The position numbers and the translations under genes are program-made. This document shows positions 1-64,000 of a stretch of 64,000 bases of DNA, one piece after another. How positions within the stretch are numbered: the stretch's first letter is position 1; every line of letters starts with the position of its first letter. The stretch is from Macrostomum hystrix. Taxonomy: Eukaryota > Animalia > Platyhelminthes. The stretch spans positions 1,178,001 through 1,242,000 of the forward strand of contig CATNEN010000031.1 of assembly GCA_950097015.1 (NCBI GenBank), given 5' to 3'. The notes under the pieces are model-generated. The model did not search any database. It was not told the DNA's origin and was given only the letters and a program-made list of their open reading frames with translations.

Positions 1-550
1 GAGTGGTTAATCCTAGTTTCTCTACACAAAAACAATTTCGAATGAATTTCGCAATGTCTGTGGCCCCTACCCGCTGAACGATGCTCAATGTCTATGGCTT
101 GACTTAACATCGTGTCGTAGAATGAACCCAGGCGTACATGTAGTATATCATTTTTCGCTTGATCTACAGCAAAGATTATAAATACCCTTTACCCTTTAAA
201 AAGGTATTTATAATCTTTGATCTACAGTGGCAGAGCGCCGCGCTCTCCCTATAGTCTATGGCTTAAACGGTTGGCTGGGGAGCCAATGACTTAATCCAAT
301 TGACGGCCCAAAATCACAGACGCACTGATGAATAGAGGTGAGAGTAGATACCGCTCGATCGATTGAATGTTAACGTTAAAACAGTCGTGTCAATAAAAAT
401 AGGTTGACAAAATAAACAAAAATCCACTTCTGACGCTGAAAGAGTTGAGAGATCTGCTACAGAAACGCCAGAGATTTCAGAAGTTTTTCTAGGAGCTGAT
501 GCAGGCTGTCAATTGTTGGAGCCATTGGCTAGGGACTGCGGGGCCTTTAA

Positions 551-948
551 CAGTAGAACTACCAAAGGGGGGAATTTTCACCGCCTGGCAATATTTTGTG
601 CTACATCCGAAAGGAGTAACGCAAGCACACGAAACTCAAGAACACGGGCCAACTTTTTGTTGCGCATCTTCTGAAACAAGAATCAAGTCGCCAGCTCTTC
701 CGACCGTCGAGATATTCAATATTTCTGGTCGAAGGTCAGATTTTTCCCATAAGCGCTAGTGTATTTCATACACCCCTATACACGAATTAGCACTGCGCCT
801 CAGTGCGGACTTGCTGGCCTTAAAAATTTAAAGGACCCCCTCGCCTAGTCGGTCAACCAATCAGTCACCACCCAACGCTGTTAGCCTTCAGGCGCTGCCA
901 AAAATGTTTCAGGATTCCCCTTTAGTATAAAAACGGGCGGCAAAATGT
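551..948 (+). mobile_element. Non-autonomous DNA element (piggyBac-like MITE family), partial copy
   Basis: Begins TTAA|CAGTAGAACTACC and is homologous, in the opposite orientation, to 52346-52909 (shared blocks such as GCAAGCACACGAAACTCAAGAACACGGGCC, CCCATAAGCGCTAGTGT, GAATTAGCACTGCGCCTCAGTGCGG). Right terminus not recognised in this copy. Confidence 0.55.
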
Positions 949-1061
949 CAAGTGTGACGCTCTCAAATGTCAAATGCTCACAAACTGTAGCTCGACATAT
1001 CTTAATGTCTTAAGGTGTAATTAGTGCGCAAGTACAGTTAAAAAAAACTATCCCTTTAAAA

Positions 1062-4000
1062 ATGCCAGTCGTTCAAAGCGGCGGTGTGCTGCTCAGATCG
1101 CGAATCATCATACAGAACGCCTGGCAGTCCTCTGTATCTCAGCAGTGCTTCAATACTAATTTGAGAAATGTGGCCGACACAACCTCAGCGTCTTATCGTT
1201 CGGGAAATACTAGCGGCCTGCAGTGGCTGCTGCTCGAACTGGAGAGCCCTGTCCGCTTGCTGTCCGTCACCGTTTTGACAAACTGTCAGTCATCCACTAT
1301 TCAGCTTATATTAGCTTTGGATGGTCTTCAGGGACTCAGCTAGTCTTCAGCGAGTGATATCAGGGACAGCGAGTGATATCAGGGACAGCGAGTGATATCA
1401 GGGACAGCGAGTGATGTCAGGGACAGCGAGTGATGTCAGGGACAGCGAGTGATGTCAGGGACAGCGAGTGATGTCAGGGACAGCGAATGATGTCAGGGAC
1501 AGCGAGTGATCTCAGGGACAGCGAGTGATCTCAGGGACAGCGAGTGATGTCAGGGACAGCGAATGATGTCAGGGACAGCGAGTGGTATCAGGGGTAGCGA
1601 ATGATGTCAGGGACAGCGAGTGATATCAGGGGTAGCGAGTGATATCAGGGGTAGCGAGTGATATCAGGGACAGCGAGTGATGTCAGGGACAGCGAGTGAT
1701 ATCAGGGGTAGCGAGTGATATCAGGGACAGCGAGTGATGTCAGGGATAGCGAGTGATATCAGGGGTAGCGAGTGATATCAGGGACAGCGAGTGATGTCAG
1801 GGACAGCGAGTGATGTCAGGGACAGCGAGCGATATCAGGGACAAGGGTAGCGATAGATTTACAATGCTAATTTTATCTTATTTTCATCAGCTAAGGGCCA
1901 AGGCGCGCTACTGGATGTTTTGATCGGCGACAAACGTCCAGATTTGAGTATGGTCTCTGACTGCCGGTCGACCATTGATAATAACGACCGGCTTCTGGAG
2001 TACAGCAAGTGCAGTTGCACACGCGACACTGAGTATATGTGCAGCAGCAGCAGCAGCAGCAGCGGTAGTATTGAGTTTCAATGCCCAAAGGTAAGTGAAG
2101 AATTCAGCTGCGCTTCACCTTATGTTGCATCTTCAATTACGAGCTTTTTTTCTTTTTCAATATAAATATTCACTCCTAATTAAATATAATACAACTTTAT
2201 TTCAGTTAACAAAGTACATTTTTCTCAGTAGATTAGGGCCTCATCCGAACGTTCTTGAGTTTAATGGCCTGGAAATTTTACCAGGTTTGTGCTAATTTTT
2301 ATTGTGCTCAAAACTTCGCGCTGCAAATAAGGGTCACATTGCTACAAAATCACACCTGTCTAATTAGAGTATCACACCTGCCTGTTGATAAGAGGGTGCG
2401 TGTCTCATTAGAGTATCACACCTGCCAGTTAATGAGAGGGTGCGTATCTGATTAGAGTATCACACCTGACAGTTAATGAGAGGGTGCGTGTCTCATCAGA
2501 GTATCACACCTGTCTGTTGATGAGAGGGGCCGTGTCTCATTAGAGTATCACACCTGCCAGTTAATGAGAGGGTGCGTGTCTCATTAGGGTAACACACCTG
2601 CCAGTTATTGAGAGGGTGCGTGTCTCATTAGAGTATCACACCTGCCAGTTAATGAGAGGGTGCGTGTCTCATTAGAGTATCACACCTGCCAGTTAATGAG
2701 AGGGTGCGTGTCTCATTAGAGTATCACACCTGCCAGTTAATGAGAGGGTGCGTGTCTCATTAGAGTATCACACCTGTCTGTTGATGAGAGGGTGCGTGTC
2801 TCATTAGAGTATCACACCTGCCAGTTAATGAGAGGGTGCGTGTCTCATTAGAGTATCACACCTGCCAGTTAATGAAAGGGTGCGTGTCTCATTAGAGCAG
2901 GCGTAGGCAAACTTATTTGCTGGCGGGCCAAAGAGAGAACCTAAAAGACGGCAGCGGGCCGCATTGACTGTATAAATATGAGATAGGGGAGAGATAAGAC
3001 ACGGGAGAGATGAGACACGAGAGAGATGAAACAGGACACTGTAGATGTCAGAAGGGGCAACGGGCCGGATTTGGGAGCTTCGAGGGCCGCATCTGGCCCG
3101 CGGGCCGGAGTTTGCCGACCCCTGCATTAGAGTATCACACCTGCCAGTTAATGAGAGGGTGCGTGTCTCATTAGAGTATCACACCTGTCTGTTGATGAGA
3201 TGGTGCGTGTCTCATTAGAGTATCACACCTGTCTGTTGATAATAGGGTGCGTGTCTCATTAGAGTATCACACCTGCCAGTTAATGAGAGGGTGCGTGTCT
3301 CATTAGAGTATCACACCTGCCAGTTAATGAGAGGGTGCGTGTCTCATTAGAGTATCACACCTGTCTGTTGATGAGAGGGGCCGTGTCTCATTAGAGTATC
3401 ACACCTGCCAGTTAATGAGAGGGTGCGTGTCTCATTAGAGTATCACACCTGCCAGTTAATGAGAGGGTGCGTGTCTCATTAGAGTATCACACCTGTCTGT
3501 TGATGAGAGGGGCCGTGTCTCATTAGAGTATCACACCTGCCAGTTAATGAGAGGGTGCGTGTCTCATTAGAGTATCACACCTGCCAGTTAATGAGAGGGT
3601 GCGTGTCTCATTAGAGTATCACACCTGTCTGTTGATGAGAGGGGCCGTGTCTCATTAGAGTATCACACCTGCCAGTTAATGAGAGGGTGCGTGTCTCATT
3701 AGAGTATCACACCTGCCAGTTAATGAGAGGGTGCGTGTCTCATTAGAGTATCACACCTGCCAGTTAATGAGAGGGTGCGTGTCTCATTAGAGTATCACAC
3801 CTACCAGTTAATGAAAGGGTGCGTGTCTCATTAGAGTATCACACCTACCAGTTAATGAAAGGGTGCGTGTCTCATTAGAGTATCAAACCTGCCAGTTAAT
3901 GAGAGGGTGCGTGTCTCATTAGAGTATCACACCTACCAGTTAATGAAAGGGTGCGTGTCTCATTAGAGTATCACACCTGCCAGTTAATGAGAGGGTGCGT

Positions 4001-7000
4001 GTCTCATTAGAGTATCACACCTGCCAGTTAATGAGAGGGTGCGTGTCTCATTAGAGTATCACACCTGTCTGTTGATAAAAGGGTGCGTGTCTCATTAGAG
4101 TATCACACCTGCCAGTTATTGAGAGGGTGCGTGTCTCATTAGAGTATCACACCTGTCTGTTGATGAGAGGGTGCGTGTCTCATTAGAGTATCACACCTGC
4201 CAGTTAATGAGAGGGTGCGTGTCTCATTAGAGTATCACACCTGTCTGTTGATGAGAGGGGCCGTGTCTCATTAGAGTATCACACCTGCCAGTTAATGAGA
4301 GGGTGCGTGTCTCATTAGAGTATCACACCTGCCAGTTAATGAGAGGGTGCGTGTCTCATTAGAGTATCACACCTGTCTGTTGATGAGAGGGGCCGTGTCT
4401 CATTAGAGTATCACACCTGCCAGTTAATGAGAGGGTGCGTGTCTCATTAGAGTATCACACCTGCCAGTTAATGAGAGGGTGCGTGTCTCATTAGAGTATC
4501 ACACCTGTCTGTTGATGAGAGGGGCCGTGTCTCATTAGAGTATCACACCTGCCAGTTAATGAGAGGGTGCGTGTCTCATTAGAGTATCACACCTGCCAGT
4601 TAATGACAGGGTGCGTGTCTCATTAGAGTATCACACCTGCCAGTTAATGAGAGGGTGCGTGTCTCATTAGAGTATCACACCTACCAGTTAATGAAAGGGT
4701 GCGTGTCTCATTAGAGTATCACACCTACCAGTTAATGAAAGGGTGCGTGTCTCATTAGAGTATCAAACCTGCCAGTTAATGAGAGGGTGCGTGTCTCATT
4801 AGAGTATCACACCTGTCTGTTGATAAAAGGGTGCGTGTCTCATTAGAGTATCACACCTGCCAGTTAATGAGAGGGTGCGTGTCTCATTAGAGTATCACAC
4901 CTGTCTGTTGATGAGAGGGTGCGTGTCTCATTAGAGTATCACACCTGTCTGTTGATGAGAGGGTGCGTGTCTCATTAGAGTATCACACCTGCCAGTTAAT
5001 GAGAGGGTGCATGTCTCATTAGAGTATCACACCTGCCAGTTAATGAGAGGGTGCGTGTCTCATTAGAGTATCACACCTGCCAGTTAATGAGATGGTGCGT
5101 GTCTCATTAGAGTATCACACCTGCCAGTTAATGAGAGGGTGCGTGTCTCATTAGAGTATCACACCTGTCTGTTGATAATAGGGTGCGTGTCTCATTAGAG
5201 TATCACACCTGCCAGTTAATGAGAGGGTGCGTGTCTCATTAGAGTATCACACCTGTCTGTTGATAAAAGGGTGCGTGTCTCATTAGAGTATCACACCTGC
5301 CAGTTAATGAGAGGGTGCGTGTCTCATTAGAGTATCACACCTGTCTGTTGATGAGAGGGTGCGTGTCTCATTAGAGTATCACACCTGCCAGTTAATGAGA
5401 GGGTGCGTGTCTCATTAGAGTATCACACCTGCCAGTTAATGAGAGGGTGCGTGTCTCATTAGAGTATCACACCTGCCAGTTAATGAGATGGTGCGTGTCT
5501 CATTAGAGTATCACACCTGCCAGTTAATGAGAGGGTGCGTGTCTCATTAGAGTATCACACCTGCCAGTTAATGAGAGGGTGCGTGTCTCATTAGAGTATC
5601 ACACCTGTCTGTTGATGAGAGGGTGCGTGTCTCATTAGAGTATCACACCTGCCAGTTAATGAGAGGGTGCGTGTCTCATTAGAGTATCACACCTGTCTGT
5701 TGATGAGAGGGTGCGTGTCTCATTAGAGTATCACACCTGCCAGTTAATGAGAGGGTGCGTGTCTCATTAGAGTATCACACCTGTCTGTTGATGAGAGGGT
5801 GCGTGTCTCATTAGAGTATCACACCTGCCAGTTAATGAGAGGGTGCGTGTCTCATTAGAGTATCACACCTGCCAGTTAATGAGAGGGTGCGTGTCTCATT
5901 AGAGTATCACACCTGCCAGTTAATGAGAGGGTGCGTGTCTCATTAGAGTATCACACCTGCCAGTTAATGAGAGGGTGCGTGTCTCATTAGAGTATCACAC
6001 CTGTCTGTTGATGAGAGGGTGCGTGTCTCATTAGAGTATCACACCTGTCTGTTGATGAGAGGGTGCGTGTCTCATTAGAGTATCACACCTGCCAGTTAAT
6101 GAGAGGGTGCGTGTCTCATTAGAGTATCACACCTGTCTGTTGATGAGAGGGTGCGTGTATGCTTAGGAGTCAGAAAAATGGGCAGAATTGCCTTCTCGCT
6201 GGCTGCGAGTCTAGTATGTCATCAAATGATGTGCTTTTGCCCGCAGCCCAACTGCAATTATTATTATTATTATATTATTATTATTCCTGCTGATGTGAGT
6301 GAGTGGCGCTCAGTGGAGTACCACGTCTAACAATGTACATCAAAACGCGCTCGCAGATTTAGATTCTGCAACTGTGGTAAACTGCCAAGGCTCTAGTCAA
6401 TGCTCAGCCGGTTTAAACCAATTGATTTCGAGTTACGACTACAAACTAGATCTTTGTCTACCTTGCAAAGCTGACCCCCAATGCAGCATTGAATCCGGTG
6501 TCTCAGTTGACGTGGTGAGGATTAATTTGAGTTATCCGTGAACCCACTACTATTGCATCTCTTGGCTAATTATTGCCAGAAAAATCTTTGACATTTTAGC
6601 GACTGTTCAATGGTCATAGACATCGGTTAAATTTCTCTGGCTCGTTTAACACTAAAACCTTGACGTGCAGTTACCAATGCCCGGACCGCAAAATTCGCAC
6701 CTTGAGCAGAGTTGTTGGCTTCCGTAGTGAGCACTTGCATTTTGATTGTCGATTACAGTTCTATTGGTTGCACTGATTGTAGGTAATTGGTTGCACTGAT
6801 TCAAGGTGATTGGTTGCACTGATTCCAGGTAATTGGTTGCACTAATTCAAGGTGATTGGTTGCACTGATTCCAGGTAATTGGTTGCGCTGATTCAATGTG
6901 ATTGGTTGCACTAATTCAAGGTGATTGGTTGCAGTGATTTTAAGTGATTCGTTGCAGTGATTGCAGGTGATTGGTTGCAGTGATTGTAGGTAATTTGTTG

Positions 7001-10000
7001 CAGTGATTGTAGGTAATTTGTTGCAGTGATTGTAGGTAATTTGTTGCAGTGATTGTAGGTAATTTGTTGCAGTGATTGTAGGTAATTTGTTGCAGTGATT
7101 GTAGGTAATTTGTTGCAGTGATTGTAGGTAATTTGTTGCAGTGATGGTAGGTAATTTGTTGCAGTGATTGTAGGTGATTGGTTGCAGTGAATGCAGTTGA
7201 TTGGTTGCAGTGATTGCAGGTGATTGGCTCCAGTGATTGCAGGTGATTGACTCCAGTGGTTGCAGGTGATTGGCTTACGTGATTGCAGGTGATTGGCTTA
7301 CGTGATTGCAGGTGATTGGCTGCAGTGATTGCAGGTGATTGACTGCTTTCCACAAACGCATCTGCCCCGCAGCAAAGCCACATGCTTTTTACCTCAATCT
7401 GATGCCCGGTGCATTCTGGCTGGCGGGCCGTGAGGCGTCTGTTAGCTTTAGCTCAGATCGCGCATTTCCGCTTCCGATGCACACCTGTTTGCTCATTAGG
7501 ACAGGATCGGGTGGTTCAAGTACTTTGGCGCTAACAGGGGAGAAGGTCAGTTGGCTACCCCACAATGTTGGCTGAGTCTTCAAAAGTTTGGCAAAGGTAC
7601 ACATTATTACTCTACAACCTAACACAACCCATAGACTACTTCATTCGACAATGGCTTATCGACGCTGAGCAGCGCGTTCGGGTTGGTCGTTGATTCCACC
7701 ATGCAAGGTGGATCCATCAAGTGTTCATCTAGTTTTCTAGAGGGCAACACAATTGAAATGACAAAAGAAATACCAAACATTTATAGTAAGCTTATACTGC
7801 CGAAGTAAATTCAAGATAACTCACAGCACTGACCCACCCCCATGTTCCCAAGCACTGCCCAACCCCCATATCCCCTAGCACTGACCCACCCCCATGTCCC
7901 CTAGCACTGACCCACCCCCATGTCCCCCAGCACTGCCCAACCCCCATGTCCCCTAGCACTGACCAACCCCTATGTCCCCTAGCACTGACCCACCCCCAAG
8001 TCCCCTAGCACTGACCCACCCCCCAAGTCCCCTAGCACTGCCCAACCCCATGTTCCCAAGCACTGCCCAACCCCCATATCCCCTAGCACTGCCCAACCCC
8101 ATGTCCCCTAGCACTGCCCAACCCCCATGTCCCCTAGCACTGCCCGACCCCCATATCCCCTAGCACTGATCAACCCCCATATCCCCTAGCACTGCCCCAC
8201 CCCCATATCCCCTAGCACTGATCAACCCCCATATCCCCTAGCACTGCCCCACCCCCATATTCCCTAGCACTGACCCACCCCCATGTCCCCTAGCACTGAC
8301 CCACCCCCATGTCCCCTAGCACTGACCCACCCCCATGTCCCCTAGCAATGACCCACCCCCATGTCCCCTAGCACTGACCCACCCCCATGTCCCCTAGCAA
8401 TGACCCACCCCCATGTCCCCTAGCAATGACCCACCCCCATGTCCCCTAGCAATGACCCACCCCCATGTCCCCTAGCAATGACCCACCCCCATGTCCCCTA
8501 GCAATGACCCACCCCCATGTCCCCTAGCAATGACCCACCCCCATGTCCCCTAGCACTGACCCACCCCCATGTCCCCTAGCACTGACCCACCCCCATGTCC
8601 CCTAGCACTGACCCACCCCCATGTCCCCTAGCACTGACCCACCCCCATGTCCCCTAGCACTGACCCACCCCCATGTCCCCTAGCAATGACCCACCCCCAT
8701 GTCCCCTACCCCGATACCGATTGTCTTCTGACCAAGAACACATCTTCTCAAACGCAGCTCCTTGCGAGAGTCGCTTGCTTCTGTTAGAGAACTCTACCAA
8801 TGGAGTACGCTTCACTGTGCACACATCTCCGCCCGGTGAGTGCAAGACAGCCGTTCACACCTGTCACCTGCTGCATAATGACGAAAGCATAAAACTGCAA
8901 GCCGTAAGGGTGAGTATCGCAACTGAATGCCTTTAAGTAAGCGAAGGTTATTTCCGTTTGTTTAAAATAATTAGTTTGCAATGGAAATTTACTAAGTCTT
9001 GTTGCCTGTGCTCCATTAGTCATCTGGGAGATAAATTTGAGAGCTGACAATCTGTTCTCAGGCGGAGGGAACCAGCAGTACCTACTCACTGCCGGCCCGC
9101 CTAGACTGGTGCGGCCCCGTGTGGATTAACTGCTCCGTGACCCAGTCTGGACTCTTTCAAGCATTGGAAAGCTTTGAACTGCGCGGCTTGAACTGTCAGA
9201 AAGGTAAATTATCGATTAAATAGCTAATCCTGCCAGAAAGTGCAACTGTCAGCTGACCCATCCACCCTCCCATTACAGTGCAAAAACTCAGCCTAGCGTA
9301 CATTCCAACTATTTTGCTTGTGTGCAGCTTGTCGATAATCCTGGCAGTCGGGACGTTATGGCAAAAACGACGACGTCAAGTCCGTCAGAGCAAGCCTGCC
9401 TATGTGGTCAGGCGTCCATCGACGATCCAGGAGTTCAGCGGAGTGGTGCCTGGTGCGCCTGGTGTAATCTATGAGCATGGCTACGAGGATGTTGATAACG
9501 AATACCAGAAGCTTCGCAGAATCGAAAATCAGATCGTATCGGAGTACGACCTGCTCTCACCCTCAGCCAATCATGCTAGCAACTCCCCTGACAAAGCAGA
9601 GGATCTTTACGACCTGCTCTCACCCTCAGCCAATCATGCTAGCAACTCCCCTGACAAAGCAGAGGATCTTTACGACCTGCTCTCACCCTCAGCCAATCAT
9701 GCTAGCAACTCCCCTGACAAAGCAGAGGATCTTTACGACCTGCTCTCACCCTCAGCCAATCATGCTAGCAACTCCCCTGACAAAGCAGAGGATCTTTACG
9801 ACCTGCTCTCACCCTCAGCCAATCATGCTAGCAACTCCCCTGACAAAGCAGAGGATCTTTACGACCTGCTCTCAACCTCCGCTCATGCTGATGGCAGCTC
9901 CACGGCCGAAGCTGAAAATGCGTACGACCTGCTCTCACCTTCAGCCAATCGCTCTGGCAACCACTTGGGAGACGGGAGAGAGTACTTTCAAGGTGCTAAC

Positions 10001-10039
10001 ATTCTGTCATCTCAGACGGCCACGCGAAGCTTGTTGTAG
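1062..10039 (+). CDS. Multi-exon single-pass membrane receptor: putative F-type-lectin/discoidin-like ectodomain, TM helix, cytoplasmic tail with tandem Tyr motifs
   Basis: Best-supported exons: ~1100-1284 (donor t|gtcagt, phase 1), 1891-2090 (ttttcatcag| ... aag|gtaagt), 8758-8835 (aaacgcag| ... g|gtgagt, phase 1) and 9279-10039 (cattacag|, phase 1, stop TAG). The last exon encodes a hydrophobic helix LAYIPTILLVCSLSIILAVGTLW, a basic stop-transfer QKRRRQ and a 21-aa repeat. Candidate middle exons (~6314-6515, 7373-7545) could not be joined unambiguously, and the 5' end is unresolved. Confidence 0.6.
1349..1842. repeat. 19-bp minisatellite (AGCGAGTGATRTCAGGGAC)n, ~26 copies, intronic
   Basis: Direct tandem repetition with period 19 (e.g. 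CGAGTG at 1351 and 1370). Confidence 0.95.
2340..6157. repeat. 44-bp minisatellite (GAGTATCACACCTGCCAGTTAATGAGAGGGTGCGTGTCTCATTA)n, ~80 copies, with internal hairpin and an 880-bp higher-order duplication
   Basis: Period 44 (CCTGCC at 2641 and 2685). TAATGAGA/TCTCATTA inverted repeat in each unit. Diagnostic variants recur at an offset of exactly 880 bp (3381/4261, 3513/4393, 3881/4761). Confidence 0.97.
2898..3124. mobile_element. hAT (Charlie-type) MITE, 227 bp, inserted in the 44-bp satellite
   Basis: TIRs CAGGCGTAGGCAAACT / AGTTTGCCGACCCCTG, perfect 8-bp TSD CATTAGAG (2890-2897 and 3125-3132), and the subterminal GGGCCGCATCTGGCCCGCGGGCCG motif typical of Charlie-like hATs. Confidence 0.9.
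6152..6285 (+). mobile_element. SINE family A, 5'-truncated 3' fragment with (TTA)n tail
   Basis: Matches the 3' part of the full copy at 33243-33609 (GCTCAGGAGTCAG...GAATTGCC..CTCGCTGGCTGCG...CAAATGATGTGC...ATTATTATT). Confidence 0.85.
6760..7340. repeat. ~23-bp minisatellite (GTGATTGTAGGTAATTTGTTGCA)n, degenerate at the edges
   Basis: Period 23 in the core (TGATTGTAGG at 6981 and 7004). Confidence 0.9.
7826..8710. repeat. 26-bp C-rich minisatellite (CCCCCATGTCCCCTAGCACTGACCCA)n
   Basis: Period 26 (CCATGT at 8281 and 8307). Lies just 5' of the 8758 exon. Confidence 0.95.
9545..9960 (+). repeat. Coding 63-bp repeat (21 aa, YDLLSPSANHASNSPDKAEDL): five identical plus two diverged units
   Basis: TACGAC(C)TG at 9545, 9608, 9671, 9734, 9797, 9860 and 9923, an exact 63-bp spacing, in frame in the terminal exon. 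Confidence 0.9.
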
Positions 10040-11478
10040 ACTGGCGGAAAATAGTGCAACTGTGTGGAAGAGTGGTGAAGACTTAAAAAAGTCACGGCTG
10101 AACTCTTATTGGTCAGTCAGTTCTTCGTTGATTGCTTTCCAACTAGTTGAGTGTTGCGTAATGCTTATTATATTGTTACCAGCTGCTCAAATCTGAAGCT
10201 CTGAATTTTAGATTTACGATTGTCGTTTTAGTATTACTTTTTGGTTATGCCCCCCCTTTTCAGGCGACATTGTACTTATTGTATTATTGTATTGTATTGT
10301 AGGTTATTTCTTCACCTAATGATTGAAGCCTACAATATGTGTAATCGAATTTTTTATTAATGGAAAAGTTCATTAACAATTTAAGTAAAATGCGTCCTGA
10401 TCAATCATATATTACACTAATGATTGGCAATATTTTCGTGTAAAACATTACTTTGAGTAGTCAAGCTTAAAATGAATTGCTTAATCGGCTATTGTACTCG
10501 AATTAGTCGACAAGAATAATCTAGACATTTGCAAATCATCTGTTTATTTAAGATTATTACAGTTTTTACTTAAGATTTAATACCGCTTTAGAAAACGCAG
10601 TTCACTTGATAGAGTCCACATCCAGATTGACAAAGCAATTCTCTAATCAACTGCCGAATTGAATGAACATAATTTACTTCCATTACCAGTTTTTGTGCGT
10701 CCTTGAAAACTTTACTTCGGCAATTAAACCCGTTACAAAAAAAGTATGTTTTTTCATTTTTTAAGAATATTCGTTAATTTAATTTTGGCTACGTTGTTTT
10801 ACTATTACTCTCACATTACTCCTTAATTATTAATTTAAATCACAAAAAGCAATAAAACCGTAATTTAAAAGCCGCTCAGATAAATAAACGTTGATTACAA
10901 CCGATTGATGCATTGAATATACGAAATCGACTTACTCACTCCTTGCGTTTAAAAAATATTTTTTGCTTAAAATTAGTCGACATTGACATTAAAATCTAAA
11001 ATATACTATACTAATGTACTGAAATATCGTATATAAAATATCATACATTATATATCGTATGTACTATGTTAATAAAAATAATACATTTTATTAATAAAAA
11101 AACTAGATTAAGATCTATAAAAACATCAATCAGCAAAGAATAACTACAAAAAAAGTATAATAGAAATAGCAAAGCAAATAGCATTTGGAAATAAGGCAAA
11201 GTCCTCCAAAATTTACAAAAATTAAGAGTAACGATAAAAAATATGTTTTTTTAAAATTATGATGGAGTTGTGATTATAATCCTAAATGACTTATTATCGC
11301 ATAACAAAACTCGTTTTCTAATTACCTAACAGTTACGATCGAGAAATCTAATACTTTTGTCAGCAAAATTTCTATAAAATGAGTCTATTTTTTGTAGTGA
11401 TAATTATTACTCAGAAAGCCAATGTTGAGAAACTATTAAAACTTTTACTTTTTTGTAGATGTCTCATGGCCAGGTGAT

Positions 11479-11705
11479 TTACGCTAAACAAATTTCTAAG
11501 ACACGATTTGCGGCGACACTAATGTAATCCGGATTTCGGCAAAATCTGCATGTCAGCTCACAGATCCTGTCTGCCGACGCATCTATTCGGCATTTTAGTG
11601 ACAGCTCTTCGCAATTACTTTTTGTGTTAGAGTGCAACTTGATAATTGTCTGGCACACAACAGGTTGTGCGACAACAGGCGCGGGACAGCAGCTGGCGGA
11701 GATTC
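11479..11705 (-). CDS. Terminal exon encoding an ShK/ShKT-like six-cysteine motif
   Basis: Acceptor ctgacag|g at 11706/11705, stop TAA at 11479-11481. Peptide C-x13-C-x6-C-x9-C-ELT-C-RF-C, whose C-xxT-C-xx-C ending is the ShKT signature. Upstream exon(s) not identified. Confidence 0.5.
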
Positions 11706-12071
11706 CTGTCAGCTGGTTAATGAGAACTGTCACTCGGTAAAAATAAGACAAAAACGGTCAGAAAGCTGTTAGTGGGTTGGCTACTTTCTATGTGGTAAAT
11801 AATCCCTCAGCAGGTAAAGAAGCTGTCCACAGGCAAGGCAGCTTCCAACAGGTAAATAAACTTAATCTTAGTTAAGATTCTTAATCTTAGTTAACAGTTA
11901 CCTGCTTCAACAGTTAGTGTGAGAGATACAATTCAGACTACTGACAACAGTAGAAAAGCAAAGGCTTGGCTGCAAAACTCTCACATAACATAACACTAAA
12001 AAAGTATCGCCATAAAATGGCAATGTTAAAAGAAGACTTCTGTGCACACTAAGAGTGGTGGGAGAGGACTG

Positions 12072-12135
12072 CGTGTGGCTATGGCTGACTGACGAAGGCA
12101 AACAAGCCAGAAACCGGTCTCGGTCTGCCAGCACG
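12072..12135 (+). ncRNA. Minimal type I hammerhead ribozyme motif (Penelope/retrozyme-like)
   Basis: Core CUGACGA (12089-12095); stem II GGC/GCC around AAACAA; GAAAC-CG-GUC (12110-12119); stem I GGCUGA(12083-88)/UCGGUC(12120-25) extended by CGUG-UGGC/GCCA-g-CACG. One non-canonical A.A position closes stem II. Confidence 0.7.
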
Positions 12136-12254
12136 AGGTTCGTTCCCCGCTTTTAGTGTATTACAATTGGTTCCCTGCCGTGAGCGTACCTGGCCACCCC
12201 AGGTACCTGCAATGATGCAGTCAACAGTTAAGCTGTGAACAGTTACCTGCTTCT

Positions 12255-13030
12255 TTAACTGTCAACAGGTAAAGAATCTGTCAACAGATAAAGAATCTGT
12301 CAACAGATAAAGAAGCTGTCAACGGGTAAATAAGCTGTCAACAGGTAAAGAAGCTGTCAACAGGTAAATAAGCTGTCAACAGGTAAAGAAGCTGTCAACG
12401 GGTAAATAAGCTGTCAACAGGTAAAGAAGCTATCAACAGGTAAATATAAGCTGTCAACAGGTAAATATAAGCTGTCAACAGGTAAAGAAGCTGTCAACGG
12501 GTAAATAAGCTGTCAACAGGTAAAGAAGCTGTCAACAGGTAAATATAAGCTGTCAACAGGTAAAGAAGCTGTCAACAGGTAAATATAAGCTGTCAACAGG
12601 TAAAGAAGCTATCAACAGGTAAATAAGCTGTCAACAGGTAAAGAAGCTATCAACAGGTAAATATAAGCTGTCAACAGGTAAAGAAGCTGTCAACAGGTAA
12701 ATATAAGCTGTCAACAGGTAAAGAAGCTGTCAACAGGTAAATATAAGCTGTCAACAGGTAAAGAAGCTATCAACAGGTAAATAAGCTGTCAACAGGTAAA
12801 GAAGCTATCAACAGGTAAATATAAGCTGTCAACAGGTAAAGAAGCTGTCAACAGGTAAAGAAGCTATCAACAGGTAAAGAAGCTGTCAACAGGTAAATAA
12901 GCTGTCAACAGGTAAAGAAGCTATCAACAGGTAAATATAAGCTGTCAACAGGTAAAGAAGCTGTCAACAGGTAAATAAGCTGTCAACAGGTAAAGAAGCT
13001 ATCAACACGTAAAGAAGCTGTCAACCGTTA
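12255..13030. repeat. ~19-bp minisatellite (AACAGGTAAAGAAGCTGTC)n with 18-20-bp variants, ~40 copies
   Basis: Direct tandem repetition; degenerate copies extend back to ~11800. Confidence 0.93.
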
Positions 13031-13609
13031 AGTAAGCCATCGGAGTGAGTGTTTCTAATCAGTAGGCGACAGTTGAAAGCGGCACGCGAGTTTAATCGTG
13101 AAACTCTACAGAGAAATGAATAATGTTATCCGCGTCCCACGCAATTAAGCGGATCGCAAGGCTTTTTGCATACTTTTTTCTATACTATATGCATTTAAAA
13201 CTTACCTGTCAGTCACTAATGCTTTGTCTACCTCTTTTATGCCACTGAGGATTTGGGATAAGATTAAGAAGCGGTGGGATGGGATTATAGTTAGTGGTAG
13301 GTCGCCACCGACAGCTTTTGCGAATCCAAGAGTTTAAATGCCCAGACTAGACTGTAGGGCGAGTGTGAACCTGTGTCCTCACTTCTCTTAATTAGGCTTA
13401 AGCTTAGCCAGCTTAACCAGCCAGCCAGCTTAGCCAGCTCTGAGATGTAAGTCAGCAGGACACTAATCTACTACTCTGTAACAAGGCTAGCACGGTTTGA
13501 CGCAATGAGCTTTCACTAAAATATCTGAAATGTTTCATTAAATTATTATCAAAGTCTCTGGTTAAAAGTAATTAGGGAAAGTTTTTTAAGTATTTAGAAA
13601 ACTAAGTAA

Positions 13610-14340
13610 GAATGCCTGAGAAACGTAAGAATGTCCTGAGAAACCTAAGAATGTCCTGGGAAACCTCAGGTAAATAATCCTGGGACGTTGATCAATCAGA
13701 GTGTCCAGGGAAACTTAAGAATGTCATGGGAAACCTAAGACTATTCTGGGAAACCTTAGAGTGTCCAGGGAAACTTAAGAATATCATGGGAAACCTTAGA
13801 TTGTCCTTGGAAACCTAAGAATGTCCTGGGAAACCTTAGAGTGTCCTTGGAAACCTAAGAATGTCCTGGGAAACCTTAGAGTGTCCAGGGAAACTTAAGA
13901 ATGTCCTGGGAAACCTCAGGTAAATAATCCTGGGACGTTGATCAATCAGAGTGTCCAGGGAAACCTTAGAGTCCAGGGAAACTTAAGAATGTCATGGGAA
14001 ACCTAAGACTATTCTGGGAAACCTTAGAGTGTCCAGGGAAACTTAAGAATGTCATGGGAAACCTAAGACTATTCTGGGAAACCTTAGAGTGTCTAGGGAA
14101 ACTTAAGAATGTCATGGGAAACCTAAGACTATTCTGGGAAACCTTAGAGTGTCCAGGGAAACCTTAGAGACCAGGGAAACTTAAGAATGTCATGGGAAAC
14201 CTAAGACTATTCTGGGAAACCTTAGAGTGTCCAGGGAACCTTAAGAATGTCATGGGAAACCTAAGACTATTCTGGGAAACCTTAGAGTGTCTAGGGAAAC
14301 TTAAGATTGCCCTGAGAAGCCTAAAGAAGTCTTGGAAAGC
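13610..14340. repeat. Composite ~20-bp minisatellite (GGGAAACCTAAGAATGTCCT and variants)
   Basis: Recurrent GGGAAAC(C/T)T(A)AG units plus a duplicated block CCTCAGGTAAATAATCCTGGGACGTTGATCAATCAG at ~13665 and ~13915. Confidence 0.9.
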
Positions 14341-14939
14341 TTTGACAAGCCTTCTAGCTTTAAATAGCGATGCATGAAGGCTCAGGAACTCCTAATTTTC
14401 TTATGAGCCTGTACAGGCTCGATAAGATTAGCTTCTCGCACTGCTACTTACTGTCGGCTGCAGCCGCTCCCCCTCCCCCAATATCCGCGGCGGCAACTCA
14501 ATTAACAATGTTGGTGCCCTGTCCGCCGCTAACTATACTAGTATATAAGCAGCGCTGACATTGATTCTAGCAGACGAGCTGCGAGACTGGATTCGATTTT
14601 TTTTAATACGCACCTATGGCACCTGGGCAGAGACACAATTAGCCGCCACCAGACGCGCAAAGCTTTCCTGCTTGAAATGCTTAATTTACTATTGCTACAC
14701 CAAATAGGCTATATTTTACTAAAGAATAGCTTTCTATCCGTAATGTAGTCTCTAACTCTATTATCTCTTTCTCTGCTATTAATTAATGACACTCCTGATG
14801 CTTATTAATCTTTCACATAGGATTCCAGCATCCCTTGTCACTAAAAATCTACCCCAACTGCCTCATGCAAGTATTGCATAGGATCTGACTGTATTTATCG
14901 GATTTGCAATCCTCCAAAATTAATTTGTGCATTGTCATC

Positions 14940-16180
14940 AGACTGAGGGAGATGAGACTGGGGGAGATGAGACTGGGGGAGATGAGACTGGGGGTGATGA
15001 GACGGGGGGAGATGAGAATGAGGCAGATGAGAATTGTGGAGATGAGACTGGGGGAGATGAGACTGGGGGGAGATGAGACTGGGGGAGATGAGACTGGGGG
15101 AGATGAGACTGGGGGAGATGAGAATGAGGGAGATGAAACTGGGGGAGATGAGACTGGGGAGATGAGACTGGGGGAGATGAGACTGGGGGAGATGAGACAG
15201 GGGGAAATGAGACTGGGGGTGATGAGACTGAGGGAGATGAGACTGGGGGAGATGAGACTGGGGGAGATGAGACTGGGGGAGATGAGAATGAGGGAGATGA
15301 GACTGGGGGAGATGAGACTGGGGAGATGAGACTGGGGGAGATGAGACGGGGGGGAGATGAGACTGAGGGAGATGAGAATTGGGGAGATGAGACTGGGGGG
15401 GAGATGAGACTGGGGGAGATGAGACTGGGGGAGATGAGACTAGGGGAGATGAGAATAAGGGAGATGAGACTGGGGGGAGATGAGACTGGGGGAGATGAGA
15501 CTGGGGGAGATGAGACTAGGGGAGATGAGAATAAGGGAGATGAGACTGGGGGGAGATGAGACTGAGGGAGATGAGACTGGGGGAGATGAGACTGGGGGGG
15601 AGATGAGACTGGGGGAGATGAGACTAGGGGAGATGAGAATAAGGGAGATGAGACTGGGGGGAGATGAGACTGAGGGAGATGAGACTGGGGGAGATGAGAC
15701 TGGGGGGGAGATGAGACTGGGGGAGATGAGACTGGGGGAGATGAGACTAGGGGAGATGAGAATAAGGGAGATGAGACTGGGGGGAGATGAGACTGAGGGA
15801 GATGAGACTGGGGGAGATGAGACTGGGGGGGAGATGAGACTGGGGGAGATGAGACTAGGGGAGATGAGAATAAGGGAGATGAGACTGGGGGGAGATGAGA
15901 CTGAGGGAGATGAGACTGGGGGAGATGAGACTGGGGGGGAGATGAGACTGGGGGAGATGAGACTGGGGAGATGAGACTGGGGGAGATGAGACGGGGGGAG
16001 ATGAGACTGAGGGAGATGAGAATTGGGGAGATGAGACTGGGGGGGAGATGAGACTGGGGGAGATGAGACTGGGGGAGATGAGACTGGGGGAGATGAGACT
16101 GGGGGGAGATGAGACTGGGGGAGATGAGACTGAGGGAGATGAGACTGGGGGAGATGAGAATAAGGGAGATGAGACAAGGG
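14940..16180. repeat. 15-bp G-rich minisatellite (GAGATGAGACTGGGG)n
   Basis: Direct tandem repetition; accounts for ORFs 14904-16248. Confidence 0.95.
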
Positions 16181-16626
16181 GCATTTTAGATTCGATTAAA
16201 ATGTATAGCTTTCTAGTCGACTTCTCACCTTCTCACTGTCAGGTTTGAGACCAGAGTGCCAGCCAATTTCTGTTAAAAAATCATATAAAATGCTTCATTT
16301 TTATTGTCTTTAACATCCACCATGCCGCGAGGATGTCCAACCGACCCTTGAGCCGATTGCGTGCCAAAGCAGACTCAGTCTTTGAATAGATAAGATTAAA
16401 GTAATGAAGGGATTAAATCACTTGCTTACCCTGTCGTGCCTCACTTTGATTGCTGCTTTTCATTAAAAATCTTTTTTTTTAATTGGCACTTTCAGTCTCT
16501 AGGCGCTAATGAGTTCAAAAAAGGCCAAAACTGCTAAGGTAGCTGGCATGCCATCTGAAACGTGTCTTCAAATTCAGCCTGTTTAATTTGAAAAAAAATT
16601 CAAAATGAGACTCTACACGGCGGATC

Positions 16627-17225
16627 GGGAAGCTCTCACCCCACAGTATTTTGGGAAGCTCTCACCCCACCTCATTTTGGGAAGCTCTCACCCACCTCAT
16701 TTTGGGAAGCTCTCACCCCACCTCATTTTGGGAAGCTCTCACCCACCTCATTTTGGGAAGCTCTCACCCACCTCATTTTGGGAAGCTCTCACCCCACCTC
16801 ATTTTGGGAAGCTCTTACCCCACCTCATTTTGGGAAGCTCTTACCCCACCTCATTTTGGGAAGCTCTCACCCACCTCATTTTGGGAAGCTCTCACCCCAC
16901 CTCATTTTGGGAAGCTCTCACCCCACCTCATTTTGGGAAGCTCTCACCCCACCTCATTTTGGGAAGCTCTCACCCACCTCATTTTGGGAAGCTCTCACCC
17001 ACCTCATTTTGGGAAGCTCTCACCCCACCTCATTTTGGGAAGCTCTCACCCCACCTCATTTTGGGAAGCTCTCACCCACCTCATTTTGGGAAGCTCTCAC
17101 CCCACCTCATTTTGGGAAGCTCTCACCCCACCTCATTTTGGGAAGCTCTTACCCCACCTAATTTTGGGAAGCTCTCACCCCACCTCATTTTGGGAAGCTC
17201 TCACCCAACTTCATTTTGGGAAGCA
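16627..17225. repeat. 25/26-bp minisatellite (TTTTGGGAAGCTCTCACCCCACCTCA)n
   Basis: Direct tandem repetition. Confidence 0.95.
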
Positions 17226-17739
17226 ACCCCGGAGTTGTTAAATTTATCGGTCTGGGTGTCAAAGAGTGACAGAAACAAAATGCACCAAGCTGGGCATTTC
17301 CTAATTAGGTTAGCCAATCTGTCTGCCTTAGTTTGCACATCTGCGAAATCCGCGCTACGCTGTTGATTGAAACAATTTGAGCAGTCAACGAGCCTCATTA
17401 ATGAGGCTCAGGTGGTGCATTCTCCTTTGAAGTGGGACAGGTTGAGGATAAAAGACGGGAATGCTTCTGCCTTGCCGCGGAAACGGTCTCAGCTGCTTTA
17501 AAAGCTTGATGAAGAAATTAGTGGCCCTCGGCGAGCCAGTTTGCGATGGGAGCAGGTGCCGAGAATTTTATAGAAAACGAATCCACTGACATTCTTCTGT
17601 CCATCTGCTTCCTGATATGCACTTCCAGCAGCAGAAATGGGAAGCCAACTGGGACACCTGTGACAACCCGAGTTCGAATTCACATTGCTCGCTTTAGCTC
17701 CTACCGTCGTGATTGCGAGTTAAGCTGAGACTGTCCCGA

Positions 17740-18930
17740 CCACAGAACCATCCTGATACGGAACCATCCTGACACGGAACCATCCTGACACAGATCCATC
17801 CTGACACGGAACCATCCTGACACAGATCCATCCCAACACAGAACCACAGAACCATCCTGACACGGAACCATCCTGACACAGATCCATCCTTACACAGAAC
17901 CATCCTAACACAGATCCATCCTGACACGGAACCATCCTGACACGGAACCATCCTGACACAGATCCATCCTGACACAGATCCATCCTCACACAGAACAGCA
18001 GAACCATACTGACACGGAACCATCCTGACACAGATCCATCCTTACACAGAACCATCCTAACACAGAACCGTAGAACCATACTGACACAGATCCATCCTAA
18101 CACAGAACAGCAGAACCATACTGACACGGAACCATCCTGACACAGATCCATCCTTACACAGATCCATCCTTACACAGAACCACAGAACCATCCTGACACA
18201 GAACCGCAGAACCATACTGACACGGAACCATCCTGATACGGAACCATCCTGATACGGAACCATCCTGACACAGATCCATCCTAACACAGAACCGCAGAAC
18301 CATACTGACACGGAACCATCCTGATACGGAACCATCCTGATACGGAACCATCCTGACACAGATCCATCCTAACACAGAACCGCAGAACCATACTGACACG
18401 GAACCATCCTGATACGGAACCATCCTGATACGGAACCATCCTGACACAGATCCATCCTAACACAGAACCGCAGAACCATACTGACACGGAACCATCCTGA
18501 TACGGAACCATCCTGATACGGAACCATCCTGACACAGATCCATCCTAACACAGAACCACAGAACCATCCTGACACGGAACCATCCAAACACAGAACCACA
18601 CTGACACATAACGATACTGACCACAGAGTCATCCTGACAAAGAACCACTGAGCCACTCTGATACAGAACCACCCTGACACAGAACCACCCTGACACAGAG
18701 CCACTCTGACACAGAACCACCCTGACACAGAACCACCCTGACACAGAACCACCCTGACACAGAACCACCCTGACACAGAGCCACTCTGACACAGAACCAC
18801 TCTGACACAGAACCACCCTGACACAGAACCACCCTGACACAGAACCACCCTGACACAGAACCACCCTGACACAGAACCACCCTGACACAGAGCCACTCTG
18901 ACACAGAACCACCCTGACCACAGAACCGCA
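17740..18930. repeat. 16-bp minisatellite (CGGAACCATCCTGACA)n with variant sub-blocks
   Basis: Period 16 (GAACC at 17761 and 17777). Confidence 0.93.
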
Positions 18931-19464
18931 GAACCAGGACTACCTGAGTACAGCACAGGAGTACAGGCTGCAACACTGAGAAGCTCATGATACAAGCCTG
19001 CGCGGCGTGTCCCAGCATGCAGGAAATTTCGGAAATGCGAGACAGAAGAAGTTGAATAGAGCCGGAGTGAAAAGGAGGCCAGTATAGTGTGGTTGGGGGA
19101 GGAGGATAGAACACGAGTGTCTGACTGGTTGCCATAGTAACTGGGCTGCATGGGTTTAGACATTTGTCTTCGGCATCCAGGATGAGCAGGGAAATAGTCT
19201 CAACCAAGGACGCAGCGATTTCAATTGGTTTTCCTATTAGGGCAGTGGCAGGGTCTCAAAGAACAATAGGGACTCAGTGTTTTATTAAAAAATAGCCCGT
19301 TCCATTTTCATTCTACCTAATATGGTAAAATTAAGCACGATTTTAAAGGATAACGCTTCTCAGTCGATTGTTCCATAGCGAACTGTCTGCTAATGGGACA
19401 AGACACGATTGTCAGAAAACATGATAGCGGGGTGGAAAATGAGGCAGATACTTAGTTAGGACAG

Positions 19465-19925
19465 GGTGAGATTGACGGAAACTGAGAGAGACGGGGGTGA
19501 GATTGACGGAAACTGAGAGAGACGGGGGTGAGATTGAGAGAAACTGAGAGAGACGGGGGGAGAGATTGAGAGAAACTGAGAGAGACGGGGGAGAGATTGA
19601 GAGAAACTGAGAGAGACGGGGGAGAGATTGAGAGAAACTGAGAGAGACGGGGGAGAGATTGAGAGAAACTGAGAGAGACGGGGGAGAGATTGAGAGAAAC
19701 TGAGAGAGACGGGGGAGAGATTGAGAGAAACTGAGAGAGACGGGGGAGAGATTGAGAGAAACTGAGAGAGACGGGGGAGAGATTGAGAGAAACTGAGAGA
19801 GACGGGGGAGAGATTGAGAGAAACTGAGAGAGACGGGGGAGAGATTGAGAGAAACTGAGAGAGACGGGGGAGAGATTGAGAGAAACTGAGAGAGACGGGG
19901 GAGAGATTGAGAGAAACTGAGAGAT
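19465..19925. repeat. 31-bp purine-rich minisatellite (GAGAGAAACTGAGAGAGACGGGGGAGAGATT)n
   Basis: Period 31 (AGAGATTG at 19561 and 19592). Confidence 0.95.
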
Positions 19926-20198
19926 TACCGGCCTGATATTCCAAAGCCAATTGAGAAAAGAGTAAGAGAAACCCCCTTGGGAAGAAACTGGAAAGAAAAT
20001 TCGCCAGTTTTCGAGGCATCTTGCTCAGGGATCTTGCATCGGGATTGGTTGGAGTTCCCCTTGCCGTTTCTCTCCCCTCATATTTCTCACTTCCCTTCAT
20101 ATTATGGGACTGCAAAGAGCCTGAAAGGCCTCAATTCAACCTATGGCACTGCCTGTGTCCTGAGTCTTTAACTAGTCTTTGTAATTCGACGCCAAAAA

Positions 20199-22108
20199 AT
20201 GAATCCGGCCTCAGAGCTCGAGGCCTTGGCGGCGATGTGCAACGGCACTAACTCGCTGGCCGGCTGCTTCGAGGACATCATCTACGGGGCCACGGTGGGG
20301 GCCAAGCTATCGCAGGCGTTCTACCAGGCGGTGGCCGCCTGCTACAGTGCCGCGCTGCTGTGCGCCGTCCTGGCCAACAGCCTCATGCTGTTCGCGGTGC
20401 TGTCCACCTGGCGCGAACGTCGGGCATCGAATCATCGCTGCTTCTATCTGAACCTGATTGTGTGCGACCTGCTGGCGGCTCTAGTTATCCTGCCCGCCAC
20501 CTGCCGAGACCAGATCGACGATCGCTGGCTGCTAGGCGAGGCCGGCTGCAAGGCGGTACACGCCCTCAGCGTCTGCCTGATGTGCAGCAGTGTGCTGACC
20601 CTCACCAGTGTGAGCTGGCTGCGCAGCCTTGGCGCCGGCCGGCCCCAGCTCAATTGGATGAACCAGCGGCGCAGCGTCAGCCGGGACCTCTTCGTCATCG
20701 TCGCCATCTGGCTGCTGGCTGGCCTGGCAGCTCTGCCAGCCGGCGCGGTGTCCGAGCTGCAGGAGAAGTACGAGGCCTTCTCCGGCCAGTACGCGCACGG
20801 CCTGGACCGGCCAATCAGCTGGCCGGTGTGCCGCGAGAACTGGGGCAACCGGTCCGCCGGGGCTGCCGCCTGGTTGGGTGGCCACCTGGATGCCAGCTTC
20901 TGGTGAGTCCAGGGCCATTCTCGCATTCTCATTTGAGATTGCGCGGCTTCCTTTGTGTATAATAATAAAACTATTTTCAGGAGGGCTGTGGGCGTCATTC
21001 TGTGGCATTAGAACCGCAGCCAGAGAGGTACTGTACGGCCCAGATACTGTACGGCCCAGATACTGTACGCAGACACACCCACACTGGTGTGAACATCTGG
21101 CCTGACCTTATCATCGTCGGGCAGTGTTTACTCTCACTCTCCCTCAAGCCTTCTCTCCGCGGCTGCGCCCCAAATGAATGTGGCCTCGCCTCGGAATCGA
21201 GCTCGCGAACTCACTATCTTCCATTGTGGAAGTTATTTCACCGATTCCAGTCAGTAGAGATGGGGAGAGTTTGTGAGTCTGTAAACTAAAGATCTACGCT
21301 CGCATAAGAAATGAGACAGATCTGGTTCCACGTGCTTTTGCCACTCAGGTACGGCCTGGCCGTCCTCTGCCTGGCCTTCGTCCTGCCTCTGCTGAGCCTG
21401 GCGGCAGCCTACTGCCGCATCTGCCGGGTCATCTACCTGTCCAACCGGATCCTCAGCGCGCATCGCCGCTGCCAGGAGATATTCAGCGCCGGCTACAGGG
21501 GCGCCCCGGACAGCACACTGGTGCGGCTGAGCAGCATTCAGCAGCAGCAGCAGCAACAACAGCAGCACCAGCACCAGCACCACCAGCAACAGACTCCGCC
21601 ACTGCCGCCATCGACCTGCAATGCCATGAGCCAGCGCCGTCGCCTTGCGACATCGCGACGAATGTTCCTTCTAGCCGTGGCCCTAGTAGTGATCTTCGCT
21701 GTCACCTGGCTGCCCATCCAGTGCCTGCAGTTGGTCCGAGCCGCCAATGCCGACTCCTCAGACTGGAGCTCCGAGCTGCCGCACAAGCTGGCCTTCGTGT
21801 TCCACCTGCTGGCCCTGGCCAACTGCCTGGTGAATCCCTGCTTCCTTGTGGCCACTCATTCGCCATACCGGCGGAGGCTGCGCCGGCTGGTGCGTCGATT
21901 CCGACGCCGCAGTCGCCGCCAGGGCTGCTGCGTCTGCTGCCTCGGCTGCTTCTGCGGCTTCTTCTGCCGATGCTGCTTCGAGGACAGAGGCGGCTGCGGC
22001 TTCAGCTGCGGTCGGCTGTCCTGGCTGTGCGCCTTCAGGAAGCGGCTGCGGCTGCTGTTTCATCGGACTGGCGGTGCCGCCCAGCTGGAGTTAAACGAGC
22101 TCAGCTGA
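20199..22108 (+). CDS. Class A (rhodopsin-like) peptide GPCR, NPY/NPF/PrRP-receptor-like; 2 exons, ~487 aa
   Basis: Exons 20199-20902 (tg|gtgagt) and 21349-22108 (ccactcag|g) join in phase 2 to give ...ASFWYGLAVLCLAFVLP.... Seven hydrophobic helices; TM1 LANS, TM2 NLIVCDLL, TM3 GEAGCK, ECL2 CRENW, TM6 FAVTWLP, TM7 ANCLVNP. Confidence 0.9.
21135..21210 (-). mobile_element. SINE family A 5' fragment in the GPCR intron
   Basis: Reverse complement matches GAGCTCGATTCCG(C/A)GGCGAGGCCACATT...GGGGCGCAG..GCGGAGAGAAGGCTTG of the full copy. Confidence 0.7.
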
Positions 22109-22179
22109 GTAACTGAAGTCATCGACTGAGGAGCTTACAGCTAGCGAATTTTAATACTGTTCATTAAGAATAAGTACCA

Positions 22180-22500
22180 ATTGCCATTCTGCCCTTTTCC
22201 TAGTCATTTTGTTCGGTCATTTTTCCCTTTCTGCTCATTTTTTACGGTCATTGTCCCCCTTCCTGATCACAATTTGTACGGTCATTGTCCCACTTTCTGC
22301 TCATTTTTCGGTCATTGTACCCTTTCTGGTCATTTTGTTTCGTCATTGTCCCTTTCCTGGTTATTATGTTCGGTCATTGTCACCTTCCTGGTCATTTTGT
22401 TCGGTCATTGTCTCCTTGGGATAAATTTTTACAATAGTCGTAGTCCCGTCCTAGTTTTTTAGGTCATCACCCTCATTTCTGGTCATTTTGTTCCATCTGG
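22180..22500. repeat. Degenerate ~31-bp tandem repeat 3' of the GPCR (TTTTGTTCGGTCATTGTCCCTTTCCTGGTCA-like)
   Basis: Recurrent GGTCATTGTC / GGTCATTTTGTT motifs. Confidence 0.75.
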
Positions 22501-22797
22501 TTAGATATATAGTCACTTTCTTGTGTCACTATATCCATTATGCTCTTTAGTCCTGGTCCCCTGCCAGTCATTTTGGCTGTCATAGTCGCCTTTGTAGTCA
22601 CTCTGTTTGGTAACATGTATGACTAATCTATGACTATATCTATGTAACCCAACAGATTGGCTCTCGCTAGACTGTTCTCTATGCCAGTAGAATGTACTTT
22701 CCGTTCTCTTTCTTTTAGCCGAGAAATTTTCCACCGGCGGAGCTGGTGTCCGCCCATCTCTACCCGCAGTCTTAGATTCTCGCGGTCAGGCTCTCCG

Positions 22798-22875
22798 CCA
22801 CTGCCCACCCCCTCCGCCACCGCCCACCCCCTCCGCCACCGCCCACCCCCTCCGCCACCGCCCACCCCTCCGCCA
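22798..22875. repeat. 19-bp C-rich repeat, ~4 copies
   Basis: CTCCGCCACCGCCCACCCC at period 19. Confidence 0.85.
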
Positions 22876-23311
22876 TAATGTAAGAGTTTCGAATCCGAAA
22901 AGCCCCCCCCCACACGGTGCGTGTCACGCGCTCCTCCCCCCAGCCTGGGGTAGCAGCTGGCAAATGTTAATAAGAGACCGATTAAGTCCACGGGCGCGCG
23001 ATGGAATGAATGAGAAAATATTAATTTTTGAGTATCCTTCTGCTTCTGCGTTTCATGAAAGTCAATACGCTCATCTTCATCACATATTCTATAAAGAATC
23101 CCTCGACTTTTTAGAAGTGAAATAAACAGCAATAACTTTAACTATCTGAGTTTAAAAACTTTGCGAATGATAATTACTATAATTAAGCAAGAGACCTTTC
23201 AAATCTTACTGCTAGCCTCAATTATTTTGACCGAATCATGTGCCAAAAAATTCCAGCTGCCTCTAAATGACATAATATAAACTTTAACTTTTCACATTTT
23301 TGTACGAATCT

Positions 23312-23568
23312 TGGCTTTCGTCCAAGGTCCCTGAGCTCGATTCTGCGGCGAGGCCACATTTTTTGTGGCGCTTGTCTTGAAATCTACGCCCTTAAGGGGC
23401 CAACCTGCAAGGCACAGTGAGAGTGTACACTGCCTGACGATGAGAAAGTCAGGGCAGATGTACACGCCTGTGTGAGCGTATGCCTGCGTACGGTATCTGT
23501 GGGCGTGTGTGCTCAGGGGTCAGCGAAATGGGCAGAATTGCCTCCTCGCTGGCTGCGGGTCTAGTGTC
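23312..23568 (+). mobile_element. SINE family A copy lacking its 3' tail, directly fused to a 12-bp array
   Basis: Collinear with 33243-33609 up to GGGTCTAGTGTC, then switches to (CTACGGTTAAGG)n. Confidence 0.85.
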
Positions 23569-24126
23569 TACGGTTAAGGCTACGGTTAAGGCTACGGTTA
23601 AGGCTACGGTTAAGGCTATGGTTAATGCTACGGTTAAGGCTACGGTTAAGGCTACGGTTAAGGTTACGGTTAAGGCTACGGTTAAGGCTACGGTTAAGGC
23701 TACGGTTAAGGCTACGGTTAAGGCTACGGTTAAGGCTACGGTTAAGGCTACGGTTAAGGCTACGGTTAAGGCTACGGTTAAGGCTACGGTTAAGGCTACG
23801 GTTAAGGCTACGGTTAAGGCTATGGTTAATGCTACGGTTAAGGCTACGGTTAAGGCTACGGTTAAGGTTACGGTTAAGGCTACGGTTAAGGCTACGGTTA
23901 AGGCTACGGTTAAGGCTACGGTTAAGGCTACGGTTAAGGCTACGGTTAAGGCTACGGTTAAGGCTACGGTTAAGGCTACGGTTAAGGCTACGGTTAAGGC
24001 TACGGTTAAGGCTACGGTTAAGGCTACGGTTAAGGCTACGGTTAAGGCTACGATTAAGGCTACGGTTAAGGCTACTGTTAAGGCTACGGTTAAGGCTACG
24101 GTTAAGGCTACGGTTAAGGCTACGGT
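23569..24126. repeat. 12-bp minisatellite (CTACGGTTAAGG)n, ~46 copies
   Basis: Direct tandem repetition; source of the poly-VALT/KATV/RL ORFs. Confidence 0.97.
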
Positions 24127-24677
24127 GCACAAGAACTCGGTCATGGACTGTGTTTCCAGCAGCAACTGTCACAAATATTTTTATATTATTCAAATCTGAA
24201 ATGCGCGAGGCTGAGCAGTCTGTAGATCAAAACAGGATTGCGTGATGTCGAGGAATTTCCGAATCAAAACGATTTTCAATACCCAATTAAAAGACTGTTT
24301 CAAAAATATACACGAAATGGCCGCGCTGCCTTGAAGTCAGTCTAATACAAGAGATATCAAGGTCAATCTTAAGGTCGCGAAAATCTAATTAATTCGCATT
24401 CGGTTTGAATTGAGTTCCGTGACGAGTGAGTGCGTTGTCTCAAACCGCCATTTGAAAGCGGTTTACTGTCCTGGAAATTCAGCTTCGCGAATAACGCTGC
24501 TGGAGAGCCCCAACTTATCAGAGCCTGCATCATCCTCGCCTATACTCTCGCGCACTGCTGCAGCATCTCTACAGAAGAGAGCCACCAATTGAGTAGCAAC
24601 TGAGTATAGCAACTGAGTATAGCAACTGAGTAGCACGGCAACGATTAATTATCTCAGGCTCTGGGTCGGACAACGGC

Positions 24678-25562
24678 TACGTCTATGACATCAGGTACGG
24701 CTACGTCTACGACATCAGCTACGGCTACGTCTACGACATCAGCTACGCTACGTCTATCACATCAGCTACGGCTACGTCTATGACATCAGGTACGGCTACG
24801 TCTACGACATCAGCTACGCTACGTCTATGACATCAGCTACGGCTACGTCTACGACATCAGCTACGCTACGTCTATGACATCAGCTACGCTACGTCTATGA
24901 CATCAGGTACGGCTACGTCTACGACATCAGCTACGCTACGTCTATGACATCAGCTACGCTACGTCTATCACATCAGCTACGCTACGTCTATCACATCAGC
25001 TACGCTACGTCTATCACATCAGCTACGGCTACGTCTATGACATCAGCTACGGCTACGTCTACGACATCAGCTACGCTACGTCTATCACATCAGCTACGGC
25101 TACGTCTATGACATCAGGTACGGCTACGTCTACGACATCAGCTACGCTACGTCTACGACATCAGCTACGCTACGTCTATCACATCAGCTACGGCTACGTC
25201 TACGACATCAGCTACGGCTACGTCTATGACATCAGCTACGGCTACGTCTATGACATCAGCTACGGCTACGTCTATGACATCAGCTACGGCTACGTCTATG
25301 ACATCAGCTACGGCTACATCTACGACATCAGCTACGGCTACGTCTATGACATCAGCTACGGCTACGTCTATGACATCAGCTACGGCTACATCTACGACAT
25401 CAGCTACGGCTACGTCTATGACATCAGCTACGGCTACGTCTATGACATCAGCTACGGCTACATCTACGACATCATCTACGGCTACGTCTATGACATCAGC
25501 TACGGCTACGTCTATGACATCAGCTACGGCTACGTCTATGACATCAGCTACGGCTACGTCTA
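24678..25562. repeat. 23/24-bp minisatellite (GGCTACGTCTATGACATCAGCTAC)n
   Basis: Direct tandem repetition, with 1-bp deletion variants in the 5' half. Confidence 0.95.
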
Positions 25563-25919
25563 CAAAATTAGCGAAGAATAAACGAAAAAAATAAAACACT
25601 GATCGTTTCCTGATATTGCAGCTCACAGCACAACTGCCTGGACAGAGGAACAAAATAGGATAGAAACGGTTTTAAAATAATTTTTACACCCACCTTTTGT
25701 TTGAGATTCAATTGCAGCCATTTGCAACACAAGCAAGAAAACAAGAGAGAGTAAGAACACCAATTTTTACTTAAACTAAATATAGACTAAGTTGACGATA
25801 TTTTTAATCCATAATTGCATGAAGCAAGCTTTTTAATTAAAATTTTAAAACAATGGATGCTGCAGTTATAGTCAGTATACTATTAAGAGTTTTTTCTTTA
25901 TCACAGAAGGTGACGAAGC

Positions 25920-28900
25920 CAGAATCATAGATAGAATCGCAACAGGAATCGTAAGCAAAATTGTAGCAGGAATCGTACATAATTTTGCTGCGAAAATCAT
26001 AGATAGAATCCCAGCAGTAATCTAAGATAGAATCGCGCAGGAATCGTCGATAGAATCACAGCAGTAATCGTAAAAAGAATTGCTGCAGGAATCGTAGATA
26101 GAATCGCAGCAGAACTAGTGGATAGAATCGCAACAGAACTAGTAGATAGAATCGCAGCAGAACTAGTAGATAGAATCGCAACAGAACTAGTAGATAGAAT
26201 CGCAGCAGAACTAATAGATAGAATCGCAGCAGAACTAGTAGATAGAATCGCAGCAGAACTAGTAGATAGAATCGCAGCAGAACTAGTAGATAGAATCGCA
26301 GCAGAACTAATAGATAGAATCGCAGCAGAACTAATAGATAGAATCGCAACAGAACTAGTAGATAGAATCGCAACAGAACTAGTAGATAGAATCGCAGCAG
26401 AACTAGTAGATAGAATCGCAACAGAACTAGTAGATAGAATCGCAGCAGAACTAATAGATAGAATCGCAGCAGAACTAGTAGATAGAATCGCAGCAGAACT
26501 AGTAGATAGAATCGCAGCAGAACTAGTAGATAGAATCGCAGCAGAACTAATAGATAGAATCGCAGCAGAACTAATAGATAGAATCGCAACAGAACTAGTA
26601 GATAGAATCGCAGCAGAACTAGTAGATAGAATCGCAGCAGAACTAGTAGATAGAATCGCAGCAGAACTAATAGATAGAATCGCAGCAGAACTAGTAGATA
26701 GAATCGCAGCAGAACTAGTAGATAGAATCGCAGCAGAACTAGTAGATAGAATCGCAACAGAACTAGTAGATAGAATCGCAGCAGAACTAGTAGATAGAAT
26801 CGCAGCAGAACTAATAGATAGAATCGCAGCAGGAATCTTAGGTAGAATCGCAGCAGGAATCGTAGATAGAATCGCAACAGAACTAGTAGATAGAATCGCA
26901 ACAGAACTAGTAGATAGAATCGCAACAGAACTAGTAGATAGAATCGCAACAGAACTAATAGATAGAATCGCAGCAGAACTAGTAGATAGAATCGCAGCAG
27001 AACTAGTAGATAGAATCGCAGCAGAACTAGTAGATAGAATCGCAACAGAACTAGTAGATAGAATCGCAACAGAACTAGTAGATAGAATCGCAGCAGAACT
27101 AGTAGATAGAATCGCAGCAGAACTAGTAGATAGAATCGCAGCAGAACTAGTAGATAGAATCGCAACAGAACTAGTAGATAGAATCGCAACAGAACTAGTA
27201 GATGGAATCGCAACAGAACTAGTAGATAGAATCGCAGCAGAACTAGTAGATAGAATCGCAACAGAACTAGTAGATAGAATCGCAGCAGAACTAGTAGATA
27301 GAATCGCAGCAGAACTAGTAGATAGAATCGCAGCAGAACTAGTAGATAGAATCGCAACAGAACTAGTAGATAGAATCGCAACAGAACTAGTAGATAGAAT
27401 CGCAACAGAACTAGTAGATAGAATCGCAGCAGAACTAGTAGATAGAATCGCAACAGAACTAATAGATAGAATCGCAGCAGAACTAGTAGATAGAATCGCA
27501 ACAGAACTAGTAGATAGAATCGCAGCAGAACTAGTAGATAGAATCGCAGCAGAACTAGTAGATAGAATCGCAGCAGAACTAGTAGATAGAATCGCAACAG
27601 AACTAGTAGATAGAATCGCAACAGAACTAGTAGATAGAATCGCAGCAGAACTAGTAGATAGAATCGCAACAGAACTAATAGATAGAATCGCAGCAGAACT
27701 AGTAGATAGAATCGCAGCAGAACTAGTAGATAGAATCGCAACAGAACTAGTAGATAGAATCGCAGCAGAACTAGTAGATAGAATCGCAGCAGAACTAGTA
27801 GATAGAATCGCAGCAGAACTAATAGATAGAATCGCAGCAGAACTAGTAGATAGAATCGCAGCAGGACTAGTAGATAGAATCGCAACAGAACTAGTAGATA
27901 GAATCGCAACAGAACTAATAGATAGAATCGCAACATAACTAGTAGATAGAATCGCAGCAGAACTAGTAGATAGAATCGCAACAGAACTAGTAGATAGAAT
28001 CGCAGCAGGACTAGTAGATAGAATCGCAGCAGAACTAGTAGATAGAATCGCAACAGAACTAGTAGATAGAATCGCAACAGAACTAGTAGATAGAATCGCA
28101 ACAGAACTAGTAGATAGAATCGCAACAGAACTAGTAGATAGAATCGCAACAGAACTAGTAGATAGAATCGCAACAGAACTAGTAGATAGAATCGCAACAG
28201 AACTAGTAGATAGAATCGCAGCAGAACTAGTAGATAGAATCGCAACAGAACTAGTAGATAGAATCGCAGCAGAACTAGTAGATAGAATCGCAACAGAACT
28301 AGTAGATAGAATCGCAGCAGAACTAGTAGATAGAATCGCAACAGAACTAGTAGATAGAATCGCAACAGAACTAGTAGATAGAATCGCAACAGAACTAGTA
28401 GATAGAATCGCAGCAGAACTAGTAGATAGAATCGCAGCAGAACTAGTAGATAGAATCGCAGCAGAACTAGTAGATAGAATCGCAACAGAACTAGTAGATA
28501 GAATCGCAGCAGAACTAGTAGATAGAATCGCAACAGAACTAGTAGATAGAATCGCAGCAGAACTAGTAGATAGAATCGCAACAGAACTAGTAGATAGAAT
28601 CGCAACAGAACTAGTAGATAGAATCGCAGCAGGAATCGTAGATAGAATCGCAACAGAACTAGTAGATAGAATCGCAACAGAACTAGTAGATAGAATCGCA
28701 ACAGAACTAGTAGATAGAATCGCAGCAGAACTAGTAGATAGAATCGCAGCAGAACTAGTAGATAGAATCGCAACAGAACTAGTAGATAGAATCGCAACAG
28801 AACTAGTAGAAAGAATCGCAACAGAACTAGTAGATAGAATCGCAGCAGGAATCTTAGGTAGAATCGCAGCAGGAATCGTAGATAGAATCGCAACAGAACT

Positions 28901-29750
28901 AGTAGATAGAATCGCAGCAGAACTAGTAGATAGAATCGCAACAGAACTAGTAGATAGAATCGCAGCAGAACTAGTAGATGGAATCGCAGCAGAACTAGTA
29001 GATAGAATCGCAACAGAACTAGTAGATAGAATCGCAGCAGAACTAGTAGATGGAATCGCAGCAGAACTAGTAGATAGAATCGCAACAGAACTAGTAGATG
29101 GAATCGCAGCAGAACTAGTAGATAGAATCGCAGCAGAACTAGTAGATAGAATCGCAGCAGAACTAATAGATAGAATCGCAGCAGGAATCTTAGGTAGAAT
29201 CGCAGCAGGAATCGTAGATAGAATCGCAACAGAACTAGTAGATAGAATCGCAACAGAACTAGTAGATAGAATCGCAGCAGAACTAGTAGATGGAATCGCA
29301 GCAGAACTAGTAGATAGAATCGCAACAGAACTAGTAGATAGAATCGCAGCAGAACTAGTAGATGGAATCGCAGCAGAACTAGTAGATAGAATCGCAACAG
29401 AACTAGTAGATGGAATCGCAGCAGAACTAGTAGATAGAATCGCAGCAGAACTAATAGATAGAATCGCAGCAGAACTATAGTAGATGGAATCGCAACAGAA
29501 CTAGTAGATGGAATCGCAGCAGAACTAGTAGATAGAATCGCAGCAGAACTAATAGATAGAATCGCAACAGAACTAGTAGATAGAATCGCAGGGCGAATCG
29601 TCGGTAGAATCGCAGCAGAACTAGTAGATAGAATCGCAGCAGAACTAGTAGATAGAATCGCAGGGCGAATCGTCGGTAGAATCGCAGCAGAACTAGTAGA
29701 TACTCGTAGAATCGCAGGGCGGCGAATCGTCGGTAGAATCGCAGCAGTAT
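25920..29750. repeat. 24-bp minisatellite (GATAGAATCGCAGCAGAACTAGTA)n, ~155 copies
   Basis: Direct tandem repetition with degenerate flanks. Confidence 0.97.
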
Positions 29751-30604
29751 TCGCTAGCTTATTTCCTGCTGCTTTTAGGTCTCGCAGTCATGTCACAAAA
29801 GCAATACAGTAGAATGCCGCCCAAACCAATATTACGGCATGATGAAGGGCAGGGACATGTGAAGCTATTAAGCCACAAAACATCATATTGTAGTAGTAGT
29901 AGTAGTAACCTTAACGAGTGAAAACGAGTGAAGACTTAAAAAAATAAAAGCGGAGAACGTTAATTGTTCTGCATGGCAACAAGGGCTAGGTTGAGAGCTA
30001 GGCAGATTGAGTCAGCTGCATGGAACCGCACTAATTATAGAATTGCGCTCCTAAGTAGAGCTAACATTATTGTGATCGCGTCAGTCTCGGATATTGAAGC
30101 ATGTTCCCAGAATCTGCAACAGACTGAGTGGGTGGTAGAGAGGCTTATCTGGTCTGACAGGCTGGTGGCTTGAATAACATCCCATTCACGCAGAGAAGAC
30201 ATGACAAATTTCATCCCACTCGATTTTAATATTATGACTAGGACACTACCTAGCAACTATAGACTGCATTAGTGGCAGTGGACCCCGCATCAGTTGCCTG
30301 TACAAGAGCTGCAAGGTCACGTGCGCTTTACTTTACTTTTTGTTTATCAGCTAAGGTGTCAGGTAAAAGTGCAAGTTCTGCGTTTTTCCTCGCCTGGATA
30401 TTTACTATTTCTAATTATAATACCTAAATTTATTATAATGCTTATTTTTTACTTGCTTTATTAACTTGAGGGAATTAAAAAACGTCAGTTTCATCTTTGC
30501 TTTATAGAAGACTTTTTTAACAACCTGAATAGCAACTTCGCTAGTTACTATTCTCTCTCATCATTGTTCCTGTGAGTCCATTCAGTACAGAACAGGACTA
30601 CACT

Positions 30605-31268
30605 CGGCTAGACTCAAAGCCACTCCCAAACTAGGCTCTAAGTCAGTCGCAAATTCAAAGTCAGTCTCAAGCAAGACTCAAGGTTACACTCAAACTAGAC
30701 TCAAAGTTACACTCAAACTAGGCTCAAAGTCACTTTCAAACTAGACTCCAAGTCACTCTCAAACTAGACTCAAAGCCACTCCCAAACTAGACTCAAAAGT
30801 CACTCTCAAACAAGACTCAAAATCAGTCTCAAACTAGACTCAAGGTTACACTCAAACTAGACTCAAATTTACACTCAAACTAGGCTCAAAGTCACTTTCA
30901 AACTAGACTCAAAAGTCACTCTCAAACAAGACTCAAAATCAGTCTCAAACTAGACTCAAAGTCAGTCTCAAACTAGACTCAAAGTCAGTCTCAAATTAGA
31001 CGTAAAGTCAGTCTCAAACTAGACTCAAAGTTAGTCTCAAACTAGACTCAAGGTTACACTCAAACTAGACTCAAAGTTAGTCTCAAACTAGACTCAAAGT
31101 CAGTCTCAAATTAGACGTAAAGTCAGTCTCAAACTAGACTCAAAGTTAGTCTCAAACTAGACTTAAAGTAACTCTCAAACTAGACTTAAAGTCAGTCTCA
31201 AACTAGACTTAAAGTAACCCTCAAACTAGACTCAAAGTTAGTCTCAAACTAGACTCAAAGTCAGTCTA
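30605..31268. repeat. 23-bp minisatellite (AAACTAGACTCAAAGTCAGTCTC)n
   Basis: Direct tandem repetition with variants. Confidence 0.93.
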
Positions 31269-32094
31269 GTTGTGTCAGTAGTCAATAGCAGCTTAATGAT
31301 TCAAATGTAAACAAAACAATAAAAACAATTAATAAGGCTTATGAATAGGGTACATTTTATATTTGGATACAACTTTTTTCTCACAAAAACAATACTCCAC
31401 TTTGTTTATGAACTTTACTTCATAGAAAGGAGCATTTGCCGCCTTTTCTTATTCTGCCACTGTTTCCATGCGTTGCGAGAACGCAATGGAAAAGCTATTC
31501 TGACTCGACTTCAAAAGAATCGCGAACCAAAGCGTGATTTGGTCTTGCGTCACATTTTCTGCCCACAGAAGCAGAAGCTTTCTTTATAAATATTCCCTAA
31601 AAAGTTAAGTCCGCTAGGCTCTGCAGATCACGCAATTTTCAGCGATGCAATCCTTGGGGAAAATGAAATCCGTTAAAGTGCAAAGTCTCAGACTTAGTTT
31701 TAGCCGCACGTCAGCATCATCCGCTTCCCGACACACTTGAAGTTTTCAGAACAAAGACAGCACAATCAATAAGCGATTAAATTAGAGGTAAGCACTGAGT
31801 ACGAGAAACATGAAAGGGTGAAATTTCCTGCTGCGAGACTAAATGATTTTGTCCGGACCAATCACAGGTGGGCCGTCCCCCTGCCAAGATGAGAAAAATT
31901 ATCGATCGGCTGGCTTTTCGCTGATTATTTGATAAAATGACAGAAATGAAAGCTATAGTTTACGTTAAACTTGAAAGAACGAAATGGTTCAAAATGAAAT
32001 GTTTAGACATTTAAAACAAAATCCGAAAATATTGAAGCAAAAAAAGACATGAAAAACTAGTCGGATTCATATAATTTTAGAGCCACATTTCCTC

Positions 32095-32395
32095 TGCTTA
32101 CATTGCTTAATAATAATAAAAAATAACAATTTCAGGAGGGCAGCGGGCAATGGCACATCATTTGGTGACACTAGACCCGCAGCCAGCGAGGAGGCAATTC
32201 TGCCCATTTCGCTGACTCCTGAGCACACGCGCACACAGATAACATACACAGGCTCATACTCACACAGGTGTGTACATCTGCCCTGACAGGTGTGTACATA
32301 TGCCCTGACAGGTGTGTACGCCAGGCATTGTACACTTCACTGTGCCTAGTGGCCTCGCCGCGGAATCGAGCTCCGGGACCTTGGAGGCGCCCTCG
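32095..32395 (-). mobile_element. SINE family A copy with internal deletion
   Basis: Reverse complement carries both head (AAGGTCCCGGAGCTCGATTCCGCGGCGAGGCCAC) and tail (GGGTCTAGTGTCACCAAATGATGTGCCATTGCCCGCTGCCCTCCTG + TTATT). Confidence 0.85.
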
Positions 32396-32439
32396 TTAAC
32401 CGCTCTGCCACCGACCCCGTTTACATCGATCATTCTTTT

Positions 32440-32515
32440 AAGCTAAGAATGGGTTAAGCCGGAGTTGGGAATCGAACCCCCAACATTAAAGTCGTGAGCC
32501 CAAAGCTCTAATCAC
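32440..32515 (-). mobile_element. SINE family B tRNA-like head fragment
   Basis: Reverse complement GATTAGAGCTTTGGGCTCACGACTTTAATGTTGGGGGTTCGATTCCCAACTCC matches the head of 33976-34277 and 62904. Confidence 0.6.
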
Positions 32516-33242
32516 AAAATCTCATTTATTCCGAGTGAAATTTTTTAACTTTAATTTTTTTAGACCTATTGGATCTCCAATTAAAGTATGAATTTTTAAT
32601 TATTTTAGTTACAACATAAGCAAACGTCCTAAGCTTCAATTTTAAATATGAATCGGACAAATGAATTGCTCTGATTAACTGCTCCTGCCACCCCTATCTC
32701 ATCTCATGTCAGCCCAGTAGATGATTTTTCTGGCTTCCTACATGAGGATTAGAGTGAGGCTAGCTAGAAAGGGATTATACTTTTATTAGACAAACAGGCA
32801 GTCGGTGTCCGTGTTAGCTTTTGGAGAACGAAGACGTTTGATTTCTGTGACAAAACTGACGCAACACACCGCAATGTCATCAGGCAAGGACACAAGCGAC
32901 TGTGATTGGAATGGCCTAGATTTCCTACGAGCTGGCCCTTGAAATCTCCCAATCACGCAATCATTATTACCTTGGGAGCGGAATTAATCTGGATTCTCGG
33001 GGGATTCGCGTCCCCACGCCTCAAAAGTGCAAGTTGGAGCTTTGCCATAGAAGAGACGCATTGCATATAGTCTAGAAACGAGCGTATTATGCGAAGTGGC
33101 CATGACAGACGACGCAAGTAAACAATCAAGTAATTGGGTCCGCTGCCAAAGACTTTCGACAGACAGCCAAATAGAAAGTACTCGTACAATGTCCCTAGGA
33201 CCAAAAAAACTGACAAGAGAAAATGCTAATAGACTGTGTAGG

Positions 33243-33609
33243 GTCAGTGGCAGAGCGGTTCACGCGTTTGCCTCTCGCACCAAGGTCCCTGAGCTCGATT
33301 CCGCGGCGAGGCCACATTAAATTGGGGCGCAGACGCGGAGAGAAGGCTTGGGGGGCTTGTCATGTGCAATTTACGCCCTTAAGGGCCAACCTCCAAGGCA
33401 CCTCCAAGGAAGATAAAGTCAGGGCTGATGTACACACCTGTGTGAGTGTGTGCCTGCGTACAGTATCTGTGTGCGTGTGCGCTCAGGAGTCAGCGAAATG
33501 AGCAGAATTGCTTCCTCGCTGGCTGCGGGTCTAGTGTCACCAAATGATGTGCCATTGCCCACAGCCCTCCTGGAATTATTATTATTATTTTTATTATAGT
33601 TATTATTAT
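33243..33609 (+). mobile_element. SINE family A, full-length tRNA-derived SINE with TSD
   Basis: tRNA-like head with A-box-like TGGCAGAGCGG and B-box-like GCTCGATTCC, (TTA)n tail, and flanking direct repeat TAGACTGTGTAGG at 33230-33242 and 33610-33622. Confidence 0.9.
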
Positions 33610-33794
33610 TAGACTGTGTAGGCTAATAGTTTGTCTTCTATCTGAAATCTAATTTCTGCGAACATCAACTGCTGTTCGAAAAATTTCATTTCGCTGAAGA
33701 GACTAATGTTATAAATCAGGTTTCTTTTTAGTTCTGATTCGATGAAAGTTAAGATTGAGTTACTCAACTAAATTTAGCCCAAATCATAATTGCA

Positions 33795-33910
33795 CCTGCC
33801 TTTAGCCCAGTGCCTATTACAGCTGGGTGAACTAAAGCAATAGATAATTTGTTGCCTTGCTCAAGGACACCAATGTTCCCCCTGGGCTGAGATTCGAACT
33901 TCCGACATTT
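33795..33910 (-). mobile_element. SINE family B fragment (B box + CORE-like domain)
   Basis: Reverse complement GTTCGAATCTC...GTGTCCTTGAGCAAGGCAAC...TTGCTTTAGTTCACCCAGCTGTAATAGG. Confidence 0.7.
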
Positions 33911-33975
33911 CTTATAATATTCAGACATATTTCAGCGAATGCCATTCTGCCAAACTTACTGCAAAACTGCAAGCT

Positions 33976-34277
33976 ATAATAATAAAAATAATGTAATAAT
34001 TGATTACACCTGCCCCAATCGGACCAGATGTGCAGCCGACAGCACAGCCGCAGCTATTGTGCGGCGCATTTGAAGGCTGCGTACTGCTGTTCAGTCCATG
34101 GACTGGGGGGACGCCACACCCAATTAACCCAGCTAATTCTGGAACCCATTTAACAGCTGGGTGAACTGAAGCAATGCAGAGTTAAGTGTAAGTAAGGACA
34201 CAAATTGTTCCAGTGGAGTCGGGAGTCAGACTCCCGACCTTTAAGTCGTGAGTACGACACCCTAACCACTAGGCTAC
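33976..34277 (-). mobile_element. SINE family B, tRNA-derived CORE-like SINE
   Basis: Head GTAGCCTAGTGGTTAGGGTGTCGTACTCACGACTTAAGGTCGGGAG; central TGTCCTT...ACACTTAACTCTGCATTGCTTCAGTTCACCCAGCTGTTAAATGGG resembling the CORE consensus (TGACCTTGGGCAAGTCACTTAACC...CAGTTTCCTCATCTGTAAAATGGG); AT-rich tail. Confidence 0.8.
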
Positions 34278-36799
34278 AATCCCTCTCTACTTTACTGGGC
34301 TAAAAAATCTGATGCATATAAGAAATTTGATGCAAAAACAGCTGTCGATAATTGGAATAGTGCTTCAGAGGCAAGTTAAAATAAGTTCATTTCTAATGAT
34401 AGCCAGCACGATCGCCCACGCCTCCATCTTTGCCTGTCTTTACAAGTAGAAAAAAAATGCTTAGAAAAATCCTTCTCATTCTTTCTCTTTGTTAGTAAAA
34501 TTTAGTCGGGATTCTAAATTAAATCGATTGAAGCTTTATCAGGAAAGAGAAGCTGGACACGGGTGCGGAATCTCGTCTGTCGATTGCATGACATGCCAGA
34601 TTTTAGCACTAAGCTTTTACCCGTAGACCTAGCACTATCGGAACGGCCACACAATCGTGTCCGAAGATTCGACATGGGGATCTATCTGGCCTGATTCATT
34701 TTTCTGGCTCAAATGGGCAAATTAGTATTATTATATTGTCACTGGGAACTAGGCAGCTTGCCCTAGCAACACTAATTGCTGCTTTGAAGGAGGCAGAAAG
34801 GATAATTTGGGCGAAGGTCAGTATGAAATAGTAGGATAGTAGGGTATAGTAAGGCCAGTATTAATAGTAGAAATAGCGAAAAAGTGTACAATTTTTTACT
34901 CGTACTATTGCACAATACGGGAAATGTTGTACGAGTAAAATATGCCATTTTATAAGAAAAATATCCGATTCTGCGAGTTATAAATACGTTTCTGAGAGTA
35001 AAATGTACGATTATAAGGGTAAAATCTGCAGCTCATCGAAGACATCATGCCATTCTACGAGCGTAGAATTTGTACTTCTTTAAGTATAATCTGCCATTCT
35101 AAAAGTGCAATCTGCATTCTAGAAGTGCTATCTACAAAGTCAGAAAAGCTTCTACTTAATTCTTATTAGGACGCTGCATGGTATGTACTTTGCCTAAAAA
35201 ACACCCTCTCCAGCATAGATCTTTCTGTCGTCTTAATATCGAGATGATTTATTAAAAAAAATAGACATCAGTGGTCTATTCAACATAAGTGGAAACTTGA
35301 AGTCCTCTGACATCTTTGTTTGAGCTTCTTAGCGAGTAGGAAACAAGAGTTCATAGAAACCATTGCTATATACGCTCGTATAACTTCTCTCGATAGTTCT
35401 CAGAGTGTCCAAAAAGTGTGGGTACTTGTGAACCTTAAACATCGAGCTAGACTCATCTCGTAACATACACGCTCTACTAAAGAAACAATCTGTACAGCTG
35501 AAATGCGAAGAGATAGCAGACTAAAGCAGACTACCTTTTAAAACAAGAAAGGCAAGTAGATTAAATATTCTATCAAAAGCAAGAAAGGTGTTTTTTAACA
35601 CGCTTAATTGATATTAATTTTCGTAGCTAAAACTATAAATTAGAGGCCTTATACAAGAGGTCTTAAAGGGGGCTCGAAATTGCTAGTCCTACATACTAAA
35701 AGCAAAAATGAAGTTCTAACGTTTTCTGCACTCGCGGACCAATGATAATCACATTATTTTTCAGATCGTGTGAATTAATTACTAGATTTAATTATTTGAA
35801 TAATTTAAGTGCGTCAAACTAAAAATAGATGTCTGATTATTCTAGAGTGCTTTTTCCGGAATATTTCATCATAAGGATAATGAATGGTAGTTATGAAGTA
35901 GACAGGCCTTATTCCGGTCTCCTGCTGCAGCAGCTAGCTACTGCTCCGCTAAAGAAGTTAACAGTTACTCGAAAAATGTAACTTCACAGCCGTGCGTGAC
36001 TTATATTCACCAAGGCAGAAGGTGGCAAACTAAAAAAACCGCAAAAAACGAAGTAAAAACGCAAACAAAGAACTAATTTCTGGCGCCAGGAAATCAGTAC
36101 TGATCTGGATGTGAACAAACTGCCAATCAGTTACAAGGCACACTATATTAATCATGTATTATTTTTTTAATAATAATCTATCCGCCTCATTACGACTAAG
36201 ATAGACACGAACAAATAAAGCAATGAAAAAATGAAAATGACATGAAAGTCAAAATATGCTAAAAAAAGACTTTGATCAAAGTTTAACACAGGCCGAAATG
36301 GAGTCGGTATAAAATTGTGAAGCTTGCATCGGAAAGGTAATGAACAACCCACAGCGCTGTTGCAAACGGGCGAAGAGGCAGAAACGGAAAGAAGAAACTC
36401 AGAACGGAGCACAAATCGTAGCTTATTTAGTAGGGCTTATTACTCGACGAACAAAAGCCTTGTACAACTAGAACATTTAAACAATGAATGACTTACTAAG
36501 CATGAATTATTAAAGCTACGGAAAATGATGGCGATGCTAAAACCGTACACAAATTGTACAAGACACGCAAGTAATAATTGCCAATAGATTTGATAAAAAA
36601 TAAGTAAAAGCATGCACTTTATTGAATAAGCGGCAAAAAGTTGAAATTTCACTGAAAAATTGACATGTAGGCTTGCATAAGACGGCTTGTTGTTTGTAAT
36701 AAAATGTGCTTGACATGTTAAAAACTGTTTAAACCAAACCTTTCTATCACAGCTCATTATTTCGGCCGGTAAGTAAGTGTGCAGATAAAAGCACACTAA

Positions 36800-38040
36800 C
36801 TGAGCAATGGGAAGAGAGGGGAGAAGCATGAGCAATGGGAAGAGAAAGAGAAGCATGAGAAATGGGGAGAGAGGGGAGAAGCATGATAAATGGGAAGAGA
36901 GGGGAGAAGCATGAGAAATGGGGAGAGAGGGGAGAAGCATGAGAAATGGGGAGAGAGGGGAGAAGCATGAGAAATGGGGAGAGAGGGGAGAAGCATGAGA
37001 AATGGGGAGAGAGGGGAGAAGCATGAGAAATGGGGAGAGAGGGGAGAAGCATGAGAAATGGGGAGAGAGGGGAGAAGCATGAGAAATGGGGAGAGAGGGG
37101 AGAAGCATGAGCAATGGGAAGAGAGGGGAGAAGCATGAGCAATGGGAAGAGAGGGGAGAAGCATGAGAAATGGGGAGAGAGGGGAGAAGCATGAGAAATG
37201 GGGAGAGAGGGGAGAAGCATGAGAAATGGGGAGAGAGGGGAGAAGCATGAGAAATGGGGAGAGAGGGGAGAAGCATGAGAAATGGGGAGAGAGGGGAGAA
37301 GCATGAGCAATGGGAAGAGAGGGGAGAAGCATGAGCAATGGGAAGAGAGGGGAGAAGCATGATAAATGGGGAGAGAGGGGAGAAGCATGATAAATGGGAA
37401 GAGAGGGGAGAAGCATGAGAAATGGGGAGAGAGGGGAGAAGCATGAGAAATGGGGAGAGAGGGGAGAAGCATGAGAAATGGGGAGAGAGGGGAGAAGCAT
37501 GATAAATGGGGAGAGAGGGGAGAAGCATGATAAATGGGGAGAGAGGGGAGAAGCATGAGAAATGGGGAGAGAGGGGAGAAGCATGAGAAATGGGGAGAGA
37601 GGGGAGAAGCATGATAAATGGGAAGAGAGGGGAGAAGCATGATAAATGGGGAGAGAGGGGAGAAGCATGATAAATGGGGAGAGAGGGGAGAAGCATGAGA
37701 AATGGGAAGAGAGGGGAGAAGCATGATAAATGGGGAGAGAGGGGAGAAGCATGAGAAATGGGAAGAGAGGGGAGAAGCATGAGAAATGGGAAGAGAAAGA
37801 GAAGCATGAGAAATGGGGAGAGAGGGGAGAAGCATGAGAAATGGGAAGAGAGGGGAGAAGCATGAGAAATGGGGAGAGAGGGGAGAAGCATGAGAAATGG
37901 GGAGAGAGGGGAGAAGCATGAGAAATGGGGAGAGAGGGGAGAAGCATGAGAAATGGGGAGAGAGGGGAGAAGCATGATAAATGGGGAGAGAGGGGAGAAG
38001 CATGAGAAATGGGGAGAGAGGGGAGAAGCATGAGCAATGG
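36800..38040. repeat. 28-bp purine/G-rich minisatellite (GAGAAATGGGGAGAGAGGGGAGAAGCAT)n, ~44 copies
   Basis: Direct tandem repetition; source of ORFs 36440-38245. Confidence 0.96.
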
Positions 38041-38949
38041 TTATGATGGTACGAAACATGAGAAATGGGAAGATATAGAAGTCAGAGTCAGATTGGGGAA
38101 ATGGGATGACGACGGAGGCAGAACAGACGGCGGCCCTCAGAGACAGGGGGGACACTAGCTCAAACTGAGAAGCTAAAAGCGGGTTGAGATAGCTACACAC
38201 AGCTAGATTCCTTTTAAGAGTAGCGAAGTCTTGCTTTGAGATCATCAGTCATCAAACGTGCAGTTAACAGCGCTGGGCTCTGATTGCGCAGAATTATTTA
38301 TGACTAATGAACATGATTTATTATACGGCATATATAAAGAGTAGATGATACAGCTGCGGGTCACAAGATCCGTAGTGAATGTTGCGCCACTTTAGGGTAA
38401 AAGTGAAACGGAAATCCCAACGATAGGCACTTCTAAATAGTTCTAAATAAGCACAATACACTACTTTATTGGTTCTGGTAACACTAAAATTTACGCGAAT
38501 GGAAATGAAATTCGACAGTTAATAGTAGAAAAATACAATTTTCCAAGACTGTGCTTTGAGGGCGCGAAGAGAACAAGCTAATGCATCATTGATTTTTACA
38601 CATTTTATTCAGCCAAAAATGCTCAGACTTAGACAATAGAAATAAAAGGCTATTTGTTAGAAATCCTGTTAATCCTGTTAAGTGTTTTACGACTTTTGAA
38701 AGCCGAAATTGTATTACATTGGCTAGACTTCGAACTCATAATTGAATATTATATTCTAAAATAAAAATTATCTATCTTAAACTGCAGATATATTTAATTA
38801 ATTCCAATACGAATAAATTCTGCTTACTCTACTTCTAGTAGAGATAAAAGTAAAACAAAAAAATGTCCATCTAGACTTCTTTAAAAATGGCCAGTAAATA
38901 TCTTTTTAAAAAATGGAATTTCAGCCTGCTGGTCTGAAGCTATGCTTAC

Positions 38950-41900
38950 TGCCCTGCGTGTCAGCTGACGGATGATGCCCCATGCCGGAGGCGCCGACAG
39001 TGCCAGAACGACGGCTGCAGGACGAAGCCGAACTGGTCTCAACTGTTAGGATGATGAAAGACAGATTGTTAAACACAGTCCCAGACTGTGTCCCAGACTT
39101 CTCCCCAGACTGTTAGACACAGTCCCAGACTGTTAGACACAGTCCCAGACTGTTAGACACAGTCCCAGACTGTTAGACACAGTCCCAGACTGTTAGACAC
39201 AGTCCCAGACTGTTAGACACAGTCCCAGACTGTTAGACACAGTCCCAGACTGTTAGACACAGTCCCAGACTGTTAGACACAGCCAGACAATGTACACTCA
39301 CTTGAGTTATCGCTTCCAATAGCGGCAGAATTAACTGGCGGCATGACCCCTAAAGGTGTTGGCGTCTTGGCCAGCAAGCTACTGTACTGGCTGACACTGT
39401 CGCCGTCTATCGGGTAGGGCTGCTGCTGCAGCTGCATGCCGACGATGCCGGAGTAGCTGGGAGGAGGCAGCGACGAAGCCGCCGCCGAGACGGCTGGCGC
39501 CCAGGACTGAGGCGGAAGCATTGACAGCTGCTGCAGCTGCCGACCGTTGCCAACATCAAAGGCGCCGCCGCCGCCAACTGTAAGCTTCGACATGCCTAGC
39601 GTAGGCGGTGGCGGCGCAGACGAAGGACCTTCTATTGAGCAGCCGACAGTGTCAACGCAGTCGCCAAATACATAATAGCACTGCTCAGAGAAGCCGACCT
39701 TGTTCACTTTGTGCCTGATGCAGCCCTGTTTGAGCATTTCGGCTGCCCATTTGCGCGCCTCCTTGCGCTCGGTGAAGCCTTCCACTTTCATGTACAACCA
39801 GTCGACTAGGTCCGAGCCTAAGCGGTGTTGAATTGTTTCGTCGGAGTGTCACACTTTAAATTCACCTTACAGTGTCTACTAATAGTAGCAAGAGTTGCCA
39901 ATGGAAAGGCTATTTCGTAATCTATTTATGATAGATGGAACAGATACGCAATGGAAGAGACGGAGATTTGCAATACAGATTAGCCACTAACCAATGAAGG
40001 CCTTGGGAATAGGAATCTTGAGCCAGGTGCGATCGCGCACCTCCAGTCCGGAGTCCGGCAATGCCATTGCCCTGGCTATTGTATGCAGGTCAGTCTGAGT
40101 AGTCAGGTGCGGCATCAGGTCTTCCGCTGTATAGCGCTCCGACTCTGGCAGCGAGCAGGACGATGTGCTCACGCTGGCCGCTGCGTGCGGGAGTTGAGCA
40201 GTAGATTAGCACATGAGATCTCAGGTTCTAGGATTTGGGAATTTAGGATCTTAGGATCTGAGGATCTAGGATCTGAGGATCTAGGATCTGAGGATCTAGG
40301 ATCTGAGGATCTAGGATCTGAGGATCTAGGATCTGAGGATCTAGGATCTGAGGATCTAGGATCTGAGGATCTAGGATCTGAGGATCTAGGATCTGAGGAT
40401 CTAGGATCTGAGGATCTAGGATCTGAGGATCTAGGATCTGAGGATCTAGGATCTGAGGATCTAGGATTTGAGGACCTAGGATCTGATGATTAGGAGGGTA
40501 GACAACGTAGGATAAAAAAGCAGCAGCAGCTTCGCACCTGTGACGGTGAGTCGACTATCAACTAAATTCTCAGGTGCGGGTCCAACAAGGCTAGATGGGG
40601 CTGGCGTCATCTGGGAGCCGACGATGCTGACGCCACCGCCGCCAGCGTCTTCCCGCATAGCGTTGGTGTGCAGCACCCAGGCTCTGGGATCGATGGGTCT
40701 GACCGGCTCCTCGCGGGGCATGCTGCGCAGCTGATAGTCGCGCGAGTCCCAGCACTTTGCCACCACCAGACGAATCTTGCCCGGCTTCTGCACCTCGTCG
40801 CGCAATATCCGAACAGCTTCATCATTCTCTTTATTCTCGAATGGAATGTTGTTAACTTCTAGCAGCATGTCGCCAGGCTGGATGCTGCCCTCGCGTTCAA
40901 CAGCTCCGCCGCGCATGATGGAGCCGACGTAGATTCCACCGGAGCCGCCGTTGGCAGCGGGATGGCCAACAATGCTGATGCCGAGGAATTGCACCGCGTC
41001 CATGTCAAGCTCTACAGTGCGGATATCCAGGGAGACGGCCGACTCCGTCACGCTGCTGAATGAGGAAGTCTGGAAGCGGCGGGTGGGATTCGTGCAATCC
41101 CGTGATACGAATTGGGGATAAGATGAGCTAGGAAAACTGAGAATACGAGAAGTAGGAGAATTCAGAGATGAGAGGAGGTGTTAGTCTTGGGAGATGAGGA
41201 GATGTTAGTCTTGGGAGATGAGGAGGTGTTAGTCTTGGGAGATGAGGAGGTGTTAGTCTTGGGAGATGAGGAGGTGTTAGTCTTGGGAGATGAGGAGATG
41301 TTAGTCTTGGGAGATGAGGAGGTGTTAGTCTTGGGAGATGAGGAGATGTTAGTCTTGGGAGATGAGGAGATGTTAGTCTTGGGAGATGATGAGGTGTTAG
41401 TCTTGGGAGATGAGGAGATGTTAGTCTTGGGAGATGAGGAGGTGTTAGTCTTGGGAGATGAGGAGATGTTAGTCTTGGGAGATGAGGAGGTGTTAGTCTT
41501 GGGAGATGAGGAGATGTTAGTCTTGGGAGATGAGGAGGTGTTAGTCTTGGGAGATGAGGAGATGTTAGTCTTGGGAGATGAGGAGGTGTTAGTCTTGGGA
41601 GATGAGGAGGTGTTAGTCTTGGGAGATGAGGAGGTGTTAGTCTTGGGAGATGAGGAGGTGTTAGTCTTGGGAGATGAGGAGGTGTTAGTCTTGGGAGATG
41701 AGGAGGTGTTAGTCTTGGGAGATGAGGAGGTGTTAGTCTTGGGAAATGAGGAGATGTTAGTCTTGGGAGATGAGGAGGTGTTAGTCTTGGGAAATGAGGA
41801 GATGTTAGTCTTGGGAGATGAGGAGGTGTTAGTCTTGGGAAATGAGGAGATGTTAGTCTTGGGAGATGAGGAGATGTTAGTCTTGGGAGATGAGGAGGTG

Positions 41901-44900
41901 TTAGTCTTGGGAGATGAGGAGGTGTTAGTCTTGGGAAATGAGGAGGTGTTAGTCTTGGGAGATGAGGAGATGTTAGTCTTGGGAGATGAGGAGATGTTAG
42001 TCTTGGGAGATGAGGAGGTGTTAGTCTTGGGAGATGAGGAGGTGTTAGTCTTGGGAGATGAGGAGGTGTTAGTCTTGGGAGATGATGAGGTGTTAGTCTT
42101 GGGAGATGAGGAGATGTTAGTCTTGGGAGATGAGGAGGTGTTAGTCTTGGGAGATGAGGAGATGTTAGTCTTGGGAGATGAGGAGGTGTTAGTCTTGGGA
42201 GATGAGGAGATGTTAGTCTTGGGAGATGAGGAGGTGTTAGTCTTGGGAGATGAGGAGATGTTAGTCTTGGGAGATGAGGAGGTGTTAGTCTTGGGAGATG
42301 AGGAGGTGTTAGTCTTGGGAGATGAGGAGGTGTTAGTCTTGGGAGATGAGGAGGTGTTAGTCTTGGGAGATGAGGAGGTGTTAGTATTGGGAGATGAGGA
42401 GGTGTTAGTCTTGGGAGATGAGGAGGTGTTAGTCTTGGGAGATGAGGAGATGTTAGTCTTGGGAGATGAGGAGGTGTTAGTCTTGGGAAATGAGGAGATG
42501 TTAGTCTTGGGAGATGAGGAGGTGTTAGTCTTGGGAAATGAGGAGATGTTAGTCTTGGGAGATGAGGAGATGTTAGTCTTGGGAGATGAGGAGGTGTTAG
42601 TCTTGGGAGATGAGGAGGTGTTAGTCTTGGGAAATGAGGAGGTGTTAGTCTTGGGAGATGAGGAGATGTTAGTCTTGGGAGATGAGGAGATGTTAGTCTT
42701 GGGAGATGAGGAGGTGTTAGTCTTGGGAGATGAGGAGGTGTTAGTCTTGGGAGATGAGGAGGTGTTAGTCTTGGGAGATGAGGAGGTGTTAGTCTTAGGA
42801 GATGAGGAGGTTTTAGTCTTGGGAGATGAGGAGACGCGAGAATTAATGGATGAGAATATATCAGAATCGAAAGATGCAGAGAGTGGATATTATTCATATT
42901 ATTAAGTCCATCATTTGGGAGAATAGGAGACAATGGGAAATAAACAATGACCCAGAACCAACCCTGCTGATGTGCGGCGGTCTCTTCTTATGTCGATGCC
43001 GCCGCTTGCTGTGCAGATTTCGCCTAGCAGCAGCGGCAGCAGCCGAATAGGTAGTGTTGGTGGCACTGCTGAACCTGCTGCTTTCAACATCGTCCTCGCT
43101 ATCTAGAAACGAGGTGGAGTCCAGATCGCTCGACATCATGCTGCCAGCTGACTCGTAGGTTGACGGAGCCAGATGCTGCTGCTGCTGCCTGTGAATGTTC
43201 AGCCGGCCTGGCAAGCCGGATCGATGACCGCCTGCAATAGAGTAAAAAGGAAAAAAGAATCTATTAAAGAACTGCCTACGAGCGTATTGAAGCGGCTTCT
43301 TCAGCTGTCAATCAACACTACATATTTGGTTAAGTGAATGCAGGAAGATAACAAATATTACAAATGACACCTTGACTTTTAGTTTAATTAACACAGGATG
43401 TTCCAGGGTACAAAAAGTACAGACAACATAGGATTATTCAAAAGACTTCCTGCACTTAATGATCTGGTTTACAGAATTTTATATATGAACAAATTGTGCG
43501 TTGGAACTTCAAATCTGCTTTCAACATGTGAGAATCTTGTAACGCACTTACATTCATTTTTTATCGCCCCAGATCTGACTCTCCCCTGAAACCTTTGAGT
43601 CTGCAACTACCAGCAACTCCTCCACATCTCAGAGTCTCCCACTCCACATCTCAGAGTCTCACTCTCCACATCTCAGAGTGTCCCACTCCACATCTCAGAG
43701 TCTCCCTCTCCACATCTCAGAGTCTCCCTCTCCACATCTCAGAGTCTCCCTCTCCACATCTCAGAGTCTCCCTCTCCACATCTCAGTGTCCCTCTCCACA
43801 TCTCAGAGTCTCCCTCTCCACATCTCAGAGTCTCCCTCTCCACATCTCAGAGTCTCCCTCTCCACATCTCAGAGTCTCCCTCTCCACATCTCAGTGTCCC
43901 TCTCCACATCTCAGAGTCTCCTTCTCCACATCTCAGAGTCTCCTTCTCCACATCTCAGAGTTTCCTTCTCCACATCTCAGAGTTTCCTTCTCCACATCTC
44001 AGAGTTTCCTTCTCCACATCTCAGAGACTCCCTCTCCACATCTCAGAGTCTCCCTCTCCACATCTCAGTGTCCCTCTCCACATCTCAGAGTTTCCTTCTC
44101 CACATCTCAGAGTCTCCTTCTCCACATCTCAGAGTCTCCCTCTCCACATCTCAGAGTCTCCCTCTCCACATCTCAGTCTCCCTCTCCACATCTCAGAGTC
44201 TCTCTCACTCCACCGGACCACATCTCAGAGTCTCTCTCACTCCACCGGACCACATCTCAGAGTAGTTCTCTCTCCTCATATTATTGCAATAACAGAAAAG
44301 TTTGCAGAGTACACAGACCAACTAAATCAACTCACCATGGTGACGATTATTGAAGCTGGGCAGTGGTGCCACTCGGTCTACAAAAATTGCGCCAGTTTTT
44401 AGTTGCAACAGATCATTAGAATGCAACAGATTTATGCACTTTTGGTGCCTATTAAATGGCACGAATGCCTGTTTTACATTCAATGGTAAAAATACATAAG
44501 CGTGTGGCACACTCACCCGCCTGTTGCTGAGCACTGTACTCACTCTCAGAGCCAGTGCCGGACGCGCCACTGCCAAGCGCTGTTGCTGGGGCATCCAGTC
44601 GGCTGCCAGAGTTTACACTTCCTTCAGTGTCGGCTGTGACCAGCTGCATTGGCACATTAGAAGTCATGTTAATGCGTGCGGGTATGCACTCTTCACAGAC
44701 CATTTAAAACATTTCTCAAGTTAAGGAAGCAAAATAACTTACCCAAGATTCGACCTTGCCTTTGGAGAATGGCAAATGGACATTGTCATCTGCAATCTCC
44801 TCCTTTACAACACTAAAATATCAAATGAAAAAGTTATGTTAGAAAGTTTATAAAAAAACTAAATATACATTTTTATTTTTAGACAAAATAGTAATATGTG

Positions 44901-47120
44901 CCACTAAAACATTTAATATGAAGCTAATTAGCTGAAATATGAAACGGCCTTTAAATACTTCAATTAAATTTTGTAAATTAATAATTTCATTAGAAATAAT
45001 ATTGAAAAGTTGATTCAGTGTATTCTTGTGATGTAGCTTCAGCACATGACAAATGCTGACACATACCTAGATTGCCACAGCTTTTGTCAAGTTGAAATAC
45101 TTCTTAGGAAAAATCTTATTTTGTTTTCTTTTTGACATCTTAGTTTAGGATTTTGGTGGAAACATAAAATAATGGATGGGCTAAGAAATGTTAGGAAATT
45201 AAATAGTTAAGAGCAAAAACATCACTTAGCCCAAGTTATATGCAAACAATATCGACCTAAGTATCAAATTATGGTCCATGAATTATTATCAAACTCTTGC
45301 CAGATATCTTTATTATTTTTCCCCTTAGGCTGAGGGTTGAAAACAAAAATTGTAGCTGTTGTTTTTGGTATATAATCAAAAGTTAGTAGCAGTAGCAGCA
45401 GCAGAGTTTGACTAGAGGCCATGATGGCACAGCTCTGTGACAAACTATGTAGGTAATATAATATCGAACAGCATTGAAATTATTGTCACTTGGCTCATGT
45501 CCCTTGCCACAATAATGGCCAAAGCTATTATCTACTATGTTAGGGTGATCAATAAACATTTTAAAGGCTAATGACCTATGATGCCATGATGTGGCATATG
45601 TTTGCATAGTTGGCACTGGCTTTATGAAGTGTTATAGCAGCAGTTTTCATGAGGCTCTGTTAGTATACTTGCTACCATTGGTATATTTGGAAAGGAAGTG
45701 CTTATTCCCACAGTCCCGTGCCGATAATTTCAATTTTATCAACACGGATCCATGCCGATAATTTTCTGCTTATCCACACGGTCAGCTTGTATGAATAGGT
45801 CTACTTTCAAGTCCCTACCTATTCTTCTCTGAGCATAAGGCTTTTGCTTTGTCAGAGTATAGTGTATAGTGTACACTATCAATGCATAGTGTAAAATACT
45901 AACAACGATGTATAATATGTGTGACGAGTTTGGTGCTGACTAGAATTCTGCTGTTTGACTCGTATGATTTTCTTTGATAGACTTTTTACTTTTTAAGACA
46001 ATACAATTCGAATGAAAACACGTAACGATGACAAAAGATTTAGTGAGTTGTTATTAAAATAATTAAAAAGGATGACATTAATGTTGGTTAATGAATGTGT
46101 AGGTTGAAATGTAGAACACTGTCGTAACACACTGGCAACTTTGTCGATCTATTGGCTCGATGGTTCAACAAAATGTTCAAACCTAAAAGGGCCTCGTTTC
46201 AAAGAACAGAACCATGTAGATAAAATTAAAATTAACGGCACGGCATATATATATTAAAGAGTTTTAGACCTATTCATACAAGCTGCCATGTGGATAAGCA
46301 GAAAATTTTCGGCACGGATCCGTGTGGATAAAATTGAAATTATTGGCACGGATCCATGTGGATATCATTGAAATTATCGGCACAGGACCATGGGAATAAG
46401 CTCTGCCATTTGGGAATCATTTATTTGACATGTGTGATAGTCTTACAGACTAAATTCAAATGTTTATTAGGAATACAAATTTTGGTATGCAATTTAAAAT
46501 CAAAAGTACTTCACACACTATTTTTTATTACCCTTTGCACCAGGTTGACTCAATCTTTAAAATAAATATATATAGGTGCCAATAGTGTCCACTTGTTTGA
46601 ATTGTTAATGGCCATAAAATATATTTATTAGTGAATGGCTAGGCCTAGGCCTAGCTTATCCTTAAAGAGATAGTTTGATATATTCAACACTAGTGCATAA
46701 CAATAGACTATGGATTAGGTTGAATTTTTATTTAGTTTAATGTAGAAAAGGAATCAAAGATCTACTGAGAGAGATAGCAAGAGACAGTGTCTGCTTTCTG
46801 TCAAATATTTCTATAGCTATAGAATATAGCTAAGAAAACATTGATTGATAAAAAATCACCAGGAAGAAACGAGAATCTGAATAAAAATAAATTTAATTTT
46901 TTGTTTTTTATTAAACCAAATGATACCTTGTCACTTGCATTTCAGGCTCGACTTACCCAAAATCATCATCAACTGATTTGAAAAAGAATTTGAAGTTGCC
47001 CTTGTAGTTTAGAGCATTTTTGAAGTCACCTAGAGTGGCCTGACCAGGAGGAATTGGTAAACGAATCAAATACGGAGTAGCTTCCTCATCAATATGAAAT
47101 ATTATCTTCGTTCCTTCCAT
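38950..47120 (-). CDS. dvl: Dishevelled (DIX-PDZ-DEP), at least 9 coding exons
   Basis: Phase-consistent exons 47120-46957 ([18 protein letters not shown]...[11 protein letters not shown]), 44812-44743 (VVKEEIADD...KVESW), 44643-44517, 44377-44336 (42 nt, PLPSF), 43231-42963 ([11 protein letters not shown]...basic region), 41069-40538 ([11 protein letters not shown]...[13 protein letters not shown]), 40180-39992 ([20 protein letters not shown]), 39817-39302 ([14 protein letters not shown]) and 39042-38950. The 3' end is unresolved; read-through of exon 8 would stop at 39273. Confidence 0.95.
39075..39285. repeat. 20-bp minisatellite (ACAGTCCCAGACTGTTAGAC)n in Dvl intron 8
   Basis: Period 20. 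Unit contains the hairpin ACAGTC-cca-GACTGT; the sense strand ends each unit in CTAACAG. Confidence 0.93.
40250..40487. repeat. 15-bp minisatellite (AGGATCTAGGATCTG)n in Dvl intron 6
   Basis: Direct tandem repetition. Confidence 0.95.
41165..42835. repeat. 24-bp minisatellite (GAGATGAGGAGGTGTTAGTCTTGG)n in Dvl intron 5, ~70 copies
   Basis: Direct tandem repetition. Confidence 0.97.
43625..44262. repeat. ~22-bp minisatellite (CTCTCCACATCTCAGAGTCTCC)n in Dvl intron 4
   Basis: Direct tandem repetition with 20-bp variants. Confidence 0.93.
45700..46401. mobile_element. Foldback/MITE-like element with long modular TIRs in Dvl intron 1
   Basis: 45700-45803 and 46265-46401 are inverted repeats (GCTTATTCCCA...CAGCTTGTATGAATAGGTCTA versus TAGACCTATTCATACAAGCTG...TGGGAATAAGC) built from a ~33-bp module. 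No TSD found. Confidence 0.7.
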
Positions 47121-47704
47121 GACAGCTAGCTCTATTTGCTGTTAATGTTGTTTGCTTAGTTTGAACACGTCACACGATAAAAGCTTAATCTATACAGGAT
47201 AGCTATAACTTAGTAATCACAGAACATTTATTTAAACACCATGATTTAGAATTCACTTTTTTACTTTATCTGCTCGTTAGTAAAATAACAATTTCTTTTC
47301 GTAGTGATGCTCGAAGATACAGAAAAGATCTGTTTCGTTTCGTTTCGAACAGATAATTTAGGTCCACTTCCATAGAAATCCATTTTCAAAAGTTGCATTT
47401 ATTTTTACTAGTACTAAACATTTTACTAAGAAACACAGTTAACAGTATCTTTTTTAAATGAAACTGACTTTAGCATCATAAGAGTCGTAAGCTATTTTGA
47501 TCTTTGTTTAAATATATGCGATTGAAAACTTTGATAAGCAGTTATTCGAAATCTTCGTGTCATCAGCAAATAATTTATTAAGCTTTAAAATATGTATGCG
47601 TACTACATTAACTGCTGAAATGTGAAATTCTGCCCGTGAGTGCACTACGTAACATTTCTTGACATAAAAGTCATGTTTTCTGTATTCCTGCTTATTCAGT
47701 TTCT

Positions 47705-48540
47705 TCTAGATGTGCAGCTGACAGCACAGCCACTGCGTTGCAAATGAGGCGTTGCAATGTACACAATATACAAGAAACTTACAAAAATGTTCAAAACGAA
47801 AATTAAAACCACCAAACATAATTTTATGAAAAAGAATACTTTTCTAAATACCCCTTAAGTAAGAATTTGGAATAATTCGTATAGTTTTAATCACCCACGT
47901 AGTACCTGTCTTGTAAGTGCTATTTAAAGATTGAACAAACGAGCTGAATAGAAAACTTGCAATTGATAAAGCAGTAATTTAGTGTACCAGACAATATAAT
48001 TATTTGAATGTGAACTTGCCCTAGCCGGTTTCAAGTAGCAACATATACGTGCGTCATTATTATTTTAAGCAGAGAAGACAGATTTATTTGCGATGAGATT
48101 TATTTAAGCTACCGAGGCGAATTGTCGCAGCTTTTAAAAGCTGTCAGTTCGCACTCGACAAGCAGCATGCATGCAGGCAGCCCCAATAACATAAACTCGT
48201 AACAGGTTAAGAAACACATCAATTAGCAATCAACGCGTTTTAGTATTAAATAAATTATGTGGAAGGACTATGGGACAATTTGCATCGCTAACTAAAGACA
48301 TATTTTACTTCATTGTTAGTTAGTTTTTTTCCTACGAACATGCAGACAGTGCGGCGCATCTGAAGACTGCGCAGGGCTGTTCAGTCCATGGACACGTGGG
48401 ATACCAAACCCACCCTCAATTACTTCAGCTTATGCTAATACCCATTTAACAGCTGGATGATCTGAAGCGATGCAGAGTTAAGTGTCCTGCTAAAGGACGT
48501 ACATTGTTCAAATAGAGTCGGGAATCGAACCACCGACCTA
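47705..48540 (-). mobile_element. SINE family B copy split by a ~600-bp insertion
   Basis: 47705-47736 and ~48344-48540 are consecutive pieces of the 33976-34277 consensus. Termini of the intervening sequence not recognised. Confidence 0.6.
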
Positions 48541-49364
48541 TTTACAAATTGTAAATTTACAATTTAAATCGAGACAGTTAGAAAGTTGAATATTTTTTTA
48601 AATTTACAATCAGACGGCAGTGTAAAAGAGATGACTAGGACATGTTCACTTTAATATGTGATACATGTGACAGGAAAAACAAATGTGAAGAACAGCTATA
48701 ATAATATATGGACGTGACCTATACGAACAAAACATTAAATTTCTTGAAGCAAGAAATACAGAACTTTATACATGTGGCGAGAAAATTGGGCGTCAAAAGT
48801 CAACTAATTGATTGAAATAATTAAATACAAATATATATCCCGATTAGGATCTACTTGAGAGAAGAAATAGGAGGAAAAAACATTACAATTCAGAAGAAAC
48901 CTACCTTCAAGTGTGAAATGACCAACGAAGTGAAGCTTTTTAATTTACAAAGTGCCGAGAGAAGTTCATTAGTTCTGATTGGACAATACGGTGAGCCGTA
49001 GCTATTTTTGGAAATGCTCTAAAAGTCCTTTAATTTTAATCTGTCAATATGGTCAGTTGTAGCTATTTTTAGAAAACTAGAAAACTAGAATTATAAAATC
49101 CTAGAAAACTAGGATTTTGATAGAATCCCTTTAATTCTGATTTGCTAATAAGGCTAGCTTCTGGCTATTTTTAGAAAGTGTCTGAGAGAATCCCTTTAAT
49201 TTTGATTGGACAATACGGCTAGCCGTAGCCATTTAAAAAAAGTTTTAAATGGAAATACCCTTTTAATTAAACCTCAGCCAACGAAGCGTAAAAAGCTTTG
49301 GTTATTAGATGAAAAGTTAACGCAAGACCGCAGCAGAGACTCTATAGGGATCCTCTAGAGACGG

Positions 49365-50324
49365 TTAGTTGGGAACCAGTGGAGGCAGCGACAGGCACTC
49401 GGCTCGAATCCACAGGCGCAGTGGCGGCTGCTCGCCGGATTTGCGCAATACGATCGGGGTTGGCATTGGAAATCGCTGACGAGTGAGCAAACCGCCGCCG
49501 ACAGACCCGCCGGAGCTTTCGGCGACGCTTCTAAGCGAAGCCTGAGCCGCTGGGGGATTCGAATCAGCGGCTGGTCGAGTGCGATGGAGCAGCGAAGACT
49601 TCAGCAGGCGCCTAGTGGTCAGGTCCGAGTGGGTGTAGCTCAGGCGGACAAGCCGCAGAAGCTGGTCGGTTGGACCAGCCGATACAGGCCGGTTAAAAGG
49701 CTGCTGCAGTTGCTGACGGCTTGAAAGCAACTGCTGCGGTGGCTGCACAGTTCGCCATGAAGACGGAGACTGTTGGTGTTGCTGCTGTGCAGTCGGTAAT
49801 GTCAAGCTAGTTAGTGCAGCTTCAGTGTTGGCGGCTTCAGTGTTGGCAACTTCCTCCTCGTGCTGACTGTCATCAGCTGACGCCGAGTTCGGCTCAGGCG
49901 ATGCCGGTACCTGATCTGGCGGCGCGACGTCATCACTCTCGGAGGATCGGGCAGCCGCATCGGAGCAGCTGCAGGAAGATGCAAAGCCGTCCTTAACTGG
50001 CAGCATAATGAGCGCCAGAGCCGCTTCTGTCGGGCTGACAGGTCGGCTGCCCACCGTCTGTTGTCGGCGAAAGGCGGCAGAGCACCAGAACTCGAAGGTG
50101 ACCTCCGGCTGGGTTTGGCGCTGCCGTTGTATCGGCGACCCACCAGGCCAGCCGGACAGGCGGCGGGAGCTGCCAGAGGCGTTGTCAAGCTGATCTCGAC
50201 CGTAGGCAAGGAGTCTTCTTCGCTGCTGCATTGGCCACGCCGGACGAAACATGGCTCGCTGCTGACCGCTGCCAACCGACTGCTGACTGGTCGCAGCGCT
50301 GAATGGCTTTGACGCGAAGCTCAT
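49365..50324 (-). CDS. Intronless 319-aa ORF, Ser/Pro/Gln/Ala-rich, no recognised domain
   Basis: ATG-to-stop ORF in a GC-rich, non-repetitive island flanked by AT-rich DNA, with the same composition as the confirmed exons. Confidence 0.5.
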   Translation of the reverse strand: MSFASKPFSAATSQQSVGSGQQRAMFRPAWPMQQRRRLLAYGRDQLDNASGSSRRLSGWPGGSPIQRQRQTQPEVTFEFWCSAAFRRQQTVGSRPVSPTEAALALIMLPVKDGFASSCSCSDAAARSSESDDVAPPDQVPASPEPNSASADDSQHEEEVANTEAANTEAALTSLTLPTAQQQHQQSPSSWRTVQPPQQLLSSRQQLQQPFNRPVSAGPTDQLLRLVRLSYTHSDLTTRRLLKSSLLHRTRPAADSNPPAAQASLRSVAESSGGSVGGGLLTRQRFPMPTPIVLRKSGEQPPLRLWIRAECLSLPPLVPN

Positions 50325-51316
50325 AGCAGGATTCTATTATATTATTGAGCTAGGATTTATTAACTGTTGGTTGATACTATAGAGGCCAGAGCCCTTTGAC
50401 AGCCGGCTGAGCTGTGTGAGACCCCAGTCTCTCCACTATCTATGAAATTTATACACAAATGGCATGACAGCTAGAGGAGCCGAAAGTCGACCAGCCGCTG
50501 ACGCAGATAAACAAAATAGCAGCCAGACAGACAGACCGGGGGTGGGAGAGAAGATGCGAGATGATGGGCCGCCATGTAGGCTCGGCATGGGCGGAGTTCA
50601 TATCTAAGCTCGATATGGTGAGGGTGAAAAGCTGCAAAGTGGCCACAGACGCATGAGACGCATGAAAGGCTTGAAAGTAAATAGTGCCGCGCAGGTGATG
50701 CACAACTCAGCACAATGCACTAAGAGCAGCGGGGGTGTATAACACACACAAGCATTGACGCGCACACCCTTTAAGTTAGATTAGAGCGGTGCTGGATTTA
50801 ATGACGAAGTTTTTTTTAAAGAACGAACACAAGTTGTCCTATAGCTGACAGTAGCCTGATATTAGCGTCGAATTAAAGGTTAGACACTATGGGACAGATG
50901 GAAATTATAGTAAGGCCATTTGGGTTAGCTATAATTAGCTATAGTTTGTGCACCGATTTAGTTAATTACTCAGGATATCTCAGTTGGGTGATAGCTGGAT
51001 TGAATGAGAAATGGGTAGATAAAAAATAGTTTTCAAATTGTAGTAGATCGACTCACTTTTCCGACTGAATTTATTTTTTTATCTTCGATTGAAATGTGCA
51101 AGACGTATTTATTTCAAAAGCAGAGTGTGAAGAAAAAAACATACAATTGAGCTAAAGCTAGACTTTGTCCAATACACTTGTAAGTTATCAATGAGTGAAA
51201 CATTTGTGGCAATAAAATCAAGATGATATGATAATAAATAATTTGCCATAAAACATGCTGGCATGGACTTGTACGGCAAAACAAGAGATTCTATTCTTAT
51301 GCGAAACTGTTGGACA

Positions 51317-51785
51317 GAATGCCTAATCTGTTAGACTGAATGCCTAATCTGTTAGACTGAATGCCTAATCTGTTAGACTGAATGCCTAATCTGTTAGACT
51401 GAATGCCTAATCTGTTAGACAGAATGCCTAATCTGTTAGACAGAATGCCTAATCTGTTAGACAGAATGCCTAATCTGTTAGACTGAATGCCTAATCTGTT
51501 AGACTGAATGCCTAATCTGTTAGACTGAATGCCTAATCTGTTAGACTGAATGCCTAATCTGTTAGACTGAATGCCTAATCTGTTAGACTGAATGCCTAAT
51601 CTGTTAGACTGAATGCCTAATCTGTTAGACTGAATGCCTAATCTGTTAGACAGAATGCCTAATCTGTTAGACAGAATGCCTAATCTGTTAGACAGAATGC
51701 CTAATCTGTTAGACTGAATGCCTAATCTGTTAGACTGAATGCCTAATCTGTTAGACTGAATGCTTAATCTGTTAGACAGAATGCC
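51317..51785. repeat. 21-bp minisatellite (GAATGCCTAATCTGTTAGACT)n just 3' of the KDELC stop
   Basis: Direct tandem repetition. Confidence 0.96.
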
Positions 51786-51886
51786 CTAACTGTTATGAAT
51801 TATTGCAGAACTGGTTATAACATGATATTCGATTTTCTACCTTCTAGTTACGTCATCTTCACAAAGAATTGTTCCTCGCGGCGGCA

Positions 51887-54426
51887 TCACAGCTCGTCTT
51901 TGACATCTGGGCCAGTCCAATCGCATCGGCAATTACTGCCAGTAGGCTGTTTGATATGCTCGAAGCCGTCAGATACGGCTACTGGACTGCGCAACACCTG
52001 GGCGTACCTGTCCAGCACCTGGGCTAGGTAGCACAGCACCTGCTGCGGCATTAGCCTATCCAGCACCAACTGGCGGCCAGATTCGCCAATTTTCTCAGCC
52101 AGCGAGTCGTGCGCCTTCAGCCAGGCCAGGCGCTCCTCCAGATCGCTGAGATCCTCCTTCAGGGGAACGTAGTGCTTCATGGGCTCCATGTCGCGATAGA
52201 AATGCTCGTAATAGTCCGAGTCCTGCTTTAGTACGGGACTGCCGCCGGCTAGTAGAAATGGCAGGCGGTAGGCCGCCACGGTGCCGTCGATGCTCACCTG
52301 CGATTAGGAATTTCGAATAAAGTGTTATCTTATGAGCCTTTTTAACAGTAGGACTACCAAGACATTCTGCCGCCCGTTTTTATCACCCCCTTGATTTTTT
52401 TGGCAGCGCCTGAATGCTAACAACGTTGGGTGGTGACTGATTGGTTGACAGACTAGACGATGGTGTCCTGTGGTTGAGCTGCGCCTAATATTTAGGCTTG
52501 CTCAGTGAAGTTGAAGAAATTCGCGTCTGGGTGTCCATAGTGGCCTAGTTCCACCTGTTGTTGCCCTTGAAGGTCCTGCAGACCGTCTAGATAAAGGTAG
52601 GTGACCACCAAAGACGGAGATGATGCAAGCACATCCAGGGGACATGCTCAGAAATTTGAAGTCCTGGCAAGGCCGCACTGAGGCGCAGTGCTAATTCGTT
52701 TATAGGGTTTATGATATACACTAGCGCTTATGGGAAAACTCCGACCTTCGGTTAGAACCATTGAATATCTCGACGGTCTGAAGAGCTGGCGACTTAATTA
52801 TTGTTTCAGAAGGTGGCCCGTGTTCTTGAGTTTCGTGTGCTTGCGTTGCTCCGTTCGGTTGCAGCCCGAGAAATTGTCTGTGGGGAATACCCCCTTGGTA
52901 GTTCTGCAGTCAACACCGGAAAAAGGTGGCAGCTCTCACCTGATATTTATACTTAAAGAAGTCGCCAAGAGGCACGTGTTTAACAATGTCGCCAAGCGAT
53001 TTCTCGTGCGGAAAGAAGAACATATTGGTTAGCCGGGCGTCCACGAGGTCAGGCTTGGCCATAGACAGTTGCACCAGTTCCAATCGGCGTTTGTTAGAGT
53101 CGCGACCGCGGAAGAACGCTTTTCCAAGCCGGCGAGGCCACCTATAGCGCATGGAGTCGTGCGCGGTACGCATCAGGTCATTGTAGACCCGGTCCATCAT
53201 GTTAACCGTGGCCTCAGTGAGCTCGTAGGTTGGCAGCACAATGTCTGAGGTGTGACGCGAACCGCACCAGCTCAGGATGGGCAGGTGAGGCAGCCGGTCC
53301 AATCGGCTCAATGGCCAGTCGCCCAGGTTAAGAATAAAGTCCAAATCCGGAGCTCGGAATTTGCGTAGCAGGCTGAGTAGCAGAGGATCGCTCATGAAGG
53401 TGAAGCCTGCGACGGGTAGGGGGGTTAGGGAGGCTGACTGAGGTGATGGAGAAGTGGCTGACTGAGGTGATGGGGTGGTGGCTGACTGAGGTGATGGGGA
53501 GGTGGCTAACTGAGGTGATGGGGAGGTGGCTGACTGAGGTGATGGGGAGGTGGCTGACTGAGGTGATGGGGAGGTGGCTAACTGAGGTGATGGGGAGGTG
53601 GCTGACTGAGGTGATGGGGAGGTGGCTGACTGAGGTGATGGGGAGGTGGCTAACTGAGGTGATGGGGAGGTGGCTAACTGAGGTGATGGGGAGGTGGCTG
53701 ACTGAGGTTATGGGAGATGACGGGACAGGTTGAGGCACAATGAACAAACTAGTATTGAATTTACTAACCAGTGTGCTTTCCAAAGCACTTCCTATACAGC
53801 TCATTGTCGCGAATAATATAGCGGCAATAGGCGTAAGCGCCGTCGTTATCGAATCGTTTGGCAGCCTCGGCGGCCACTAGCGGCATGTGAACGCCAGCAG
53901 GGCCGGAGAACCTGGAAAAGTCCGACTCAAGCTGGCTATAGTTCAACGCCTGGCAGTCGTGATAGTCCAGCCAGCCGGCCAGATCAAACTGCGGACAGTT
54001 GCATTCTTCGTCGCGCAGCGGACCAACTAGACGGTAGGGCGACAGGGCGATTGGCATGCCGAAGTAGAACAGTGCCAGGCTGGCATCCCCGTGCACAGTC
54101 TCATGCAGCCGGTAGCGTAGGGCGTAGAGACCGCCGCCCAGGCGCAGCGAGTCGCTGGCGTAGCGCAGTCGGCGATCTTTGTCGCCGCCGGCCTCGGTCA
54201 GCTCCAGTCGAAGCGCGTCATCGTCCGGCTCCGGCAGTTTGGCGTCGTCTAGCTGACGACCGGCGGTGTCGCGCAGCTGGACAAACACGTAGCGCACTGG
54301 CAGGGTCCGGCGGCCGTCCAGGCCGGGCCCGAACACTAGGAAATTGGCGGGGTCGGGCATCGGGCCGGAGGCGGCGCCGGCATCAGAAAGCAACAGGGAG
54401 GCAGCCAGGAGCAATAGCAAGCTCAT
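51887..54426 (-). CDS. POGLUT2: KDELC/POGLUT2/3-like protein O-glucosyltransferase (CAP10/GT90), ~511 aa, 3 exons
   Basis: Exons 54426-53769, 53406-52940 and 52297-51887 join in phase. Signal peptide MSLLLLLAASLLLSDAGA, filamin-like N-terminal region, NLGDWP, SWCGS...DIVLPTYE, AFFRGRDS, IDGTVAAYRLPFLLAGGS, YYEHFY, C-terminal KDEL. POGLUT2 versus POGLUT3 cannot be distinguished. Confidence 0.93.
52346..52909 (-). mobile_element. piggyBac-like MITE in KDELC intron 2
   Basis: TTAA|CAGTAGGACTACC ... GGTAGTTCTGCAG|TCAA (imperfect TIRs, TTAA/TCAA flanks); second copy at 551-948. Confidence 0.6.
53430..53715. repeat. 24-bp minisatellite (GAGGTGATGGGGAGGTGGCTRACT)n in KDELC intron 1
   Basis: Direct tandem repetition. 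Confidence 0.95.
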
Positions 54427-56463
54427 CGGGAAGATCAGCTGGCGACTCAATGGAAGCAAATTGTAGCCAAGGAGAGAGAGAGAAATACTGTGATTTGGGA
54501 ACCGAGTTGCTTCAATCCGCTACCAACTAATATAAACCCAGTCGAATGTGCTCAGTGGGTCAAGTGTGCCGCACCGCAAGCTGTCGCAACTGTACACCTC
54601 CCCACTCCTCTCTACCCCCCGATTTTAACTAGTCAATCTGCTTCAGCTGGTTGGCTAAGGATTTTAGCGTAGAAAAAATAGGATGCGAAATGTTTTGTCT
54701 GTTGGCTGATTGAGCATTGGCTGAGACACACAACTGATGCCTGCAGTGCTGCAAATAAGAAATCAATAGGTCGGTAACAGCTGGGCTTCCAGTTAATCTC
54801 TGTGGCCTATGACAGTATTAGCTGCACCTGCGAGCAGGGAGTTATGTGGCATTAACTCGTGCTCAATCTCCACGTCATAAAACCTTTAGATTTGGTTTGA
54901 ACAATTTGTCCCCAGTGTTTACGAGCCTGTTACAGATACAATTACAATCACAATCGCCTATTGCAATCAATCTATCATTGCTGCATTTTCTTAAAGCAGT
55001 CTTTTCAATCGCCCACTGATGCTATCACGATGCAAAATAACAAGGAAGCTAAGCTAACGTATGGTGAAGGTGCTCCTTTGAAATTGGTTAGCAAGTGTTT
55101 CCAGTGCTTTACAGAAGGCTGAAAGACAGTCAAACATCTGCCCACTCCACAGACTGACAGTCATAGTGGATCTACCTCCATTGCAGTTCCCAAAATCCCC
55201 ACAGTTGAGATCAAAATCCAAGCCTGTTATTTTTCACAATAGGTCTTAAAACTTCTGACTGATGCCTAGCAGTGCTGGTCAGCAGCTCCTGCAGGCCTAT
55301 CACAGCATCCAGAGTTTCTTAGACTGGATTGTGATAGGGGAAAATTTAAGGTTGGTGAGCCAGAATCCAAGATAAAGAGGAGTGTACAGAAGGCAGCTGG
55401 CAAACCCAATCTGCTGAAGGCCTTGACTGCACCATAGGCTGGAAAGCAGATATCCTCTGTATTCTACAACATGGATGGCATTCTACTAATGATGAGCAGC
55501 AATCACCTAACACAATATTTCAAAGTCCTGTAGACACTGAGTAAAACACGCAAGAGCAAGAAGGATGGCAGGCTAAACAAAGTGTAGGCCTATACCGCTG
55601 CTATAGGACAATACATAGCCTGACACCAGAGAGGCAATAATTGCTGCCATTTTCAACCTGGAAATGGAGCTCCAATCTCACATAGTACACCTACTCTAAT
55701 TGCCAGACCTTGCTTGCTTTTAGTGACTTAGCTATATGGGCAGACAAGGGAAATTCTCTGAGGCCATCACTATAGTAAGCTTATGGGCCATGGCATAGCC
55801 AGGAATTCTTCACGGCATTCACAGTACTAAGAAGTTGCAAGTGCAATAGCAAAATTATGCTTAACCTAAGCAGGGGCAGATTTTTATATCATTGCAATGC
55901 AAAGGGTGATGAGCCAGTTGACTCTAACATTTAGGCATTTATTGATTGTTCACCTGAATTTTAGGCCTAATCAAAATTTACTTTTTGAAAGCACATTTGT
56001 TAGCAACCTTGTGTCTGAAATAGAAAATTATCAATAGCCTAATTTATAGGAAGCCTACTAGGCAGTTTATGCTAGCCTATATATTCCCATAACTAGCTAG
56101 CTAGGCCAAGGCCAAATAATTTGAAGTTTAAGTGCTACTCAAAAGACAAGCAACTTAGTTGTGATTATCAGTGTCTAGTGCCACAAAAGAAGTTATTAAG
56201 TAATTATGTTGTTTCAATAAAAAAATATTCTCATCCAGCTTACTGCTTTTTAAGGCATAGGCCACTAGATGTATAGCATACCTCATATTATAAATTATAA
56301 TCGCAATAATTGTGAACAAAAAAAATTTTTGAATATGTATCATACATATTTTGCAATCATATAGGGCCCATGGTTTAGGTGGAGAGGTCGGTAGGAAAGA
56401 TTCTGCAAAATAATGTTCAGCTTAATTCAATTATATAAAACAATGTCAAAACAATGTATTAAT

Positions 56464-59400
56464 GGGTGCTGGTCATTTCGTCAACTGCCAGTTCGTCAAC
56501 TTGGTTGACGAATTGACCAACAGTTTAAGGTGGTCTCACTTGCAGTTGACGAAATGACCAAGGTTTTAGATTGCTTTATCAGTCAGTTGACGAAATGACC
56601 TGAGAATGTTAGTTACTTCGTCAACTGGCTAGCTACAGTTTGCAAATGTCATAACATGTACATAACATTACCTTTGTTATCATTACTTATTATCCGGAAC
56701 GTTCTCAATCCATCTTCGCCACCCATCCCTAAACTGACAACGTGCCCTGTCTCTGTAACTTGAACCAGGGCCCCTCGCGCTGACACCTGTTCTCTTAAGC
56801 TGACAACGTGCACCCTGTCTCTTTTACTTAAACCAGCGCCCCTCGCGTTGACACATGTTCTCTCAATCTATCTTCGCACCCACCCCCAAACTGACAACGT
56901 GCCCTGTCTCTGTAACTTGAACCAGGGCCCCTCGCGCTGACACCTGTTCTCTTAAGCTGACAACGTGCACCCTGTCTCTTTTACTTAAACCAGCGCCCCT
57001 CGGGTTGACACATGTTCTCTCAATCCATAAATCTCACTCTCAATGCGAATTAGCACCTTGTCTTAATCCTCAACTATCATGTCTCAACATGATACGAAAT
57101 ACTTTAAACCTGACAATGCAACCTCCTCAAACACTATATAATGGAGTAGGGTTTCAGGAGGGCCACTCAATTTTTTACGTCTTGGTAATGGACACTGATA
57201 AGTGTATTCAGTGCTCAGAGACTGTGCGGCCACGTCAACAGGCCATACAGTGCGATTCGTGCCAAAAGTGGCAACATCGAACTTGTGGGACTAGAATCTC
57301 ACAAGCAGAGTACAGGCAGCTTATGCGGCAGGACGTGTTCGCATGGTCGTGTGCCACTTGTCAGGCAAGACCAGCGGCGGAGCCAGCGACGGAGCCAGCG
57401 GCGGAGCCAGCGGCGGATCTAGCGGCGGAGCCAGCGGCGGATCTAGCGGCGGAGCCAGCGGCGGATCTAGCGGCGGAGCCAGCGATGGAGCCAGGGGCGG
57501 AGCCAGCGGCGGAGGCAGAAGACGCAGCAGGTCTACTGGCCGAAATGTATGCTGCCGAAGCAGGTGAGACATTCTATATTTAATAATTAAATAATTTTAA
57601 ATAAATATTATAGACATTATGGTTAGTACCTTGGGAATTGCTCTTAAATAATTAAAGCAAGGCATCGCGAGTGACAGAAATCCAGATACTTCACACGTTT
57701 CTTCCTCACAGGGCCCTTCCAAGAGCCGGTCCGTCTCACTGAGGTCTCGATGGAAGGTCTGGAGCCTCAGGTGCTCCCAGAAATCGATGAGGCCGGCAAT
57801 CTAGAGGAATTCGTCATTGTTCGCAATGGCACCAAGAAGCAAAAGCCGTCACTTATTCAACGCATTGGAGCTCGAGAATATGTATTGGGGCTGAACGTAG
57901 AAAAGAATAACATTCGCTATTGGCGCTGCACCCAACGCAATTCCAGGTTGAAGTGCCCGGCTTCTGCCATTGAAGACAGTCAGGGCAACATTCGAAGCGG
58001 CCAAGCGGCTCACATCTGCGAAGCACGAGTGCGTGAGGGAATGAAGCGCCGATTGGTCGCCGAGATCAAGGAGGACGCGAAGCGGCACTGCTTCAGATCG
58101 GCTGCAGCAATCGTGGAGGCGAAGTTGCTGGAGACCGGGGACATTGGCCCAGTGGTACCCGGCATCAATCAGCTGGTGCGAATCGCCAATCGGTCTCGTG
58201 AGGTTGGGCGCCCGCAGCCTCCAGTCGACCTCCAGTTTGCACTGGCCTTGGATCATCTGCCTCCGAATTTTCTCCGCAGCGATGTCCGAGTCGAAGGCTC
58301 AGGCAAGCGTCATCTGCTTCTTTACACATCCAACCAGATAGAGTTGCTCGTATCCCGCAGATTGTGGTTTCTGGACGGCACCTTCGATGTCGTTCATGCC
58401 CCATTCAAGCAGCTGTACTCGGTGCACTGCTACATCCGACAGGGAACGACAATCAAGCAGGTTCCTCTGGCCTTCGCACTAATGTCAGGTAAGTCGGTAA
58501 ATGACTACACTGCCGTCTTCTCTGCACTGAAACAGGGACTGGGCAACTTGACACCGGAGGTCTGTGTCATGGACTTTGAAGCTGCGGCATGGCAGGCTTT
58601 ACGGTCCGTGTTTCCGGCTGCAAGGTTCCAGGGCTGCCTGTTTCACTTCGCGCAGGCGATATTTCGTCGCTTGCAGCACCTGGGCCTGCAGCAGGCCTAT
58701 CTAACAGATCCTGGCACCCGCGACTTCGCTCGCATGCTCATGGCGCTCCCCTACCTGCCGGCCGAGCACATGGGCGAGGGTCTGGCGCAGATCGTTGCTG
58801 GTGTGCACGCGCCACTGCTGCTGGACCTGGCCGAGTACGTGAGCGCAACCTGGCTGTCGAACCCGGTCCACGGAGTCCACGAAGTCAGTGTGTACGGCCA
58901 GTCAATACGTACCAACAACGAGGTCGAGGGCTGGCACCGGAGACTCAAGCAGCGGGCCGAGAGAGTGCAGTTGACGCTCTACCCACTTCTGCACCTGCTG
59001 CACATGGAGGCCAAGCTTGTGCCAATGCATGCCGCGCTGGTGCACCAGGGTGCTCAGGAGCGCCAGCACAGAGCACGGTACGAGCGTCTGCAGACGACTG
59101 TGGAGCGGTACTGGGCGCAGTACCGCACTGGTGAGTTGTCAATCCGTGCATTCCTGCTCCGGTGCTCGCGCCTCGGCCACATTCCCCAGTTTGCGTACAG
59201 ACAGCGGCAACAGGTGCAGCAGCAGCAGCAGGACTAGTACGTACGTAAGTGGATAAGTGTACTGTACATTCTGCGCATGTCTTCAGCTCTATATTTGATT
59301 GTGACCTTTGTGGTGGCCTTCTTTGTGATCTTTGTGATTTTGTGCAATGCATTTTTCCTTTTTTACCATACAATTACTGCATCTTTGTGGCAGTAACTCC

Positions 59401-59665
59401 GCCATTGTCTGGTCCCAAGCCCAGAATGAGAAAGGAGGAGGGCTGCATTGAATAAACATGCAACGGGAAAAAAGTTTCATGCGGGGCGTGTATTATTGGC
59501 AGTTGACGAAGTGACAAAAAGTTGACATCGTCCCATTGAACAGTTGACGAAATAACCAAGCTTTGAAAGTATCCTATTGGTTGGTTGACGAAACGACCAA
59601 TACGGGGAACGGGTTGACGATGTGTCCAGTTGACGAAATGGCAGTTGACGAAATGACTAGGATCC
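56464..59665 (+). mobile_element. Mutator-like (MULE) DNA transposon, 3202 bp, apparently intact
   Basis: TIRs GGGTGCTGGTCATTTCGTCAACTGCCA / TGGCAGTTGACGAAATGACTAGGATCC, TSD GTATTAAT (56456-56463 and 59666-59673), multiple subterminal GTTGACGAAATGAC motifs at both ends, internal ~157-bp tandem duplication (56731/56888), and a transposase gene. Confidence 0.93.
57188..59237 (+). CDS. PHD-FLYWCH-MULE transposase, 2 exons, ~633 aa
   Basis: Exons 57188-57563 (cag|gtgaga) and 57712-59237 (cctcacag|) join in phase 1. PHD C4HC3 (CIQC...QCDSCQKWQHRTC...WSCATC), FLYWCH (YWRCTQR...CPA...H), catalytic WFLDGTF, VMDFE, GCLFH, TNNEVEGWH. Confidence 0.92.
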
Positions 59666-60565
59666 GTATTAATTAACAAAACAACAGCTTGGCACAATAC
59701 ACTCCAAAAACAAAGCCAAGTCGGTAGACACAAAAACTAAGTCCCGCCGAAAATTATTATATTCACAGATGTATAAGCCATGAATGAATACTCATAAACA
59801 ACACATTAGGATTGGGATGCAAGGCTCAGGCCTAATCACTCTGCATAATATTTAACGACTTTTATTGAATACGGCATGATTGAATTTTTAAACTTATTCA
59901 TAGAACGCAGACAGTTTTGACAAATGTGTTCTATATATTGGTCTATATATAAATAAGTCGCTCTCAAAAAACTTAAAAGCCGTTTTAAAAAATTGTGACA
60001 CAATTTTGAGGAAGTTTAAAATGTAAACATACGATAAGTTTTTTTAAATTCGGAATTTTTTCATTCTGCATTCTAGGAACCAAAACTCGCATCCATAAGA
60101 TAATTGGCTTACTAGGGCAGGCCGACATCATAAATATGCAATTTTTAGTTTTCATGCCATTGACCTCAGCAACATTGTAATATAAAAAACTTTATACCGG
60201 ATATATTACGTTTTTAGAAAACATTTTTTCAACAATCAGTCTTGACAATTATATTTGAAAAATTAAGTCAACCTAATCGAGCATCGAGTGGATTTTAATT
60301 AGCATAGGTCTAGCCTTATATCTACATGCTACTAGGTAGCGTGTATGCTAGGATCTTGCATAAAAAGAATGTAATTTACTTTTTTAATAGGCCCTAAGCG
60401 AGCGGTTATCTTGGCTGATCTATTTTCAACAATTTATTGATTACAGAATCAGCCCATATTTAATTTTAATTTAATTGCAGTTAGACCCTGTATTGCTTTT
60501 AGTATAAATACAACAGCACTTGGCTACTTTATAGTTCAAATAGTTATATCACTGAGCTTGCATGA

Positions 60566-63500
60566 ATGCTGGACCAGAATTTTAGCCAAATTATTAGTGA
60601 TGTTGTTGGGTTTATCAGTGATGATTTAAATGATAAGTTATCTAGTGGGTTGTTGTCCCAGAAAGTATCACAGCTTCGCAGATCAATTGAACTTACATCA
60701 TCTGTAAGTAATTTTTATTTCTTGCTATTTAATTTTTGCTTTTTTGAAATAGGGCTTATTTAAAGAAATAATAAGAGATAATTTTTTCATTAAAAGAAGG
60801 CTTAATGGTAGTTTAAAACATGGTATAGGTCTGGGCTAAAATAAAAAACTTTAGCAGTACAAAGCAGTCAGGTAGTCAGTTCATAGGCTTAAAGCTGGTT
60901 AAAAAAGTTAGATAGGATACTATTGTTCAACCCTAGGGTTGCATAATCTTAGGGTTACAAGCCAACATATGATAGTCACATAGGCTGTTTATAGTAATTA
61001 TGGTTATCTCCATGGGCTGTTAAGAGTAGACTATCTAATATTAGCAGCTGTTGCTGATGTAGCTGATCGATTGGTATATTATTATTGACAGCCACAATTG
61101 ACTGTCAATACTAACTTAGGCACCTCTGTCATTGTTGCTGCCTAGCAATAGCTAGGCAGAAAAAGTGCAACAAAATAAAACACATTTTTACAGTTTTGTA
61201 TAATGTAGGGAAAGATTTGCCTGATTATTAATCCTTTACTTATTATTTGTAATCCTTGTTACAAAAAATGAGTTTTATAGGGTTATTTATTTTTCTGCCT
61301 TAATTGGCCTTAGTTAGGCCTAATAATCTAGGTAGCTAATGTCAAAAATAAAATGTGCTACTGCAAAATTTTTGAGATTTTGCTTTTAATCACTTGGACA
61401 ATAGACATTTTTTGTATGTCCATGGGGCCCATTTATGTTATTAGTAGCTATTACATCTGTCTTGCCAAATATTGCCAAATAAGAATTTGCATAGTAGAGT
61501 AGAATCTAGCTATATTATTTTGCTTGTGCTTTCTGTTGAAAGATTATGTCGTGCTTTCTAAACCCTTTTACAAAAAAGCTCTGTTTCATTTTTATAACAC
61601 AATAAATAATAATAATAGCAGGAAGACTGCAGGCAATCCTACATCATTTGGTGACACAGATCTGCAGCCAGGGAGGAGGCAAATTGTCCTATTTCACTGA
61701 CTCCAGAGCACACATGCACACTGATACCATACATAGGGTGTGTGCATCTGCTCTGACTTTCTCATTGTCAGGCAGTGTACACTTTTACTGTGTCTTGGAG
61801 GTTGGCCCTCAAGGGTGTAAATTGCATGACAAGCCCCCAAGCCTTCTCTCCTTGGCTGCACCACAATTTAGTGTTGTGGCAGACAAGAGGCAGACATGTC
61901 AACTGCTCTGCCACTCACCCTTTAAGTACGAATTTATTTTTTAAATCATATAGGCAGTGTTTTGAATTTCGTTTAATTTAGTTGCAAGGTAACTATGCAT
62001 ATATGTATATTTGTTTCATTCTGACTGCTCAAAGTCCAGGTTTTGTACAGACGAAGGCTCTTATTATTTTAGGATTTGGAGCAGGACAAAGCAACTGTCC
62101 GGCGGGTGAGAAAGTCAATCAAGGCAGCACACAAATCTGGCAAAGGTAAGCAAATTAATTCGTTTCTATCAGCTTATATATTATACTTTTTTTGTAAAAT
62201 TAGGTTGGAACCTTATTATTTACAGGTTATGAAGTTTAAGTCTTTAAATACACACTGGAATTGTTTATGACCATTGACTATTGCAATCATAAATCATTTT
62301 AAGCCTATCAGCAATGCGAAGGCAACCTATCGAACTTGTTGGCCGAACTGGGCGACAACGCTTTGAAATGCGGCGCCAGTGCAGCTGGTCAAGCTTTGAA
62401 CAAGTTTTCAGCCGCCTATAAAGAGATGAATTTGCTGCTTGGAAATTTAGTAAGTACTTTTATTTTTTCTCTTTCTTTTGCAATCGTTTCAGATACTGGT
62501 ATCTGAGAAATCGATAGCGAAATTATTTAATCAATTGTTGCCCATTCAATGTGTTACTTCTGTTGGGTACAGGGCACTCATGGTAATATATATAGTAGTC
62601 AGCTTATACATTCATTAATCCTATCTCAATCAGGTTTTTAGCCCCCTGCCCGTTTTCTTTTTTTCTACTCGTACTTGTTGCAGAAAATGTAGTTTTTGTA
62701 ACTAAGGCCATAGTAGGTGTTGAAATGGGTCTATTAAAGCATGGCTGTTCGTGTTTCCGCCGCTTCCATTAGTCATTTTGATTTTTTGTTAGCCTAAAAA
62801 AACCCGAGGTGTATTACCTTTTTCTTTATGTTTTACGCGATTTATGTTCACAAAACAGTAGCTTTTGCTGCAAGATGAAGGCTTAGAGGTATGAGAGAAG
62901 TTGGAGCCTTGTGGTTAGAGCGTCGGACTCACGATTTGAAGACCCGCTAAAAAATAGGGATGTTTCTTTGGGTGATTTCAGTTGGAATCTGCGGTGTTTC
63001 CAGAAAAAGAAACAGCCGAACGCTGGAAACATACCAATCGTATGATTCCATGCTTAGAATCTACCCAACTGGGCGTTTTCTCGGTGCTTCTTTGTGGCGA
63101 AATGGAATCACCCAAAGAATACTCCAGTTCGGAAGATTCCATGCTCAGAAACCGCCGAGGAATCGCCCGTAAATAATTCTCTGGTTGTCCCATGGGCCAC
63201 TGGTTCGGGTGATTCTTCGGCGGTTTCCGCACAATTTACGGTTACATCGGCTGCTTCCTGGGTAGTTTCTTTAACTCTTGCGAGATAGGGGGGATTTTGG
63301 TATATTCCACTCCTATTTTGCACAAAAAAACCGCCGAAGAAGCAGCCGATTTTTTACAGGGGATCGGGGGTTCGATTCCCGACTGCACTGAAACAATTTG
63401 TGTCCTTTAGCAAAACACTCAACTATGCATTGCTTCAGCAGCACCCAGCTGTTAATTGGGTACCAGCATTAGCTGAAGTAATTAAGGGTGGGTGTGGCTT

Positions 63501-64000
63501 CCCTGCTTCCCCCCCAGTCCATGGACTGAGCAGCCGTATGCAGTCTTCAGATGCGCTGCGTATTAGCTGCGGCTGTGCTGTCGGCTGCACATCTGGCCCG
63601 ATTGAGGCAGGTGTAATCAATTCAACTATTATTAAGAGATTAAGAGCTTCGGACTCAATACTGAGAGCATTGAGATACTCAAATCTCAACCCCTAGCTAG
63701 ACAATATGCGTCTTTGAATAAGAATAAGACTTCTTCATATTTTCCCGTCTCATCCATTCTGCCTTCTTACCAAATCTCCCTTGACTTGCGTGTTAATTTA
63801 TATCCATCCTATTTCTAAACTGTTTTCAGATGCAGAGCCTGTCAAACTTTTTGTTTAGTCCTTTGGACACTTTCGTCAACGCCGAACTGAAAGTTGACAT
63901 GCGAAAAGGTGTCGACAGAGCGTTGAAAGACTACGAGGCTAGAACTGAGAAGGGTAGGAAAGAGCGACTGCAGTCGGCGAGGGAGTCAAGAGCTGGCGAG
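60566..64000 (+). CDS. ASAP: ASAP-family ArfGAP, N-terminal BAR domain exons (gene runs off the window)
   Basis: Phase-consistent exons 60566-60703, 62073-62145 (DLEQDKATVRRVRKSIKAAHKSG), 62304-62449 (...GQALNKFSAAYKEMNLLLGNL) and 63830-64000 (MQSLSNFLFSPLDTFV...DRALKDYE). They parallel the ASAP1/2 BAR region (LDQDRTALQKVKKSVKAIYNSG; AFVKFSTLTKELSTLLKNL; PFDKAWKDYE). Start codon uncertain. Confidence 0.85.
61605..61920 (-). mobile_element. SINE family A, diverged copy in ASAP intron 1
   Basis: Reverse complement is collinear with 33243-33609, including the TTATT tail. Confidence 0.8.
62904..63635 (+). mobile_element. SINE family B (CORE-like) copy interrupted by an EnSpm-like MITE
   Basis: Head GAGCCTTGTGGTTAGAGCGTCGGACTCACGATTTGAAGA continues after 63363 as TCGGGGGTTCGATTCCCGAC...TGTGTCCTTTAGCAAAACACTCAAC...CACCCAGCTGTTAATTGGG. 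Confidence 0.8.
62943..63361. mobile_element. CACTA/EnSpm-like non-autonomous element, 419 bp
   Basis: Termini CCCGCTAAAAAAT / ATTTTTTACAGGG (11/13 inverted match) with 2-bp TSD GA; removing it restores a continuous tRNA-like SINE head. Confidence 0.75.

Follow-up and report, generated by a model that had tools for sequence, protein, structure and literature searches.

A truncated LTR element at the edge of a minisatellite

The 64,000-nucleotide stretch of Macrostomum hystrix DNA analyzed here (the window) contains a short insert, the main part of which is a 248-bp long terminal repeat (LTR) on the forward strand (positions 11918–12165). This repeat starts with TGTGAGAG, ends with GTATTACA (the family end is GTGTTACA) and has TG...CA termini. 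At least 40 scored copies in the genome are homologous from exactly 11918 to 12165, and the LTR of the window shares 97.5% identity with the majority of the young copies, for which the majority-rule LTR string served only as a yardstick of divergence. The LTR is followed on the same strand by 36 nt of internal region (12166–12201), which, by alignment to the complete copy L004, opens with the 2-nt spacer AT and continues with a sequence resembling a primer-binding site (PBS), TGGTTCCCTGCCGTGAGCG (12168–12186). Homology to complete elements ends at 12201 (positions 1–280 of the L004 alignment), and the copy lacks the remaining internal region as well as the 3′ LTR. The junction sequence at 12202–12220, which contains the palindrome CAGGTACCTG and does not align with complete copies, belongs neither to the element nor to the clean satellite and is probably the scar of a deletion that took the 3′ part of the element.

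The surrounding DNA is repetitive. A degenerate AACAG-type host satellite repeat, TCAACAGTTA, is found at 11907–11916 and 12221–12230, a second block, AACAGTTACCTGCTTC, also flanks the element on both sides (11893–11908 and 12240–12255), and a host minisatellite of about 39 units of 19 bp, delimited with Tandem Repeats Finder, occupies 12259–13025, the element having inserted into its edge. In a preliminary description of this locus, the unit was placed at 11917–12220 and the 10-bp direct repeat around it was proposed as a target-site duplication (TSD). Both assignments have to be revised: the first base of the family copies is 11918, the last base of the repeat is 12165 and the alignment with complete elements extends to 12201, while the 10-bp repeat is part of the host satellite and the TSD of the family is 5 bp long. 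The expected 5-bp target copy at this site is GTTAG (11913–11917).

The genome contains approximately 193–250 copies of the LTR, and any internal sequence is present at 6 places. Exact 5-bp TSDs flank 23 of the 24 cleanly delimited solo LTRs, and those of two more (L023 and L029) were recognized by eye. The complete copies L004 and L005 each consist of an LTR, a 108-bp internal region and a second LTR, with the TSDs ATAGG (L004) and GTGTC (L005), and partial copies with internal sequence are L002, L033 and L036 as well as the one in the window. Tandem arrays, which had been considered in the preliminary description, were not encountered, as the family shows two repeats at most, placed around the 108-bp internal region.

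The internal region of L004 and L005 opens with AT followed by TGGTTCCCTG and closes with GAAGAAGGG followed by TGTATA, which places the purine tract GAAGAAGGG 6 nt (TGTATA) upstream of the start of the 3′ LTR. Separated from the LTR by 2 nt, the PBS TGGTTCCCTG is complementary to the tRNA-Glu(CTC/TTC) 3′ end plus CCA, the genes for this tRNA ending in ...CCCGGTCAGGGAA. Over its first 10 nt, the PBS in the window is an exact complement of this tRNA end with its CCA, and complementarity reaches 17 of 18 positions if one gap is allowed; the usual copies diverge past 10 nt. In one copy (C38:24385654–24385687, reverse strand), adjoining pattern matches show the LTR end, AT and at least 23 nt of unbroken complementarity to tRNA-Glu with its CCA. 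A search for a tRNA that fits all 19 nt of the PBS in the common copies (...CACNGCAGGGAA) gave 25 pattern matches, none of which was a tRNA gene. Two loci with the same tRNA 3′ end plus CCA, L074 and L075, are 62-nt tRNA-like retro-copies unrelated to the LTR element.

The family encodes nothing. Searches for an autonomous partner with a box combining the LTR end and the PBS, or with a perfect 18-nt PBS, returned only the family itself, two single sites and one unrelated 106-bp array. Same-strand pairs of LTR copies 4–5 kb apart (C1:26762748/26767892 and C5:6040131/6044174) were rejected as autonomous elements because they have no PBS after the first copy or have flanks in common; they are solo LTRs or segmental duplicates.

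The TG...CA ends, which are of the DDE-integrase type, the 5-bp TSDs and the tRNA-Glu-type PBS indicate that the family moves by the LTR-retrotransposon route. Elements of the TRIM/SMART kind have two short LTRs, a tiny non-coding internal region that is essentially PBS plus purine tract (PPT), and 5-bp TSDs, and they need an autonomous partner. The family described here shares with them the short LTRs, the tiny internal region of little more than a PBS and a purine tract (here 6 nt short of the 3′ LTR), the 5-bp TSDs and the presumed dependence on a partner. We consider it very probable that 11918–12201 is a 3′-truncated copy of a TRIM-like non-coding LTR retrotransposon, and the earlier view of the locus as a non-coding mobile insert is borne out. 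The family departs from ordinary TRIMs in two respects, namely a ribozyme motif within the LTR and solo LTRs that outnumber two-LTR copies and are younger than them. We know of no report of a ribozyme motif in the LTR of an ordinary TRIM.

A different class of element had been suggested for the insert, either a solo Penelope-like pseudo-LTR or the monomer of a non-LTR (tandem) retrozyme mobilized by a Penelope-like reverse transcriptase (RT) with GIY-YIG. Such elements form tandem or partial-tandem units with larger or variable TSDs and linkage to RT plus GIY-YIG (PMC7229834, PMC7761336), and the definition of metazoan non-LTR retrozymes excludes LTR, PBS and PPT and specifies larger TSDs (PMC7229834). 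The dimer-type helix III of the motif described below is indeed like that of the hammerhead ribozymes (HHRs) of Penelope-type elements and metazoan retrozymes (PMC4209133). In the family, however, the TG...CA ends are fixed, the TSDs are uniformly 5 bp long and both a PBS and a purine tract are present; its repeats number two at most and are kept apart by a distinct 108-bp internal region, and no two copies enclose an interval of ORF size that starts with a PBS. A Penelope-like or non-LTR origin is accordingly highly improbable, and of the earlier proposal it is the retrozyme-like life style that persists as a reasonable reading.

A type I hammerhead-like motif in the LTR

The motif is located at 12071–12142 on the forward strand, in the same sense as the LTR, at the tip of an imperfect hairpin of about 40 bp into which the 3′ half of the LTR folds. 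As read from the sequence and as aligned to the Hammerhead_HH9 (HH9) model, the 5′ strand of the proximal helix I (GGCUGA, 12083–12088) pairs over 6 bp with UCGGUC (12120–12125), a distal helix (12072–79/12127–34) lies beyond a UAU/U internal loop, and the core C3–A9 is CUGACGA (12089–12095). Helix II (12096–12109) has a 3-bp GGC/GCC stem (12097–99/12106–08) with the loop AAACAA and is closed by A12096 opposite A12109. G12–A14 and helix III (12110–12119) comprise GAAA (12110–13), the palindrome ACCGGU (12113–18) and C17, which is C12119. Cleavage is predicted after C12119, which is position 202 of the LTR (between C202 and U203). All of these elements, including the core, the stems, the palindrome, C12119 and the 10-bp repeat, are found where the preliminary description had placed them, and HH9 aligns in the same register, so that a type I hammerhead-like motif with a dimer-type palindromic helix III is present as had been claimed.

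The set of hammerhead core positions, C3-U4-G5-A6-N7-G8-A9, G12-A13-A14, A15.1-U16.1 and H17, is complete in the motif (A12113/U12118 and C12119 supplying the last two). Three helices surround the core, and helix I is open and contains the 5′ and 3′ ends, which is the type I topology. In the monomer, helix III has 1 bp and a palindromic loop of 4 nt, and in the dimer it extends to 6 bp. The “canonical metazoan HHR” has been defined by a helix I of 6 bp, a helix II of 4 positions and a helix III of 1 bp plus a palindromic 4-nt loop (PMC4209133), and the flatworm motif has the same layout in all three helices. The G10.1-C11.1 pair that sits directly on A9/G12 is absent from it, a G-C pair being found one step further in; the pair may be regarded either as substituted by A.A or as bordered by an unpaired A in each strand. 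An additional base after A9, on the 5′ side of helix II, recurs in Penelope-type HHRs (PMC4209133); an additional base on the 3′ side, in the opposite strand, was not found described in the hammerhead literature examined.

In a search of 96 nt, Infernal aligned HH9, the type I model, at 20.8 bits (E = 0.0024), compared with a gathering score of 52. The hammerhead surfaced only in this 96-nt search, the E-value mode over 551 nt giving only noise, and the 64-kb window had no Rfam match at gathering thresholds, RF00163 included. A genome search with RF00163 returned a different family, an abundant tRNA-like repeat (loci L037–L045) with a canonical type I HHR composed of CUGAUGA, GCUC/GAGC, GAAA and a CGCG palindrome. 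It should be noted that this accepted family is also under gathering (HH9, 36.6 vs. 52; RF00163, 31.4 vs. 34), which indicates that the threshold is strict for this type of helix III. Our own descriptor, the canonical metazoan type I HHR relaxed to admit the A.A apposition, has a single site on both strands of the 64-kb window and no match in 100 Mb of Markov-random sequence, and in 288 kb of fetched loci it found only the LTR family with the A.A motif and the accepted tRNA-like HHR family. Chance matches to the broad relaxed descriptor are estimated analytically at approximately 0.1–0.4 per 220-Mb genome, which makes chance improbable for one window and non-negligible for a whole-genome scan.

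These results bear on the possibility that the likeness is coincidental and that the LTR hairpin of a plain TRIM or solo LTR family merely carries CUGANGA and GAAA in its internal loops. The expected number of chance matches, the HH9 E-value of about 1 after rescaling to the genome and the lack of any match at Rfam thresholds are consistent with such a coincidence, as is the absence of covariation among the copies; these are 94–100% alike, and the few changes in stems are transitions to wobble pairs that are also compatible with CpG decay, the family being too uniform to furnish evidence of covariation. Several observations argue in the opposite direction. The descriptor was empty on the 100 Mb of random sequence. 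Features that lie outside it also fit a hammerhead: helix I is interrupted by an internal loop after exactly 6 bp and followed by a distal helix, loop 2 has 6 nt and is rich in A, helix III is palindromic, and the motif lies in sense orientation within a retroelement repeat. An association of hammerheads with repeats of this kind is known, and the same genome holds several real HHR families. We regard coincidence as unlikely, and the support for a real HHR in the LTR family as moderate.

Conservation and folding of the motif

At least 193 genomic copies match the 43-nt HHR sequence within 3 mismatches, and at least 100 of these are identical to it. The A.A apposition, which had been taken in the preliminary description as a possible lesion of this copy, is the state of the family: either A differs in only 4 of about 193 copies, and the caveat applies to the family as a whole. 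When a subfamily with the canonical G-C at 10.1/11.1 was sought, only these 4 single-copy variants were found. Differences per column amount to 0.60 in the HHR region vs. 1.02 in the rest of the LTR, a contrast too weak to show selection. A single exact-pattern scan of metagenome contigs for relatives outside this genome gave 0 matches. In the complete copy L004 the motif is present in each LTR, at a spacing of 350 nt, and both LTRs of L005 carry a version with a mutated, dead core (CUGAUAA, G8 to A). Given that the dead core is common to both of its LTRs, L005 was reverse-transcribed from a template without a working ribozyme.

The RNA of the LTR folds with −84.6 kcal/mol (z = −5.15) and has the motif at its apex. 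Cofolding of two copies of the motif gives a double hammerhead joined by a 6-bp intermolecular ACCGGU helix, with −54.3 kcal/mol vs. 2 × −23.4 kcal/mol, and this double hammerhead is 7.5 kcal/mol better than two monomers. The minimum-energy fold of the monomer is a competing register, GACUG/CGGUC (−23.4 kcal/mol), whereas the catalytic fold has −15.4 to −19.9 kcal/mol. The predicted circle of 346–350 nt folds with z values of −2.5 to −4.6.

The motif may alternatively derive from a real hammerhead, captured for example from a Penelope-type or retrozyme repeat, and be inert through A.A, the family then being an ordinary TRIM that spread from linear LTR-to-LTR transcripts and the long LTR hairpin with its palindromic tip having another role, such as RNA dimerization or packaging, or none. 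The replacement of the most conserved helix II pair by A.A throughout the family, the copying of L005 from a dead-core template, the preference of the monomer for a non-catalytic register and the low covariance-model score all speak for an inert motif. A mismatch at this pair, U10.1-U11.1, does occur naturally in HHRs documented as active, and according to earlier mutagenesis U.U is the best-tolerated mispair at 10.1/11.1 and others are poorly active (PMC3088659), so that A.A should be worse than U.U. On the other hand, at least 100 copies retain a letter-perfect 43-nt motif, although this is weak evidence because the copies are young, and the dimer fold is thermodynamically favored. Natural HHRs that are stabilized by tertiary contacts also bear core-adjacent changes better than minimal HHRs do. 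The extreme excess of young solo LTRs considered below is easier to explain with a circular template (PMC4918200). We consider it rather improbable that the motif is inert in this manner. Whether the motif really self-cleaves appears close to evenly balanced, with a slight lean toward the negative.

Relation to known retrozymes and a possible life cycle

Reviews and a 2026 preprint (bioRxiv 10.64898/2026.07.22.740005) distinguish two kinds of retrozymes, the LTR kind of plants with type III hammerheads and the non-LTR, Penelope-linked kind of animals with type I hammerheads and no LTR, PBS or PPT. The plant LTR retrozymes have a type III hammerhead, a 4-bp TSD, a tRNA-Met PBS and Ty3/gypsy boxes (PMC4918200; Cervera, Urbina & de la Pena 2016). 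The flatworm family resembles them in being non-coding and TRIM-like with a sense hammerhead motif in each LTR, in the placement of the PBS immediately behind the 5′ LTR and of a purine tract ahead of the 3′ LTR, in its short TSDs and numerous solo LTRs, and in the predicted excised RNA, which would consist of one permuted LTR plus PBS and PPT (PMC4918200). In contrast to the plant elements, it resides in an animal, its motif is of type I with a dimer-type helix III rather than type III and has helix II closed by A.A, its TSD is 5 bp rather than 4 bp, and its PBS corresponds to tRNA-Glu rather than tRNA-Met. It is also smaller (LTR of 245 bp, internal region of 108 bp and a predicted excised unit of approximately 350 nt vs. 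600–1000 nt in plants) and has a GC content of about 45%.

With the metazoan non-LTR retrozymes and Penelope pseudo-LTR HHRs (PMC7229834, PMC4209133, bioRxiv 10.64898/2026.07.22.740005), the family shares the type I fold, the 6-bp helix I followed by an internal loop, the A-rich loop 2, the 1-bp helix III whose palindromic tetraloop implies a dimeric mode of action, the unit of approximately 350 nt and the animal host. Those elements differ from it in forming tandem arrays or pseudo-LTRs without PBS, PPT and TG...CA ends, in their larger or variable TSDs and in keeping G10.1-C11.1. The tRNA-like HHR repeat of the same genome, which ranks with Schistosoma Sm-alpha among the closest known systems, has the same style of helix III as the LTR family; it differs from the LTR family in having tRNA-type Pol III boxes and a canonical helix II and in being of the non-LTR kind, with no similarity beyond the core. 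No published report of a hammerhead in Macrostomum was found in the literature search.

A life cycle can be proposed that equals the one put forward for plant LTR retrozymes, with a type I in place of the type III hammerhead. A transcript across both LTRs of a complete copy would bring two motifs together, which would pair through ACCGGU and form a double hammerhead. The RNA excised in this way, one permuted LTR plus PBS and purine tract, could be closed into a circle by a host RNA ligase. Reverse transcription would be primed by tRNA-Glu and carried out by the RT of a candidate autonomous LTR element, and the integrase of the element that supplies the RT would insert the cDNA.

The population of copies may be read in the same terms. 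Solo LTRs exceed two-LTR copies by about 40 to 1. With LTR-LTR identities of 94.2 and 93.4%, the two-LTR copies are old, while the solo LTRs are approximately 98.7% identical to the majority, an age contrast that may be biased because the aligned copies are the best-scoring 40 of 251 candidates. For plants, solo-LTR cDNAs have been proposed to arise from circular RNA (PMC4918200). By analogy, the surplus of young solo LTRs is in keeping with one-LTR cDNAs that are copied from a circular template and integrated directly.

We consider the chances evenly divided that the family is an LTR element of the TRIM kind whose motif works as a double hammerhead in a retrozyme-like cycle. The fuller model, i.e., an animal LTR-type retrozyme with an active type I, dimer-dependent hammerhead, an unprecedented A.A at 10.1/11.1, a circle of approximately 350 nt primed by tRNA-Glu, mostly one-LTR cDNAs and a borrowed integrase, is put forward more tentatively, as a possibility somewhat short of even.

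If the motif is inert, what remains is a young but otherwise ordinary TRIM family whose LTR is structured. A hammerhead motif in the LTR of a protein-less LTR element is, in any case, so far described only from plants, and activity of the motif would make the family an LTR-type retrozyme of an animal, equipped with a type I HHR. The joining of a type I hammerhead to an LTR/PBS/TSD chassis in a flatworm would then constitute a third combination, in which ribozyme-driven circular-RNA retrotransposition had been adopted independently on an LTR chassis. The family also offers a compact system of approximately 350 nt in which it can be tested whether circular templates give one-LTR cDNAs and whether a hammerhead can function when two purines face each other at the most conserved position of helix II. 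If true, the proposed cycle would suggest that hammerheads have been recruited repeatedly and have turned miniature LTR elements into circular-RNA-based parasites.

Carrier of the hammerhead motif

In the 220-Mb, 42-contig eukaryotic assembly searched, the 304-bp insert of the Macrostomum hystrix window had at least 251 candidate relatives, the best 40 of which were 89-95% identical to it. Family copies started at a fixed base (window position 11918, TGTGAGAG...), and most ended at a fixed base corresponding to 12165 (...GTGTTACA), while a minority ran on beyond this LTR end. Both ends were located automatically for 24 solo copies, of which 23 were enclosed by exact 5-bp duplicates of unrelated sequence; two more solo copies with 5-bp duplications were judged by eye. 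At two loci (L004 and L005), complete copies consisted of the repeat, 108 bp and the repeat again, with outer 5-bp duplications of ATAGG and GTGTC, respectively. The 108-bp internal region opened with AT and TGGTTCCCTG... and closed with GAAGAAGGG, followed by TGTATA. Given the fixed ends, the 5-bp target-site duplications (TSDs) and the internal region bearing a primer binding site (PBS), the carrier has the hallmarks of a miniature, non-coding LTR retrotransposon (TRIM) mobilized by an integrase. These are features of an LTR element instead of those of the Penelope pseudo-LTR or tandem non-LTR retrozyme proposed in the preliminary description. In the predicted RNA fold, the LTR's initial 68 nt (11918-11985) formed a separate hairpin in which TGTGAGAG paired with CTCTCACA, which hides the integrase-end sequence.

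The window copy (11918-12201) aligned to positions 1-280 of the complete element, including the LTR, spacer and PBS, with 36 nt internal, and was without the remaining internal region and the 3' LTR. The next 19 nt (12202-12220) were similar neither to the element nor to clean satellite. The unit bounds originally drawn, 11917-12220, must be revised, as family copies begin at 11918 and element homology stops at 12201. The insertion lies on the margin of a minisatellite with 19-bp units. The 10-bp repeat TCAACAGTTA, previously read as a TSD, is indeed present on both sides, but it reflects the periodicity of the host satellite, and the family TSD is 5 bp; a second block on both sides, AACAGTTACCTGCTTC, is likewise host satellite periodicity. 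The expected right-hand 5-bp TSD copy is gone together with the 3' part of the window element. Minisatellites with periods of 63, 19, 20 and 15 bp crowd the insertion (window 9545-9950, 12259-13025, 13607-14324 and 14940-16000+), and the one with the 63-bp period is a coding repeat. A fairly young copy at another locus (L002, reverse-complement view) had kept its 5' LTR and a full internal region, but its 3' LTR broke off after ~8 nt and no TSD adjoined the break; this is a deleted form comparable to that of the window copy.

The hammerhead motif and its putative activity

All hammerhead ribozyme (HHR) elements listed in the preliminary description were found at their positions within 12071-12142 of the plus strand. 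Read from the sequence, they are the core CUGACGA (12089-95), a GGC/GCC stem with the loop AAACAA (12097-12108) and A12096 and A12109 on either side, GAAA (12110-13), the palindrome ACCGGU (12113-18), the predicted cleavage-site nucleotide C12119, a 6-bp helix I (12083-88/12120-25) and, past a UAU/U internal loop, a distal helix (12072-79/12127-34). With a helix I of 6 bp, a helix II of 4 positions and a helix III of 1 bp plus a palindromic tetraloop, the architecture is that of the canonical metazoan type I HHR as defined in PMC4209133.

Rfam at gathering thresholds gave no match in the whole window, and its E-value mode gave no hammerhead on 551 nt. When the search was confined to 96 nt, the Hammerhead_HH9 model (type I) scored 20.8 bits (E = 0.0024) in a register identical to that first described. 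The canonical type I hammerhead of an abundant tRNA-like repeat in the same genome, used as calibrator, was itself below threshold with both HH9 (36.6 bits) and RF00163 (31.4 bits). A descriptor of the canonical metazoan type I HHR (PMC4209133), loosened to admit A.A, matched a single site in the window, the 12071-12142 motif, and its matches in 288 kb of fetched loci were limited to the LTR family and the calibrator family; 100 Mb of Markov-random sequence gave zero matches. Because 0.1-0.4 chance matches are expected analytically per 220-Mb genome, a chance origin of the motif is unlikely for a single window, yet chance may account for it when judged against a scan of such size.

Putative self-cleavage by the LTR hammerhead stands a little short of an even chance. 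In its favor, the motif keeps the full core and runs in the same sense as the LTR, and it lies at the tip of a ~40-bp hairpin in the predicted LTR RNA fold (-84.6 kcal/mol, z = -5.15 versus shuffles). When two copies were cofolded without constraint, they formed a classical double hammerhead in which ACCGGU made a 6-bp helix III and helix I paired in trans (-54.3 kcal/mol, versus -46.8 for two monomers), and differences per column were somewhat lower in the HHR region (0.60) than elsewhere (1.02). Against it, the G10.1-C11.1 pair is replaced by A.A or, equally, displaced by one unpaired A per side. This A.A at helix II, noted earlier, is present, but it is not a fault of the window copy alone, as all but 4 family copies share it. 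G10.1-C11.1 is the most conserved pair besides A15.1-U16.1, and a natural U.U, said to be the best-tolerated mispair there, is known (PMC3088659). Penelope-type HHRs often carry an additional base between positions 9 and 10.1 (PMC4209133). No precedent for A.A at 10.1/11.1 was found in the literature consulted. Also counting against activity, the minimum-energy fold of the monomer adopted a competing register, the copies are too uniform to show covariation, and the L005 copy carries a dead core, CUGAUAA, in both LTRs, and this copy, at least, must thus derive from a template lacking a functional ribozyme.

Copy census, proposed tRNA-Glu priming and a possible life cycle

The 43-nt motif, from helix I to helix I, occurred at least 193 times in the genome within 3 mismatches, at least 100 of them exact. 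Internal-region sequence was found at only 6 places, in 2 complete and 4 partial copies, the window copy among the latter. The two complete copies, with LTR-LTR identities of 94.2 and 93.4%, are old; the sampled solo LTRs had a mean identity of 98.7% to their own majority sequence, a sample skewed to well-preserved copies because the best-scoring 40 were taken. On two contigs (C1:46310-145738 and C5:5967388-6070939), identical solo LTRs with identical 3' flanks recurred every 23-48 kb; large duplications near contig ends, either segmental or tandem, have thus multiplied single insertions. A genome pattern search found no autonomous element with the same LTR-end/PBS box.

The tRNA-Glu(CTC) and tRNA-Glu(TTC) genes of the genome end in ...CCCGGTCAGGGAA, to which CCA is added; thus, the first 10 nt after the 2-nt spacer are an exact complement to the tRNA-Glu 3' end and an exact PBS. 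With one gap permitted, the PBS of the window copy matches tRNA-Glu at 17 of 18 positions. The pattern of LTR end plus NNTGG yielded one extra copy only, on contig 38 (G000:C38:24385649-24385687, minus strand), where adjoining pattern matches give an LTR end, then AT and at least 23 nt complementary without interruption to tRNA-Glu plus CCA, exceeding the usual 18-nt PBS; it has neither the 5' half of the tRNA nor the usual internal region. This copy looks like a cDNA whose plus-strand synthesis ran into the tRNA primer, and, if so, it would directly evidence tRNA-Glu priming.

An identical 62-nt tRNA-like 3' fragment with a CCA end, comprising the T arm and acceptor 3' strand of tRNA-Glu type, lies at two fetched loci (L074:1498-1559 and L075:1462-1523), of which ARAGORN called a tRNA-Asp(GTC) in L075 only; the fragments look like retro-copied tRNA pieces or heads of another repeat. 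At G000:C26:559001-564421, at least 23 units repeat in tandem every 106 bp, each carrying TAACA+A+TGGTTCCCTG, a cassette resembling an LTR end plus PBS.

By analogy with PMC4918200, a transcript through both LTRs would bring together two motifs separated by 350 nt (the spacing is 346-350 nt in L004 and L005), which could pair via the palindrome and each be cut after C202. The resulting circle would contain a single continuous LTR together with the PBS and purine tract; tRNA-Glu would prime a borrowed reverse transcriptase, and a borrowed integrase would insert the product with a 5-bp TSD. Circular templates have been proposed to yield solo-LTR, full or multimeric cDNAs (PMC4918200). Such a template would explain why young copies are almost all solo and two-LTR copies old; ordinary LTR-LTR recombination predicts the opposite age trend.

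Among known elements, LTR retrozymes contain type III HHRs and occur primarily in plants, and non-LTR retrozymes contain type I HHRs and occur mostly in metazoans (10.64898/2026.07.22.740005). A literature search for "hammerhead ribozyme" and Macrostomum returned no paper joining both. If the motif is not a working or recently working hammerhead, the family would be an ordinary young TRIM family; if it is, the family would be a new variant of the known retrozyme elements.
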